A stretch of DNA of 64,000 nt from Gekko japonicus (Eukaryota), in contig NW_015165268.1 in NCBI RefSeq assembly GCF_001447785.1, positions 532,688 to 596,687 of the forward strand, written 5' to 3'. A program made the position numbers and the translations under genes. The notes under the pieces were generated by a model. That model saw nothing but the letters and a program-made list of their open reading frames with translations. It was not told where the DNA came from and searched no databases. Of the stretch, positions 1 through 64,000 are shown piece after piece. Each line of letters opens with the position of its first letter. Position 1 is the stretch's first letter.

Positions 1-454
1 CAGCCATGTAACACTCAGAGCAGATCCAAGTGGCAGAGCCTTTTGAAAAGGTGAGTCCCCCATGCACATATGGCTGTGAGTCATGCCATGGGACCCTCAA
101 TATGACTCACGTCAGTTGTGTCATTTATGTAAGCACTTGGCGTGTGCTAAATGTTTTATCAAATGATAGTCAACATGTTCCATAAATAGGGAGGATGCTT
201 CTCAAAACGTAAACAATGCATTTCTTGTTCCCAGCACTGTCTTGCTTTTAGACTCAGCCAAATTGAGTATTCTTTGGAAATTCATGTAGTACCTCAAATA
301 TTAGCAGTACTTCCACACTCACTTCATTGGAAGGAGAAGCTCTGTATACAGAGCTCTATGCATGTGGAGCTTCCCCTCCACTAAAGAGACTTGCAGGGGG
401 ATCTTAAGTGGAGTTATACCTTTCAAAGCATACTGACTTCAGTGGACATGGGTG

Positions 455-612
455 TGCCAAGTGCCATCAAGTCACAGCTGACTTACAGTGATCCCAGCAA
501 GGGGTTTTCGAGGTAAGTGAGAAACAGAGGTGGTTTGGCATTGTTTGGTGGTTTCCCTTCTAAGTACCGATCCTGCTTAGCTTCCAAGAGAGGGCTATAA
601 CATGCTGCCTTC
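455..612 (-). mobile_element. 5S rRNA-derived SINE (SINE3-type) with RTE-like tail, degenerate
   Basis: Minus strand reads gaaggcagcatgttatagccc...ggaagctaagcaggatcggtacttagaagggaaaccacc, matching 5S box A/box C. It is followed by an aaaccacctctg...gaaaacccc...gtaagtcagctgtgacttgatggcac RTE-like 3' end. Confidence 0.7.
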
Positions 613-1687
613 GGCTCCTTCAGTGGATTTAGAAGGGTGCAATTCTGTTTAAGATTGGACTTTTGGGAAGCCTTGCTGAGCATGAGAGCTCCATGCACAC
701 ACTGAAGCTCCTGCATTTATGAGGATTTAATACAATGATGCTGTTACGGACCCCTCTTTTTAGATTACTATAGTGTTCTCAGTTATATCCCACCTATTTC
801 ATTCTTTGCTGGGTTTTGTAAGGTTTAGGATGGTGTCCTGCTTTTCTGACTGCTGTTCTTAAGCTTCTTTTTAGAACTCTTCTCTCTTTTGAATAATTTA
901 GCAGCTCATTTTTACCTGCTTATTTTTTTATGTTGCTATTTGTGTATTTTTTAGATGTGTTCTTTTTATTGTTTTAATTTTACACATGTAAGCCCCCTTG
1001 AGACTACCATCAGAAAGAGAGTGCTGGGTATCAATTCAGTCTCTGAAGGGGTGGCACATAAATGTTTTAATGAAATAAGTAAAGTTAATATAAATACAAA
1101 GCTTTAAAATAAATAAATAAAAATGGTTCTTATTTCTCAACAGAAGTAAACTGGGAGCGTTGAACATGTTTTTGGTTCTGACTAAATTTCTTTTCTTTTT
1201 TTAAAGTATGATATACTTAACATTAGTACATTCTAAAACAAACCAACTAACACAACAGGGACTGAGGTTAAATTGTGCAGTCTGCTGCATTTAACAAGGT
1301 ATGTGCACGTATCTGTGACTTTCCACTCCCAAAGCAAGAAGTTTATGTTTGCTTTCATGGAGAAGTGTCACAAATAGCATCATAGTTCTGATTATTATAG
1401 TTGCATCTCTGGAAAAAGCAAGGGCATAATTATGCAAGCTGTTGTGCAGTTAAGTACCACAATTATGCTTTGATCAGTGCTTTAAAAGGGTAGATGATGC
1501 ACGATTAAGTCAATTCTATATGTGAACAACAGCAATGATTTATGCCTGCATTGTAGTTTGTGCTGTTAAAAAGCAGCTTTGGGAGGGACAATTCATTCTT
1601 ACACTAACACAGTGGATAGCAGTGCAATCCTAAGCAGTTACACACTTCTCAGCTTAATGCTTTCAATATTTTGAAGCTGTTTATACC

Positions 1688-1762
1688 AGGGGTATCAAAC
1701 ACACAGTGCACAGGCCAGAAACAGCCCCTGCAGGGCTTGTATCCAGCCTGTGAGCAACTGGA
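1688..1762. mobile_element. End of a non-autonomous hAT-type DNA transposon
   Basis: Starts caggggtatcaaac, the same terminal repeat as the element ending gtttgacacccctg at 4663. Confidence 0.55.
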
Positions 1763-2021
1763 TCTCTCCTGTTTCCTTCTCCAGGGCTGCTGCCACCACC
1801 ACCACCACATCACAACTCACTTTTGCTCAGCTTCCTCAATCACTCTCTGCTGCTTCCTTATCCAGGTCTGCTGCTGTGTCACAGCTTGCTTTCACCCAGC
1901 TCCCTCAGTCACACAGGGGAGATACAGCCTCCCTTCCCTCTGTTGGCTGAGGTCTCTCCCCTCCTCCTTTGGGGAGAAAGGGAGGGGGAGGGAAGGAGAG
2001 AGCACGTGCACAAGAGAGGAC

Positions 2022-2089
2022 AAAGTCAGAGTCCCTGGCACCTTTAAGACCAACAAAGTTTTATTTCAGGTAAAAAAAATTGTGTGCAT
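2022..2089 (-). mobile_element. Penelope-like element terminus, cut by the assembly gap
   Basis: tggcacctttaagaccaacaaagttttatt matches the Penelope end at about 53017-53046. Confidence 0.6.
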
Positions 2090-2246
2090 NNNNNNNNNNN
2101 NNNNNNNNNNNNNNNNNNNNNNNNNNNNNNNNNNNNNNNNNNNNNNNNNNNNNNNNNNNNNNNNNNNNNNNNNNNNNNNNNNNNNNNNNNNNNNNNNNNN
2201 NNNNNNNNNNNNNNNNNNNNNNNNNNNNNNNNNNNNNNNNNNNNNN
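2090..2246. other. Assembly gap (157 N)
   Basis: Run of n. Confidence 1.
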
Positions 2247-3104
2247 CCCCCACACACGTATACATGTGTTAAAAGAAAGGGGCACAGCAAAGAGATATGT
2301 TGGGATAAGGGGAAAGGAGAATTAAAAGGAAATTATTTTGGCTTATTCTAAAAAGTTTTTTTTTCAGACTAGATTCCTCTGTGCCTATCTGGGATTTTAT
2401 TTTCTTTCAAAAAGAACCTGATTAGAAATTAGAACACTAGGATTGAATTCCATTGTTTAATGACTGGAAGTATATGGCTAAGTATTTAAAATACATTTAT
2501 GTTTCCATATGTTCCAGCTCAGCATGGCTCTCTCCCCTCCCACCTCACTGGCTGCCTTTCTTCACATTACTTTGCTTTTTTAACTATTTCATTATCATCA
2601 CTAGCACAGAGTGCCCTTCCTCCATTCCTCCTCACAAGAAGGCAAAGGTGGCCCCCAGGAGGCATGCCATTGGCTGCCTCCTGTGGGGCCGGAATAGCTA
2701 TAAAATCCAGCAAATCAATACAGAAGATGCAAAGCTGAGGAGAAATTAATTGTCCTTTACAGCAAAGTCATGGTGTTTGCCTGTAGGTAAAAAGCAGCTT
2801 TCAATTAAGTTGTTAGCATTTCATCACTTTAATAATAGAATTCAACTGTTTGCTTGATATTTGGAGGCTGGTTTTACTTGTGTGAGGAAATGCAAGAAAA
2901 TAGTTTAATGTCTTTTAAGACATCATTCACAAACAATTTTAACCAGCATGCAACTATTTCACTGATAGTGAGGAATGTTGCCTTAAGCACCCAAGAAAAA
3001 TACAACTGAGCATATGAAAGGCCAAGGATAGATCATTTTTATAGAAATCGGAGCTCAAGGTTACTTCATACAGATGAGGAAGATCTATTGTAATTACTGT
3101 CCCT

Positions 3105-3443
3105 GTTAGGAGAGGGGATGCTGGGTTCTCTCCTGGATCTTTTGTCATGAGTGCTTTGTGCATGCAGCATGATACCATCTCCCAGAAGTGATGTCATTAT
3201 GTTGCTGACATTGGAGGTGATGCTCTAGTTTTTGGGCAAAAGTCTATGGTTTTTTGCTGATTTTACCATCGAGTTTTGCCCCAAAACTAAACCATCACTC
3301 ACTTCTGGGTGATGTCATCACATTGCCTTTTGGGCCAGTTGGGTGTGGGACTTTTCCCCCACCAGCCAGCTGGCTAGTGGCAGGGAAGTGCCCCACAAAA
3401 GCAGGGGTTCCCCCACCCCTGGTGGGGGGTCTGGCAACCCTAG
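3105..3443. mobile_element. Non-autonomous DNA transposon, 'tagggttgcc/ggcaacccta' family
   Basis: Ends ctggcaacccta. Internal palindromic ccagaagtgatgtca...cacttctgggtgatgtca. Confidence 0.6.
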
Positions 3444-4219
3444 TCCCTGTCTACCAGATTTTGAGGAAACAACAATATTCTCAGACAATTGAGGAGGCTG
3501 GTGGACCCTGAAGAAGGGAGAAAGAATTAAGCCATAAAGAACATGCAGAGTAAAACTCTACTTATTTCAAGGCTTACTGAAATGGAGTCATAAGGAGGTT
3601 GTATCTAACTTTAAGAGCAGGACACAATTCCACTACAAGAAACCATCTGTCTACTGTACTAAGTAGGAAACCACCTTATTAACCCTTTCTCCATCTCCTT
3701 AACCCTCCCCAGAAAATGTGTTTAGTTATAGAATGTATTCTGCTGCATGAGATATCCATTAGCTAATCCTAGAGCTTCTTTAATTTCTCACAGCATGGCA
3801 GAAACCCCAAGAGCCTGGCCTACCATCACCCCATCTACCTTATAGTCACTTAACTGAAGAACCAGATTGGGGAGTCTTCTCATGGGCTTAGTCAGTATAA
3901 ATACTAGGATGAACAGGGTGTGTATGTGTTTGGAGAAGGGTGTAATGCAGTAACAAACATGGGTCTTCTCCACAAGGATTGAAACTCACTTTTTAAAAAA
4001 GTGCATGTTTGTGTTTTTGAACTCAACTCAATACAGAAAATTACTTTTTAATTTCTTCCAGGTTTTGTTGGTGAAGTGGACAGATTCAAGGGTCACAAAG
4101 GCTAATTTCAGACATACCATGCATAAGTGAATAGCATGGACTATTGTTTTTTTTTCACAGATGAGAGAGTACACACATGCTCTGTAAGAGAGACATTTCA
4201 TCTAGTTTATTTTGTAAAC

Positions 4220-4663
4220 TAGAGGTCTTGAACTTATTTGTTACGAGGGCCGGACCTGACATAAATGTCACTTGGTCAGGACATGTGTGCCATAAAATGT
4301 AATGCCATAAAATGTGTCCCATAAAATGTAATATAAACTGACTGTACAAAGGACAGCAGCTGGTAAGCTCCGAGTTGTTATATCCTCACTGCAAAGCCCC
4401 ATAGGCTGGGGGAGGTGCAGAGAAAAACCCATATGTGCAGACTGGAAAGCCAGCAGTGCAGCACTGGGCAAACACACCCACACTGCTTGACTGCTGCAGA
4501 TGAGATTGTTCCGCTGTGCTGAAGCCATAATCAGAGAAGCTCTGTCCACTCCACCACCCCCAAACAGTCTCCTGTTCCCTCCCTTGCACTAGTTGCTTGC
4601 GGGCCACATAACAGCCCTGGATGGGCTGGTTCCGGACCCCGGGCCTTATGTTTGACACCCCTG
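4220..4663. mobile_element. hAT (Charlie-like) MITE
   Basis: Degenerate terminal inverted repeats (TIRs) tagaggtcttgaac / gtttgacacccctg. 8-bp TSD ttgtaaac (4212-4219) / ttgcaaac (4664-4671). Confidence 0.8.
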
Positions 4664-5589
4664 TTGCAAACCTCCTAGTGGTAAGATGGCTGAAGAGAAA
4701 AGTACCACATTCTGTCATTTGATATGCCATTACAAACTAAGCCTTGCGAAACCGGTCACAATAGTTATTGTTATATGGAACATAGTTTGGTACTTTGGGC
4801 ACATGAATCTTAGAGATATACATAACCAAAATATCTGAGCCAAAAATATACCTGAAAAACCTTTTTGGATTGGTTTGTACATTTACTGAGAGAAAAATGG
4901 AATTATGCAACTTTCCTGGAATTGCAAAAAAATGCCTCAAATAAGTTGGGTGAAATAAGGAATCTTCCCAGGTGTCAGGAGAAGTTCAGAAATCCATAAA
5001 ACTGGAACTGTTTGTTGAATTTCCTTCAAACTTTATGAGTATTTAGGGGAAATGAGGGGCATTGGTTTTGTGAAAATTTGGTACTATTTGCTCTAAAAGT
5101 ACCCATTCCAGACCCCATAACTCTGGAAATTTAAGAGCAACCTGAAAATAAACCTCAAGTAGCATAAGGATACCTTTAAAATTCTGGGTTACACTATTGA
5201 TGAACTCCCCCCCAAAAAAAGTTCTGAATTTGAATTTAACTGATTTTTTCAAAAAGAAATGCAAACTCCTAATGAATCTTCCACAAACAACATATAAGGG
5301 GTGTTGGAAGCAAAGCATCCATAACTTTTATAGTTAAATAAATATTGTGAAGGCTAAATCTATCTCCTGTGCATGGGAATTAGATTTCCATCCCATTGGC
5401 TTTGTTTTTAGATCCTTATGAAATCTGCTGAAGAGTTTTCTGTGTTTTCTAAGCCTAAACTTTGTCCTTTCCACTTTCTCCCCCCCCCCCTTTGTAAAAC
5501 AATCCTCTCAAGAGGTGCTGAGATGCTCAGAAGAAAGGTGAGTGTATAAATATTTTAAATAAATAAATTAGAGTCAGGTTGATTTGGAG

Positions 5590-5960
5590 AATTAAAATTA
5601 ATCTTCTTTTAGACACACCATCAGAAGAAGACTTAATTTATAAAGTACTGGAGATAGCAGAAATGGACAACCTAATTATATTACTTCAAGGAAGAAACGA
5701 GAATATCTTTAAACATATTTGGTCAAGATTTTACAACTGGATAGAGAACGTAGTTAATCATGACCTGTGAATCATAAACTATAAATGATAAAATAGTTCT
5801 AATTCCATATATATTATTTGCGGCTAATATTGGAGAAGATATTTGTCCAAGCGGCAACATTGTGGGATGGAATTCTGTTTATGTTTGTACATATGTTTAT
5901 GTTTGTTTAGGTATTTTGTTGTGTTATTATTTGTTTGAAATTTAAAATGATCATAATAAT
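5590..5960 (+). mobile_element. L1 ORF2 extreme 3' fragment plus AT-rich 3'UTR
   Basis: KVLEIAEMDNL...FKHIWSRFYNWIE is homologous to KILEIAEMDKL...FENTWSRFYKWFE at 54575-54856. Confidence 0.8.
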
Positions 5961-7054
5961 AAGATCTAAATCAGCAAGGAGAACAAAAAAAAATCCTCTT
6001 TTGGTTTTGTCTCAATGCAGAAAAAGAAATGTTACAGTACCAGGCTATCCTATATATTATTGATATTAGGTTTTTACATTTTATAGCTCTGTACCACACA
6101 CACATGGAGACATACACAAATATTACTTAGCTTGCTCATTTCAGTGAAAAGGGATACTGCTTGCTAATGGAAAGGGGTGAACTTTTGTAACCCTCTGACA
6201 AGAACAACAAGTTAGAAAATACAAATGTTATCTGAACCATCTGAAACTGCAGAAACTTCTTCTGTTTGATTGGCTAATGTGCATTTGCCTTAAAAATTAT
6301 CTACAAGGAAACTGTGTAGTAGTTGAGCTCCTGACACAAGGATGGTGGTCACTTGCCGGAATTAAACTAATACCATTCCTTTACACATTTATAGTGCCTT
6401 ATCATGCTCAGCCATCACAAAGTACTTTTCAATATACCATTAAAGCTGTAGGTTAATCCATTTTGCAGAGTGCTTGTATAGTTCAGATCTGATAAAATCT
6501 CCTGGACTAAAGTCATCCTTAAAATAACCTACCTGAATGAATCCAGTTACAGAAAGGATGAACTTGGTCAGCTCCTTATGCCGTGTCCTAAAACAATATT
6601 TTTTTAAAGGAATGAATATGTGGTGAGAAATAATGGTTTGGCTTTGACAACTTGTCTGTTTGCAGTTATTTTCACCACATGGCTTGCAGTCAGGATTAGC
6701 TATTTCTTCAAGACATCTGTTACTACATCAATTTTAACTTAGTGCAAAATCACTGAAATCAAACGTTCACAGGTTTGTGTGTGAGATGATAAAAATGAAT
6801 ATATTTTGCTATCAGCAAAAAGAAAAACTTGATCCAAGTAGCTTTATCTTAAGATTGAGAATCATCCCTTCCAACAAAGGAATATAATTATAGCTCCATG
6901 CTTATTAGGATATTTGGCATCAATAACTGCATTAACCACACTACAGATAAAATGTTGGGATGCCATTTCAAGGATTTATTTTTATATTACACCTGGTGTA
7001 TGGTTCTGCAAAATACAAATCAAACTAAATAAAAATTTGCACTGTTCTAAGATA

Positions 7055-7630
7055 CATGAACAAATATGAAGCTGCCTGTCAGGTTCCACAGCCAACAACT
7101 GTGTAAACGCTTATTGGAAGAGTTATAGATGCATTAACAAAGGCACTGTTAAGAATGGCGTTGCCCCTACAAGCATAATGGGATATAGGGTATTCGTATG
7201 CACCCCCCCTTCCTTAGGCCAATTAGCCACATTCCTGCGTGCAGGAGGAGCCCCAGGACGTTAGAGCCGAAGCTGAGAACCGAAAGCGCTCCCACGGTTC
7301 CCTAGAATCCCAGACACTACATACCACCGACAAGGCCATAGATAAGCAAGCATTATAGAAGCCAAAAAGGAACGCAGCAGTCCTGGCAAGCTAGCACCCC
7401 ACCCCCAACCCTTATGGCAGCATAGCTGACACTGCCTTATACTGAACCTACCCTTGGTCCATCAAAATCAGTATTGTCTACTCAGACTAGTAGCAGCTCT
7501 CCAGGGTCAAAGGCAGAGGTCTTTCACATTACCTACTGCCTGGTGCTTTTAACTGGAGATGCCAAGGATTGAACCTGGGACCTTTTGCATGCCAAGCAGC
7601 TGCTCTACACTGAGCCACAGCCCCTCCCCA
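7055..7630 (-). mobile_element. tRNA-derived SINE interrupted by a solo LTR
   Basis: Minus-strand head ggggaggggctgtggctcagtgtagagcagctgcttggcatgcaaaaggtcccaggttcaatcc has A and B boxes. The tail resumes across the insert (gaagctgcc|ttatactgaa). A related copy lies at about 60820-61162. Confidence 0.75.
7077..7431. mobile_element. Solo LTR (355 bp)
   Basis: Termini TGTCAG...CTGACA. Perfect 5-bp TSD ctgcc at 7072-7076 and 7432-7436. Confidence 0.9.
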
Positions 7631-7744
7631 AAATCAATAACTTTTTTGGCCATCAGAACCCTAACCATTTATTCTTACTGTCTTAAGCTCCTACACAGAA
7701 AAGCAACAGGTAGCATACCTTCATTTCTAAAGTAATTCTGACTG

Positions 7745-8452
7745 ATTTAATTTATTTAAAATATTTGTATGGCTCCGTTCTACCCAATCAGGGACCACGA
7801 GAGAGTGAACATAAAAATAAATCAATAAAACATTTAAAGGATTAAAATACAGTTTACAATGATAAAATGATTAATTTAAAAACACATAAGCGAACAACAT
7901 TAAAAGGAGGGCCAATAATCATTATTGGAGGTATGCCAGATGAAACAAAAAAGTCTTCACCTGCTAGTGGAAGACACTGATAAAGGGAGGCAGACAAATC
8001 TCCCTTGGGAGGGAATACCAAAGTTTTGGTGCCATGACGGAGAAGGCTCCTTCTTGGTTTGCAATCTGTCTCGCCTCAGACAGCAAGACCAACCGAAGTA
8101 ACACGTCCAAGGAGCGAGTGGGTAGGTTTGTCTGGGAGAAGGCAGTCCTTAAAGTATGTAGGTCCCAGGCTGTATAGGGTTTTAAAAGTCAATACCAATG
8201 CCTTGAATTGAAACCAGATGTAAATTGGAAGGTAGTGAAGATGGAACAAAACTGGAGTGCTATTGTCCCTGCGACCCACTCCAGTCAACATTCTGGCTGC
8301 AGCATTCTGTACCAACCCTAGCTTCCAGACAGTCTTCAAGGGTAGTCCCACATAGAAGACATTGCAGTAATATAATCTAGATGCACCACCGTGGCAAGGT
8401 CTTTTCTGCCCAGGAAGGGCTGCATCTGGTTCACCAGCTGAAGTTGCTGAAA
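7745..8452 (-). mobile_element. L2 LINE 3' fragment
   Basis: GLPLKTVWKLGLVQNAAARMLTG...TPVLFHLHYLPI...FKALVLTFK is the L2 ORF2 C-terminal signature. Confidence 0.9.
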
Positions 8453-8622
8453 GGCAACAGGAGGCCCAAGTCCAGGTAGAACATACTTATATTTAAGTAG
8501 ATTTAGAAGGATGGTTTAAAGTAAGCTATTTTCCTCAGATGGCTGTTAAAAATGTTGTAATATGTTCTCTCAAGACAGAATTACCAAATATATTGAGCCA
8601 CTTACATCTTTGTGGTATGTGC

Positions 8623-8819
8623 CAGGGGTCATTTGGGGGGGGGACGCGGGGGGACGCCATCCCCCCGGGTGAGGTGCGGGAGGGCGGGGCCTGGAGCTCC
8701 CTGCTGGTGCCCGCTGGAGGTCGCCGCCGGCTGTGGGGAGGACACACTTCCGGTGATGTCAGGGGGTGTGGCATATGCTAATGAGTCCCCCTAGCTCTTT
8801 TTCTACGAAATGACCCCTG
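8623..8819. mobile_element. Young GC-rich hAT MITE (197 bp)
   Basis: Perfect TIR caggggtcattt / aaatgacccctg. Perfect 8-bp TSD gtatgtgc (8615-8622, 8820-8827). CpGs retained. Confidence 0.92.
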
Positions 8820-9190
8820 GTATGTGCACTTTTTACAGCTATGCTAGAATCTTCTCTAGTAAACATGCATGTGAAAAGACACATGTCACCAAATGTTTAG
8901 GGATGTATTGTGGAGAAACATGGAGATGGCTAAGGCACTTTGTCATGTTTACATTTACTTTGCACACTTCACAAACTTTACAGATAGAGGCCAGTATTAA
9001 TTCCCATACTGCAGATGAAGGAAAGGGAGCTGAAGCTAAGTTATAATTTGGTTGCTTAAGATAACCTATTGAGTGCTATTTTGGACTCTGCTGTTTAATT
9101 CCCATCCTTATTTTGTTCTTTCTATAGGGACTATAATCTTGGTGGTTAAAAACCTTTGGGTAGCACATACTGGTCTGAATAAGGAAACAT

Positions 9191-9964
9191 TAGGGATGTC
9201 CATTTGGATATTTGGGATGTGTCAGGATACTAGTTCAAGGGTCCTGAAAAATTCCATAAGTGAAAATATGGGAATATTCGAGGACAGCCTTTTTAAGGCT
9301 CACAGGATTATTTCCTTTCAATTTTACAGTGTGCCAGTGTCTTCTGGGCAGCTTTTGGCACTGACTTGTCTGGTTGATTTGGCCTGGATTCTGTTTAAGT
9401 TCCTTGTTTAAGTTGATTTGGCTTGAATTCTCTGATTTGATAGCTATTGTGTTGGACTTGCCACATTGGCCTGTGGTTCTGCTGGGCTTCTCTGGATTGA
9501 TGTTGGTTCTGTTGGGCTTGTTGATTCTGTTTGCAGTTGGAGGCTGTTGGCCAGTGGTTGGTATTGTGTATTTGGCTATTGGCTCCTTTGACTCAGAGAA
9601 AGCATGAATCTTTCCCCATAGAAAACAATGGAAACAAGTAGGATGGCTGGGGGCAACTTGTTCAAGGGCCTGTAAAATTGGACCTTATGGTCCAGTTTGC
9701 TTAAAATTTGAGGCTTGTTTAGTAGACCTGCAGGACTAGGTTCCCTGCAATTATGGTACCATTTGCTTGATAAACAGCCACTCCAGCTTCCCAGAAATGG
9801 TCTCTCATAGCGAATAATGGATCTGAAACATTTTGGAATACTGAACAAAAAAATTCCAAGTACTGAAATGATATGGGGGACCCGAATAACCTGGAATACC
9901 AGTATTTATTCCCTTCCCAAAATCCAAGACCACAAAATAATATTTTTACAGATGCATATCCCTA
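9191..9964. mobile_element. Non-autonomous hAT-like element ('tagggatg...atcccta' family)
   Basis: Termini tagggatg / catatcccta. Internal T/G-rich tract and 'ccatagaaaacaatgga' motif shared with 21690-22649. Confidence 0.7.
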
Positions 9965-10589
9965 TCAAGCATTTGATTGCTATCAAGTAAAATCATATGT
10001 CAATGTGTTCACAATCTACTGATTAAATGTTCATAATAATATTAACTATGTTTATGGTTATGTGGCTGTCCTATTTCATTTCAAATATTTTGGGGTATCT
10101 GATGAAAACTCATGATAGGAATAAGATTTAATTCTTAAAACTCCAAAGACTGATTACTGCAATTTTCTTATACCTCCATGGAATGCAACATTTTTATTAA
10201 TGATCCGGAAGGAGAGATAAACAGTGCATTAATTACATTTACAGATTATACTAAATTAAGAAGTGCTTGATTCACTGGTGAAAAATGAGGAATAGAAAGG
10301 GAAGGTGAGAAATAACATATGAGCAGGAAATAGCAAAATGGACTTCAGCCTGGAAAATTACAAAGCTTTGCCTCAGGGGAATAGTAATCCAAAATGCAGC
10401 TATATTCAATAGGTGTGAGTTTCTCAGACTGTAGAAACATAGGAGATGAAATGCATGACAAATGATGTTTTGCAACCCAAAAGCTGTGGATGTATGTGTG
10501 TCTATTGCAACTTAGCATGATTATATTAAAATAATCAGGGATTTTTAAATATGTCCCATACACACATGGTTTGACAAGCTGATAGCCCT

Positions 10590-10750
10590 TCTCCACATGG
10601 CAATATGAGATTGTGCACCTTGAATACTCAAGCAGCTCTGGGCACCTCATTATCAGGAGGACATCAAAAGCTGGAAGGGATTCAAAGAAGGCCAATATAA
10701 GTGATTAAGCAGCTGGAAGAAATGATTTATGAGGGAGATTAAAAGGACAT
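10590..10750 (+). mobile_element. Old CR1 fragment
   Basis: cttgaatactcaagcagctctgggcacctcattatcaggaggacatcaaaagctggaagggattcaaagaagg resembles the CR1 'LEY..QFW.PH...DI..LE.VQRRA' region. Confidence 0.6.
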
Positions 10751-11697
10751 AAATGTACCAGATATACCATATAGCAAAATTATGACTGAAGCTGTGATCT
10801 GTAATGCATGTACTCCTGAGAGAACCCTATAAGATTATGTATTCCAGTTTATAAAGTAAAAGACTTCTCCTCAAGAGCAGTTTCTTTTTATTGGCTTATA
10901 GGTCATTGAGATCAGCCTGATTTTCCCAGGTAATCAGCCCAAATGAGTGATTTGATTTCACACATTCCTTACATGATGAATGCAATTTTAAGTGATGACT
11001 CTGAAACACTCATCACACATCAGACAACACAGATATTCATATCACCCCCGAAGACTGTAAAGCCATGGTTGTCACTGGAAGTAATTTGTACCTATAGCCA
11101 TAAGTCATCCCATGAGAGACATAGCACGGGTTGGGTCTTGTGATGAACATGTGTGAACCAGTATGTGATACATATGGACAGCATGTGTAAGGTCAGTATG
11201 GTGCAGTGGTTTGTGTGTTGAAGACCCAGTTTTGAATCCCTACTCTGCCATGGAAGTTCACTGGATGATCTTCAGCCAGTCATAAATAATAAAACAAAAC
11301 AAAATAATAAAACAAAACAAAAAATAAACTGTCAAACTAATATACATTGTTATGAGGGAAAAAATAGAAAAGGAGCGAAAGATTTTGTAAGCCTCTTTAA
11401 GTCCACATTAAGTCCACATTAAGGAGAAAAGAAGAGTGTAAAGAAGGATTTGTAAAGAAGGATATTTTTTAAAAAATAATGGTCTCATATTTGGACAATC
11501 AAACAACAGGTTCATAGGGAGGATGTATATGTTGGATTATACTAACACAAAAATATTTGGAGGGAATCAGAATAAATCCAACACAATAGGAACTGATCTC
11601 AGAAGAGGAAAGAACTCAAAAATGAAAGAGTTGCTGCAAGAGTTGTCTGCAAGATCTAGCAAGGCTGTCAACAATAGGACATTTTGGAGGTCATTAA

Positions 11698-11994
11698 TAG
11701 GGATGGGAACAAACTGCAAAAATGTGGTTCAGTTCGTGGTTCATGGCTGAGCCACAACTCATGAACTGATACACTGGTTCACAAACTAAACTGGTTTTTA
11801 TCAGTCTGTGAGTAATTTAAAGTTTAAACCCCTGCTTTCTACTCCTGGCAGCTTTTTGCAGGGAGCAGAAAGCATGGGTTCCCAAACAGATGAGCGGTGG
11901 GATCACTGCTCAGCTGTTTTGTTTAAATGCCTCTGAGACATTTAAACCCTACTTTCTGCTCCCCGTGGCTGTTTTTCATGAAGAGCAGAAAGCA
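11698..11994. mobile_element. Left part of a hAT-like non-autonomous element (tagggatgggaac...), target of the ORF1-only insertion
   Basis: Same terminus as 57936-58755, with internal ctttctgctcc...gagcagaaag palindromes. Breaks off at 11994. Confidence 0.65.
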
Positions 11995-13590
11995 GACTTC
12001 TGGTCTACAGAACAGCAATGGCGGATGCTCTCCCCACAATGGGAAAGGGTGAATTGCACACCAGCGGCCTGGAGGAGTGCCACCTCAAGTGACACCCCCG
12101 TGGAGCCTTTGCGACGGGCTCTAGGCCAGAGGGCTTTTGAGGGGTAGCATCTTCGACGGCGTAATGCGAGAGAATTGAGGCTCCCCTCCGCCCCGATGGT
12201 CCAGTTGCTGAGTGGCCTTCAGGCACAAGCTGAACTGACCGGGACAAGCACCGGAGATTGAGCGGAATGGCGAACAACAGAGCGCGATCAGAAATTGACT
12301 GACAATGAACGTGAGTTCTGGAAAAACGGAGTAGTTTGAAAAGTGACCGCAAAGAGGGACGCCTCTTATGTGAATGAACGGATAATGGACACGAAAGGGG
12401 AGAGGGGAGGAAATAAAGCGAAAGTCAGAGTCCAAAACCAGAAGAGGGAGCAGATGTCTACAAACTCCTGGCAGATATGCTTAAGCCGGTGATGGAACAG
12501 CTCGATGGTATTAACCAGCAATTGACCGTAATGAATAAAAACTTTGCAGCACAGCAGCTTCAGCTGAATGAAACAGGGAAAAAAGTGGAGCAGGCAAACG
12601 AGAAAATTAAAGAGATAGACACCACAAGCAAGAAGTTGAAGAAAAGGTTGGGAGATGTGGAAATGAAGCAGAATTGCCAAGAGAATCGAGTTATGCAGCT
12701 GCAGATGGAAAAAGCCAACATGATTCTCAGGTTTCAGGGAGTTCCTGAAATGGATCGGGAAGACTTGAAGAAGGTGCTCAGTGAGATTATCGCTCCAGTA
12801 ATGAGCTTAACAGCGGAAGAGCTTGTAAACGAAATGGCGTTTGCCTATAGGGCATACTCCAATTACATTAATAAAAATAGTCTACCTGGAGAAATAGTGG
12901 TCAGGTTTTCAAGAAGACAAACTAGAGATGCCATTCTGAAAGCAACATCAGCAACTCCACTGAAAATGGGAAATGTAACCATTAAAACTTTAAAAGACAT
13001 TCCATTTGAAATCAGACAAAAGAGGAAAAATTACAGGGACTTAATTTCTTTTCTTCAAAGTAATGGAATTTCGTACAGATGGGCGGTCCCAGAGGGTGTC
13101 ATCTTTAAGATCAACGATAGAAGAGAGAAGATAGATTCCACTTTTAAAGCTAAAGAATTTTTAAAACGTCAGCTGGGGACAGATGATGAGTCCAAAGTAG
13201 GAGAATCGGTCTAGTGACTCTGCTACCTCGGGAATGGAAGAGGATTCTGCGGCAGAAAAGGGTGCAGGACCTGCCAGAGTGGTATACGATATTAGAGACA
13301 GAAAGCCGAAGTAAAGGCAGAAGGACTTGGAAAAGGGCCTTTTGAAGCGAAGAATAAGTAGATGATCAGAGACTTCTCTCATAACAACTAACAAAATAAC
13401 ATATAAATAGCGAATTGTTATAAGCAAGAATTCTACAAATATATTGTGATAGTAAAACTAATTGTACTAACATTTTTACTAACAGTGAAAAGATCTCCTC
13501 CTCTTGGGGTTTTAGTTTAGTGTGGTTTAATTTAGTTTCCTTTATCCTTAGTTGTAGTCCCTTCCCTAATATTTCTTTGTAGTTTTGGTA
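11995..13590 (+). mobile_element. ORF1-only L1-derived retroelement (half-L1/HAL1-like), copy A
   Basis: CpG-rich 5'UTR starting gacttctgg...caatggcgg (YY1-like), ORF1 at 12477-13214, then a short AT-rich 3'UTR resembling that of copy B. No ORF2. The 3' end abuts a Sauria SINE and no TSD is visible. Confidence 0.75.
12477..13214 (+). CDS. L1 ORF1p-like RNA-binding protein (coiled coil, RRM, C-terminal domain), transposon-encoded; open core with probable frameshifts at both ends
   Basis: Heptad-rich N-terminus, LRFQGVPE RRM start, PGEIVVRF, DIPFEIRQKR, YRWAVPEG. An acidic/basic tail continues in another frame to TAA at 13312-13314. Out-of-frame ATG at 12385. Confidence 0.85.
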   Translation: MLKPVMEQLDGINQQLTVMNKNFAAQQLQLNETGKKVEQANEKIKEIDTTSKKLKKRLGDVEMKQNCQENRVMQLQMEKANMILRFQGVPEMDREDLKKVLSEIIAPVMSLTAEELVNEMAFAYRAYSNYINKNSLPGEIVVRFSRRQTRDAILKATSATPLKMGNVTIKTLKDIPFEIRQKRKNYRDLISFLQSNGISYRWAVPEGVIFKINDRREKIDSTFKAKEFLKRQLGTDDESKVGESV

Positions 13591-13591
13591 A

Positions 13592-13913
13592 GTAAAGGTA
13601 AAGGTTTCCTTGCTCGAAAGCCAGTCGAATCGGACTCTAGGGTTGTGGTGCTCATCTCCATTTCAAAGCCGAAGAGCCAGCAATGTCCGAAGATGTTTCC
13701 GTGGTCATGTGGCCGGCATGACTAAACACCAAGGTGCACGGAACGCTGTTACCTTCCCACTGAAGTGGTCCCTATTTATTGCTTTTGAACTGCTTTCGAA
13801 CTGCTAGGTTGGCAGGAGCTGGAACTAGAGACGGGGGCTCACTCCATCATGTGGCAACTCAGGTCTCAAACTGCTGAACTACCGACTTTCCACAGCCTGC
13901 AGTTCAGCATCTT
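13592..13913 (-). mobile_element. Sauria SINE
   Basis: (ACCTTT)n tail seen as aaaggtaaaggt. Diagnostic body ggtcatgtggccggcatgactaa...gctgttaccttccc...ctgctttcgaactgctaggttggcaggagctg. Confidence 0.93.
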
Positions 13914-14449
13914 AAATAAGGGATTGCAGGTATTGCTAAAGGAAGAGTGGGAGGTTGCAAAGGCATTGAATGAAAATGTTCACTTCTTTTTATTTTGGAA
14001 AATATCTGCTGTTTTGGAGAATGCAGCCAGAAGAAGTCAAATATAAGTGATAACAGATTAAATTTTAGGGAGAACAATCAAATTTTAAAAATATCAAAAT
14101 GCAATCCTAAATAGAGTTACAGCCTTCTAAAACTATTGCTTTCAACAGCAATCTTACTGATCGCCCATCAAGCCTGAAAGTAAAAGTGTTGCTGCTGAAT
14201 GCCAGTCCAGTTCAAAACAAAGCATCCCTCATCCAGGACTTAATACTGAGTGGGGAGGCTGACCTGCTATGTATCACAGTGATCTGAGTGGGTGAAGAGG
14301 GAGAGGTGGCTCTCTTACACGTTTGTGTTCCCTCCCCCTATGCATCATCACCCTCGGCTTGCTGGGGTGGCGGTGGCTGTAGTTTATTGGGATTCTGTGG
14401 CACTCACCAAATGCTTTGTTAGCAATAGCCCAAATTTTCATTCTATGTC

Positions 14450-16085
14450 CCTTATGTTGGGGCCTTGGGACAGAACAGAGATTCTATTGGTGTATGACCC
14501 ACAACCATGAAATCCCTGGGAGAGGTCATCTGTGAATTTGGAGTGAGGTGTCGCCAGTATGTACATAATACCCAGCAGAATTTCTCCTTAACAGCTAAGC
14601 AAGGTGGGTCTATGGAAGTCTGGAACAGATGCCTGGAGAAGGAAATGGGATAGATGATGGCCAATAAACTGAAGCTCAGGCTTGACAAGACTGAGGTGCT
14701 GCTGGTCAATAGAGAAGCAGCTTGGGGATTACAGAGTTAGCCTGACCTGGAGAGGGTGCATAGCTTAGGGGTGCTACTGGATCCTGGCCTACAGTTGGAG
14801 GCTTGGGTCTCCTCTGTAGCATATAGCACCTTGCATCAGCTCCAGCTGGGTTGCCAGCTACAGCCATTCCTTGAAAAGCATGATCTGGCCACAGTAATCC
14901 ATGCTCTGATCACATCCAGGTTAGATTACTATAATGTGCTCTAGCCTCGGTCACACAGAGCATTTGCCGTGCTAAAGAGACAGATGATAGGCGGATTTTC
15001 TGGGCACGATCACACTGCAACATCTAGGAAGCGTAGTGCTCCCGTGGCTAACCTGTGGCTTCCTGCCGAAGATGCGGCTTAAAAAACTAGTACCTATGAG
15101 GTACTAGTTTCTGAACAATGCGGGGCAAGGGCGGGCATCTGATCACATCCCGTCCTAGTCCCGTCCTAGTCCCGTCGCAAACCGGTTACTTTTTTTTTCA
15201 GTCTGCACAGGATGTGCACAAACGATCATGGGCATGTGCATCTTCTGGTGAAAAAAAAATTCCCGATTGCCACGGAAGCGGCGCCTAGTGATTGCTGGTG
15301 TGATTGCACCGTGCCGCTTCTTTGCCATGCTGCAGGATAGTTGTATGATTGGCACCTCCCCCCTAACCACAGGACCTCGATGGGACGTCTGATCGGGCAG
15401 CTGCGCGTTATTTTGCTCCGGGGCAAACAGCCATGCTCCCCCCCCCCGCATTTTCCAGCCGGTGTGACCGGAGCCATAGTTCTGCTTTTGAAAATGGTCT
15501 AAAAATTTCTGTTGGTCAAAAATGTGGCATCCAGGCGATTGTCAGGGAATTGTCATAGGGAATGCATCACCCCTGTGCTGAAAGATCTGCACTGGCTACC
15601 CATCTGTTTCTGGGCACAATTCAGAGTGCTTCTTCTTTTAAGGTCCTAAATGGCTTGGGGATAGGGTCCACCTCCTCCCATATTATTGAACCCACCAGTT
15701 AAGATCTGTCTCTTGATCTCTACTCTTTGTGCTCCTGCCTTCAGAGGTGAGGTAGGTAGTGACAAGAGACCAGGCATTTTCTGTGGTGGCACCTCACCTT
15801 TGGAACACCCTCCCCCTTGAGGCTTGCCTGGCACCTATTTTTACTTTTTTTTAAGGATCCAGGCCAAACATCGTTTTACCCAGGCTTTTAATTAGGGGTT
15901 ATTATCTTATTGGCTTGTTAATGATCATCTACTGTTTTATGGATAGTTGTTATATTGCTTCTGTACAATGACTTGTTTTGAATGGCTTGATTTTAGAGGC
16001 TTGTTTTTGATATTGTAGTTATTTTGACTGTAAGCTGCCTTGAGCAGAACCCTGAAGAGGGGCATAAAAATAAGTACATAAACAA
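14450..16085 (+). mobile_element. Degenerate L2 LINE split by a MITE
   Basis: SLGVLLDPGLQLEA...DLATVIHALITSRLDYYNVL before 14943. The ITPVLKDLHWLPICFWAQFRVL region resumes after 15475. Typical L2 tail at about 16030-16085. Confidence 0.88.
14943..15475. mobile_element. PIF/Harbinger-type MITE, CpG-rich
   Basis: TIR cggtcacac / gtgtgaccgg. Inverted homologue of 58791-59332. Confidence 0.8.
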
Positions 16086-16229
16086 ACAAACGAACATATA
16101 ATTCTGCATAGGATGGCACTGCGAATCACTGGGTATTGATAACATATACCCAAGAGTTTTTAAGGGACTCAGAAGCAAAATTGTTAATCTCTTAACAAAT
16201 ATACAATTAATTTCTACTTTTAAATTTCC

Positions 16230-16428
16230 TTCATTTATATCCTGCCTTTTTCTCCAATGGGGACCCAAATTGTCTTATACCATTCTCCTCTCCTCCATTT
16301 TATCCTCCCTATAACATTTTAGAGAGTATGACTGGCCCAAGGTCACCCAGCAAGCTTCTGTGGCAGAGTGGGGATTCAAACCTGGGTCTCACAGACCTTA
16401 GTCTAACACTCTAACCACTACACATTAC
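16230..16428 (-). mobile_element. tRNA-derived SINE (Squam3/MIR-like)
   Basis: gactggcccaaggtcacccagcaagcttc...ggattcaaacctgggtctc...ctctaaccactacac. Related copies at about 11190-11280, 33255-33355 and 35355-35530. Confidence 0.7.
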
Positions 16429-18510
16429 TGTGTGTCCTGATTGTAGGTCTTCCTAGCCAATCTGTAAAACAAGGTGATGGCTGGACTAGATGCACATTGA
16501 GCTAATCCAGCATGACTGCTCTTACTTTCATTCTAATATCTCATAATCACATTTATAGACATTTTGGATAGTCAAGACATGATAGAGAAGTCCTTCCTTC
16601 TACTGATACTGCTGGAATTTGAAATCAAGGTGCATAAATAAAGTTTACCTAGTTTGCAATAGTCAGCTGTAGTTCAAGGCTGTCTCTGAAATAGGTTTTG
16701 TGTTCATGATATAAACAACAAATATTATTAGTATATGTGCCAATCTTGCCCCTGAGCAGTCTGCATTCCTCACATTTGGCACTCAGAAATGCAGCTTCTC
16801 TGTTGGTGCATGTTCATTGATTGCTGAAATTGATTTGCACTTTTTAGTCGACTTGAGCAATCAGTGTGGCATGGAATTTCATGTACATCATCAATGGCAG
16901 AGCATGCATCTTGTAAATGTGACCTTTAAAACAACTAGCTACACATCTGGCTGATCCCCCATTAAAGAAACCCATAACCCATTTGAAAACAATTTTTTTA
17001 GCTAATGAACAACCAGCCAATTCCCAAAAAGCAGTACAAGAATTCACATGCATTAAGGAAAGTCAATCAATTTAGAATTCTTTTTAAAAAGGGTTTTTAT
17101 TTTAGTGACCAGTTGAAATGTGAGCTTTTACCACTGTCCCTGTGGTCCCATTAAATGCAATTCAGAGACAACCTTATTCTTGTCTGCGGTGTGGTAACAA
17201 AAAAACCCCCACAGTCCAAACCTGGGACTGGTGCATATCATTTCTATAATGTATGTGTACCCTATATACACCGGGGGGGGGGGGGTAATCAAGGTATTCA
17301 TTAAATCCTTTATTATTATTTTCTAATCCCAATACATTTTGCTTGTGGCTTAGTCAGGGGATGGCAAAACTGAAAGTTTGAGTGCACAGTTTTTCCTCTA
17401 GGGTCAACTCCCAGTCTTTGTGAGCATTTGAGAAAAAAGGATCTATCATAAATTCATCATTATATGCTAGAGCTCTGCTGTTCTACCATGTGCATTATGC
17501 TAGCTCATTCCTATGAAGCTTAAGATGCATTCTCTACCAAATAGCACGTCTGAATGCCTGGTTCAGTGGGCGTTATAAACATCTGTGGGCTCTGGCGATT
17601 GCTAGATATCCCTAGGTATTGCTCTCAGGGTACTCAAAATGTCTGTTTTGAAACAGCTTTTGTTCTGTAAACTCCAGGCAGCATTAAGCTATATACTGCT
17701 TTGGATCCAAAGTTTGTTTTTTCATATGATGCATTCCTAACCACAGCTACAATAGTTGATTTGGCAGCCATTATCATATCTCACAAATTGCCCGTCAAAA
17801 TATTACTATGTATCAAATGAAAACTCTCCACCACTTTTTTTTAGTATATATCCATGTTATCACTCTCAATGTGTAAGGAAAACAAGTCAGTTCTTATTTT
17901 GATGCCAACAGCAAATGGTTGGTAACCAAATGCTTGCAGCAAATTGTCCTGTGATAAGCTTAGCATGTGATAAATCACTGTAGACAAATTGCACGGCTGA
18001 GCATCGCTTACCATGAATTAATATCTCTCCTACCTACAAGCCTTCATCATTTTGAATTACAGGATTGCAAGTCTCAGTAGTAGGGTGCTCCTGGTACCCT
18101 CTTTTTGACAGAGAATCAGCACTTAGGAAAATTCAGCTCAGTCCTAGCTTTGGTGTATCTTCAGATGTCATAACAGGGCCTGCCCAGCCAGGAGGAGTGT
18201 AAATTATATGACGGCAACAAGATGAAGATGTGTTGCTAGTGGAAAATTTATGTGAAGAAAAGGGAGGGGGGAGCTTAACCCAACAAAATGAAATCAAAAA
18301 CCACAAAGGTAAGTTAAAAAATAAGTAAGGGGCCAATAGTTAAAACTTAAATATAGAATAATTATAAGTAAAAATACATGCATTTATTGCAGGGACTTTT
18401 AAAAACATACAAGGGCCCATAACATGATAAAAGTAACAAGAGGAAATACTTATGACCTAATGCATTTCAGCCCAGAAGGGCCTTCCTCATTACATTCAAA
18501 GGTGCATATA

Positions 18511-18639
18511 GGCTGCGGTCACACACACTAAATAATCCACTTTCAATGCACTTTCCAACTGGATTTTGCCAGTTCACACAGTAAAATCCAGTTGGAAAGT
18601 GCACTGAAAGTGGATTATTTAATATGTGTGACCACAGCC
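18511..18639. mobile_element. Palindromic Harbinger-type MITE (129 bp)
   Basis: Near-perfect hairpin ggctgcggtcacac...gtgtgaccacagcc with 3-bp TSD ata/ata. Confidence 0.88.
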
Positions 18640-18962
18640 ATAGACTCCTGCTACAATCAAAAGGCAGTTAACAAGTTGATATAGGACCAAAAAAGGAATC
18701 AAATGACACAAAAATATAATTTGTGAGGCCTCCTTGAAACTAGCCTTGCATCAGTTACAAATGCATACAAGCTGAGTAATGTTGTATGTGTATGCCTTCC
18801 AGTTTAGTGAAGGCCCATTGACTCTGATCAGGTAGTTTCACCCATACTTTCTGGACCAAAATTGAAAGGCATGCACACGGAACATTACTCAACTTGTTTG
18901 CATCTGCAATTGACACAAGGCTAGTTTCAAGGAGAGTTTGGTCATTTTTATGGTGGGACAGC

Positions 18963-19560
18963 AAGAACATGAGAACATAAGAGAAGCCATGTTGGAACAG
19001 GCCAATGGCTCATCCAGTCCAACACTCCGTGTCATACAGTGGTCAAAACCCAGGTGACATCAGGAGGTCCACCAGTGGGACACAAATTCCAGAAGCCCTC
19101 CCATTGTGCCCTCCCAAGCACCAAGTATACAGAGCACCACTGCCCCAGACATACTGTTCCATCTATACATTGTGGCTAATAGCCAATGATGGACCTCTGT
19201 TCCATATGTTTATCCAGTCCCCTCTTGAAGGCTGCTATGTTTGTAGCTGCTACCACCTCCTGCGGAAGTGAATGCCATGTGTTAATTACTCTTTGGGTTA
19301 AGAAGTGCTTCCTTTTATCTGTTCTAAACCTACTGCACATCAATTTCACTGAGTGCCCACAAGTTCTTGTATTGTGAGAAAGCGAAAAAAGTACTTCTTT
19401 CTCTGCCTTCTCTATCCCATGCATAATTTTGTAAACTTCTATCATGTCACCCCTCAGTTGTCACTTCTCCAAGCTAAAAAGCCCTAACCTTTTTAACCTT
19501 TCTCCATAGGTAAAGCGTTCCATCCTCTTAATCATTTTAGTTGCCCTTTTTGCACCTTTT
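18963..19560 (-). mobile_element. CR1 LINE 3' fragment
   Basis: MIEVYKIMHGIEK...TRTCGHSVKL...FLTQRVINTWHSLPQEVV, with the CR1 3' end ttcttgct/ttctcatgttct. Confidence 0.95.
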
Positions 19561-21689
19561 CAAAACTGCATTTTCCAAGTTCTTGCCCATCTCTACTCAT
19601 GACTTGCTAAAATTGGGGCTGGCACAAAGCAACACTCCAGCCCTATAGGCTGGGAACTAAATTTCCTCCAGCAACTAAGAAGTGGGGAAAAAATGTACAG
19701 TAGTAGTCACAACATTAAAAATAATTTAAATCTAATGCCTTTGGGAAATAAATGTGGAAACTTACAGGGAAAGAAGCAGGTTGTTAGATTTCAGGGACAG
19801 ACTAGGTATGGAGGAATTAAGAGAGTTTCTCTTAACAGCTCTACTTGACAAGGACATTGCCCACCCAGAATAATTAACCTATCTTCCTACCAAACAGGAT
19901 CATAATAGTTGCTGATTTTATGCTCAGCGTACATTTTCTGTCAATCAGTGCACCATCTCACTGAATGTAAGAGGGCTTTCTGATTTCATATAGCACAGTC
20001 TCTGTTTGATGAGCTGTTTCATTCTCTGTGATTGCACCCACTGCCTTCAGGCAGGGGTAAAGGCTTTGCTCGCCCACACAGTACAGTAGAATAGAGAAGG
20101 GATAGAGAGGCTTTGCCTCAGGCTACATTTCACAGCCTCATTTTAAATTGTGGCAAAGTGTTTATGATCCAATTCCTGAATTAATTTTAGAATATGTCCT
20201 AGTGAACCCAGAATTCAGAAAGAGCAGACTGCAGTTCAAAGAGAAATTTTGGTTAAAATGAATGAATGGAACGAGTGCAACTTCAAACAAGACGCGGCTA
20301 ATGCATCTTACTGTAATATTATTTACTAGTCACAGATGTCTTTTAAATTTTCCATTAAAATATCAAGGAGAATTAATTGTGACAATGCTTTTCTACAAAT
20401 CAACATTTGTCTGTCACACATCAGCACCCTTAATTGACAGCACTGTGAAAACAGCAAACAAAAACGAAGCTCTCAGTAACTATTGTTGAAAACGTAGGGC
20501 TGCTTGAGCTAAGTGGGAGGCAGCATTTGAAATGCACTCTCTCTCCTGCCTGTCTGCCACAGAAACTGTCAAGGAAGCCTTAAGAAGATTTTGTGTCTTA
20601 CTTGGAAATTGGCTAGTCATGGAAGGTTTTGAAAAATATTTCTTTCCCAAAGACCTCAAGATGTGGGTGAAGAGACTTTCATGTAAATTATTCTCTCTGA
20701 CTATTACTCCCAGTTTTCAGTAAACCTTCATAAAATTCCACCGAACCCTGAGCTCAATATAGCAGCTACCTTACTTTTTAAAATTTAATCCATTGCAAGC
20801 TTGGATTTAGACCCCCACAGAACAAGCACAGCATGAGCAATTTTAATATATCCTACTACAGCAAATATATTATAGTTACAGCTTCAGGTAAATATTGTTT
20901 ATAAACAAAAGAAAAAACGGAGAAGGAAAAAACACATCCCCCTCCCCATTCATAACTTGTTTCTACATTTCTGGCAACCAGTTGTGTACAATGCAACTGG
21001 TTAAATATATGAAAATATATGTACAAAAATAATAATACAGAAAAGCTTCTTTTATACTCTTTTATACTGTTTGCAAAGGAGTTGGAATTTTTTTGCAAAG
21101 ACAGGTTACACAAAACTGAAAATTGTTTTTTTGTCTCAGAAAATCTTTCCCCAAGGCTTTGTCCAGTTCTGTTTCTTTAATGCTGTAGAAGCTTGAAAAC
21201 TTCTGCAACAATAAAGTAACATATCTCCTTAATTCTAGCATACCAGGAACGTTACTAAAATTAACTCTGGAATCAGAACATGACCAATTTGCCTTAGCAT
21301 TTAGTTCCAGCAGTTTGTTTCCATCACCACCACCACCAATATCAATACATAAGCATGCACTGGATAGAGAACTGCCAAACTAGCAGCCTTGGTGTGATGG
21401 TGCATGATTTCATCAAGGTGTTTTGCCAATTCACTCAAGTGCACATGCATGTCAGTAAAGAGAGGCCAAAGAAGTTCCTCTCTTCTGAATCCCATGTCTC
21501 CAGGCTCACCAGGACCTCCCTACAAAGATACCTGAAAAACTGCAACCAATCCAAATGGGATTTCAAATGGGGTGTCAATGTGCTACCTTTATACATTGTT
21601 AAGGAGAGGTGGATAGTGTTTAAAGTCAGCACAGGCTGCACTGGGTAGCTTCCTACCATGCATGCCCTTCAACACAAGGAAATTAGTAC

Positions 21690-22649
21690 TTGAGATGCAC
21701 ACTTGGATATATCTGGTCTGAAAATATACCAGAAAAAACAACTCACTGGTATTTGTGGGGTATATTCTGGACCTGGATGCACATTAGGGAATCCTGGCCA
21801 ATACCTGTATCCCAGTCCTGAATATTCCAGAAGTATCTGGGAATGACCAGGGCCAATGTTTTAAAGTGCCAGCATTAGTGGGGGTTTTGTTTTTGTTTTC
21901 TGCAAGTTTCCTGACTAACAGGAGGAGTCTTGTTAGGGGATCTTAGTTAGGGGAAGTGACAGGCAAATAGGATCTTAGGGGAAGCTTGTCAGGTTGCTTC
22001 TGCTGGGATTCTCTTATTTCACATTGGTTCTGTTGGGCTTGTGCTATCATATTTGTCCTGGGTTCTGCTTGGCTTTTGTGGTTTGACATTGGTTCTCTTG
22101 GCCTATACGTTCCTACTTCAGTTGCTTTTGCTTGGATTCTCTGGTGTAACATTGGATGTGTTATGCTTACCACACTGGTCTGTGTTTCCAGTGGGATTCT
22201 CTGTTTGATGGTGGTTTTCTTGGGCTTGTTGGTTCTATTTCCATTGGGAGGCTTGTGACCAGTGGTTGCTTGCTCTTGTGTGTCTATTTTTTGCCCTGGA
22301 GAAATCATGGCATTTTTTTCACCATAGGAAACAATGGAGGATACCTGGGAGCATGGAATTGGGCATCTTGGTCCAATTCACTTGAAACTTGGAAATCCTT
22401 TAGTGGATAGGCAGCATCAGCTCTGTGGCAATTGTGATGTCATTTGATCAAAAAACTGCTTCTCCAGTCCCCCAGAAATATTCCCCATAGAGGATATAAG
22501 ACACAAATAAAGTTTACATTACTTGGGGGGGTGGAATCTGAATATTGAACTGGTACTGGAGACCTGAGTAATCTGGAATATCCATAATTATGCCCTCCAT
22601 GAAAGCTGGATCCAAAACACCTGCTCTTTTTTCTGGTTGCACATCCCTA
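21690..22649. mobile_element. Non-autonomous hAT-like element (same family as 9191-9964)
   Basis: Ends gcacatcccta. Shared T/G-rich core and ccataggaaacaatgga motif. Confidence 0.65.
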
Positions 22650-22908
22650 GTTGCTACTGTTACTTCTTGTAAATGTCTGGATCACAGGAAAAGGTCCTTT
22701 ATACCAATCACTGTGCCACCAATAGTTCAGTTTATTTAACTTTTGAAGGTGCCTTCTCTTGCTTTACCTCCTTAATTTTTAATCAGCATAAAGGGTGTTT
22801 AAATAGTCATAGTAATTGCATTTGTCATTTGAATAGAATGCTTTCTTGTTTCACAACTTTGTGTATGATGTTCACAAGCAGAGAAAGAGGCTCAATTTGT
22901 TAAACCTG

Positions 22909-23059
22909 GGCTGCGATCACACACACTAAATAATCCACTTTCAATCAACTTTAAGTGAACATTCCAACTGGATTTTACTGAGTGAACTGGCAAAATCCAG
23001 TTGGAAAGTGCACTGAAAGTGGATTGGAAGTGGATTATTCAGTCTGTGTGATCGCAGTC
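22909..23059. mobile_element. Palindromic Harbinger-type MITE (same family as 18511)
   Basis: ggctgcgatcacacacactaaataatccac...gtggattattcagtctgtgtgatcgcagtc. Confidence 0.85.
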
Positions 23060-24401
23060 ATATTGATGTAAAGAAGTAAGCCCTCTTGGAAAGCAAGAGC
23101 TAGACTCTGTTTAGGTTCACTTTCTCCTCTCTTCTCTTCTGACATTTTAATGTGGAACCAACTTCTCTATGTTGGTCTCAGCAGGCCAAATAAACAAGTT
23201 TCGGGCCTGCTCCTAACCACCTGCATTTGTGCAGCAGCTTAAATTCCCATCTACTTTAATGTCACATGAATCCTGTCCTTGCCTTTTGAATACTTTTGGA
23301 TCATTAGCTTCCTGGATCCTTGGATCCCTGCCTGGGGAACTGGACCTTTGCCAAACCTGCATGGATATCTTAGTATAGCCTTTGTTTTACCCTTCTACTG
23401 TACCCCTTTGACCTCTTACTTCCCCCTTCTTAAATATGTTCCACAGTGTGTGTTATTGCTTAGAATATTTGGTGTTTAATGTGGGCTATCTAGGTTCAGG
23501 CCCCCACTATTACCAACAAGCCAGCCAGCAGTTCTAACATCTGGCCTCCACCACTGTGCTCAGGAAGACCATTGAGTGGCAAACTGTTTGGCTGTAAGGT
23601 ATTTCCAGCATGCCATCTTATGGACCCAATGTATCAGCACTAGCACTTTATGAGTCTATGTTTTTACTGTATTTGAAATTTTAAATGGATTTTATGTGAA
23701 TTGAATGGTCATTTGTAGACCAACTACGTAAGCTGCCCTGAGTCTGCTTGCGGGGAGGGTGGGGTATAAATTGAATAAATAGATTAAAAAATAGATAAAA
23801 TCACTTTGATTGCTTGAGTTTCTAATTTTTTCAGACTATGTCTTTGTATTATCCCTTTCAATATATTACATTTCTGATTTCACTGTATCTTACTTGTCAG
23901 TGCTCCATCCAAACTTGTACAGGAACCTTGCCACTTTGTCAACATATCCCTTGAGGTCAATTGCTGCCTAGAGTTCATTTGGAGGGTGGTTCCTTTAAAC
24001 TGGGTGTAGAGACTAATCCAGAGGCTCCTTTAGCACAGGAATGAAAGGCAGGAGGGTTTGGGGGGTTTTCCCTGTCTTCTCTGGCTATTTTAGCATATCT
24101 TAGAGTTGAATTGGAAACTGAATACACCACATTCACACATACATGCATCTAATGTACAGGTGTCTTCCTGAGCCCACCTGATAACAGAATTGTCAGCCTC
24201 AGTCTTAGGGTTCTGAGAGCCTTGACTACCATTTCAGAAACCAAGGCAAAGCCTTGTATTGATTATGTGTAGCTGCAAATGAACCCATGCTCTCAAACTT
24301 GAAATGAAACCATAGCCTTCTAAGCACGCTGTTCTTCTTTTGGGCTTTTTCTTTAGTACTGACATCCATGATGCCATCTTTTCACAATTATGCTGCTCAT
24401 T

Positions 24402-24600
24402 ACACTGAACGACTACTGATGTGGACCTACAGATGATACTAGAGTATCACAAAGTAAGTTTCCTTAATGTCTGTTCATATGGTCTCACTCTGAGTTAAGA
24501 ACTCATTTTAGTTCCCTTTCCCTCAATGGAATTTCAATTAAGCCACACCTTTTAAGACTACTAAACTGCTTTAAATCAATAGCACAGTGAGACTCCATTT
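24402..24600 (+). repeat. 199-bp direct repeat, copy 1
   Basis: Identical to 25405-25603 except one c/t difference. Confidence 0.97.
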
Positions 24601-25404
24601 ATTCCCGAATACTGTTTCAACCTTTATTTAGCTTCATGAGTCATTACATAGGTTTGGTGCAGCGTCTCCCGTTGAAAATGTACAACTATTGATTTCTGTG
24701 TTTTTATCTAGCTAAGGATTCTCTTCAAGTGTCAAGAGAACTAAAAACATGCCAAATGTTTTTTTCTTCCTTCATTTTTATTTTTGATGTGATATATGTG
24801 CTTCTTTGGATAGATTACTTTATATTCAATTCTTTAATACAATTGAAGACAGGATGCATTAATCATACCCATCCAACCCATAGCTCCGTGGTTATAGCTT
24901 TGAGGTTTCAGAGCAGTAAGCAGCAGCCATTATCTTTAATGTCCAAACAGATTTATTCAACTGGCTAGTGAAAAGTTACAGTCATTAAGCTTGTTTTCTT
25001 TGGAATCAAAAGCTAATCCTGTTAGCTATTATGTCTCCATAGAGGACTGGAGCAACATAAATACTCAATATGCAAGAGTATTTCAGTATTTCTCTCAACC
25101 TGTTTTGGTATCCTTTAGGTTTGCTCTTCCAAATAAACTTGCCCATGGAAGTGGCCAAGTTTTGAAGGATCCACTGATTTTAATGAAACTCAGGAGGACT
25201 TAACATTGTCCAAATGTCCCTCATAGTACCCAAATTAAGATTATCATATACAGCTTGTGTTTTCAAAGGCCTTGTGACTACCACTACAACTTTAATTTTG
25301 TGAGGGTGAAAAATGCATGTGCTTTAAACAAACATTCCAATGTTCAGAATCAAACCAAATGTATGAATTGTCTGAAACTGAGTTTTTGATCACCACTTTG
25401 GATG

Positions 25405-25603
25405 ACACTGAATGACTACTGATGTGGACCTACAGATGATACTAGAGTATCACAAAGTAAGTTTCCTTAATGTCTGTTCATATGGTCTCACTCTGAGTTA
25501 AGAACTCATTTTAGTTCCCTTTCCCTCAATGGAATTTCAATTAAGCCACACCTTTTAAGACTACTAAACTGCTTTAAATCAATAGCACAGTGAGACTCCA
25601 TTT
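25405..25603 (+). repeat. 199-bp direct repeat, copy 2
   Basis: Offset 1003 bp from copy 1. Flanked by gatg on both sides. Confidence 0.97.
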
Positions 25604-26157
25604 GATGGGATCTGTTATCATTGTTGCTTGCATTGTCTTTAAAGTTTGGTATTCCTAGTCTATTTATATTATTCATTGGATGTCATGCTGTACAGTTTCA
25701 TGTCTTTCTTTCTTTAATCTGTAATTCTCCTTGAGTCTCAGGTGGGCTATAAATAAGCTAAACAAACAAGCAAAAACTTCTCATATTTAGTGATCTCTTT
25801 TCATATTTAGAACTATGATGATATAGACTTTTGAAATTATACAGCAATGATCCAAACCAAGAAGTTGCCAAAGACAGACCTAGTATCCAAAGTGAACTGA
25901 TCATGGCTCCATCAGATGCAATGGGAACTGGCGTAGCGGTACAACCTGAATGGTAGACACACAGGCTAGTCCAGTGCTGTTGACCCTTCCTCTGTGTCTA
26001 TTATTCAAATAGGCTGTTCCTTTATGCCCATATATCTTTATCAATTGATTCAATGTGTTATTAAAAATAAAAATAATGAAAAAGGAAGATGGTAAAAGTA
26101 GACAACTGTTCTGGGAGGCTGAGGGGAGTTTATAATATTACAGATACTAGGCCATTT

Positions 26158-26360
26158 GTCCCCCTCATGGATCACTGCCTTGTCGTGGCGAGGGGGCTTG
26201 CGTAGTTCAATGAAGCTGTGGGCTATGCCGTGTAGGGCCACCCAAGACGGACAGGCCACAGCAGAGAACTCAGACCAAGCGTGATCCTCCAGGAGAAGGA
26301 AATGGCAACCCACTCCAGTACTTTTGCCAAGAAAACCCCATGGAAAGTACCAAAAGGCTA
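26158..26360 (+). mobile_element. RTE-BovB 5' end fragment
   Basis: atggatcactgccttgtcgtggcgagggggcttg...gggccacccaagacggac...ggagaaggaaatggcaacccactccagta...gaaaaccccatgga is the characteristic BovB 5' sequence. Confidence 0.88.
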
Positions 26361-26582
26361 AAACAATCCTACCTCTGCTGGAAATGCACAAAACCATTTC
26401 TGAGTTTTGGAGTTTGCCTCCAGAGAAGAAAGATAAATTTGGACTGAATGCAGTGAAATAATTAACAAATTAACTTTTGGGCGACACTACCCAAATTCTG
26501 GAATTGCCCACAAAAAAAGTATCCCCCCATCATTCCTTAAATTCTAGTGTAATGTAAAGATAACGTCTTGCTCCACAAAATG

Positions 26583-26756
26583 GCCTGTATCCTACCAGTT
26601 CACTCAGCAAAGTCTGAAGGCTTCCTACAGCCTAAGTGATCTTCCCCCAATGGAAGTGGCTCTTCTGCCAGAGGAAGAACCAGTGAAGTCAGAGGAAGAT
26701 TCCTTAGGCTGGAGAAAGGCTTCAGGCTTTGTTGAGTGGACTGGTAGGAGACAGGC
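26583..26756. mobile_element. Palindromic MITE
   Basis: Arms of about 50 bp: gcctgtatcctaccagttcactcagcaaagtctgaagg / cttcaggctttgttgagtggactggtaggagacaggc. Confidence 0.75.
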
Positions 26757-27147
26757 TAATATCTAGGAATGAACAAACTATGTCAAGCTATTTGTTTCCC
26801 ATTGTTTTTTGTCAAAATTACATCAAGCTATTTGTTTGAGCCGTTGTTGGTTGTATTGCAATTTTTGTCTGATTTCATTAGCTTACTATTTTGGTGTATT
26901 TTTGCATTCACACTGTGTTAGCTGCCTTGAGAGTCAGTGAAAAGAAAAACAGGATGTTAAAGCCTTAAACAAATAACTTCTGTATTATCTATATTGATGC
27001 AAATCAGTTAGACAACTGTGCCATGTATTATCTATATTGATGCCAGCACTTCCATCCAGAGACAGATACATCCCAAAGAAAGTCACCGTCCACATGAAAT
27101 GTTACAGAATATTAGCTGTACCTTCCATCGAGCTGTGAATAGCTTAC

Positions 27148-27347
27148 CTTCTCATCATTACAGCGGAGAGCGATTAAAAAACCCATCCAGTGAGCAAGCT
27201 TGTCTCCTTTAAAAGCGAAAAGTTCATCAAACTCGGGAAACTACTGGGAGCTTATAATTAAAGTCAATGAAGAATTTAGAAGGTGTCGAGGAAAGTAGAG
27301 AGCAGGGACTGAATACAAATCCAAAGCACAGTATCTTGGCAGTGGCC
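27148..27347 (-). other. Candidate non-coding exon (200 nt)
   Basis: Acceptor ccttaatcttctcgttcctgcag|G and donor AAG|gtaagc. Stops in all three frames. Non-repetitive with CpGs retained. Confidence 0.4.
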
Positions 27348-29417
27348 CTGCAGGAACGAGAAGATTAAGGCATCGATTCCGTGAAGAGCCTAAGCATGCA
27401 TTTAGCTCAAATATGTAAGTCTGTCTCTATTTAGCAGGGCACTTAGGCATGTGTTTAACTTCAGTAGAGGATATTCAGGTGCTTAATACTAATTGTGTGC
27501 TTAAGTGTGCCACTCAATGAGGGCCTGTAATGCTAACAACTAGTGGAATTGATCTTACTGCTCAAGACTTAGCACAACTTTGGACATCACAGATAAGCTC
27601 TTCAAGCCATCTACACAGGCTCTTCCACAGTTGGCTGATGGTGGCTTTGTGAGGTCTGAAAGGATTCATGAGAAGGAAAAGAGAGCTGTTAGTGAGAGCA
27701 CTGAATTCCTTGCATCTTTGGCCCTTTCTGCACTGACACTTAAGAATCTGAGCAGTCACACCTGAAAGCTTGACTGCAAATTTGTGTGGGTGCCCTCTGC
27801 ATCATTTCCCCCTGCCAGTTCATTTACTGTGCATTCCGTTTAAGTATTATGCATGCATATCCAAAACCCACTCCCCGCCCTTAATTGAGGTGGCACGTTG
27901 TGACATGTGGGGGGTGGTGTCCAAAGGGGGTTTTTTATATAAAAAATATAGAATTCTCCTACTGCAACTGTGCTATACTGTCCAGCAAGCAAGGTGTGCC
28001 CACACACATTTGGGTCACCCCAGGTTCAAGCAGGTCCAGTGCTAAGGCAGCTGCTGCTGGAGCCCCAGGGCACAAGCAGTGATAGGAGCCTGTGTAGTGA
28101 AATTACAGAAGACCATTGTGACCCTGAGGAGTCAGGTGGTGTGCCACAATTTCTTCATTCATGCCTGAGTTGCCTTGCACATCTGAAGTTTTACAAATCC
28201 AGACACTTGTCACTGCTTTGCATATGGCTCTAGTTGATGTTCTGAACTAGGTCTGGAAGTATATCATTTATAACTTATGCACCTGGTACTGGGTAAAAGG
28301 AGTAGTGGGAACATGGCACAATTATCTGCATTGGACTCCTGCCACATGCCTCAGTTAATCAGTTGGCCTTGTGAACATCTGAGGTGTACTACTCCTGTCA
28401 AGATCAATTATGCATTATTACAAGCACTGGTGAAAGGAATGACTCTTAAGATTGTATATAAACGCTCTGGAGTGGCCCTGAGATTGGAACCGCTTGCACA
28501 CTGGAACCACAGAATGGTGCTGTACAGCCAGCCAGTTTCAAGGGGTCCATCTGTTGTCGTTCTCCGGGGGGTCTTGACAGTTGAAGGGACATAAACATAT
28601 TTTCTTGCATTGATTCTTCTGTAGATGAGATTAACTCCTTTAGACTGCCTAAGCTACTAAATGAAATCTGTTTCCCTTCACCATTTGCTTGTTCATTGCC
28701 TTCCTATCCCTTAGAGGAAAAGAACCATACAGTTTGCCTACCTGCTTTGGCCCTCTGTTGGGGGCAGGGCTGTAGGCAGTCAAGATTCCCTAGTCTGGAG
28801 ACTGGGGAGCTGTCCCATGGCTAAGACCACCCCAGGTGTGTACTCTTAAACCTGCACTGTAAACCTGGAGGAAGTTCCTAACCTTACCATTAAGTCCAGG
28901 AGGTGATGATGGAGCCAGGGGTTCTTCAGTCAGCACTGTGCAAGTGTACTGTTGCTGAACAAATAGCCACTGACTTGATCAGCTGACACAGAAGCAAGGG
29001 AAGTTATACAGCCACACAAATGCAAGGCTGTGGCTGAGATGACCTTGCCTCCATCATCTATTTCCTTGCAGATATGAACAGGAATTCCTCTATCCCCCAA
29101 TCCAGCTGTTCTGGAGCAATGTTTGGAGGCTCTGGCCAGAGAACTGCTTGACTGGCTGCCACTGCTAACCAACTATTATCACATTATTGCACATCAATAA
29201 GCCCATATTTCCCCTGAGTGTGAACATCATTCTCTTTTTCTTTCTGTATATACTAGACTGACTGGGAGAAGGCCCCATAAATTCTGAGGTCTGCTTAGGA
29301 TTCTTCATTAAATGTCCAAGGAAATGCATGCAGATCCTGGGGTCAGCTGTTTAGAAATGGGAATCTGGCAATGACATCATTTGGTATCACAATTAGGTCC
29401 TTCCTTCTTATGTACAT

Positions 29418-29620
29418 AGATCATGTCAACTCACAGCTGGTGCGTGGTGACCCCCACAAGAGGCTTTTAAGGCAAGCAAGAAGCAGAGGTGTTTTTATTA
29501 TTTACCATTTTTACTATTGCCTTCCTCTGCAAAGTCTTCCTTGGTGGTCTCCTATTCAAGTACCAACCTTGCTTAGCTTTCAAGATTTGATGAGATCAGG
29601 CTATACCATGCTGCCTTCCC
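29418..29620 (-). mobile_element. 5S rRNA-derived SINE (SINE3-type) with RTE-like tail
   Basis: Minus strand gcctgatctcatcaaatcttgaaagctaagcaaggttggtacttgaataggagaccacc aligns to vertebrate 5S rRNA. Confidence 0.78.
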
Positions 29621-29837
29621 TCCCCCTTCCTTCTTAATTTGTAGTAAGCCTACTGTTCTTTAATCCAATAGATGGTGCCATTTACTTATTCCCTGCTTTG
29701 GGGGCATATTTAGCCTCAGTGGCAAATTTTGAGAAACTAGATACCAATCTAATCCAGTTTTCTACCCCTCTGCCGTCTCCCCAAGGCTTGGCTAATAGAA
29801 ATTGTGGTTGATCATTTGAACCTGTAGCACTGTGTTT

Positions 29838-30106
29838 TGTTGTTGTTCAGTCGCACAGTCGAGTCCGACTCTTCGCGACCCCATGGACCATCTCCTGCCA
29901 GGCCCTCCTGTCTTCCGTAGTCCTCCGAAGTTGGCTCAATTTCATGTTCGTTGCATCGATGACACTGTCTAACCATCTCATCCTTTGCCGTCCCCGTCTT
30001 CTTTGACCTTCAATCTTTCCCAGCATCAGGGTCTTCTCCAGTGAGTGCTCCCTTCTCATTTGGTGGCCAAAGTATTTGAGCTTCAGTTTCATTTTCTGGC
30101 CTTCCA
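29838..30106 (-). mobile_element. RTE-BovB 3' fragment
   Basis: LKLKYFGHQMRREHSLEKTLMLGKIEGQRRRGRQRMRWLD...VHGVAKSRTRL with a (caa)n tail. Confidence 0.96.
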
Positions 30107-30144
30107 CAGATCCAAATTGGAGGGGATAATCATAGCTGTTGTTA

Positions 30145-30384
30145 AGAAGAAGAGTTGCTCTTTACTACCCAAAGGAATCTCAAGGTGACTTACAATTGCC
30201 TTCCCTTCTCCTCACAACAGGCACCCTGTGAGGTAGGTGGGGCTGAGAGAGATCTGAGAGAACTGTGCTTGACCCAAGGTCACCCAACTGGCTTTGTGTG
30301 GAGGAGTGTGGAGGAGTAGGGAATCAAACCTGTTTCTCCAGTTTAGAGCCCACTGCTCCTTAGCACTACACTAAGCTGGCTCTC
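30145..30384 (-). mobile_element. Squam3-like SINE
   Basis: cacaacaggcaccctgtgaggtaggtggggctgagagag...cccaaggtcaccca...ggaatcaaacc. Confidence 0.75.
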
Positions 30385-31059
30385 TTAAGCAACACATAAT
30401 ACATTTGAGACACATTTTGCAGTCTTCCATTGTCTCATCTAGACTGACCCTCAAAGAGACCAAATTAAAACAGTGCAGTCTGTTATGGAATTGATAAGGA
30501 GTTGGCCATCAGTCATTCATATAAAATGTTATAGGATATTGAAGTGGAGTGTCAGGATTGCTCAGGAACAGAGTTGAGGGTCCCAGGGAAGAGGAGGTCA
30601 CCACAGAACAGATCTAAACTGTAATGTACAGCACGATAGAGTGAGCTCTAAACTACTTCCTTCTGATCACTTATGACTTATGATACATGCATGAGATACA
30701 AACCTTCTGACATTTTAATCAGCTTACTGACCCAATAAGCATGATCTTCTTACTGCTCTATACCACCTCTCATGTTTTGGGAGCAGCATGACTATAACAA
30801 TCCATGGACCTTTTTGCACCTCAGCTTCTGAGCGCATCTCAATCTTCTGTTCTGCATTCCCTCCCGCTTTCACTGCCGCTTTGTGTCAGAGCTTCTTCTT
30901 GGTTCTACCTTTATTTTAGGGGGATCAGTACTCAGACTGCTTCCAGCACACTGTTGCCCCTCATTTCCCAAAACTGCTTTTGCCATGAACCTTTTTTCTG
31001 TTCCATTTTGAAATCAATACTACTATTTTAAAAGTAGAATTGTTTGCCCCCCAAGCTTT

Positions 31060-31720
31060 AATAACGAGGCAGACACAAATGATGGGTTTAACTATTGGGC
31101 CACTTTATTAAATAACAACTTTAACTGAAACCATTGGCAAGGGCAACACAGTTTTTTGCAGTATGGTTAAGGCCAGGGGTCCAGGACCCCTCCCTTACCT
31201 CATGAAATAGGGCGAGCAACCCTGCCCCAAGTGGGAGCCATCAGCAGTGGCTCCCACCCAGCCAGCTAGCCATTGCAGGACAACCCCGTAGACCCAACCC
31301 CCGAGCCGCTAGGCTCAAAGAGATGACTCAATCGGGGCGGTCCTGAAGGCAGTCTGTTTTCCCCGCCCCGTGCTGCAGGGCACAAAAACTGTACTCACAG
31401 GACCCCTTCAACCCCAAATAATGGGTATCAGCTGGTGCTCACCGTACCGAAAACTGAATTCCGCCTAGAACCCTGCCTAAGAAAAGTGACCATCCTAACT
31501 AACACAGCTCACCTGTAAACACCTGCTCCACTGCTGCAGTGCAAGGTAGGCGAAAACACCCCTTCCATAGGCCAATCAGGAAGAGGCAAAAAATTCCTAC
31601 CTGGCCCCCAAAACCAGGCGACCAGCCAAAGCCTGCATTATCAACAGGGCGGAAGGGTGGGCCGAGAACCTAGCGGGGACTGCTCAGCCCCACCCACCCC
31701 CAAGTACGTGGATTAGGTGC
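31060..31720 (-). mobile_element. Probable DIRS/Ngaro-like terminal repeat or non-autonomous LTR-like element
   Basis: GC-rich insert. Minus strand ends aataaagtggcccaatagttaaaacccatcatttgtgtctgcctcgttatta. Family assigned by resemblance only. Confidence 0.4.
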
Positions 31721-33619
31721 TTTTTGGTGCCAGAAATTGCCCGCCTCATCCAGCAGGGAGGCAAAGGCACCTCCCACAGCCCAATGGCCGTAAGATTTCC
31801 TCCCACCAGCCAGGGCTCTGTGAAAAGGAACAGAGAACACAGGGCATTGAAGGGAAGGGAGAAGTATCATGCTGGTGCCTTGGGTACTCCTTCTCCAAAG
31901 GATAAGAGCAATCAGGGCTTAAAACACACTTTCTTCCATGAGTATGCAGAAAGCATAATCCGCAGAGACTTGAGTTTCCAACACAAAGTGCTGAAGGATA
32001 ATTACATGTGCAGAATGAAAGGAAATGATTCGAATCAAGGGCATATCGCCTCGAGTTCTGGGGAAATCAAGAGTAAAGACTAAATGCAGAAGGGCCCTAT
32101 GTTTCTAGATAAATTCATTTTTTTTAGAACAGTGCATTTCCAGTTTCATTTGTATCAAAGTTGTTGCTAACTTTCTACCTGTCTGATATAGCATCCCCTT
32201 TGACTCTTTTTCCTAGTTGTTTGCTTTCTTATCGATTTTACCCTCTCTTTTATTTGTTCAAAGCAATGGCTTGTGCTAAGTACAATGAACAAGGGAAAGT
32301 CTTTATTTATCCCTGGAACAACGTACACTTTAAAAAAAACAAACCCTTTCTGTTGATTTTATCATTTTATACTCTGAACTCTAGGAGTGGTCTCTAATAA
32401 TTTCTCAGATCACCTGCTGCTGTTGAATCATACGTTCTGCTTTTCATCTTTTTACTAGATAATATTTAAGCTCCTGCTTTGGTCTGCCTGTAAAGCTTGT
32501 ACTGTCAGTACAAATTCAGAAAACATGTTGGATGTGAATATCCATTTGTTTTAATTATCTACATCACATAATCTCTTTTTGCCTTCCCCCTCAAACATGC
32601 TTAGAAGCTTCATGTTCTTTCTTGTACTATTCTGTGTTGAAGCTTGTTTGAGGTAGCATTTATTCGTATTTTAGAAATATATAGTTCTTCACATATATAT
32701 ATATAGTTCTTCACAAAAAGGATGTCTATTTTAAAGCTACTAATGGTTTGGTTAATGGGACAGGAACATTGCCTAGTAATATTTATATGACACATTAATT
32801 TTTCAAAATCATGTCAGGAACCAGATTTGTCATTACAGTGAAAATTTGTTGTCTTATTATATGGAATGTTTCTATATTATGGAATACTTGGAATTATTTA
32901 AATAGATGGGATTCATAGGCAATACCTAATTTGAATAGTATCTATTGTTCACTTTTATTAGCATCAGAGTTCACTTTTATTATAGATTCCACTTTTTATT
33001 TAATTATTAGAGTAATATGTATTACTGTATCAGACAGGCTGTGACTGAAGAGAATACTTGTGCATTATAAAGGAACCTGAGAAGATGCAAATGTAACTCT
33101 TTGCACTTTAAATACAAAGACATATTGTACCTCTCCAATGGGATCAGGTCAGTGGGAGCTGTGCCAATGTCTGTCAGATCATCATTGCACATTTATTCTT
33201 CTTCTTCCAAGGATATCAGAATATATGAGGAGGAGTTATCTTTAAAAGAGCCCTGTAGCATAGATTAGGCTAAGTGAGAGTGACTGGTTTATGGTTGAAT
33301 AGGGATTTTGACTCCTGTTCAAAGTCCAAGCCCGACACTCTCACCACTACACCACATTAATGTTTCTTATTATACCAGGATTTTACCTTCACTGTGTATG
33401 TGGTTCTTAGTTCCTATTTACTGCATCATGCCTGCTGACTAGATGCCCGATGGTTCAGTTTACATCCAGGTCACTGGTTGTGAGCAGAGAATCAATCATT
33501 TGTCAAGCTTTCAGATGTGTCTAAACTGATTTGGATGTTTCTGTTTTGCATGATTATACTGTTTTTTCAAGCAATTACAGGGGGGGGGGTAGCTTGTTTT
33601 GTTGCAGGAGACATCCTTT

Positions 33620-34104
33620 ACTATGAAGGAGCAAGAAAAGATCCTTTAGTGTAAGGATGTGCCACTGGTGACCAAGATCAAGATAATTCATACTATAGTA
33701 TTCCCCATTACTATATATGGGTATGAAAATTGGACAATGAAGAAAGCAGACAGGAAGAAAGTTGTTCCCTTTGGGATGTGGTGTTGGAGAATAGTTTTAC
33801 TCATACCATGGACCATCAAAAAGACAAATAAGTGGGTTCAAGATCAAATCACCCCTGAACTCTCTCTAGAAACAAAACCAACCAAACTGAGGTTATTGTA
33901 CTTTATTCATATCATGAGAGAACAAGACTCATTGGAAAAGAAAATAATGGTAGGAAAAGTTGAAGGCAGCAGGAAAAAGGGAAGACCCAATGTGAGATGG
34001 ACTGACTCAATCAAGGAAGCCATGGCCTTCAATTTACAAGATCTGAGCACAGCTGTTAATGACAAGATGTTTCAGAGGTCATTAATTCATAGGGTCACCA
34101 TAAG
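33620..34104 (+). mobile_element. RTE (BovB-related) ORF 3' fragment
   Basis: TKIKIIHTIVFPITIYGYENWTMKKADRKK...MWCWR...GKVEGSRKKGRPNVRWTDSIKE. Confidence 0.93.
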
Positions 34105-35094
34105 GGTGTTCTGTTGTGCTCTGTGAAGAACTAAGTTTTCTTTTTGTTTTTATTATCTGCTATCTGCTCTTTTGGACCTAATGGTTTAGATTTTGGCTTT
34201 GTTTAGTTTCAAGTCAGCTGTCTTGGCAGGCCCAAGCTTCTTTTCTTTTTGGAACATTTTTTTCTATGTCCATAGATAAGATGCTGGGGTTCTGGCTGAA
34301 CTAAGAACAGTGCTGTGGCTGTCCTCCACTGCCCAGAGAGTTTCATCTTATTTTTAGTTTTATTATCTCTGCCAGGTGTTTTGCTGGCTGGTAGCTATAT
34401 TGTTAAGAAGGGAGTTAGTTATAGGCACTTGCTGTTTTGGCTCCCTAAATTCTTCTTAAAGTAGACTTCAATTAAGGCTGACACCAATGCAAACGTCAAA
34501 GTCTCTTGCTTAGAGAGCTGGCTATAAAGCCGGAGGGGGGGGGTAAATTCTGCCTTGTACAAGAGATACTTTTCCTTTGTATTCCTCCCCTTTAAGCGAA
34601 GAGTTTAACCTTTATTTCCTCTTTTTAAGTTCTTAAGCCATAGTTTTAAAGTTTTAATTTATGTTTTTAAGGCTGAATTACTACCCCTGTGGCTAGTTAA
34701 AAAGCTGATCAATGACTTGCTGATTAATGACTTGCTAGGGTGTTGTCTCAAGCAGGCTGGGAAACTCTTGAAAGCAGTGTGGGTCAGTGATGATAGTGTA
34801 GAACTGACGCTACACCCTCAGGCTTGCTGCTGCAATAACTATTTTATAACAATTTTATAATAATTCTATAACAATTTTAACAAACAAAAAATAACATACA
34901 AGACCAACTTGGTCAAATTTGGTTCCCTCAGTTTTTGTCCTTTCCTAGTACCACCATTATTACTACACAAGTGGAGACCCGCAAGAAACATGCGGGATGG
35001 TTATCCTATTCCTCACGCCTTTGCTTCCTCCTGTCTCCCCCTACCTCTCTCAAACTCTTTCTCCCTTCTGCCCCCCCTATCTTTCTCTCTCTCC

Positions 35095-36062
35095 TCCATG
35101 TATGGTTTGGAGGGTGAAATCTATGGCATTATACTGGTCTGTAGTTTCTCTCCTCCTCAAATCCCATCCTCCCCAGGCTCCACCCCTCAAATATCCAGGA
35201 ATTTGCCAACCTGGAATTGGCAACACAATTTCCTTGCCACCCAACAGCCAACCTACCTTTATCTACCTCTCTGTCTTCAACTTTCCATCTCCACACTCCT
35301 CCCCCACAGCCTCTACCTAGGAAAGTTACAGTCTTTCTCCACAGTGGGGACCAAAGCAGCTTACATTATTCTCTCCTCCTTTTTATCTGAACAACAACCC
35401 TGTGAGGTTGGCTAGGCTGAAAGTATGTGACTGGTCCAAAATCACACAGTCAGCTTCCACTGCAAGATGGGGATCTGAACCTGGGTCTCGCAGACCCTAC
35501 TCTGAAGCTCTAACTGTTACATCACACTGGCCTTCATAGGGTGGCTGCTGATGAACCATAGCAAGCAGCTGGGCCTACTTGAATCATGCAAATCAGGTGG
35601 TATCAAGTCACCCAGAGGGTGCTGCCTAGGGATGCCAGCCTCCAGGTGGGACCTGGGGATGCCTGGAATTACTGCTCATCTCCAGACTACAGAGATAACT
35701 TCCCATGGAGAAAATGGATGTTTTGGAGGGTGGACTCTGTGACATTGTACTCCACTGAACCCCCAGTCCTCCCCGGGTTCCACCCGCAAATCTCCAGGAG
35801 TTTCCCAGCCTGGACCTGGCAACCTTATCCACAATCCTCTGTCAGTGGCCAGGGGGGGTTGCCAACGTCTAAGTGGGGCCTGGAGGACCCCCCCCCCCAG
35901 AATTACAACTGAACTCAAGACAGCAGAGATCTGTCTCCCTGGAGGAAATGGCTGCTTTTGAGGGTGGACTCTGTGGCATTATACCCAGCTGAGGCCTCCC
36001 CCTTCCCAAACCCAGCCCTCCACAAAAGCTCAAGAAATCCCCCAGCCTGGCACTGGCAACTC
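35095..36062. mobile_element. Cluster of 'tagggttgcc' family non-autonomous transposon copies plus a SINE
   Basis: Repeated ggagaaaatggctgctttggagggtggactctatggcattata...ggcaacc modules at about 35100-35225, 35626-35828 and 35855-36062. Confidence 0.8.
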
Positions 36063-36199
36063 TTGTGAGGCCTGGCCCCAAGGCTCCCTTCCTCCCTCCC
36101 TCCTTGAAAGGCCAAAAGAGGCCTGGAAAGGGCCCTTTCCCCACCCTTTGACTCACAGAGCCAGTTAGAAGCCTCCCCCCCCTGAAAGTTCTAATCTCT

Positions 36200-36741
36200 C
36201 TCTCTCACCATTGATGCCTTGAGTTAGATCCCTGAAGAGGCCATTTCAAAAGGTATTGGGGGGAATTCAGCCATCCCTGAAAGGATTTTTTTACTTCTTG
36301 GATTTTTCTGCAGACACAGGAAGTATACTGACTATGTAGGAAAAGCTGTTGGGGCAGAGTGAGCTTCCTGTTAGTGGAAATAAGTATCCGCACACGGCAC
36401 CCTCTGTTGGAAACTAGATATATAGATTATTTCATTGTTTTACTATTTTACATTAATCCTTACCTTATATTCAATCGATACTTAACTTCAGCTAAATATT
36501 ACACTTTCCTTTTAAGGCTAGGATAGGGATCAAATGTAAATACTCCCTTGAAGAAGGAATACAACACGTAACAAAACAGAGCAGGCTAGAGGATTTCTTT
36601 GGGATAGAAACAAAAAATCATTTTGAGGTTTTGGATACTTCTGAAAAGGAGTTACAAGAAGATGGTGATCAAGTGTTAGAGGAGAGCATAGGACCTAGAG
36701 AAGCAGCCAAGGGAAGAAGGGAGCTTTCATTACAATATCTC

Positions 36742-36772
<31 letters not shown>

Positions 36773-37760
36773 TAATTTATATCCTGCTCTTCCCGCTTGG
36801 GCAGGCTCAGGGCGGCTTACAGGAGAGATATATAACAAAGGAGTTAAAAACACAGCATTTAAATAAGCAAAACCACATCATATAAAACCATAAGTGCCAG
36901 TAATATAGATGTCAAAGTGCTAAAAAAAATGGTGGCTGTGTGCTCTCAGCATCCAGACGGTCGGCCGCCGCCACAGTCTGGGCTCCTGCCAGGCTGTTGG
37001 ATATTAAATTAAGTTAAATCCGTGCTGATGTTAATGTTGGAGCCAGGGCTGTAACATTAGGGTAGCACCAAAGCCTGGTGGAAGAGCTTCATTTTACAGG
37101 CCCTCTGGAACTGTAAAAGGTCTCACAGGGCCCTGATGTCATCCGGGAGCTCATTCCACCAGTACGGGGCAGCCACAGAAAAGCCCTCATCATTGCTAGC
37201 CTGGCTTCTTTAGGGCCTGGAAGGGTCAAACAATTTTGGGACCCCAATCTTAGGGCTCTCTGGGGGACATGTGGGGAAAGGCGGTCCCTTAAGTAAGTAG
37301 GTCCCTGACTATATAGGGCTTTAAAGGTAAGAACCAGCACCTTGAACCGAATCCGGTATGCTATAGGCAGCCAGTGCAGTGCATTTAGGGAAGGCTGGAT
37401 GTGCTCCCGCATGGGGAGACACAGCAACAGCCTCGCCGCTGCCTTCTGCACTAGCTGCAGCTTCTGGATTTGGGACAAGGGCATCCCCATGTAGAGATGA
37501 TACCAGGTGATACAGATGTTAAAACAAAGGAAGATAACTTTAGTTTTTTGGCAGCCCAAACATATATTATTGCAAGATCTCTTGATAAAATTTATGAAAA
37601 ATTAGATGTGTTAACTTCAGACAGCCTTCACAACAAGAAGCAAGAGAAGGGAGCAGTCAGTGGGCCCTTAGATTCTTTTATAAGTATCCACAACTAGGAA
37701 CCAAGATGAGCCAACAAAATTTGATTTTTAAATTAAGTAAATTTATTTCTGAAATCTTCC
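36200..37760 (+). mobile_element. Probable LINE (RTE-X-like) 5' end / ORF1 relic interrupted by L2
   Basis: KQSRLEDFFGIETKNHFEVLD (resembles the N-R-F-x-x-L ORF1 motif) before the L2, and FLAAQTYIIARSLDKIYEKLD after it. Confidence 0.4.
36742..37500 (-). mobile_element. L2 LINE 3' fragment with (TAA)n tail
   Basis: YMGMPLSQIQKLQLVQKAAARLL...LHWLPIAYRIRFKVLVLTFKAL..GPTYLRDRL. Confidence 0.93.
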
Positions 37761-38149
37761 CTTATCAAGGCAGAGATATAAGCTGGTAGAACAAGTGTCA
37801 AGCTAAAAGATACCTTAGATATTTATTATGAATACCAATAAGGGAAATATATTTATTTATTTATGGGTCACCATTTGCAGGCCATTTGATGGCATTAACA
37901 CAGAGAGAGAGTACTTGTCTTCCACCATCTTCAATTTTAAAATTCATTTAGTTAAAAGGGGGGGGGAATCAGTTCACTGCCCGTTCCTGTAATATAAGTG
38001 GCCATTTCATAGGCTCAATACAATCTTTATCAATTACCCTAAAGGGATACTTTCAGCAGCTTGTTTTATGTCTGATTTAAGAATGTGACTAAGTTAACTG
38101 AAAACAGGGATCAGCCAAGCATTCACCCAAGGCTTGGGTATAACCCATT

Positions 38150-39725
38150 GTCCAAGGCTGGACTTACCCAAGCTGCAGCAAGCAGCCATGATGCTGGCTC
38201 AAGGCTACCCTCCTAAACATCTGTGCAAGCCTTGTTCATAATCCAGGACGCATCTACCATCCACAGACAGATGGCCTTGTCAAACAGTTATAACAAGATG
38301 ATATTGTATATGCTAACCAAATCCCACCAGAGGCAATGGGAACTGTTTGTTGTTCTTTTTTAAACTCCTTGCTGGGGGGGGGGGTTTACTCCCATACCTC
38401 TACAGGCTCTGCCCCATTTGAGCTATTGTTCAGGCATTCACCTCAGGGCATTCTAAATATGATGGAAGCACAGCGGGGCCTTTCCTCTGAGTTGTACAGA
38501 CCCCTCATGTCATAGAGGAACTCCAGGAACACCTGTCTTATTCCTAGAACCTACCTGCCAAGCATCTCCAAATGGTTCAACAGGCCCAGAAGGCATGCTA
38601 CTATGAGGTACCATGTCCCTGTTCCCTGGCAGTTGGGGACAAAGTCCTGATCAAACAAAATGGTGCAGTCCAGACTCCTGGTTGGCCTTGTATCAGGTGA
38701 TCTATGTACTAGGCTCACTGACATATAAGGTGCAATATGGCTGGGTGGCTCGGGCTAAATGGCACCTGCACATCAGCCTCCTGAAATGGTGGCATGAATG
38801 ATGCCCTTTAGACTCCACATGCTAATTGGTTGCAGAACCCTTGGATTTGACGAAAGGTGATCTCCCCTGGAAACATCAGCCCCCCCCCTCCCCCGGAGCT
38901 CTCCCAGCTAATCTTGTGGATCTCAGTGAACAAGAGACCAAGGTACAAGAGTTACTCATGCAAGTTCTGGGAGTGTTGTCCTCACACCCCAGTTGAACCA
39001 CTCCTGTGCAGCACCCTATTCCTATACCCCAAGTCTAGTGGCCCATGCCACCTGGCATCCAATCCTTCTGAAGTGGTGGAAGGAAGTTGTCCAGGAGATG
39101 CTCGAAGTGGGAATAACTGAACCATCCTCCAGTCCCTGGTGCAGACCCATTGTCCTAGCCTCCAAGCTGGATGACAGCACACAGTTCAATACCAATTACT
39201 GCAATTTGATCCATATCATGTCCAGTGCAGACCTCCTTATCAACCACTTGGGGACAGCCTATAACTTCACTGTCTTGGACCTCACAAAGGGATATTGGCA
39301 GCTACCTTCCACCCCAAAGAGGTCAATAAAACAGAATTTATAACACCCCAGGGATGTTTCAGTTACCCTCCTGCTTTCATGATGCTGTAACCTGGCCAAG
39401 AGCAGGATAGGATTCAACAAACTGTGGTACCTGAAGTTTCAGGTAAAGGAGATGGCTTCACCCCTTGCCAGAAAAGGTTGTCATACTAAAACATTGCCCC
39501 TCCCACAGGAAAAAAAGCAGCTCTAGTTTTCAGGGTGTAGTGGGATTACAACCACTTTGTGCCCCATTTTAGACACTGGCCAAGGGGTGGTCCTAGAAGA
39601 TGTGCATGATGGGTAGGAATTGCCCATCACATTTATAAGTCACAAGCTGCAACCATGGAACACCATTATTCTCCCATAGAAAAGGAGACCCCCTAGAGTC
39701 AAGTGGGCCATGGGAGCCCTATAGA
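38150..39725 (+). mobile_element. Degenerate Gypsy LTR retrotransposon, Gmr1-type domain order (IN-RT-RNaseH)
   Basis: Integrase motifs YHPQTDGLV (about 38255) and TGSAPFELLF (about 38402). RT motifs MLEVGITEPSSSPW and LDLTKGYWQ (39098-39303). RNase H motif PI.FISHKL...YSPIEKE (about 39620-39690). Confidence 0.82.
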
Positions 39726-40954
39726 GACTTGGGAAGCAGAGGCAAGAACAGGAGCCACCTCCAAAAGGTATGGTTAATCTCCTCCCCTCTCTGCACCTGC
39801 TTTATTGGCTGGCCCTGGTGTACCAGCTGAAGCCACAAATGACTAAGCAGTTATGCACCACCTAGATCCCCACACCCAATGTCAATATAAAGCAAATGGA
39901 TTCAGACTGGTGGAAATGGACTGTGGGGTTGACATATCCATTGTAGATGGATCACCTGCATTGGGAAAGTGGTGTACCAAGACTGGCATGGTGAAATCAG
40001 TATGATGTTATAGAAGGTGTATTTCAGTTGGCAGAGAGTCCAAGGGTAATCTGTATGGACGTGTAACAGGCTTAAAAGTTTACTATAGGAAGGAGACTAA
40101 AGGGTGAGATAAGGGTAGCACCTAAACCCACTTACCTCTCTTTTTTTTAATTCCCCAGCCTGGTGGGAAAGAGCCTCACATAGCAACTGTCCCATCCCAT
40201 GATGAACACTGTAATAATATTACCAATATTTAGTGATTCCACTGCACTGGAAACTAAACATGATCCAAGCCATTAGAATCAATGCCTTTCCAGTGAATGA
40301 AGGTCATTTTCAAATTAAACAAAGGCTCCTATTGGGCCAAGGACTGTAACAGTAAATATTCAGGTAGCACAACTAAATGCAAAGTTTTTGGGGGAGGTAT
40401 TGTAGCAGGAGCACCTGAAATGCAGGACTTGGCTGATGAATTGTAAATTCAGAGGTAATAGCTGGGCAAAAATAAAATGAATTATACAAAGGTATGTAGG
40501 CTGAAAAGGTGATTTAGCTAAATTGAGACTAAAACTTGACAGAACCAAGTCTGGTTAGTATTAGAAGGCAAAACATCAAAGAAGTTAAGAATATGTGGTC
40601 AAACTGGCCAAAGTTCAGAAGTTAATTCCTAGGGACCCTCTGCATGAATAAATGCTTTAATGTAGACATGAAAGTAAGAGTATCTTGGAGAAGATATGAT
40701 CTTTTAATATATATAACTTTTTATTGCATTTTATATACTACATCCTAAAGGAAGGGGGGGAAAGGGGAGTGATTAAAACTAACACAAAAGATAAGACAAG
40801 GATCGTATTTCAAATGTCACCTAGTTGTATATCAATCCTACCACAATAACAAAGATTGTTTTATCAAAAGGTTAAATTCTAAATAAAGCTGGCTTGAATC
40901 TTAATACTAGACTTAGGTGTTTAATAATCACTTATGTTCTATTGAACTATCCAT

Positions 40955-42582
40955 TTATTTTTTATGTTTCTTCTTCTTGTACTTCAGGTTTAACATCTTT
41001 GGGCCTCTCCTTGGAGGAGTTAGCTTTCTCCTCTGAAGTGTATATTTTTAATACAATCAAACAGAGGCTTTTAGATATTGAGTTTCAAAAACTGCAGCCC
41101 TTTCATCCCCCTGTCTGCTCTTCAGCTTCATTAAGTCTTAAGAATGACGTGGGATGTATTCCCCAGTATTTGTATAATTTGGATAGCCCTAGCCATCGAA
41201 GAGCTTTTTCCCTTGCTCGAGTAAATGCCTTTCCATCAAAACTACTGTATGGTAGGTTTCATAATATTCCTAAGTATGAACGGAGATGTGACTGTGGTTC
41301 AAGCTCTCTTGATTCAATTGATCACATACTGCTGGACTGTTCATTGCATGTATCTGCTAGGGAAAAATGGTTAAACTCTTGGTTGCATGGTAAATATCAC
41401 CTTTCTAATGAAAGAAAATGTCAAATTCTATTGAATGATACAACAGCAGAGATTACAGTGGCAGTGGCTAATTTTTTAGTTGATGTGATAAGAGTGAAAA
41501 ATTTGGGAAACTCCGTTTCATGATTTTATAATTATTCCAGTTTTTTAGTTGACTGTGTCACTTTCTGTTTCTGATTTTAATGTTGTATATGCTATTAAAG
41601 GTTTATTGATTGATTGATTGTACTTCAGGTTAGTTCTAAGTATTTTAGGTGCAGCATCCCCTTTCTCCGAATCTGAGGTTTCCGAAGTACTTCTAGAGCT
41701 TCTTGAGGTGTCATCTGGTTCTCCATCACTAGTTCCCTCCTCTTCCATGTTATCCACAATTTTTTTGCCATCATTACTCGGGCTTTGTTGCTGTTTCAAA
41801 AAGTCTTTTGCTTTTTGCACAGAGTCAATTTTGTTCTTCTTATCCTTATAGTTGAATACCAGTCCCTCTGGAAAAATCCAACTAAAGGGGATTGAATTGT
41901 TGTGGAGAAAGAAGGTTAAATCCTTGTATTGTCGCCTTCGCTTCCGCATCTCGAATGGAATGACCTTTAGAATTTTTACTTCATCGTCTTTGACCTTCAA
42001 GACTTTTCCAGATGTAGCTTTCAAAAAGTTGTCTCTAGTGGATCTCTTAGAGAATTTCACGTATATTTCTCCAGGCAGATTATTTTTCTTAATAAAATCT
42101 GGATATGTTCGATATGTCAAATCTAAATCATTTTTCAACACATCTTTTTAAATGTCTGTCATTGGTGTTAGCACTTCACTTAAAATTATTTTCAGATTTT
42201 TTCCTTTTTGCTCAGGAATACCTTGAAAGTGTAAGACATACATTGATCTTTCCATTTGAAGTTGTAGGAATTGGTCTTTATCTGCAGCACTCTCTTTTTC
42301 CACTTCCTCCAATTTTTGTTCAATGTTTTTGGGTTTTGTTTCAACTTTCTTGATGGCTCTGTCGGTTTTGTCTGCTCTTTTATCCATCTGTGTGAATTGC
42401 TTTTGGACACCATCCAGCTTACTGTTAATGTTAGACATCTGCTCCAGCAGGGGGTGCAGTGCCATGGCCAGCATATTGGGAAAGTCAGCAACTGCTTCCT
42501 GTGTCTGGGTGGGAGTTGTTGGTATGGTGTTTCCTGTGAGAGGTTTCCTTTCCAGCACCATTCTTATCCCTCTACCAGACAT
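40955..42582 (-). pseudogene. L1 ORF1p-like ORF of copy B (about 328 codons reconstructed)
   Basis: ORFs 42148-42582 and 41545-42141 are in one frame, separated by a single TAA. Removing the nested insert restores the C-terminus ...KILRTNLKYKKKKHKK* (stop at 40955-40957). Confidence 0.88.
40991..41617 (+). mobile_element. 5'-truncated RTE-X-like LINE nested in copy B
   Basis: 14-bp TSD ttgtacttcaggtt (40977-40990, 41618-41631). Open frame with RRAFSLAR...GRF...ERRCDCG...HILLDC zinc-knuckle C-terminus. Ends attaaagg plus (attg)n tail. Confidence 0.88.
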
Positions 42583-43556
42583 TGTTTACACAAGAAGAAA
42601 GTGTTTGGATTTAAAGTCAAAGTTCTACAATTTAAATATGCTTTGGATTAATTTGCACCTTTCAGTCTCGTTTACAGTCTCACACGGTTCGTTCCGCTTA
42701 TTCTCTTTTCTTTTTCATTCAAAGACCATTCAGTTTTTTGGGGGATATCCCCAGTTCTCCCCCACCCGCTGCTTATTTCATGAGCTAGCCATTGGATTTA
42801 GAGATTTAGCCATTTATATAGGGGATTGCTTAACTCACTGTTTTCATGTTTGAGTAATTGTAGTAGAGTGGTCACATTAGATCACTCGTCCGCTTGTCGG
42901 GCAGCAAGCTCTTATTGCCAAAATGGCTTCACAGCAGCAGGATCTCTCGGGGTAGGGAGAGCCTCAATCCCTCAGCTGTCACCATGGGAGAGGCTCTCCT
43001 TTGCACCCTGGGCTGGAAGTTCCCTACAAGGACTCCGGAGGGGCGTATCTGGGCGGAGCCCCTCCTGTCTGTCACAACTCAGCGCGTCTCCTTCAGGAGC
43101 TCAGTGGGACGTGTCCGAGCTTCAAGTTGCCAAAACTGGAACTCTGAGAAGATATGATCTAAACAGAAGCAGAAGAGTCAGCTATAGGGACAAGGTGTAA
43201 TTGAACTTCTGACCTACTCATTGATAACTGCAGGGATATTTGCTTAAAATATGGTCCGTCTAGACATGGAAGTCAAAGCAGTTAGAGTGGGATAAGGGCA
43301 GAGAGATACCCTACCAAGAAATGTCTCAAACACATTATAACATTACAAGGAAGCACTGTATCAGCTTCCTCCTTGCCAACCCTTAGATCACTTATGAGTG
43401 AGGTAATAGGACATGTTTTGTACACTTTTACTTGATTTGCTTTTGTTAGTGTAGTGTACTACTGTGCTTCATAAATGTATTTGACTCGTAAACATGTCCT
43501 GCATGGTTAAATGTGTCATGCCTTCAGTAGAATCCTGAAAATAACCAGTAACATTA

Positions 43557-43816
43557 GCCCCATTCACATGTTACAGCAAAGACACATACATCCTACCTGT
43601 ACATGCATACTTATGTTTGTAAGAAAGAGTCAATGTGCATTCAGTTTACAAATGAAACCAAGGACCAGTACCTGATTAAATATAGAGTTTGTGTCACACA
43701 TTCAGCTGTACATGATTGACTGTAATATGAGAATTACCTGATGCACATATAAAGAACAATCATGTGCACACCATATATAGATTGTACATGTGTTTACTAC
43801 AACTTGTGAACAGGGC
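43557..43816. mobile_element. Old palindromic MITE (Harbinger-like)
   Basis: Degenerate TIRs gccccattcacatgttacag / ctacaacttgtgaacagggc. Confidence 0.6.
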
Positions 43817-46729
43817 CACTAAGAGTTATTCAGCAGAGCTGAGCACGGGGCTACAAGATTTATGCCAATTCCACCTCACTGGAGTAGGCATTTGCCACAA
43901 GCTAGCCTACCTATCCATTTTGCATAATGTAAGATTAGTTGATCACTTTATGGGTTTTTTTCTCCCTTCAAATCCGGATAGGAAGGAGCTCCCCCCCACA
44001 CTCCTGCATTGTTCTTTGGGTTTGGATTGATTATAACTAAGCCAAGTCTTTGATTGATTAGGTCATTACAAGGGTTGGCAGGAACAGTGCAATTTGCTCC
44101 ACCATTGTTAGATTTTTAGAGAGTACCCAGAGGCATCAATAGCTAAAGGCCTGTGCTGAAGCTAGCTGCAGTAGCTGGGTGGGTTGGCTGGTTGGTTGGT
44201 GTTGAGTAGCATTAACGAGGCCTTTAGTTGCTTGAGTGACATTTGGGGGTGAACATCTCGTGGATCAATTTGGTAGTAACACCGGCCAAGTCCAAAGCCC
44301 ATAATTATGGTGCCAGTTAGAGGCTGTTACCAACAACTTGTGCTTACGGTAAGTGATGCTTTAATCCTGTAGACCAAATAAGAATAAAAATGCTAGTTTA
44401 ACCCAAGCATTGGTATCCCTTAAACCATATATTGGGGTTCTATGTCTTCAAATATGATGTGCCTAGAAATAGGTATAAAAACCATATTAGGAGCAGAGTC
44501 TAGATCCATCAACATTCAAGCATATGCTGTGGCCTCTGTATTTATTGGTAGCTGCTACAGTAGCCTGAAAAGGCTAAATACCACACCTGTCAGTGTGTAC
44601 AAATGCAGGTGCTTTCCATAGGCTTAAATTCAGAAGGGATAGTTAACTCACTGACATGTAGTCACAGTAAGGGTAAATGCAAGAGCAAAATTAACCTTAT
44701 CCACAATATTTATGGATCCACCTTGGCTTCTTTTAATTACCTGAATTATTCAACATCATATAAATATCCTTCCCACGCCAAGTGAGGTTGTGCTGATTAC
44801 CATAGTAAACAATCTTGTACATCAGGTGAAAACTAAAGAGCTATATTTAGTACTCAAGGGGCACACAGTCAAAACCTCCAGTAAGTGACTCCTTTTTTTA
44901 GCAGCTGAATATGATTATCTACAAAGAGTGGTCAGAATCTGAAATGCTCTGGACAGACTTGGTTTGTGACACAGGAAATTTTAAAAAGTTAACAACCAAC
45001 TTTAAATATGAAACCCTTTACACAATTCAAGGTGCTGATATGAATCTTTTTGAGAAAGACAAGGAGTTGTTTTCCCCCCTCCGTGTATTAATTATGTATT
45101 TGGAGGTTATCTATTATGCATAAAGGATGACGGAGGTAGATAAAGGCACTGGCTTGCTGATCGCTATTACTGCGTACCTTCAAGTACAGAGAATCCTTGG
45201 TAACAAATATTGTGCAAGATTACAGGTACCATTTAATAGTTTCACAGCTTGCACTTTCATTGCAGGACATTTGCAGCTGATGGAAGAAAATGATTTAAAC
45301 ACCACAGAGTACTCAGACTTCCTCAGATATACATTTGGGATTGCTGGGACTGCAGTGCCATTTGTACACCTGGGACTGGCTCTAGTTCTTTGGCTCACCC
45401 TCCCTCGTTCAGAAGTCTAACACTGTGCCATTGAGGGCTCATTTGTTGACCCCCCTGTTCTTTGATACTGTGTGACAGTGGTTACTATTTGCTTCCCAGC
45501 TGTCCCTTGCACAGCGCTAACGTGGCTCTGTCGCAGACAGGGACAGGAAAGAGCAGGATGAGGTCCAAGTAGCCACTTGGTATATTAAGGGTTTGTGGCA
45601 TTATCCCTTATGAGGCTGATACCCTAAAACCTTTGATCCTGGTTTTAATACTATACAAATTTTCATCACACACATTTTTAGTTAGCACACCACTGAACAG
45701 CTAAGAAAAAGGTTGAAAGCCCTCAAAATGTTCTTCCTGTATAAATCAACACAAGCTAAGATAATATTTGTTTATTTCTTAATCACTTTACCTGGCTTGA
45801 AATAGGTGCTCTAAATTTTAAAAAATCATATTCAAATTTGGTCGTCAGATCCAAATTTACAATGGAATCCTTTCTTTTTCTTTCTCTCTTCTTCTTCTTC
45901 TTCTTTTTTTTTACTGGAGAAAGACCTGTTCACCTTCCAAAAAGCTGAACCATAATCAAGAGTACAGTGCACAAGCTCCATTGATTTCAGTGCATAGTAT
46001 GAGGCACTGGATCATAATGTTAGATACCTGTCAGTTGCACATCATTCCCCAACCACAGTTTTTGACACTGTTGTTGTACAAAGAGTCACATTTCATTAAA
46101 GGCTTGAACTGCAGATAGAATGTTCTCATTTTTCCCCTGTGCTTCATTATGCTGTTCTGTGGTGGGAAATGTCCATTTGCATTCAAACACTAAGACCCTT
46201 TGTTCCACATTTTAAATCTTTGAGGAGACAAGATATTACTTTGATTCAAATGAAACAGATTTAGATTGAAAAAACAAACAGCCCATTAGAATTGTTTCCA
46301 ATGACTTTTTAAAGTGACCCCCATTTTCATTTATTTAGTGGTTGATCTCTGATGAGCTAATTAGACTGTCTTACAAACAGTAATAACTGCTGTGTAGACC
46401 ATAGAAAAAGGGGCAAGGAAAACGAAAGTTTTACCTATGTGGCGATCATTAATCCCCTTTGATAGGGAACAAATATCAAACACTGCATTTTTTTTTAAAA
46501 AAAGCCTTTTCACTTGACTTTCTGACTTTTTCATAAGAGAATTAATTGGGGGAGCAGAGAAGAAAGTGACCATTCATATCTCAGGCATACAGATTAGAGG
46601 GCACCAGATCAAGGTGTTTTGGTATTGTACAGTAACTAGGAATAAGGCTTGTTGTGGAAATAAATACAATGAGCTCTAGAAAGAGGCTCTGGGAGAGGGC
46701 CAAGGCCTTGGGCACTCAGCATCCATGTG

Positions 46730-47007
46730 CTGTGGCGACCTCAGCAGGGTATAATGACACAGAGTCCACCATTTTCTCCAGAGGAACTCATCTCTGCTAC
46801 CTGAAGAGCAGTTGTAATTTCCTGAGTGATCTCCAGCCCTCACTTGGATATTGGCAACAATTGTTACCCAGGAAGAAATGACTGGTTTGGAGGGTGGAGT
46901 CTATGGCATTGTACCTGTCTGAGGTCCCACCCCTCCTCAAACCTCACCCTCTTCAGGCTCCATCCCTCAAATCTCCAGAATTTCCCAATCTGGAGTTGGC
47001 AACCCTA
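46730..47007. mobile_element. 'tagggttgcc' family non-autonomous transposon
   Basis: ggagggtggagtctatggcatt...ttggcaacccta. Confidence 0.75.
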
Positions 47008-47307
47008 TCTCCTTCCCAGCCAAGCATCAATCTGCCATTTTTGGCCCCTCTGATTTTAGCTTTGCATCTCCTCCCCCCTCCCTCCTGGAGATCAGTTGTA
47101 ATTCTGAATGATTTCCACCCCTCTCCTGAGATTGACAACAGTGGTTCCCCAGAAGGTCACATGGAAGGTTTTGGCCCAGGAGAGGGACGGATTGGGGGAG
47201 CAGCAAATGGGCACGAGCACACCAGTCTGATCCAGCTGAGCCTGCGGATTGGGCACAGTGCAAAATGTCTCCACAAGTGGTTGCAAAAAAATGCTGTATT
47301 TCTGCCC

Positions 47308-48205
47308 TCGCAGTGGGGGGTGGTAAGCAGTGGGGTATCACAGGGATCAGTACTTGGTCCACTGCTTTTTAACTTCTTCATTAATTATTTGGAGTTGGGA
47401 GTAAGCAGTGAAGTGGCTAAATTTGCGGATAATACGAAGTTGTTCAGGGTGGTGAAAACCAGTGAGGATTGTGAGGCACTCCAAAGGGATCTGTCAAGGA
47501 TGGGAAAGTGGGCGTCAACATGGCAAATGGGGCTCAATGTGGCCAAGTGCAAGGTGATGCACATTGGAGCCAAAAATCCTCAATATAAATACACATTGAT
47601 GGGGTCTGAACTGGCAGAGACTGATCAAGAGAGAGATCTTGGAGTTGTAGTAGATAACTCACTGAAAATGTCGAGACAGTGTGTGACTGCAATAAAAAAG
47701 GCCAATGCTATACTGGGGATTATTAGGAAGGGTGTTGAAAACAGATCAGCCAATATCATAATGCCCCTATATAAAGAGGTACTTTTCTCCCTTTCTCACA
47801 ATATAAGAACTCATGGGCACTCAATGAAATTGCTGAGCAGTCGGGTTAGAACAGATAAAAGGAAGTACTTCTTCACCCAAAGAGTGATTAACACATGGAA
47901 TTCACTGCCACAGGAAGTGGTGGCGGCTACAAGCATGGACGGCATCAAAAGGGAATTAGATAAGCATATGGAGTAGAGGTCCATCAGTGGCTATTAGCCA
48001 CAAGGTATAGCTAGGGGCTCTGGGGCAAGTGATGCTCTGTCTTCTTGGTGCTTGGGGGGGGTCAACAGTGGGTGGGCTTCTAGTGTCCTGGCCCCACTGG
48101 TGGACCTCCTGATGGTACCTGGTATTTCTGGCTACTGTGTGACACAGGGTGTTGGACTGGATGGGCCTTTGGCCTGATCCAACATTGGCATCTCTTATGT
48201 TCTTA
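47308..48205 (+). mobile_element. CR1 LINE RT/3' fragment with internal deletion
   Basis: SGVSQGSVLGPLLFNFFIN...KFADNTKL...KCKVMHIG...ERDLGV. Jumps from MPLYK directly to EVLFSLSHN. 3'UTR matches 18963-19190. Confidence 0.95.
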
Positions 48206-48299
48206 ACTCCGGAGGACGGTGCAAGACAGGAGGGCCTGGCGTGATGTGGTACATGGGGTCATGAACAGTTGGACTTGACTGTGTGACTGAACAACAACA
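48206..48299 (+). mobile_element. BovB 3' terminal fragment
   Basis: gacaggagggcctggcgtg...catggggtcatgaacagttggacttgactgtgtgactgaacaacaac. Confidence 0.8.
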
Positions 48300-50258
48300 T
48301 ATACACAACAGTTCAATAAAAGCATATCAACAGTCATAAAACCAAAAAATGAGAGTGGAAGGCAATGACAGTTATTGTAGGTATGCCAAACAGATCAAAG
48401 AAATCTTCACCTGCTGGCAGAAGACAACAATAGAGGGAGAAAGGCAATGGTCTGGAGTCAGGGAAGGAGTAATGTTTGTGAATGACAACAAATTATTCTG
48501 GATGGTAACGTCAAAGGAATGTGAAGAATCTTATACAGATTTACCCAAATCGGATGAATGACATGGCTTATAGCTCCTGAGATATGAATTGCAAACAGAA
48601 ATACCTATTGACAGAACACAGTATTAGTGTTAGCCCAAAACAAAACACAAAGCCAAGGATTCTAAATAGACATTTCCACAGAAATTAGGAGGGGCCAAAA
48701 CCAACAAATTCTGTAAAAATGTGACTGGAAACTGTGGCTAGGTGTCTACTGATAATTCTCTTCAGCGCTCTCCTCCTCAGAAAAATATATTTCTACTGAT
48801 GGCATGAATGGAACAATTTCTCACATAGCAAACATTAGATAAATGAAGAAACAAAGCTTCATTTGATGCAAAGAAGCTAGGTAATTCCGGTTGGATAATT
48901 CAAAATGTGATTAGGATTATATGCTTGAACGTATGAGCAATGACATCAATCCCCTTTAGGTATTACAAAAGAAATCCTCCTAGAAATTGCATCAACCTAT
49001 TTTCATGTTTTTCAGGACTCATCACAGCATGAATAGAAGAGGCGAAAACAGAAATAGGAAATATAGTGTTCCATTACTCTGTTCAGAAGCACTAATCACA
49101 TGGATGAACAATAGGTTTAAATGAACCAATTACCAGAGGACCTTACAGGTAGACATAGTTTTCCATTCTGATAATGGTATGGTCATTGGGAGCTAGTTAG
49201 AGGAACTATAACAGACTTCACAAGCACAACAGACTTTGGAAAGCACCACTGTGTGAATAAAGCTTGAAAAACTAAGGCGCAATGACCTTATAAGCAAGAA
49301 GCTAGCTCTGCTCTCATTATAAAAACAACCTTGGAGCTAATCATGTCAAAACTCGCAAAGATTCCCTGCTATGGTAAGACATTTACATAAAATAATAACA
49401 ATACTGAATATCAAAGTGCTATTCCAGGACAAGACAATATGAAATTCTAATTGTCTATCTTTGTTGTATAAACAACTCCAAATAAAGGCCATCCACAAGG
49501 TCCTCAAGAAGTTTTCTATTTCAGGGCAATGTGATGGTATCAGTCTCTGACAACCAGTCTGTTCAAATCAGCTAAGTCATTCATCTGATTGATTGACATA
49601 AGCACACCACCACTAAATAATTGCTTCTTAAAACTCAACTGGTATGAACATAATAAATATTTGCTTCATGTATTGTCAAATACATGAATATCTTGCAGTA
49701 TTATAAACACATGGCCAACACACATAATGTTATCACAAAGCACTTATTGGTTCATATTCAGAAAATTTTGGTCATAAATCCACAGGAATTTGAAAGGTAC
49801 AGTCACAGGATAAGAGGTTTTATTATAGATAACTGTAATGGTACACAGTATCCAATCAGGACTTGCATAGACAACTGTAAAAAATGAATTATTCTGGCAA
49901 CTGACTGGGAGAGCAATAGCAGCCCCATATCTCTGTATGCTTGTTCTGTCACACACACAAAATAATTAATAGCAGAAAACAAGGATGCTACCTCTTCTCT
50001 ACCTGTAATTTTGCAGGGAAGGTCCCTAAGGTGAGGGGATATCAGTCCCTCAGAATTTCATTCCAATTGGGTATTTGAGTATAAGTTACAGGTGAGAATC
50101 TGCTTCCTATTGATAATGGTATGAAAGTGGACAAGAGTAGGTGAATTTCAACCCACTAAATTTTCTATGCACATTCCTAAAAGATAATCTTTTTTTTAAA
50201 AAAAGCTATTGTTTGACAAATACTCTGTACCTACTCTTATTTCTAATTTCACCACTGG

Positions 50259-50469
50259 TAGGTCTACCAACATCCAGGAGTTGGTTGGGGATCTCCTGGG
50301 ATTACAACTGATCTCCAGGTAACAACCAGTTCCCCTGATGAAAATGGCTGCTTTGGAAGGTGGATTCCATGGCATTATACTCCACTGAAGTCCCTCCACA
50401 AATCCCATCCTCCCCAGACGTTGCCCTCAAAATCCCCAGAAATTTCCCAACCCAGAACTGGAAACCCTA
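50259..50469. mobile_element. 'tagggttgcc' family non-autonomous transposon
   Basis: gaaaatggctgctttggaaggtggattccatggcattata...ggaaacccta. Confidence 0.75.
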
Positions 50470-51165
50470 TTCACCAGAAGTAGATTGAGATATTGATCTT
50501 AAGCAGGTGTACTCAGAATCCTACTAAAGTCAATCAAGGAAGTTTGCTGCTTACTGTCAGATTCAATAGAGCAGTTGTAGTCCACAACGATTCATAAGAA
50601 TAGATTGCTTTATTACAAGTCACTATTGATACTCTTCCCTGGTCATTGTCAGGAATGAAATTCAAAGCCAAGCATGGACAGATATAGACAGTTCAAACAA
50701 ACAGGGTTGGCCAATGAATACAGTTTGTGCTCAGCAGGAATTCGAGCGGGAGGAAATCAAGGCGGGAGATAGCTTCCAGCCGTTTGATTCACCAGCCAGA
50801 TTGGGAACGGCTCCAGCAGCAGTTCTCACAGTCTTATCAACTACAAAGGCAGCACAACATTCCAGAGCCAAAACAAATGGCAAAGCGGCACTGGGAGGAT
50901 ATGAACAGAGAAATGCAGGCTAGTCCCCCTCCCACCATCATACAGCAGGCAGGTTACACAGAACATACCCAGAGTACAAATGGCAGTTTACTGACACTTA
51001 CTCCCAGGAAAGTGTTCCTAGGATTGCATAGTGAGTTTTTCATGTAACGTATGCTGGACCTCTGATAATAGGTTCAACTGTAATACATTAAAAAAAAATC
51101 TTGCCATTTTTGTCAGGCAAAAGTTTCTGGACTGCCTCTTTCTTTCTTTCTTTTTTCTTTTTAAA

Positions 51166-51409
51166 TAGGGTTGCCAGGTCCCCCTGGCCATCATTGGGGG
51201 ATGGGGGCTAGCATTGTTAGATCGAGGTTGGAAAACTCCTGGGGATTTGGGGATGGAATCTGGGGAGGACAGGGACCTCAAGGAGGCACAGTACCATAGA
51301 GTCCACCTTCAAAGCAGCCATTTTCTCCAGGGAAACTGATATCTGTAGTTTGGAGATGAGCTGTAATTCTGGGGGATCCTCAAGTCCCACCAGGAGGCTG
51401 GCATCCCTA
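51166..51409. mobile_element. 'tagggttgcc' family non-autonomous transposon
   Basis: Termini tagggttgccag / ctggcatcccta. Confidence 0.85.
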
Positions 51410-52044
51410 TATTAAAAAATCCACCTTACTCAAAATAATAGCACTAATTGTAAATGGTCATGAAATGGCTGAAAGACAATCTTTCCTAAACTGGATTTTT
51501 GAAAGGGCCTGCAGAAAGCACTTAAAGTGTTGCTATGAAATTTAATTATCATTAGGGAATTAAAAACACAACTGCTCCAGTTTTCTGATTCTTGATTATG
51601 CCAGGAAGCTGTGACCACAATGTCTTCTAATGTAAATTGAAATCCCTAATTGCTTTTTGATCTTTGAATAACCTATTTGCTAGTCTCATTAGTAGCCCTT
51701 AGCTAGAGTCCTTAACCATCAGAGGCTTATGTTGCTAATGATACCGTAAAAAATTCTTTGCAAGTTGCCATTCTACTAGTATAAAAGCATTTATATGCAA
51801 CACAAAATAAAATTCTCTTTATTTTAATATTCTCATTATATTGATGGAGAATATAGTGTCATTCTATTAATAATACTCATATAAGCAATAAAATGTAGCT
51901 TAAAATGAAGCAGGCAATGGTTTTCTTCCACAGAGATTAATTTCTATTCATTGTTCCTAACATACTGCAAGTTTGGGGTCTAGTACATTCAAGACCTTTT
52001 ATGAAGAACAATATTGGACCAATAGCTTTGCACACTCTGAATAA

Positions 52045-52697
52045 TACCCAGGGACAGCCTGGTACAAGAGAAGCCCAAAGAAAATGACAACAAAATACCA
52101 CTGGTGGTCACATACAGCTTATAACTCAAGCCAGTTCAATGTCAACCTACAACCCATGCTGGATAGTGACACTTCCCTCACAGAGGCACTGGGGGCCAAC
52201 CTTTTCTTGCTAACAGACAGCCTGCTAACCTAAAACAACTTCTCATCCGCAAAGATAAACTACTTAGAGGTGACCTGGACTCTGGTACCAAGGCCTGCAA
52301 CACACCAAGATGCCAACTTTGTTCTCATATAGATCCTAGCAACACTATCACTGGACCCAGCAACATCAGCCATACCATCTCAGGTTCATATTCCTCCTTA
52401 TTCTTCTAATGTGATTTATGTCATCACAGGTCAGCAGTGCCCTTCCACTCTCTACGTTGGACAAACAGGCCAGTCCCTTCAACAAAGAATTAATGGACAT
52501 AGGGTAACTCTGACATTAGAAACCACAACATAAAAAAGTGTGTGTGTGTGGGGGGGGATTTTAACCTTCCAGGACATTCATTTGCTGACCTCTCTTACAA
52601 AGGAATTTTAAAGGAAGATTAGGAAAAAAAGAGACTTCTGAATTGCAACTGATAATGAAGCTCAAGACCATGCAGCCTCCTGGACTGGACTGAGACT
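52045..52697 (+). mobile_element. Penelope-like element, GIY-YIG endonuclease region (degenerate)
   Basis: 52408-52500 translates NVIYVITGQQCPSTLYVGQTGQSLQQRINGH. Confidence 0.92.
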
Positions 52698-52954
52698 ATG
52701 ATGCACACCCTTTTAAGACCCACTACCCAAACCAGGGACAGGAGGCTTTCAGGAATATGTTGTGAGCAAAACCTTGCTCCCTCACAAAATATCACCAACT
52801 CCAGCACAGGAGTTCCCTATAATATACTGTCAGGCCCTGGCTACACCAGCACTGTGAGTTCTTTTTCAGGGCCCAGGGTACACACCAAACAACCACTGCC
52901 ATCTTAAAACAAAAAAGAACATTTACAGAAGAAAAGATACATTAAAAGTACAAG

Positions 52955-53150
52955 TATCAGTACAGATCAAGGTGGGCAACCAAGTTGGTCTGAAGCAATA
53001 TAAAGTTACAGTCCAGTGGCACCTTTAAGACCAATAAAGTTTTATTCAAGGTATGAGCTTTCGTGTGTAAGCACACTTCATCAGACACTGAAATAGAATT
53101 AGAAATAGCAGTCCTACATGTAGATGGTAGGTTGTAAATTAGCATGCAAA
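52955..53150 (-). mobile_element. Penelope-like terminal repeat fragment
   Basis: Minus strand ...ctgatgaagtgtgcttacacacgaaagctcatacc...ggtcttaaaggtgccactggac. Confidence 0.85.
53045..53092 (-). ncRNA. Minimal type I hammerhead ribozyme motif (Penelope-associated)
   Basis: CUGAUGA-A-[GUGUG cuua CACAC]-GAAA-GCUC^ with helix I UUCAGUGU / AUAC(CU)UGAA. Confidence 0.78.
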
Positions 53151-53792
53151 ACAGTGAAGAGCTCTTTTAACAAAAAAAAGAAGAAAGAATAACAAGCTTG
53201 GTTTAAGGCTATCATCTGTTTGGGTTCAACTGAGGAGGGGGGAACAACATAAGTAATAAATATGTCAGAATTTGAGACTGAAATTTCCCAGGCACACAAA
53301 TAATAATAATAAAAAGAATTTTAAAAATTTAAACTATACTTCTTCCCAGTTAGAGTCATCTTACAGACATAAAAATAAGTCTTACAAAGGCAAGATCAAT
53401 AATACCTTCTTCCATTCAGTCAAAGTTGATCGAAAACTGACATAAACAGCCTGCAAAGAAGCATGCTTTAGCAAAGCAGAAAGCACAGAGTTACACCCTT
53501 CCTTCATGTCAAGCATACTTCTCTAACCTGGTTTTCTCAAGCCAATTATACAGTTACCTTGAGATAAACAAGATAATGACTTGGCCATTCAACAAATTAA
53601 CTCCCCTCTGCAAAATGTTTTCCCCACCTCCTTTCACACACCAAAGGTCAAATTGCTTCAGATGACCATTAAGAATTTTCTCTTGACATGGAGTACCTGG
53701 ATGGCACATCTGTTAATAAAACATTGTAAGAGTACTGTTAACCCTTGTGTTGCAAACTGAAACAGGCTGGGGGAAAAGACAGGCCTGAGCAT

Positions 53793-54045
53793 GACAGAGA
53801 CCTAGGTTTCCTGTCTCATTACCAATGCTGATTTCTCCATGCCTACTACCCCTCTGCATATCACACCTAATCCAATCATGCCTACTATTGTCATTCGGCA
53901 TCGGAAACCGCTACACTCTCCAAGACACAAAGACAGATGGACTGGCATTCTAGTTCTATCTGAATAAGTGAGCAGTGACTGACAAAAGCTCATATTCTGC
54001 CACAAATTTGTTAGTCTTTAAGGTGCTACTGGACTCATTGATCCT
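53793..54045 (+). mobile_element. Penelope-like element 3' end with decayed hammerhead (probable continuation of 52045-52697)
   Basis: ctaggtttcctgtctcattacc...ctgaataagtgagcagtgactgacaaaagctcat...gttagtctttaaggtgctactggactc. Confidence 0.8.
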
Positions 54046-54084
54046 TTCTTCTGATACTGTGCTTAATGTCACATTTTGCTGTCT

Positions 54085-54960
54085 CTATCAACTTGGTGGA
54101 ATCAGATTTTATGGACAAGATATAAACTGACCAATGGATAAACAACTCCCAAGATTTACAAAAACAAAAATCAGAGATGGATAAGATATTGATGTATGCT
54201 GATGAGAAACCTATTAAGAAACTTTATACATTGCTTTTAGAAAATAACACCCAAGATAAGTGGCTAAAGATGTTATGATAAAGTGGGCACAAAATCTGCG
54301 TCATACTATTGAGTTAGACCAATGGTCACAGATGTGGGGGGGAAATGTAAAAATCACTATAGCAATTTCATATAAGGAAAATATGTATAATATATTTTAA
54401 AGATGGTATATTACGCCTGATAAACTGGCCAAATTTGACCCTAAATGTTCAAATGTATGTTGGAAGTGTCAAAATAATGTGGGATCCTTTTATCATATGT
54501 GGTGGTTATGTGATAAAGCAAAAAAAAAATACTGGGCCTGGATTCACGAAATTTTACAAAAAATGTAAAAATGCTTGGTACCCTTTGTCCCAGAAATATT
54601 TCAGTTGAATATTTTACCTGAAAATTGTAAAAGAAATTACTCTTGTCTTATATTGTATTTGACTACAGCTGCTAGAATACTCTGTGCCAAATATTGGAGA
54701 AGAACAGAAACACCTTTGAGAGAAGAAAATTTAAGCAAAATTTTGGAAATAGCGGAAATGGACAAACTAACTTTAATTTTGAAAGGACAACTAGAAACTA
54801 CATTTGAAAATACATGGTCAAGATTTTATAAGTGGTTTGAAGACTATACTAAGTAAAATATAGACAAAAATGTGTTAAGGACATACAAAGTTAAAATTGG
54901 ATATATTTGCAACTGATATTCTTAATGATATAAGGTAAAATATACAAATGTATGACAATT
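54085..54960 (+). mobile_element. L1 ORF2 3' fragment (C-terminal zinc finger), degenerate
   Basis: RWYITPDKLAKF...NVCWKCQNNVGSFYHMWWLCDK and YLTTAARILCAKYWR. Confidence 0.92.
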
Positions 54961-55524
54961 TAGGCATGAGTTTGTCAAAGAATAAATTGAAAGACAAGTG
55001 TACAGGATTTGCCGACCCAGGCCAGTCCAGGGATGGGAGGGAATCCTGTACTTTTTCAGTACATTAAACAACAAACCACGAGATGATCTATATCCTCTCT
55101 GGTTTTCAGAACAATATGCCACCAGAACCTCTTTTCACTAGTCCCTGCCTTTCCTAAGGGAGATATTCCAAACCCTTAATTGGCATCTGGGACAGAACAC
55201 ATTAGCAACTCATTCCAGAGATGCACACTTTTTACCAAGGTAGCGAATGGGGTGAGCGTTTAGGCCACAAGATTTAGACTTAGAATTCAGGTACAACATC
55301 AGAAACCAGATGGCAGAGAGCAGTTCCCCTGGAGAAAATGGCTGCTTTGTTGGGTGGACCCTGTGTCATTATACCCTGCTGAGGTGGCTTCCTTCCTGCT
55401 TGGGTCTCCACTGCGGAGAAAGACCACTTTTCCTTGGTAGAGGCTGCAGGTGTGTGTGGGGGTGATGGAAAGCTGAAATCAGAGGGGCAGATAAAGGTAG
55501 GTTGATGATTGGCTGGGAAGGAGA

Positions 55525-55745
55525 TTGATGCAGAATGATGCAACAGTTATTATCAGGAGCTAGGCAGAGCATGTATATCAGCCCCATTGTGCAGTCACTT
55601 CACTGGCTGCCCATCAGTTACTGGGTTCAGTTCATGGTATTGGCTATCACATACAAAGCCCTGGTACCTCATATCTGCATGACCACTTCTCCCAGTATGC
55701 TCCCTGTGACAAGTTCTTTCATCTTGCCAGGGCTTTTTGTAGGTA
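55525..55745 (+). mobile_element. L2 fragment
   Basis: ISPIVQSLHWLPISYWVQFMVLAITYKAL. Confidence 0.85.
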
Positions 55746-56282
55746 CCTATGACAAATCCCTGCTTCTTCTTTACTGTGAGGCAGATTTTTCCACCAAAAT
55801 TCTTAGTTTTTTTCAGGTACTGAGCTAGCCCCTTAGTAGCACGATTATATTTGCAGCTTTATAAATCAGAATGCCCCACCCTTTGACAGAAACTAATTTG
55901 GCTTGCCCAGCCCAGGGGAAAAAAGAGCCCTCTTTTTAGATCACTTGAAATGGTACTGGAGACTGTGTAACAGTGAACAATAATAGATATTTTATTTACT
56001 AGGCAGAGATGGTATGGTGTAGTCAGGAATTGGAAAGGCTGAGGTAAACGTTGTTGGTAAAACAGTATATTTTTCAGTTGGCAGACAAGATGGTGTTGCA
56101 GCCACTTATTTTTACAAATTCTTGTTTCTTATCAGAGAGAGGTGGTTGATTAAGTACTTTGGTTTCATTTATAATGTTTCTGCATATAGTTTCCTAAAAA
56201 CTGTTTAAGTTTTCTGGAAAGGTCACTCTTTTAGTGTATCAAATTCTTTTCCCTTTTCTGAAATCACAATGTGTTTTCTGTC

Positions 56283-56611
56283 CCCATTCTGCATCTAGCA
56301 TTTGCTCTGCTGTTTTACCAAACCCACATTGGAACAGAAATTCCGCTTTACATTGCATGCCACTTTCAATTTGACTGATTGTCGGATTTTATGGCAGTGT
56401 CCAGGCTGCATGCCACTTTAACTTCATTTGAGCTCTCAGTTTTATGGTACTGTCTGCATAGATTTATGGCCATTTTATGGCCATTCAGGGGTGACTCTTC
56501 AGTCATTACGTCATTGGCCCAGGGTATTTGAATGTGTTTTTGAGCTGCATCTTTTTCTGTTCCAGTGTGGGTTTGGTAAAACAGTGGAGCGAATGCTAGA
56601 TGCAGAATGGG
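56283..56611. mobile_element. MITE with ~58-bp TIRs
   Basis: cccattctgcatctagcatttgctctgctgttttaccaaacccacattggaacagaaa is mirrored at about 56554-56611. Confidence 0.85.
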
Positions 56612-56639
56612 CTTATAACCATTTCCTTTCACTACAGAC

Positions 56640-57255
56640 TGGGGGCTGCCTCAGTGCCATTTCCCTTTATAACTGGACAGGACTTATATTTCTTCCCTGA
56701 AAATATAATCCTATTCCTTTTAGCCTGATTAAGAGCTTCAGCCTGCTAACCAGTCACTCTTTGCCAAAATCTCAAAGCCTAGTTCTTCGCATCTGTGTGA
56801 AAACATACTTCAGCTTTAGCTGACACTAGACTCTAACTCCTTAGATGGAATTCTTTCTCAGGTTATGTTGAACACAGTTAATACCAGGAGTCTCCCCGTT
56901 TATTCAAAAGTTGAGCCTGTCTGACAGACTTCTTAGTCAGACTCTTCAGCTAGCCACTCCTTTAGCTGAACTTTTACTTTACTGAACAGTAACTACCACT
57001 CAACCCACAACAAACTCACTTTCTCCTCAGTACACAACTGATTTTATATTTCCCTCAGCTGGCACTGGCCAATGAGAGAAAAGGAGCAGCGGGCTCACCT
57101 TGCTCTGTGGTCCATGGATTCCCCTCGGCATCTGATTGTGCCGGGGAGGAACTGTGTGGCGGCTGGGGGAATCTGTCTGATCCCGCCGCCACGCTTCTCT
57201 TTTGGTGCGGCTCAAAACAGCCACACTTTGGCCACGCCTATTTCCCCCAGATTTT
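56640..57255 (-). mobile_element. Possible LTR
   Basis: Minus-strand ATATAAAA (about 57041-57048) preceded by a CCAAT box (57068-57072) and a CpG-rich patch. Ends not resolved. Confidence 0.35.
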
Positions 57256-57935
57256 GATAATGGTGATTGTGATTGTTGTTTCATATAATTATGAAAAATT
57301 GCAAATCTACTGCTATCAGTAAATAGTTAATAATGATGATATATCTTCCCATACCTTACATTATTGTTAGCTGTGTGCTTCTTTGATAGAGATGTCATTT
57401 TATCTGTCTCAAATTTGGCAGGCAAGAGTCCATAGCTGAGAGGACTAGCCCTTGAAAATGTCATCCCAAGTGGATGGGGGGAAAGGAGGCACAGTAAAAA
57501 AAAAGTTTCTCTTTGAATCCACTACTAACTCAAACAAACATCTTTGTTAACTAACTAAACTGAAATTAAAAAAGAGGTGAGGTTTTTTTAAAAAATAGAA
57601 AACCTAAAATGAAAAATTTTGGGGAGATGGCTTGAGTTTTTGTAGTCAAGAGTTTACTTTTGGAAAATGCCAAAGAGTCAGCATAGAATATGTAGTCACA
57701 AGGTTATTAATCATTCTTCATTGCTATATAAAAAATCAAATCAATGTTTCGTTTGTGTGGCATATTGAGCCAAAAACTACCCAGATAGGGGTCATTATTT
57801 TAAGTCACACACAAAGGTTAAACCAGGAGCAAACTCTAGCTAGACAGGACTGTAGTGAGAGTACTTTCTTTCTAAAGAGGCTTCTTCTTGTCTGTCTGCA
57901 GAATGCTACTCTTAGACTTCTAGAACAGTCTACAA

Positions 57936-58755
57936 TAGGGATGGACATGAACTGGGAAAATGGTAATTTGTTGGGGTTCATAGTTCGTTTGATTAAATGA
58001 ATCATGAACCACGATTATACAAACCTTTTCTCTTTCCTGAGCCAGTTTGGGTTTTTTATGTTTGTGAGTTTGGTAGGTGGTATAATTTAAAATGCTTTTG
58101 GAGCCCACCTCCGGGTTGGGTCGGCTGGACTGAGCTCCAAGAGTGAACTTCGAAGGCCTTTATAGGCCTTTGGAGATCACTCTAGGAGCTCAGTCGACTC
58201 CAGGGCCCCAACTTGACTGAGATCCCAGAGTGGGCTCTGAAGGCTTTTATAGGCCTTATATGGGCAGGCACCACCTGGAAGTGGGCTCTGAAGGCCTATA
58301 AAAGCTTTCAGGGCCCAATTTGTGGGCTCCAAAGGCCTATATAGGCCTTCACTCTTAGAGCTCAGTCAGGCCAGCCCGACCCAAAGGTGGGCTCCGAAAA
58401 TATTTAAATGTCTTTTGAACTCACTTCTGGTCAGAAGGCCTGACTCAAATGTAAGCTCTGAAGCATTTAAATGTTTTTGGAGCTTACTTGGGTGGGGCTG
58501 CGAGCTGGTGGTGGGCTCTGATGGTATTTAAATGCCTTCAGAACTCACGTCTTGGTGGCCCACCAGACCCAGAAGTAAGCTCTAAAAGCATTTAAATGTC
58601 TTTGGAGCCCAATAATGTGTCTCCCATGAACCTCACAAACTTCCACAAAAAACATGGAGGTTTGTGGGCAGATCATGGGAGCTTTGTTGTCCCAGACCCC
58701 TGGCTTGTGAACCATTAACCAGCCTGGTTCATTTGAGGGTTCATGCCCATCCCTA
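57936..58755. mobile_element. Non-autonomous hAT element (820 bp) with internal palindromic subrepeats
   Basis: TIR tagggatggacatgaac / gttcatgcccatcccta. Perfect 8-bp TSD gtctacaa (57928-57935, 58756-58763). Confidence 0.93.
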
Positions 58756-58790
58756 GTCTACAATTCTCTCTCAACTAGTAAGGCAACTAG

Positions 58791-59332
58791 GGCTCCGGTC
58801 ACAGGGCCAGGAAAATGCGGGGGGGGGGAAGCGTGGCTGTTTGCCCCGGGGCAAACTAACGCACGGTTAAGTGATCAGACCTCCCGTGGAGGTCCTGTGG
58901 AGGTACCGTGGAGGTTCCGTGGGTAGGGAGAGGTGCCGATCACAGGACTACCCTGCACGCAACGAAGAAGCGCGCGGTGCGGCAAACTGGTTTTCTTTTT
59001 TTTGTGTACACGACGGATGTGTATGCTCCGTTGGATGCGTGTGCTCATCCATGGAGACTTGGGAGGAAAAAAACCTTTTTTGCAAGGGAACATGGTCGGG
59101 CGCCGGATGCCACCGGAAATTGCAAGGGAACATGGTCGGGCACCGGATGCCACCGGAAACGCAATCAGATGTCCGCCCTTCCCCCGCAGTTTCCGCAGCG
59201 CATTTTCGCCGGGAAGCCTCGGTTGTGCCACGGAAGCGCTACACTTCCCAGATGTGCCGGTGAGATCGCGCCCGGAAAATCCGCCTGTCTTCCGTCTCTC
59301 TTGCATGGCTAATGTTCCGTGTGACCGCAGCC
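58791..59332. mobile_element. Young CpG-rich PIF/Harbinger-type MITE
   Basis: TIR ggctccggtcaca / tgtgaccgcagcc, 3-bp TSD tag/tag, internal 40-bp tandem duplication at 59081-59160. Confidence 0.9.
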
Positions 59333-59610
59333 TAGGTTTATCTCTTCACTTTCCTAGCCAGTTTGTTAGATCCAAAAATAAAGCTTTTTGTTACTCTCAA
59401 CCTGTTCGGTGTTCTAACAGCTACATAGGCACTATTACTTTTTTTGGGTCCTTGTGCAGTCTTGGCTGAATTGGAAAGTATGTGAAATCACACTGATAAA
59501 TATAGTTGCCAGGCAGTGGCTGGAACAGGTGAGAGGGCTGTTAAGGAGCAGCATCTCAGTAAAACAAGAAAGAAAAAAGAAAAAATGCTTCATCTACATA
59601 CAGAAATGTC

Positions 59611-59778
59611 TGACCATAGTGTTCCTGGCTATTCCTACAACTACCTGGAAGTGACAAGAGTAGCTCTAGGAATAATCAGAAAAATCTATGGTCATCTTAC
59701 CATAGAGTTCCTGGTGATTTCTACAGCTACTCTTGTCACTTCTGGCAGCTCTAGGAATAACCAGGAACACTATGGTCA
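59611..59778. repeat. Long imperfect palindrome (transposon internal segment)
   Basis: tgaccatagtgttcctggctattcct...aggaataaccaggaacactatggtca with inner arms gaagtgacaagagtagct / agctactcttgtcacttc. Confidence 0.8.
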
Positions 59779-60101
59779 AAACTTCCTGTAAGTTGATAAG
59801 GCTTTATTTTTCCTCCCAGGATGCTTTCCCTGCAACAACCCTCCCACCTGTTCCAGGCACTGCCTCACAACCCTACTTATCAGTATGATTTCATACACTT
59901 TCTAATTCAGCTAAGACTTGGTTATCAATATGAGAATTTTAAACATTTTGTTTATACATTGTCATTTTTTTTCTATTTACAATACACATAGTCTTTCTGA
60001 CAAGATCCAAGTTCTGATATGATCACCAGCAAGTTCATTTATGTAGCTACAACCTATCACAAAACTGTCCATCGATAAGTCGCTTTTGCCAGTCCACTCA
60101 C

Positions 60102-60301
60102 CCCCACTCATAATATTCTCCTGGCTTTTCCCAACTATACATATTCCCTGGGACTGACTGATAGAAGAACATCTCCTCAAAATCCCATTGAATCTCTTAG
60201 AAGCCATATGGATTTTCAATTGGATCAGGAATATATGTTTCTCAAATCCCATATTCTCATTAGGTGGTTTTGACAAGGCATTTTCACCTTTAATTTCCAG
60301 G
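60102..60301 (-). other. Candidate exon (200 nt)
   Basis: Acceptor tagctttcgttttacag|C and donor GGG|gtgagt. One open frame, product not recognised. Confidence 0.3.
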
Positions 60302-60904
60302 CTGTAAAACGAAAGCTATAATTACTTTTCTGACAGAAGTTGTGAGGATGAATTAGATCTAAATTGCAAAACACTTTATATGCAAATAGCTGCCTGATAA
60401 GCCTTCTTGCACCATTGTATAAGCACTTGGAATGGGGTATAACAAATGCAACACCACAAAATATCATATAAGTGTTGCAGCAACAATACGAAAAAATCAT
60501 GGACAAGTACATTATTGTAAATGTTTGAAATTAGATCTTGAATTGATTTGCTTCCCAACATTCATTTCACAGTTCTGCACATTTTGAATGTTGCATATCC
60601 ACTGCATGTTTTTAAATATTAAAATATTGCCCAGTACCGACAAACAAAGTGAAATCTGTTCTGACCTTCATATGATATTTGATTGGACCAGTAATGGATA
60701 GGAAATGATTTATAATGTGATAAATGATTTATACTGGCATTTCATATATAGAGATGATAGTTTGCAATAGAAAATATAATCAGCTAATCAACATTTTATT
60801 TGTAGTGTATGGCCAATATGAACACATAAAGCTGCCTTACAGACTATTAGTCTATCAAATAGTTACCATTCTGACTGGCAGCAGATCTACAGAGACTAAA
60901 GTAG

Positions 60905-61045
60905 AGGAGAAGAAGAAGAAGAAGAGATTGGATTTATACCCTGCCCTTCACTTGGAGTCTCAGAGCGGCTTACAAACTCCTTTCCCTTCCCCTCCCCACA
61001 ACAGACACCCTGTGAGGTGGGTGGGGCTGAGAGAACTCTGACACA
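60905..61045 (-). mobile_element. Squam3-like SINE 3' part with (CTT)n tail, nested in a tRNA-SINE
   Basis: (aag)n then ttggatttataccctgccc...ccccacaacagacaccctgtgaggtgggtggggctgagaga. Confidence 0.75.
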
Positions 61046-61220
61046 AACTGCCTTCCACATCACCTACTAGCTGATCCTTTTAAACTGGAGATACCAGGGA
61101 TCAAATCTGGGCCTTTCTGCATGCAGAGTAGATGTTCTTCCACTGAGCTGCATCCTTTCCCCTCATCATTTTTAGAAACATGAATGCAATTTTGGGTTTT
61201 CAGTGATACTTCTTTCATCT

Positions 61221-62665
61221 TGTGATATTATAGAGATATGGGCTAATGCCATAGCAATTAAAAATTAACCAAGAAAGGCCTGCCCATTTATTCACTAGGG
61301 AAAAAAAATTAAAAAGAGAAGCTGTGAATGAACAAATTCCTTTTTCTTTCCTGTCCCCCTGTTCTCTCCCTCCATCTTTGCTCTCTTTTTCCTCTGTCTC
61401 CTCTCCCAACCTGGAATATTAATCTGCAGTCTGGGATTGAGGCATTTTTGGATGGTCAGGTAGACAGGATGGACAGTTGGAAAGATTCTCCTCCCTCTTC
61501 TCCATCATCTGTGGGGCTGATGTTAATGCCTTGGCTGTACCACCTGAGATTCACCTTAATAATGACAGCATTTCCCAGGGAGTATATTGAGGAGACATCT
61601 CAGAGTCATCTCAAAAAGAGAAACAGTGAATGAACAAATTCCTTTTTCTTTCCTGTTCCCCTATTCTCTCCCTCCATCTTTGCTCTCTTTTTCCTCTGTC
61701 TCCTCTCCCAACCTAGAATATTAATCTGCAGTCTGGGATTGAGGCATTTTTGGATGGTCAGGTAGACAGGATGGACAGTTGGAAAGATTCTCCTCCCTCT
61801 TCTCCATCATCTGTGGGGCTGATGTTAATGCCTTGGCTGTACCACCTGAGATTCACCTTTGACAATGACTGCATTTCCAAGGGAGTATATTGATGAGGCA
61901 TCTCAGAGACATCAGAAATAGCATCAGAGGTATCAGGGAAGGCAAAGGGGGGGGGAATGTATTATCTTTCCACCTGTTCTCAAGCCATCTGTGATAGACT
62001 GTCAAGAATTAATGCCCAACAGAGTCTGAGAACCTTTGAGTGACAAGCTGTTGAGAATTCTGCTGAGAAAGTCAGTTAAGGAATGACAGTTGGGGACTGA
62101 CAGTTGAAAAAGAGACAGCCAAGCACTGACGGTGGACTGGGAAGGAAGCTAAGAGAGTGAATGGATGAAAGAGGATCCTCATTCAAGCAAAAAAAGGGAA
62201 ATAGTTTCTAGTAAAGAAAAGTGATCCCTGCACATTTAGGAAGAGGAATAGCTTCTAAAAAAAGAGGACTGATGTCTGGTCTGTGTATAAAGAAGGATTT
62301 TGGGAACTTGGTTGTATCTTCCTGCCTTCTAAACTTTACATGCTGGTAAAACTCAGAAACCTATGTTTATGTGTTTAAGCAGAAACTAAGAAAACCTCTC
62401 TCCTCAAAGTTTTAAAGAGCTTGTTGAATAGCAGAAACACTTGTTGGCAACATATTATCTGGTGTTTGTGTGAATACAAAATTACCTCAGTTTTACTATC
62501 TGTTCACCTCATATATCCTACCCGATTTCACCTGACATTTTCTCTTCCAAGTTAAGTAAAATATTTTGTTTATTTTGAACTTTCAAAAGCCTTTCATGTG
62601 CCATTTCAAAAGCAAAATATAAGAAGGTGATTTTTATGTCTTCTCTCAGATCCTGGGGCTGAGTT
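61221..62665 (+). mobile_element. Possible long LTR containing the tandem duplication
   Basis: Starts tgtgata. Purine-rich gagaa/gacagtt R-like segment followed by a T-rich U5-like segment. No TSD seen. Confidence 0.35.
61311..61913 (+). repeat. Tandem duplication, two ~302-bp units
   Basis: gtgaatgaacaaattcc begins at 61324 and again at 61626. Units are near-identical except at their ends. Confidence 0.96.
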
Positions 62666-62689
62666 AGCCTCCATCATCCATCTATCCAT

Positions 62690-64000
62690 CTACCCACCCA
62701 CCAGTACGGGCTCAGATGTGAATAGGGCTTTGAGGTGGTCAAACATCTCCTGACATGCATTAGTCCAGTTCAGTTTAGCCCCGGGGCGGGTGCTTTCTGG
62801 CCCCTTCCCCTTAGCCTGAAACAAATCCGTGAGCAGTAAACTCACCTGGGTGAAGTTCGCGAAAAAGGACCGGTAGAAATTGGTGAACCCGAGGAATCGT
62901 TGGAGTTGCCTCCAGGTTTGAGGAGGTTCCCACCCCACAATATCCCGGACCTTGGCCAGATCCACCTCCAACCCCCTAGGGGAAATGTGGTATCCCAGAA
63001 AGTCTATCTCAGTACAATGGAAGTCACATTTCAACAGCTTGGAAAACAGTTTGTGCTTGTGTAATGTGTGCAGGACCTCCTGCACCAACTTCATGTGAGA
63101 AGGTTTATCAGGGGAATCTATCAACATATCATCTAGGTAAACAATGACACACTTGAACAAATGCTTGTGTAACACGTCATTGATCAGGTTCATGAGGACC
63201 CTTGGAGCCCCCTGAAGTCCGAAAGGTATCACTTGATACTCAAACTGTCCCAATGGGGTGTTAAACACCATCTTATACTCATCCCCTTCCTTTATACAGA
63301 CCCAGAAATAGGCATCCCTGAGGTCAAGCTTCGAGCTTGGCCGCTTTGGCCAGGAGATCCTTCATGAGGGGCAGGGGGTATGCATTAGTGGTAGACACTG
63401 CATTCAAGTCCCTATAGTCCGTACATAGCCTCAGTCCTCCATCTTTTTTTTTTCCTGGAACAATACAGGGGCAGCAAAAAGGGAGGACGCGGGATGAATG
63501 AAACCTCAAGCCAGGGTTTTGTCAATAAATTTATGCAATTCTTCCTTTTCCCATGGACTCATGGCGTACAGTTTCCCTTTAGGCAACTTCTGGCCCGGAA
63601 TCAACTTGATAGCACAATCTGAGTGTCTGTGAGGTGGCAATTCGTCCACCTCCTCTTCCTTAAACACCCGTGTCAGGTCCCGGTGCTCCAGGGGGATGGA
63701 AGTCAGCTCCTCCTTGGCTAGGCAAGCTTTCATCGGTTCATCGAGAGGGGGGGCCACAGCCCCTCCCATATGTGTGTTTGGCATTTAGGTGAAATAAACT
63801 TAATTACGCACTCATCCCATGGAATATAGGGGTCGTGGTCATGAAGCCACGGGCTGCCCAGCACTAGAGGGAAATGAGCTGCTGGAGTGATGTCAAAGGG
63901 CTGATGCTCCCAATGCACTCCTGCCCCCATCCATAAAGGCACAGTCTCATATTTACAAGAGTCTTTCATAGCTGACCCATCCATTTGGGTAAACACAATG
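62690..64000 (-). mobile_element. Ty3/Gypsy (sushi/chromovirus-like) pol fragment: protease end and RT, frameshifted
   Basis: [46 protein letters not shown]...YPLP, PFGLQGAP, VIVYLDDMLI, FLGFTNFYR. Truncated before RNase H. Continues beyond the window. Confidence 0.95.

Follow-up and report, generated by a model that had tools for sequence, protein, structure and literature searches.

A 64,000-nt stretch of the Gekko japonicus genome (the window) contains two decayed retroelements whose leaders carry a similar hairpin, which raises the question of what RNA element their families have kept, how far it extends and what it may be for. The hairpin, first noted in a preliminary description of the window, lies at 12139-12187 on the plus strand (copy A) and at 43000-42955 on the minus strand (copy B). 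The sequences and places given for it proved correct, and the described stems were reproduced by RNAfold, with z-scores of -1.85 for A and -3.08 for B. In both elements, each with a single L1-type ORF1 and without ORF2, the distance from the 5' end to the hairpin is about 145 nt.

Element A (11995-13590, plus strand), now decayed, belongs to an ORF1-only (HAL1-like) L1 family whose whole copies measure about 1.8 kb. Its 5' terminus (11995-12024) combines a start that we take to be ETS-like with a YY1-like ATGGCGG. The start of ORF1 was lost through a 130-nt internal deletion, and the remaining L1-type frame (12477-13214, with coiled coil, RRM and CTD) matched PF02994 at E 7.5e-4, under the curated cut-off. 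The last ~45 nt are missing; their place is occupied by a repeated element (13594-13915, plus strand), presumably SINE-like judging by its start. Element B (40718-43144, minus strand) is a decayed copy of a second ORF1-only family and terminates in AATAAA and an A-rich tail. Its broken ORF1 (41545-42582) is about 42% identical to that of A and reads 328 aa in an intact copy of the family (L032); a 627-nt insertion (40991-41617) lies inside the ORF1 end.

Families A and B are multi-copy, with 3444 and 382 first-look candidates, figures that count candidates only; 40 of each were scored. Further families (C, D, E, F, I and J) were reached through elements in the flanks, together with single copies of others, and a sample of 170 kb of unselected DNA yielded one new leader. 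The first 230 nt of these eight ORF1-only or ORF1-defective families are 44-78% identical in pairwise comparisons (55% for A versus B). An AATAAA end at about 1.8 kb is present in the majority lines of A, B, D and F, in a separately aligned 3' part for C and in one copy of E. By tblastn, the ORF1 of most HAL1-like loci is 27-40% identical to that of ORF2-bearing L1s. Candidate target-site duplications of 7-19 nt, a few of them doubtful, were seen in 22 copies of A, D, E, F, I and J and in none of B. The features of HAL1 are thus found together (an L1-type ORF1, no ORF2, an A tail and target-site duplications) and, judged by A tails and candidate duplications, the HAL1-like families, I and J included, are L1-type insertions. 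As they hold no ORF2, they were probably mobilised in trans by L1 ORF2p.

Two of the amplified families, I and J (602 and 573 candidates), have a defective ORF1. The family I majority line gave no tblastn match, and its copies gave a single ORF1 match of 34 aa (E 0.008) in one of 24 loci. The copies of this family (L201-L224) are young, about 95% identical to their majority and 1.35 kb long, and consist of an L1 leader and 3' end; from this make-up, family I reads as a polymerase II type, SINE-like L1 derivative. Family J keeps only the first ~50 ORF1 residues, within the coiled coil, and has lost the RRM and CTD; in its copies (L305-L329) the 5' terminus has also changed and the donor-like site is duplicated. 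A common origin of I and J could not be rejected (p-AU 0.118).

Several other observations were made on these copies. In families A, D, F, I and J, AATAAA is separated from the A tail by a small GC hairpin, possibly a 3' recognition element (at the 3' ends in L003-L026, L161, L182, L203-L218 and L310-L328), which B, C and E lack. HAL1-like elements are often found inside one another, or directly adjacent to one another or to L1s (L018, L055/L120, L091, L142, L153, L174, L183, L252, L317, L326), which suggests a shared target preference. Single copies of two more families were seen at L326:2279-2520, with an extra helix inserted in one arm (H3, below) and a GTAAGT donor-like site, and at L317:2106-2304, and a 5'-truncated F-like copy lies inside the ORF2 of an autonomous L1 (L122:1440-2130). 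Large internal deletions that keep both element ends, many with short microhomology, number 42 in the 197 loci of families A-J.

The two leaders had been regarded as not alignable outside a block of ~60 nt. They are in fact alignable and structurally homologous over ~230 nt, and the hairpin is predicted to be the tip of one arm of a larger fold, in which a small 5' hairpin precedes a four-way junction that spans about +60 to +215. The layout is common to the families: a bulged 5' hairpin (H0), then a closing helix that encloses arms H1 and H2 and a long irregular arm H3, H2 having 7 bp and a 7-nt loop in most families. H0 is predicted in all families with a sequence that differs between them, and was left out of the pair counts. 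In copy A the predicted elements are H0, a bulged stem (12026-12051), and the junction (12061-12211), comprising the closing helix (12069-73 with 12200-04, extendable outwards), H1 (12074-12098), H2 (12102-12122, 7 bp with a 7-nt loop) and H3 (12126-12199), whose distal part (12139-12187) is the hairpin first noted. In copy B, on the minus strand, the junction is predicted at 42931-43075, with the closing helix formed by 43067-63 and 42942-38, followed by H1 (43062-43040), H2 (43036-43016) and H3 (43012-42943), the partner hairpin being the distal part of H3 (42955-43000).

Within the hairpin, family alignments changed several details. The stem of copy A had been written with AGCAUC, but its A-G mismatch is private to 2 of 31 family-A copies, 27 of which read AGCCUC, so that the distal arm consists of an AGCCUC/GAGGCU stem, a UY bulge, a 2x2 purine internal loop and an inner stem. 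The bulge itself is kept as proposed, but not always as UU: among 28 parsed B copies 21 have UC and 5 have UU. The supposedly unpaired loop is itself structured (the 2x2 purine loop, an inner stem of 3-4 bp and an apical loop of 4-5 nt), and the loop motif AYGGYG, thought to be kept, was found in one of 30 B copies and in no C, D or E copy. The downstream CCCCGA, also listed as kept, turned out to comprise a bulge and one side, the 3' strand, of another helix.

The stability of this fold was examined on single sequences. The majority lines of families A-F folded with z-scores of -2.9 to -6.1 (100 dinucleotide shuffles each; -5.6 and -5.4 for those of window copies A and B), the junction being partly misfolded in some single folds of D and F. 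Over the whole domain, the window copies folded no better than shuffles (z = -0.10 for A and -1.39 for B). The contrast between majority lines that fold and decayed copies that do not suggests that selection worked on active source copies and ceased once a copy had inserted. Differences between strands were small: the sense strand was more stable in 6 of 8 junctions, the antisense strand had the lower z-score in two families (D and F), and by folding energy alone the two strands are barely distinguishable.

Covariation was more informative. The null distribution was obtained by swapping whole 3' columns among pairs that share the majority base, with one row per family to respect relatedness. 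For a MAFFT-only alignment with 7 family rows, 270 of 305 cells were paired, compared with 245.1 ± 3.8 in 20,000 column swaps, and 15 of 44 pairs were doubly changed versus 7.4 ± 1.9 (P = 0.00025). A model-fitted alignment of 11 subfamily rows gave 442 of 479 paired cells versus 387 ± 6.5 and 23 of 44 doubly changed pairs versus 9.8 ± 2.1, outside all 20,000 swaps. When 35 copies, chosen from 172 as nearest to their own family majority, were aligned with MAFFT, 87.1% of the cells paired, against 80.7% after shuffling and 42-58% in slid controls, but the 16 doubly changed pairs did not exceed the shuffled value of 19.0. These figures should be read knowing that the structures were picked by eye on the same sequences and that the 35 copies are those nearest the majority, both of which favour pairing, and that some mismatches in the pair counts are register errors. 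Six of the seven positions of H2 undergo exchanges between A-U, G-C, C-G and U-A, while the AGCC/GGCU pairs of H3 hardly vary in sequence. G-U and A-C cells stood at 28:13 at the family level and at 61:68 among rare copy-level changes (p = 0.02). The compensatory substitutions first seen between A and B hold at the family level, and covariation survives deep sampling, in support of the cis-acting RNA element proposed at the outset. We conclude that the fold is very probably real and selected as RNA.

These data also bear on a cause at the level of DNA: palindromic factor sites, DNA folded as a cruciform or in single strands, or pairing that merely accompanies a GC-rich internal promoter. The domain does lie in the likely internal promoter, its antisense strand folds nearly as strongly, and several H2 loops contain Y-GNA-G, a stable DNA triloop. 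However, the triloop is missing from the loops of A, I and J, the domain folds far better than shuffles of equal dinucleotide content, G-U cells outnumber A-C cells, and the arms have almost wholly changed in sequence with pairing, arm length and topology kept; such a cause is quite improbable. The more specific idea that a palindromic factor site explains the hairpin fails because the inner stems and two other arms, as well as the spacer, change sequence completely and remain paired. Marginally less probable again is a general shielding role, in which a CpG-rich leader would be folded away from ZAP, piRNA or dsRNA sensors: the leader is indeed CpG-rich and highly paired, with bulged stems, but CpG is no more paired than GpC (0.74 versus 0.79) and shielding would not need a fixed junction geometry.

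Is the junction peculiar to ORF1-only elements? To sample autonomous L1s, PF02994 was used to pick 29 ORF1 loci, many of which lead on to ORF2 frames, and the DNA upstream of 20 of them was examined. Nhmmer sequence profiles of HAL1-like leaders missed the autonomous leaders, and the link was made by covariance models only. Three groups of autonomous leaders, P, Q and R, have the same layout and lead into ORF1. In group R (13 copies) 93.0% of the cells pair and 12 of 32 pairs are doubly changed; in P plus Q, 219 of 237 cells pair over H2 and the base of H3. RNAalifold kept only 7 pairs of a mixed P/Q/R alignment, since the arms are out of register across the groups. A model trained on HAL1-like leaders was on target, weakly (E 0.03-8), at 6 of the 29 autonomous loci, and at one more later. 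Conversely, the best 14 of 59 matches of a model built from group R only were on target and on the sense strand; it covered all six P/Q loci and, with E up to 10, was on target at 17 of 24 HAL1-like loci, partly so at 2, and missed 5. Matches of the reverse model coincided with boundaries set independently by the other model. Group-R matches were also found in 13 of the 20 upstream stretches of PF02994-picked L1s, 2 of the 13 coming from group R itself, and six of the seven missed stretches lack the downstream motif too and look 5'-truncated or interrupted. All these E-values are rough, as calibrations were short, and GC-rich structured RNA attracts such models. Taken reciprocally, the covariance models indicate that the autonomous L1s of Gekko japonicus carry the same junction. 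The unit is thus larger than the hairpin first described and extends beyond the ORF1-only elements.

A comparison is offered by the anole. Its clade-1 L1s start with GACTTCCGGTG N8 ATGGCG, and the first 120 bp are the most conserved (PMC5381506). The terminus of element A agrees with this one; the GACTTCCGGT...ATGGCG start is present in families A and F, and the autonomous groups combine an ETS-like start with a leader of more than 1 kb. The Gekko leaders thus resemble anole 5'UTRs in their GACTTCCGGT...ATGGCG-type start, their length and the higher conservation of the 5' end, but the arms differ in sequence and the anole keeps a true GT donor. By eye, the first 400 nt of seven of nine anole consensuses in the supplement of the same work (L1_AC1, 3b, 7, 8, 11, 12 and 14) show a junction-like layout: a 5' hairpin, a closing helix with family-specific complementary strands, two short arms and one long irregular arm, with a GT donor-like site near +300 to +365. 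No such layout was seen by eye in the first 400 nt of AC9 and AC15. As an uncomputed reading by eye, the anole junction is a lead and not a test. A protein search with the intact family-B ORF1 reached no other species, with no match at E 0.001 among 1155 candidates.

What could such a domain do? The junction is at a fixed distance from the 5' end and not from the AUG: ORF1 starts ~340-450 nt after it in HAL1-like elements and ~0.9-1.0 kb after it in autonomous ones. Families I, without ORF1, and J, without RRM and CTD, both keep the junction. This retention, together with the tie to the 5' end, argues against an IRES for ORF1. Translation control of ORF1 more broadly, through an IRES, shunting or autoregulation in a structured leader, would agree with the several upstream AUGs in the leaders and with the loss of the tip loop when ORF1 is lost. 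Nevertheless, the persistence of the junction in family I and the roughly threefold variation of its distance to the AUG disfavour this proposal of the preliminary description for the domain as a whole, and we consider it improbable.

A second feature follows the junction. About 100 nt downstream of it lies a U1-complementary, splice-donor-like site, GTGAGT, found at +310 to +344 in all eight majority lines (12311-12316, about +320, in copy A; 42833-42838 on the minus strand, about +310, in copy B). In the element bodies GTRAGT occurs once in 9,544 nt, and its chance of occurrence is ~0.005 per 50 nt. In 50 of 60 autonomous copies (L245-L304) the site reads AAG-Y-TAAGT, which we take to be U1-complementary from the sequence of U1 snRNA; position +1 is C in 36, T in 14 and G in none, so that it cannot be a normal donor there. 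No sign of splicing was found: none of the 42 internal deletions in the 197 loci was a GT-AG spliced copy (the junction in L009 keeps GTGAG), and no splice joints were seen in three RNA-seq runs mapped on a family-A copy. The reads on family A came in both mate orientations, without a start or stop peak in the domain. This pattern, with no joints and no end peaks, fits read-through, and no independent transcript is shown by it; two runs mapped on an autonomous leader gave 27 reads, too few to interpret.

Splicing has been described as a dead end for L1, and the conserved 5' donor of human L1 has been explained by a RUNX3 site (PMC5860796); by analogy, the donor-like site of the Gekko elements may be a DNA factor site. 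A 5' splice site can also block attenuation by Restrictor and so protect transcripts (PMC12211998). A U1 site that is kept but unused points to co-transcriptional control of the leader, and a junction fixed just upstream of it would most simply be part of the same control. On this basis, the explanation we favour, with a probability of roughly 0.4, is that the junction is a co-transcriptional element licensing full-length, unspliced transcripts. The four-way junction would fold on the nascent L1 or HAL1-like RNA and be read by a host protein, perhaps through the constant 7-bp H2 and a purine-rich loop at the base of H3. The bound factor would help polymerase II to make the full-length, unspliced transcript, junction and U1 site together countering early termination. 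The need of every new active copy to keep its internal promoter explains why the region is kept, but not why it is paired.

The tip of H3 behaves differently from the rest of the junction. A 2x2 purine loop is present in all six ORF1-bearing families, as GA/GA in A, B, C and F, AA/AA in D and GA/GG in E. It is closed in all 25 copies of family J and remodelled in family I, 21 of 24 copies matching one new form. The autonomous L1s, with an ORF1 only 27-40% identical, have another tip. The tip may therefore be a lineage-specific add-on tied to the element's own ORF1. A loop that is kept with ORF1 and lost in two ways in I and J favours such an ORF1-linked role, and keeps alive the main rival of transcript licensing, namely a packaging-like signal for RNP loading, by which ORF1p assembly would start from the junction and H3 tip, or L1 proteins supplied in trans would recognise the RNA through them. 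The change of the tip with ORF1 lineage, the loss of the purine loop in I and J, the different tip of autonomous L1s and the nearly invariant AGCC/GGCU pairs all fit this proposal. It is weakened by resting on two ORF1-defective families whose single origin was not rejected (p-AU 0.118), and by the expectation that families needing ORF1p in trans would keep its binding site rather than lose it. L1 ORF1p is, moreover, regarded as largely sequence-nonspecific. RNP loading thus remains a serious but distinctly less probable explanation than transcript licensing, and the link to ORF1p suggested at the outset is possible for the tip and not for the whole domain. Natural variants, ORF1-bearing versus ORF1-defective, already separate the junction from the tip.

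The hairpin had not been recognised as a named motif, and the whole domain, searched against Rfam 15 along with seven loci, likewise matched no family, with chance-level matches only (E 2.7-5.9). In kink-turns, invariant tandem G-A pairs lie beside a 3-nt bulge, and in SECIS elements they form part of an AUGA/GA quartet; both were discarded, since at the purine loop family D has AA/AA and family E has GA/GG, and the bulge is 2 nt long and 3-4 bp away. HDV-like retrotransposon ribozymes are nested double pseudoknots whose first helix is made from the element's 5' end; here no Rfam match was obtained and, on inspection, the invariant 5' end has no partner common to all families. The Alu domain of 7SL/SRP RNA forms a structured region at the 5' end of an RNA that is mobilised in trans, and some H2 loops of the Gekko families contain its UGUAG; the Gekko domain nevertheless has another topology, no Rfam SRP match and a polymerase II type start, and is also present in autonomous L1s. 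In the 5' leaders of retroviruses (TAR, packaging signal and major splice donor of HIV), a multi-helix RNA with bulged stems lies close to the cap and precedes a U1 site, an arrangement that is an analogy only, with no sequence relation seen and no Tat-like protein in the Gekko elements. A broader proposal we hold as tentative: clade-1 L1s of squamates would have used a TAR-like four-way-junction switch, paired with a U1 site, to license transcription since before the split from the anole, its tip co-evolving with ORF1p. If true, it would give vertebrate L1 leaders their first conserved regulatory RNA domain and would explain the success of half-L1 and non-coding derivatives.

Self-cleaving RNAs are known in LINE 5'UTRs (PMC11620745, PMC3185411), and the twister-sister-like ribozyme of the human L1PA 5'UTR is likewise a structured RNA with an internal loop (PMC11620745). 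The Gekko domain is a four-way junction of ~150 nt in which inspection of the alignment found neither of the catalytic loop strands, GCUCAA and GCUAG. No Rfam ribozyme matched, the lack of a read start or stop peak in the domain is weak evidence in the same sense, and cleavage in the leader would strip the promoter from new copies, yet the copies share a common 5' end. Self-cleavage, also considered initially, is thus disfavoured for the domain as a whole, and a ribozyme is the least probable of the explanations weighed here.

We found no description of this fold in the literature searched, although subscription papers and Repbase reports may hold one. Like mammalian HAL1, the Gekko families are ORF1-only L1 derivatives with a poly(A) tail and target-site duplications, but they belong to a squamate-type genome and form at least eight families, two of them ORF1-defective; the HAL1 passages of PMC5753468 do not mention leader RNA structure, and HAL1 is absent from PMC5203782. 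A mouse Maelstrom study used a structured L1 fragment and four-way junctions, and its relevant passages describe no such leader (PMC4373776). For the anole leader, PMC5381506 gives sequence motifs only, its RNA-structure passages dealing with the intergenic region and the 3'UTR. L1 leaders are treated as DNA promoters, often replaced in mammals and conserved in lizards; PMC5381506 speculates on a conserved host factor. The Gekko domain is, apparently, an undescribed structured RNA domain of squamate L1 leaders, real as a fold and probably acting as a cis-acting retroelement leader. Kept over families only 44-78% identical, in autonomous and parasitic elements and, by eye, in the anole, the fold offers a concrete RNA basis for leader conservation and a short list of mutations with which to test it.

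The window holds other features of interest. An Rfam tRNA match at 7554-7624 on the minus strand (44.4 bits) is either a gene or a tRNA-derived repeat. Frames resembling retroelement pieces lie at 33737-34126, 37089-37490, 46903-47976 and 62690-63271, which we take to be from RTE, L2 or CR1, and a Gypsy-type reverse transcriptase.

Follow-up and report, generated by a model that had tools for sequence, protein, structure and literature searches.

Half-L1 (HAL1) elements were reportedly described from mammals by Smit in 1999 and by Bao and Jurka in 2010, the latter account being said to concern mammals only. The guinea pig HAL1 has been reported to have kept ORF1 coding capacity for 29–44 Myr (PMC3627910), and the concept of ORF1-only L1 derivatives with long retention of ORF1 is therefore not new, being already in print from mammals. 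A literature search for HAL1 in squamates, part of which was poorly targeted and brought up mostly unrelated work on reptiles and sharks, returned none, and the portion of PMC5203782 that was available makes no mention of HAL1.

The window (the whole 64-kb stretch of DNA that was analysed) carries one copy each of two related ORF1 elements, termed here copy A (11995–13592, + strand) and copy B (40703–43145, − strand). Its repeats point to squamate-like DNA, though not specifically to a gecko, and include a Sauria-type SINE, BovB-like and CR1-like fragments and an L1 ORF2 fragment near that of Varanus. Copy A is fairly likely to be a dead copy of a HAL1-type, non-autonomous squamate retrotransposon, distantly related to copy B, which is complete.

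Like mammalian HAL1, both copies are derived from L1, carry ORF1 only (likely in the case of A) and would depend on L1 ORF2p, and copy B shares with mammalian HAL1 an A-rich 3′ end and a target site duplication (TSD). They differ from it in their squamate host, in a 5′ end and ORF1p of the lizard clade-1 type, in being of independent origin, in synonymous sites that are saturated between A and B, and in the 3′ end of A, which is not visible. The clade-1 L1s of Anolis, compared by their published description (PMC5381506), resemble A and B in the 5′ terminal motif, in the coiled coil-RRM-CTD arrangement of ORF1p, in AT-rich 3′UTRs with T/C tracts and in the level of ORF1 divergence between families, but have an ORF2, which B lacks and A probably does, and 5′UTRs of 792–1,465 bp as against 390–563 bp. 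HeT-A (Jockey clade) and Ag-Sponge (CR1 clade) are likewise ORF1-encoding non-autonomous LINEs reported to be mobilised in trans (PMC5786205), but they belong to other LINE clades and other hosts and serve as an analogy only. L1TD1 and Lyosin exon L are also L1 ORF1-derived coding sequences under selection without ORF2; these, however, are fixed host genes or exons, whereas A and B are disabled insertions with marks of retrotransposition.

Structure of the two copies

Copy A was found inserted in a hAT-type MITE, of which the left arm (11698–11994, +; 297 bp) begins with TAGGGATGG, as does a complete MITE located at 57936–58755. The complete element is 820 bp long, has TAGGGATGG termini, is flanked by an 8-bp TSD and contains both direct and inverted repeats, and the host MITE of copy A is only distantly related to it. 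No right arm or terminus of the host MITE was found downstream of copy A, the similarity search there scoring at chance. The host MITE itself is situated at the end of the first of two BovB-like 3′ fragments (~11610–11698 and 33737–34126), and a search for the remainder of this first fragment downstream of copy A was also at chance.

The 5′UTR of copy A (11995–12384, +; 390 bp, 55% GC) starts with the letters GACTTCTGGTC and has an intact L1 5′ terminus, which alone in the window fits the pattern GACTTCCGGT(≤1 mismatch)-N6-16-ATGGCG and is near the lizard clade-1 consensus (PMC5381506). Judging from CpG retention in the 5′UTR (observed/expected ratio of 0.76 in A vs 0.51 in B), copy A looks younger than copy B, both being dead. 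The ORF1 of copy A (about 12385–13314, +) comprises a coiled coil, RRM, CTD and acidic-basic tail, with a profile match at 12420–13205 (iE 2e-85). The 245-aa ORF picked out in an earlier note on this DNA was confirmed as an ATG ORF at 12477–13214, and is the still-open central part of what was a longer ORF1, broken by a frameshift near its start, a stop at 12414–12416 and a second frameshift near 13200–13206, with the acidic/basic tail encoded in the shifted frame. Both the N- and C-terminal extensions of this ORF align to a database protein, P0001.

Coding sequence of the L1 ORF1p type was matched by profile in both copies. Because Pfam alone was weak (Transposase_22 scored 20.2 bits for copy A, below the cut-off of 22.4, and copy B gave no such match), the identification of ORF1p rests on PDB and fold searches. 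Human ORF1p chains, with about 20% identity to the protein of copy A, were the top four of seven PDB matches when the single sequence was used (E 4e-5) and the top four of 17 when a profile built from 40 sequences was used (E 1e-13). The AF2 model of the copy A protein (pLDDT 92.6) gave a Foldseek match to 2yko (E 6e-11). The protein of copy A is an L1 ORF1p, and its predicted fold matches that of human ORF1p.

Copy B is of HAL1-type architecture and ORF1-only. It is a complete element of 1,802 bp once a nested LINE is removed, and is flanked by a 15-bp TSD (43160–43146 and 40702–40688) whose only two occurrences in the window are these; the target site is TTT/AGA. A degenerate L1 5′ motif directly follows the TSD and opens a 5′UTR of 563 bp. 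ORF1 starts at 42582 and has one in-frame TAA at 42150, and the 3′UTR (40954–40703, 252 bp between the stop and the TSD) has an AATAAA near its end and a short A-rich tail. Copy B thus bears the hallmarks of TPRT, and scoring for ORF2 between its ORF1 and 3′ end remained at chance level. The nested insertion, a 5′-truncated LINE 3′ end of 627 bp (40991–41617, +), interrupts the final codons of ORF1 in antisense orientation and has a separate 14-bp TSD (41631–41618 and 40990–40977). It has a long open frame with a C-x-C...H-x4-C motif and an ATTG-repeat tail, and is perhaps RTE-X-like; no Pfam match was obtained for it. An apparent 345-aa ORF of copy B and an 842-bp 3′UTR were rejected as artefacts of this nested LINE.

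The truncated 3′ end of copy A

The 278 bp following ORF1 in copy A (13315–13592, +) are, by composition, a probable 3′UTR without its last part. The region is 32% GC and A-rich then T-rich, resembling in this the 3′UTR of copy B and an L1 3′UTR at 5760–5965; none of 2,550 background windows had as high an A-to-T skew, a statistic that was picked after seeing copy A. The likeness of the post-ORF1 regions of A and B proposed in the earlier note holds for composition only, as their alignment was at chance under each of the three scoring schemes, with scores as high in 321, 345 and 245 of 500 shuffles, and 3′UTR homology among A, B and L1 was at chance in all five pairs involving A or B. With regard to ORF2, the three frames of the 278 bp scored 21–35 against Varanus L1 ORF2p (shuffle means 29–36), in comparison to 171–201 for five 90-aa pieces of another L1 endonuclease, and none of 21 translated stretches had an endonuclease or RT match in Pfam.

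Copy A is abutted by a SINE (13593–~13915, −) that is antisense to it, and which, beyond its tail motif, we presume to belong to the Sauria family. Its flanks hold no convincing TSD, and the assignment draws on the 3′ (ACCTTT)n tail adjoining copy A, a motif described for such elements (PMC13295347). For copy A itself, no TSD was found among k-mers ending at 11985–12005, and AATAAA and poly-A are absent from the copy, whose end is deleted. Given that the right arm of the MITE is missing and that the SINE has no TSD, it is evident that a deletion at or beyond the 5′ side of the SINE removed the ends of both copy A and the MITE, and this deletion could have included ORF2. The caution voiced earlier, that the 3′ end of copy A is masked by a SINE and a deletion with no TSD visible, was confirmed.

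The reported target preference of these SINEs is for a T-run about 10 nt upstream on their own strand (PMC13295347), and an A-run is therefore predicted just past the break point of copy A. This would be in weak agreement, by analogy, with copy A ending near its break point. The position of the predicted A-run corresponds to the AATAAA region of copy B. A search of 11600–14100 against Rfam gave no accepted match, two sub-threshold matches being rejected.

Relationship of copies A and B

The core of ORF1p from QLQME to FLKxQ (A, 12696–13172; B, 42264–41788, −) aligned without gaps and with 77 of 159 residues identical (48.4%), which agrees with the gap-free core of about 160 aa at 45–50% identity counted by hand in the earlier note. 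The alignment scored 522, the best of 500 shuffles reaching 69, and BLASTP of A against B gave 41% over 239 aa (E 2e-66). That most of the differences are conservative was an overstatement, with 35 of 81 scoring above zero in BLOSUM62 and 53 of 81 scoring zero or more. The 5′UTRs are alignable as well, over about 180 bp of copy A (12073–12250), with 0, 0 and 4 of 500 shuffles scoring as high. The observation that in both copies a tail is followed directly by a short 3′UTR needs qualification, since the tail of A is frame-shifted and the adjacency in B applies only once the nested LINE is taken out. The acidic/basic tail was rejected as a marker of the lineage, being generic among ORF1 relatives: among the matches listed, an acidic stretch occurs in 55 of the 69 database relatives whose tails are at least 40 aa long, and 21 of the 69 tails are first acidic and then basic.

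Identity between A and B by codon position was 64, 73 and 36% (pN 0.31, pS 0.83). Nei-Gojobori dS was not estimable, 898 of 1,000 bootstraps being saturated. Codon models gave an omega below 0.08, of which only this upper limit is meaningful because the maximum likelihood fit has its branch length at the bound; omega = 0.08 was rejected under all three frequency models, and the likelihood-ratio test statistic against omega = 1 was 95–98. Comparison of the coding sequences thereby demonstrates purifying selection on the path between A and B, and the dN/dS check that had been suggested rejects neutrality. It cannot, however, discriminate one old ORF1-only lineage from two origins, because autonomous Anolis clade-1 families differ by as much in ORF1 (47.8–59.0%; PMC5381506 Table 1, without close pairs and L1_AC15) and HAL1s are reported to have arisen independently several times in mammals (PMC5753468). 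For the same reasons the selection may have acted in two autonomous parents, and neither saturated dS nor low omega gives the date of the selection or the timing of ORF2 loss. Purifying selection on ORF1p, as claimed in the earlier note, was thus upheld between A and B, whereas its step from divergence and low dN/dS to an old ORF1-only lineage with selection during trans-mobilisation is not valid alone.

A profile search with A and B identified 555 proteins at E ≤ 0.001; among the best 150 of the 555, 123 cover the core. The closest of those listed was P0001, with 53% core identity to A and 45% to B, the other full-core matches listed being at most 39% identical to A; of the database proteins, P0151 is from Varanus komodoensis and P0001 carries the source label 'lgn'. 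P0001 is an intact ORF1p of 305 aa on a single contig of 1,540 bp, near the 1.6 kb of copy A. This contig size is a weak hint of an ORF1-only element and may be due to chance, because short assembled contigs are common for repeats. P0001 may be a young representative of the ORF1-only group to which copy A would belong. A clade of A, B and P0001, with A sister to P0001, was recovered by FastTree (125 rows, support 0.96), by IQ-TREE (52 rows, 100/94) and by a mixture model applied to a subset of 25 rows (96/91). An endonuclease-like motif was found in 3 of the 150 listed matches, and the two of these that were examined (P0028 and P0066) carry ORF2 sequence. Both fall outside the clade, with 30% and 34% identity to A respectively, and are the only two rows of ORF2-linked ORF1s in the trees. 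The protein library was collapsed at 50% identity, is without genomic context and evidently holds few sequences of the A/B group. A word-based search gave 0 of 575 candidates at E ≤ 1e-5 with copy A and, with P0001, only itself among 2,624; these blanks are weak, because the query with A missed P0001. Neither A nor P0001 yielded any result in the ESM Atlas.

Loss of ORF2, probable in copy A, and proposed mobilisation in trans

The earlier note held that both copies lack ORF2, which is established for B and is likely for A, with no ORF2 in its 278 bp and its end deleted. As the 5′ end of A is clade-1-like and clade-1 spacers between ORF1 and ORF2 measure 0–110 bp, lengths known here for lizards from Anolis only (PMC5381506), ORF2 should already have begun within the 278 bp; none was found 0–110 bp past ORF1. 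Lizard clade-2 L1s start with GGGNGCTGCGCATGC and have a 5′UTR of ~230 bp and a G-rich spacer of 270–384 bp with ~46% GC (PMC5381506), unlike the GACTTCTGGTC start, 390-bp 5′UTR and 32% GC post-ORF1 region of copy A. The 5′UTRs of A (390 bp) and B (563 bp) are also far below the 792–1,465 bp of autonomous clade-1 elements. Both ORF1 matches in the window are 5′-intact and both ORF2 matches are short 3′ fragments; such a pattern would be expected if short elements were copied in their entirety while selection acted against full-length L1s, as reported in Anolis (PMC3787681).

It is conceivable, if unlikely, that copy A is instead what is left of an ordinary autonomous L1, namely its first 1.6 kb at the 5′ end, with the 278 bp as the inter-ORF spacer and ORF2 lost in the deletion associated with the SINE; only B would then be ORF1-only. 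Copy A has neither a 3′ end nor a TSD, a deletion is evident from the lost MITE arm and the SINE without TSD, and large deletions are reported to fragment lizard LINE copies (PMC3787681). Furthermore, a length of 278 bp would be accommodated by clade-2 spacers, the spacers of fish L1s are long and T-rich, and the post-ORF1 DNA of A and B is without homology. These points are countered by the clade-1-like 5′ end with its short spacers, by a post-ORF1 composition that is like 3′UTRs and unlike clade-2 spacers, by a 5′UTR as short as is seen in B, and by the nearest relatives of A being B and P0001 and not the ORF2-linked ORF1s.

If both copies are ORF1-only, a single ORF2 loss shared by A and B is somewhat favoured. 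The other course, a sub-case of the explanation preferred here, is that each became ORF1-only by a separate internal deletion in one of two autonomous L1 families, so that the divergence and low dN/dS between A and B were inherited from autonomous parents; we consider this the less likely of the two courses. A core identity of 48% is an ordinary distance between autonomous Anolis clade-1 families, repeated origin of HAL1 is known from mammals (PMC5753468), and the rat HAL1 is reported to be 98% identical to an active L1 (PMC2241872). Conservation of the 5′UTR extends across autonomous clade-1 families too (PMC5381506), the 3′UTRs of A and B are not alignable, and the protein libraries undersample the A/B clade, where even P0001 was missed by the word-based search. 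Against two origins, neither copy has an ORF2 remnant, both have ~250–280 bp after ORF1 and a shortened 5′UTR, and no ORF2-linked ORF1 falls inside the clade of A, B and P0001 (two such rows being in the trees). The tree and the alignable short 5′UTRs partially favour, as far as sequence comparison goes, a single lineage. Domestication of ORF1p as a host gene or exon, as with L1TD1 or the sauropsid Lyosin exon, is known in reptiles (PMC12129022) and P0001 is intact, but for A and B it is highly improbable and already contradicted, both copies being disabled (A by frameshifts and a stop, B by a stop and the nested LINE), with B having a TSD and polyadenylation signal and A lying inside a MITE.

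The fullest form of the single-lineage explanation, which we put forward tentatively, is that A, B and P0001 represent three subfamilies within a single ancient ORF1-only lineage of squamates, in which ORF2 was lost once and ORF1p was kept under strong purifying selection, with no autonomous partner having a related ORF1. Such a lineage would have lasted long enough to saturate synonymous sites, its divergence being as that of human vs dog/mouse L1 ORF1p (43–52%). If so, HAL1 would exist outside mammals and might be older than the 29–44 Myr of the guinea pig case. A single lineage spanning about 50% protein divergence would allow selection on the cis function of ORF1p to be separated from co-evolution with ORF2p, a separation that is difficult to achieve with autonomous L1s. 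It would also put ORF1p cis-preference to a natural test, and likewise the question of how an RNP made with the element's own ORF1p recruits ORF2p from a changing set of partner L1s with which it shares no 3′ end. In general, HAL1 in squamates would mean that the ORF1-only strategy does not depend on the single-lineage L1 regime of mammals. This strategy may be at an advantage where full-length copies of 6 kb are purged by selection and short ones are tolerated. ORF1-only elements would pass for truncated L1 in annotation and so be missed.

By analogy with L1 and HAL1, a source copy would be transcribed from an internal promoter in its 5′UTR, its ORF1p would coat its own RNA in cis, and the ORF2p of an autonomous L1 would reverse-transcribe this RNA at a T/A target. 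We infer such mobilisation in trans from the TSD and TTT/AGA target of copy B together with the literature, the same model having been proposed for HAL1 (PMC3627910, PMC2241872, PMC5786205). At 1.6–1.8 kb, the element would be copied full-length and tolerated more often than an L1 of ~6 kb. Copy A would afterwards have decayed, received the SINE close to its 3′ end and had that end removed by a deletion.

Two L1 3′ fragments are present in the window, one at 54162–54841 (+; 51% over 192 aa to Varanus komodoensis ORF2p) and the other at 5612–5965 (+; 36% over 45 aa to Varanus ORF2p). These belong to two autonomous families, which are candidate ORF2p donors. Their 3′UTRs gave no alignment with those of A or B, and neither fragment has a convincing TSD.

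A number of other repeats were identified in the window. A CR1-like RT ORF is located at 46903–47976 (+; Pfam RVT_1 E 2e-10), and an inverted pair of 3′ ends, 82% identical, occurs at 18972–19400 and 47773–48203. A 193-aa ORF at 62690–63271 (−), with an RT domain (RVT_1 E 9e-13) and a weak RNase H-like match, resembles an LTR-retrotransposon fragment. There is also a 202-bp direct duplication (24399–24600 and 25402–25603; 99%) with its copies 1 kb apart, a 302-bp tandem duplication (61311–61913; 95%), and two related inverted copies of a GC-rich repeat with short tandem units at 14940–15481 and 58785–59335.
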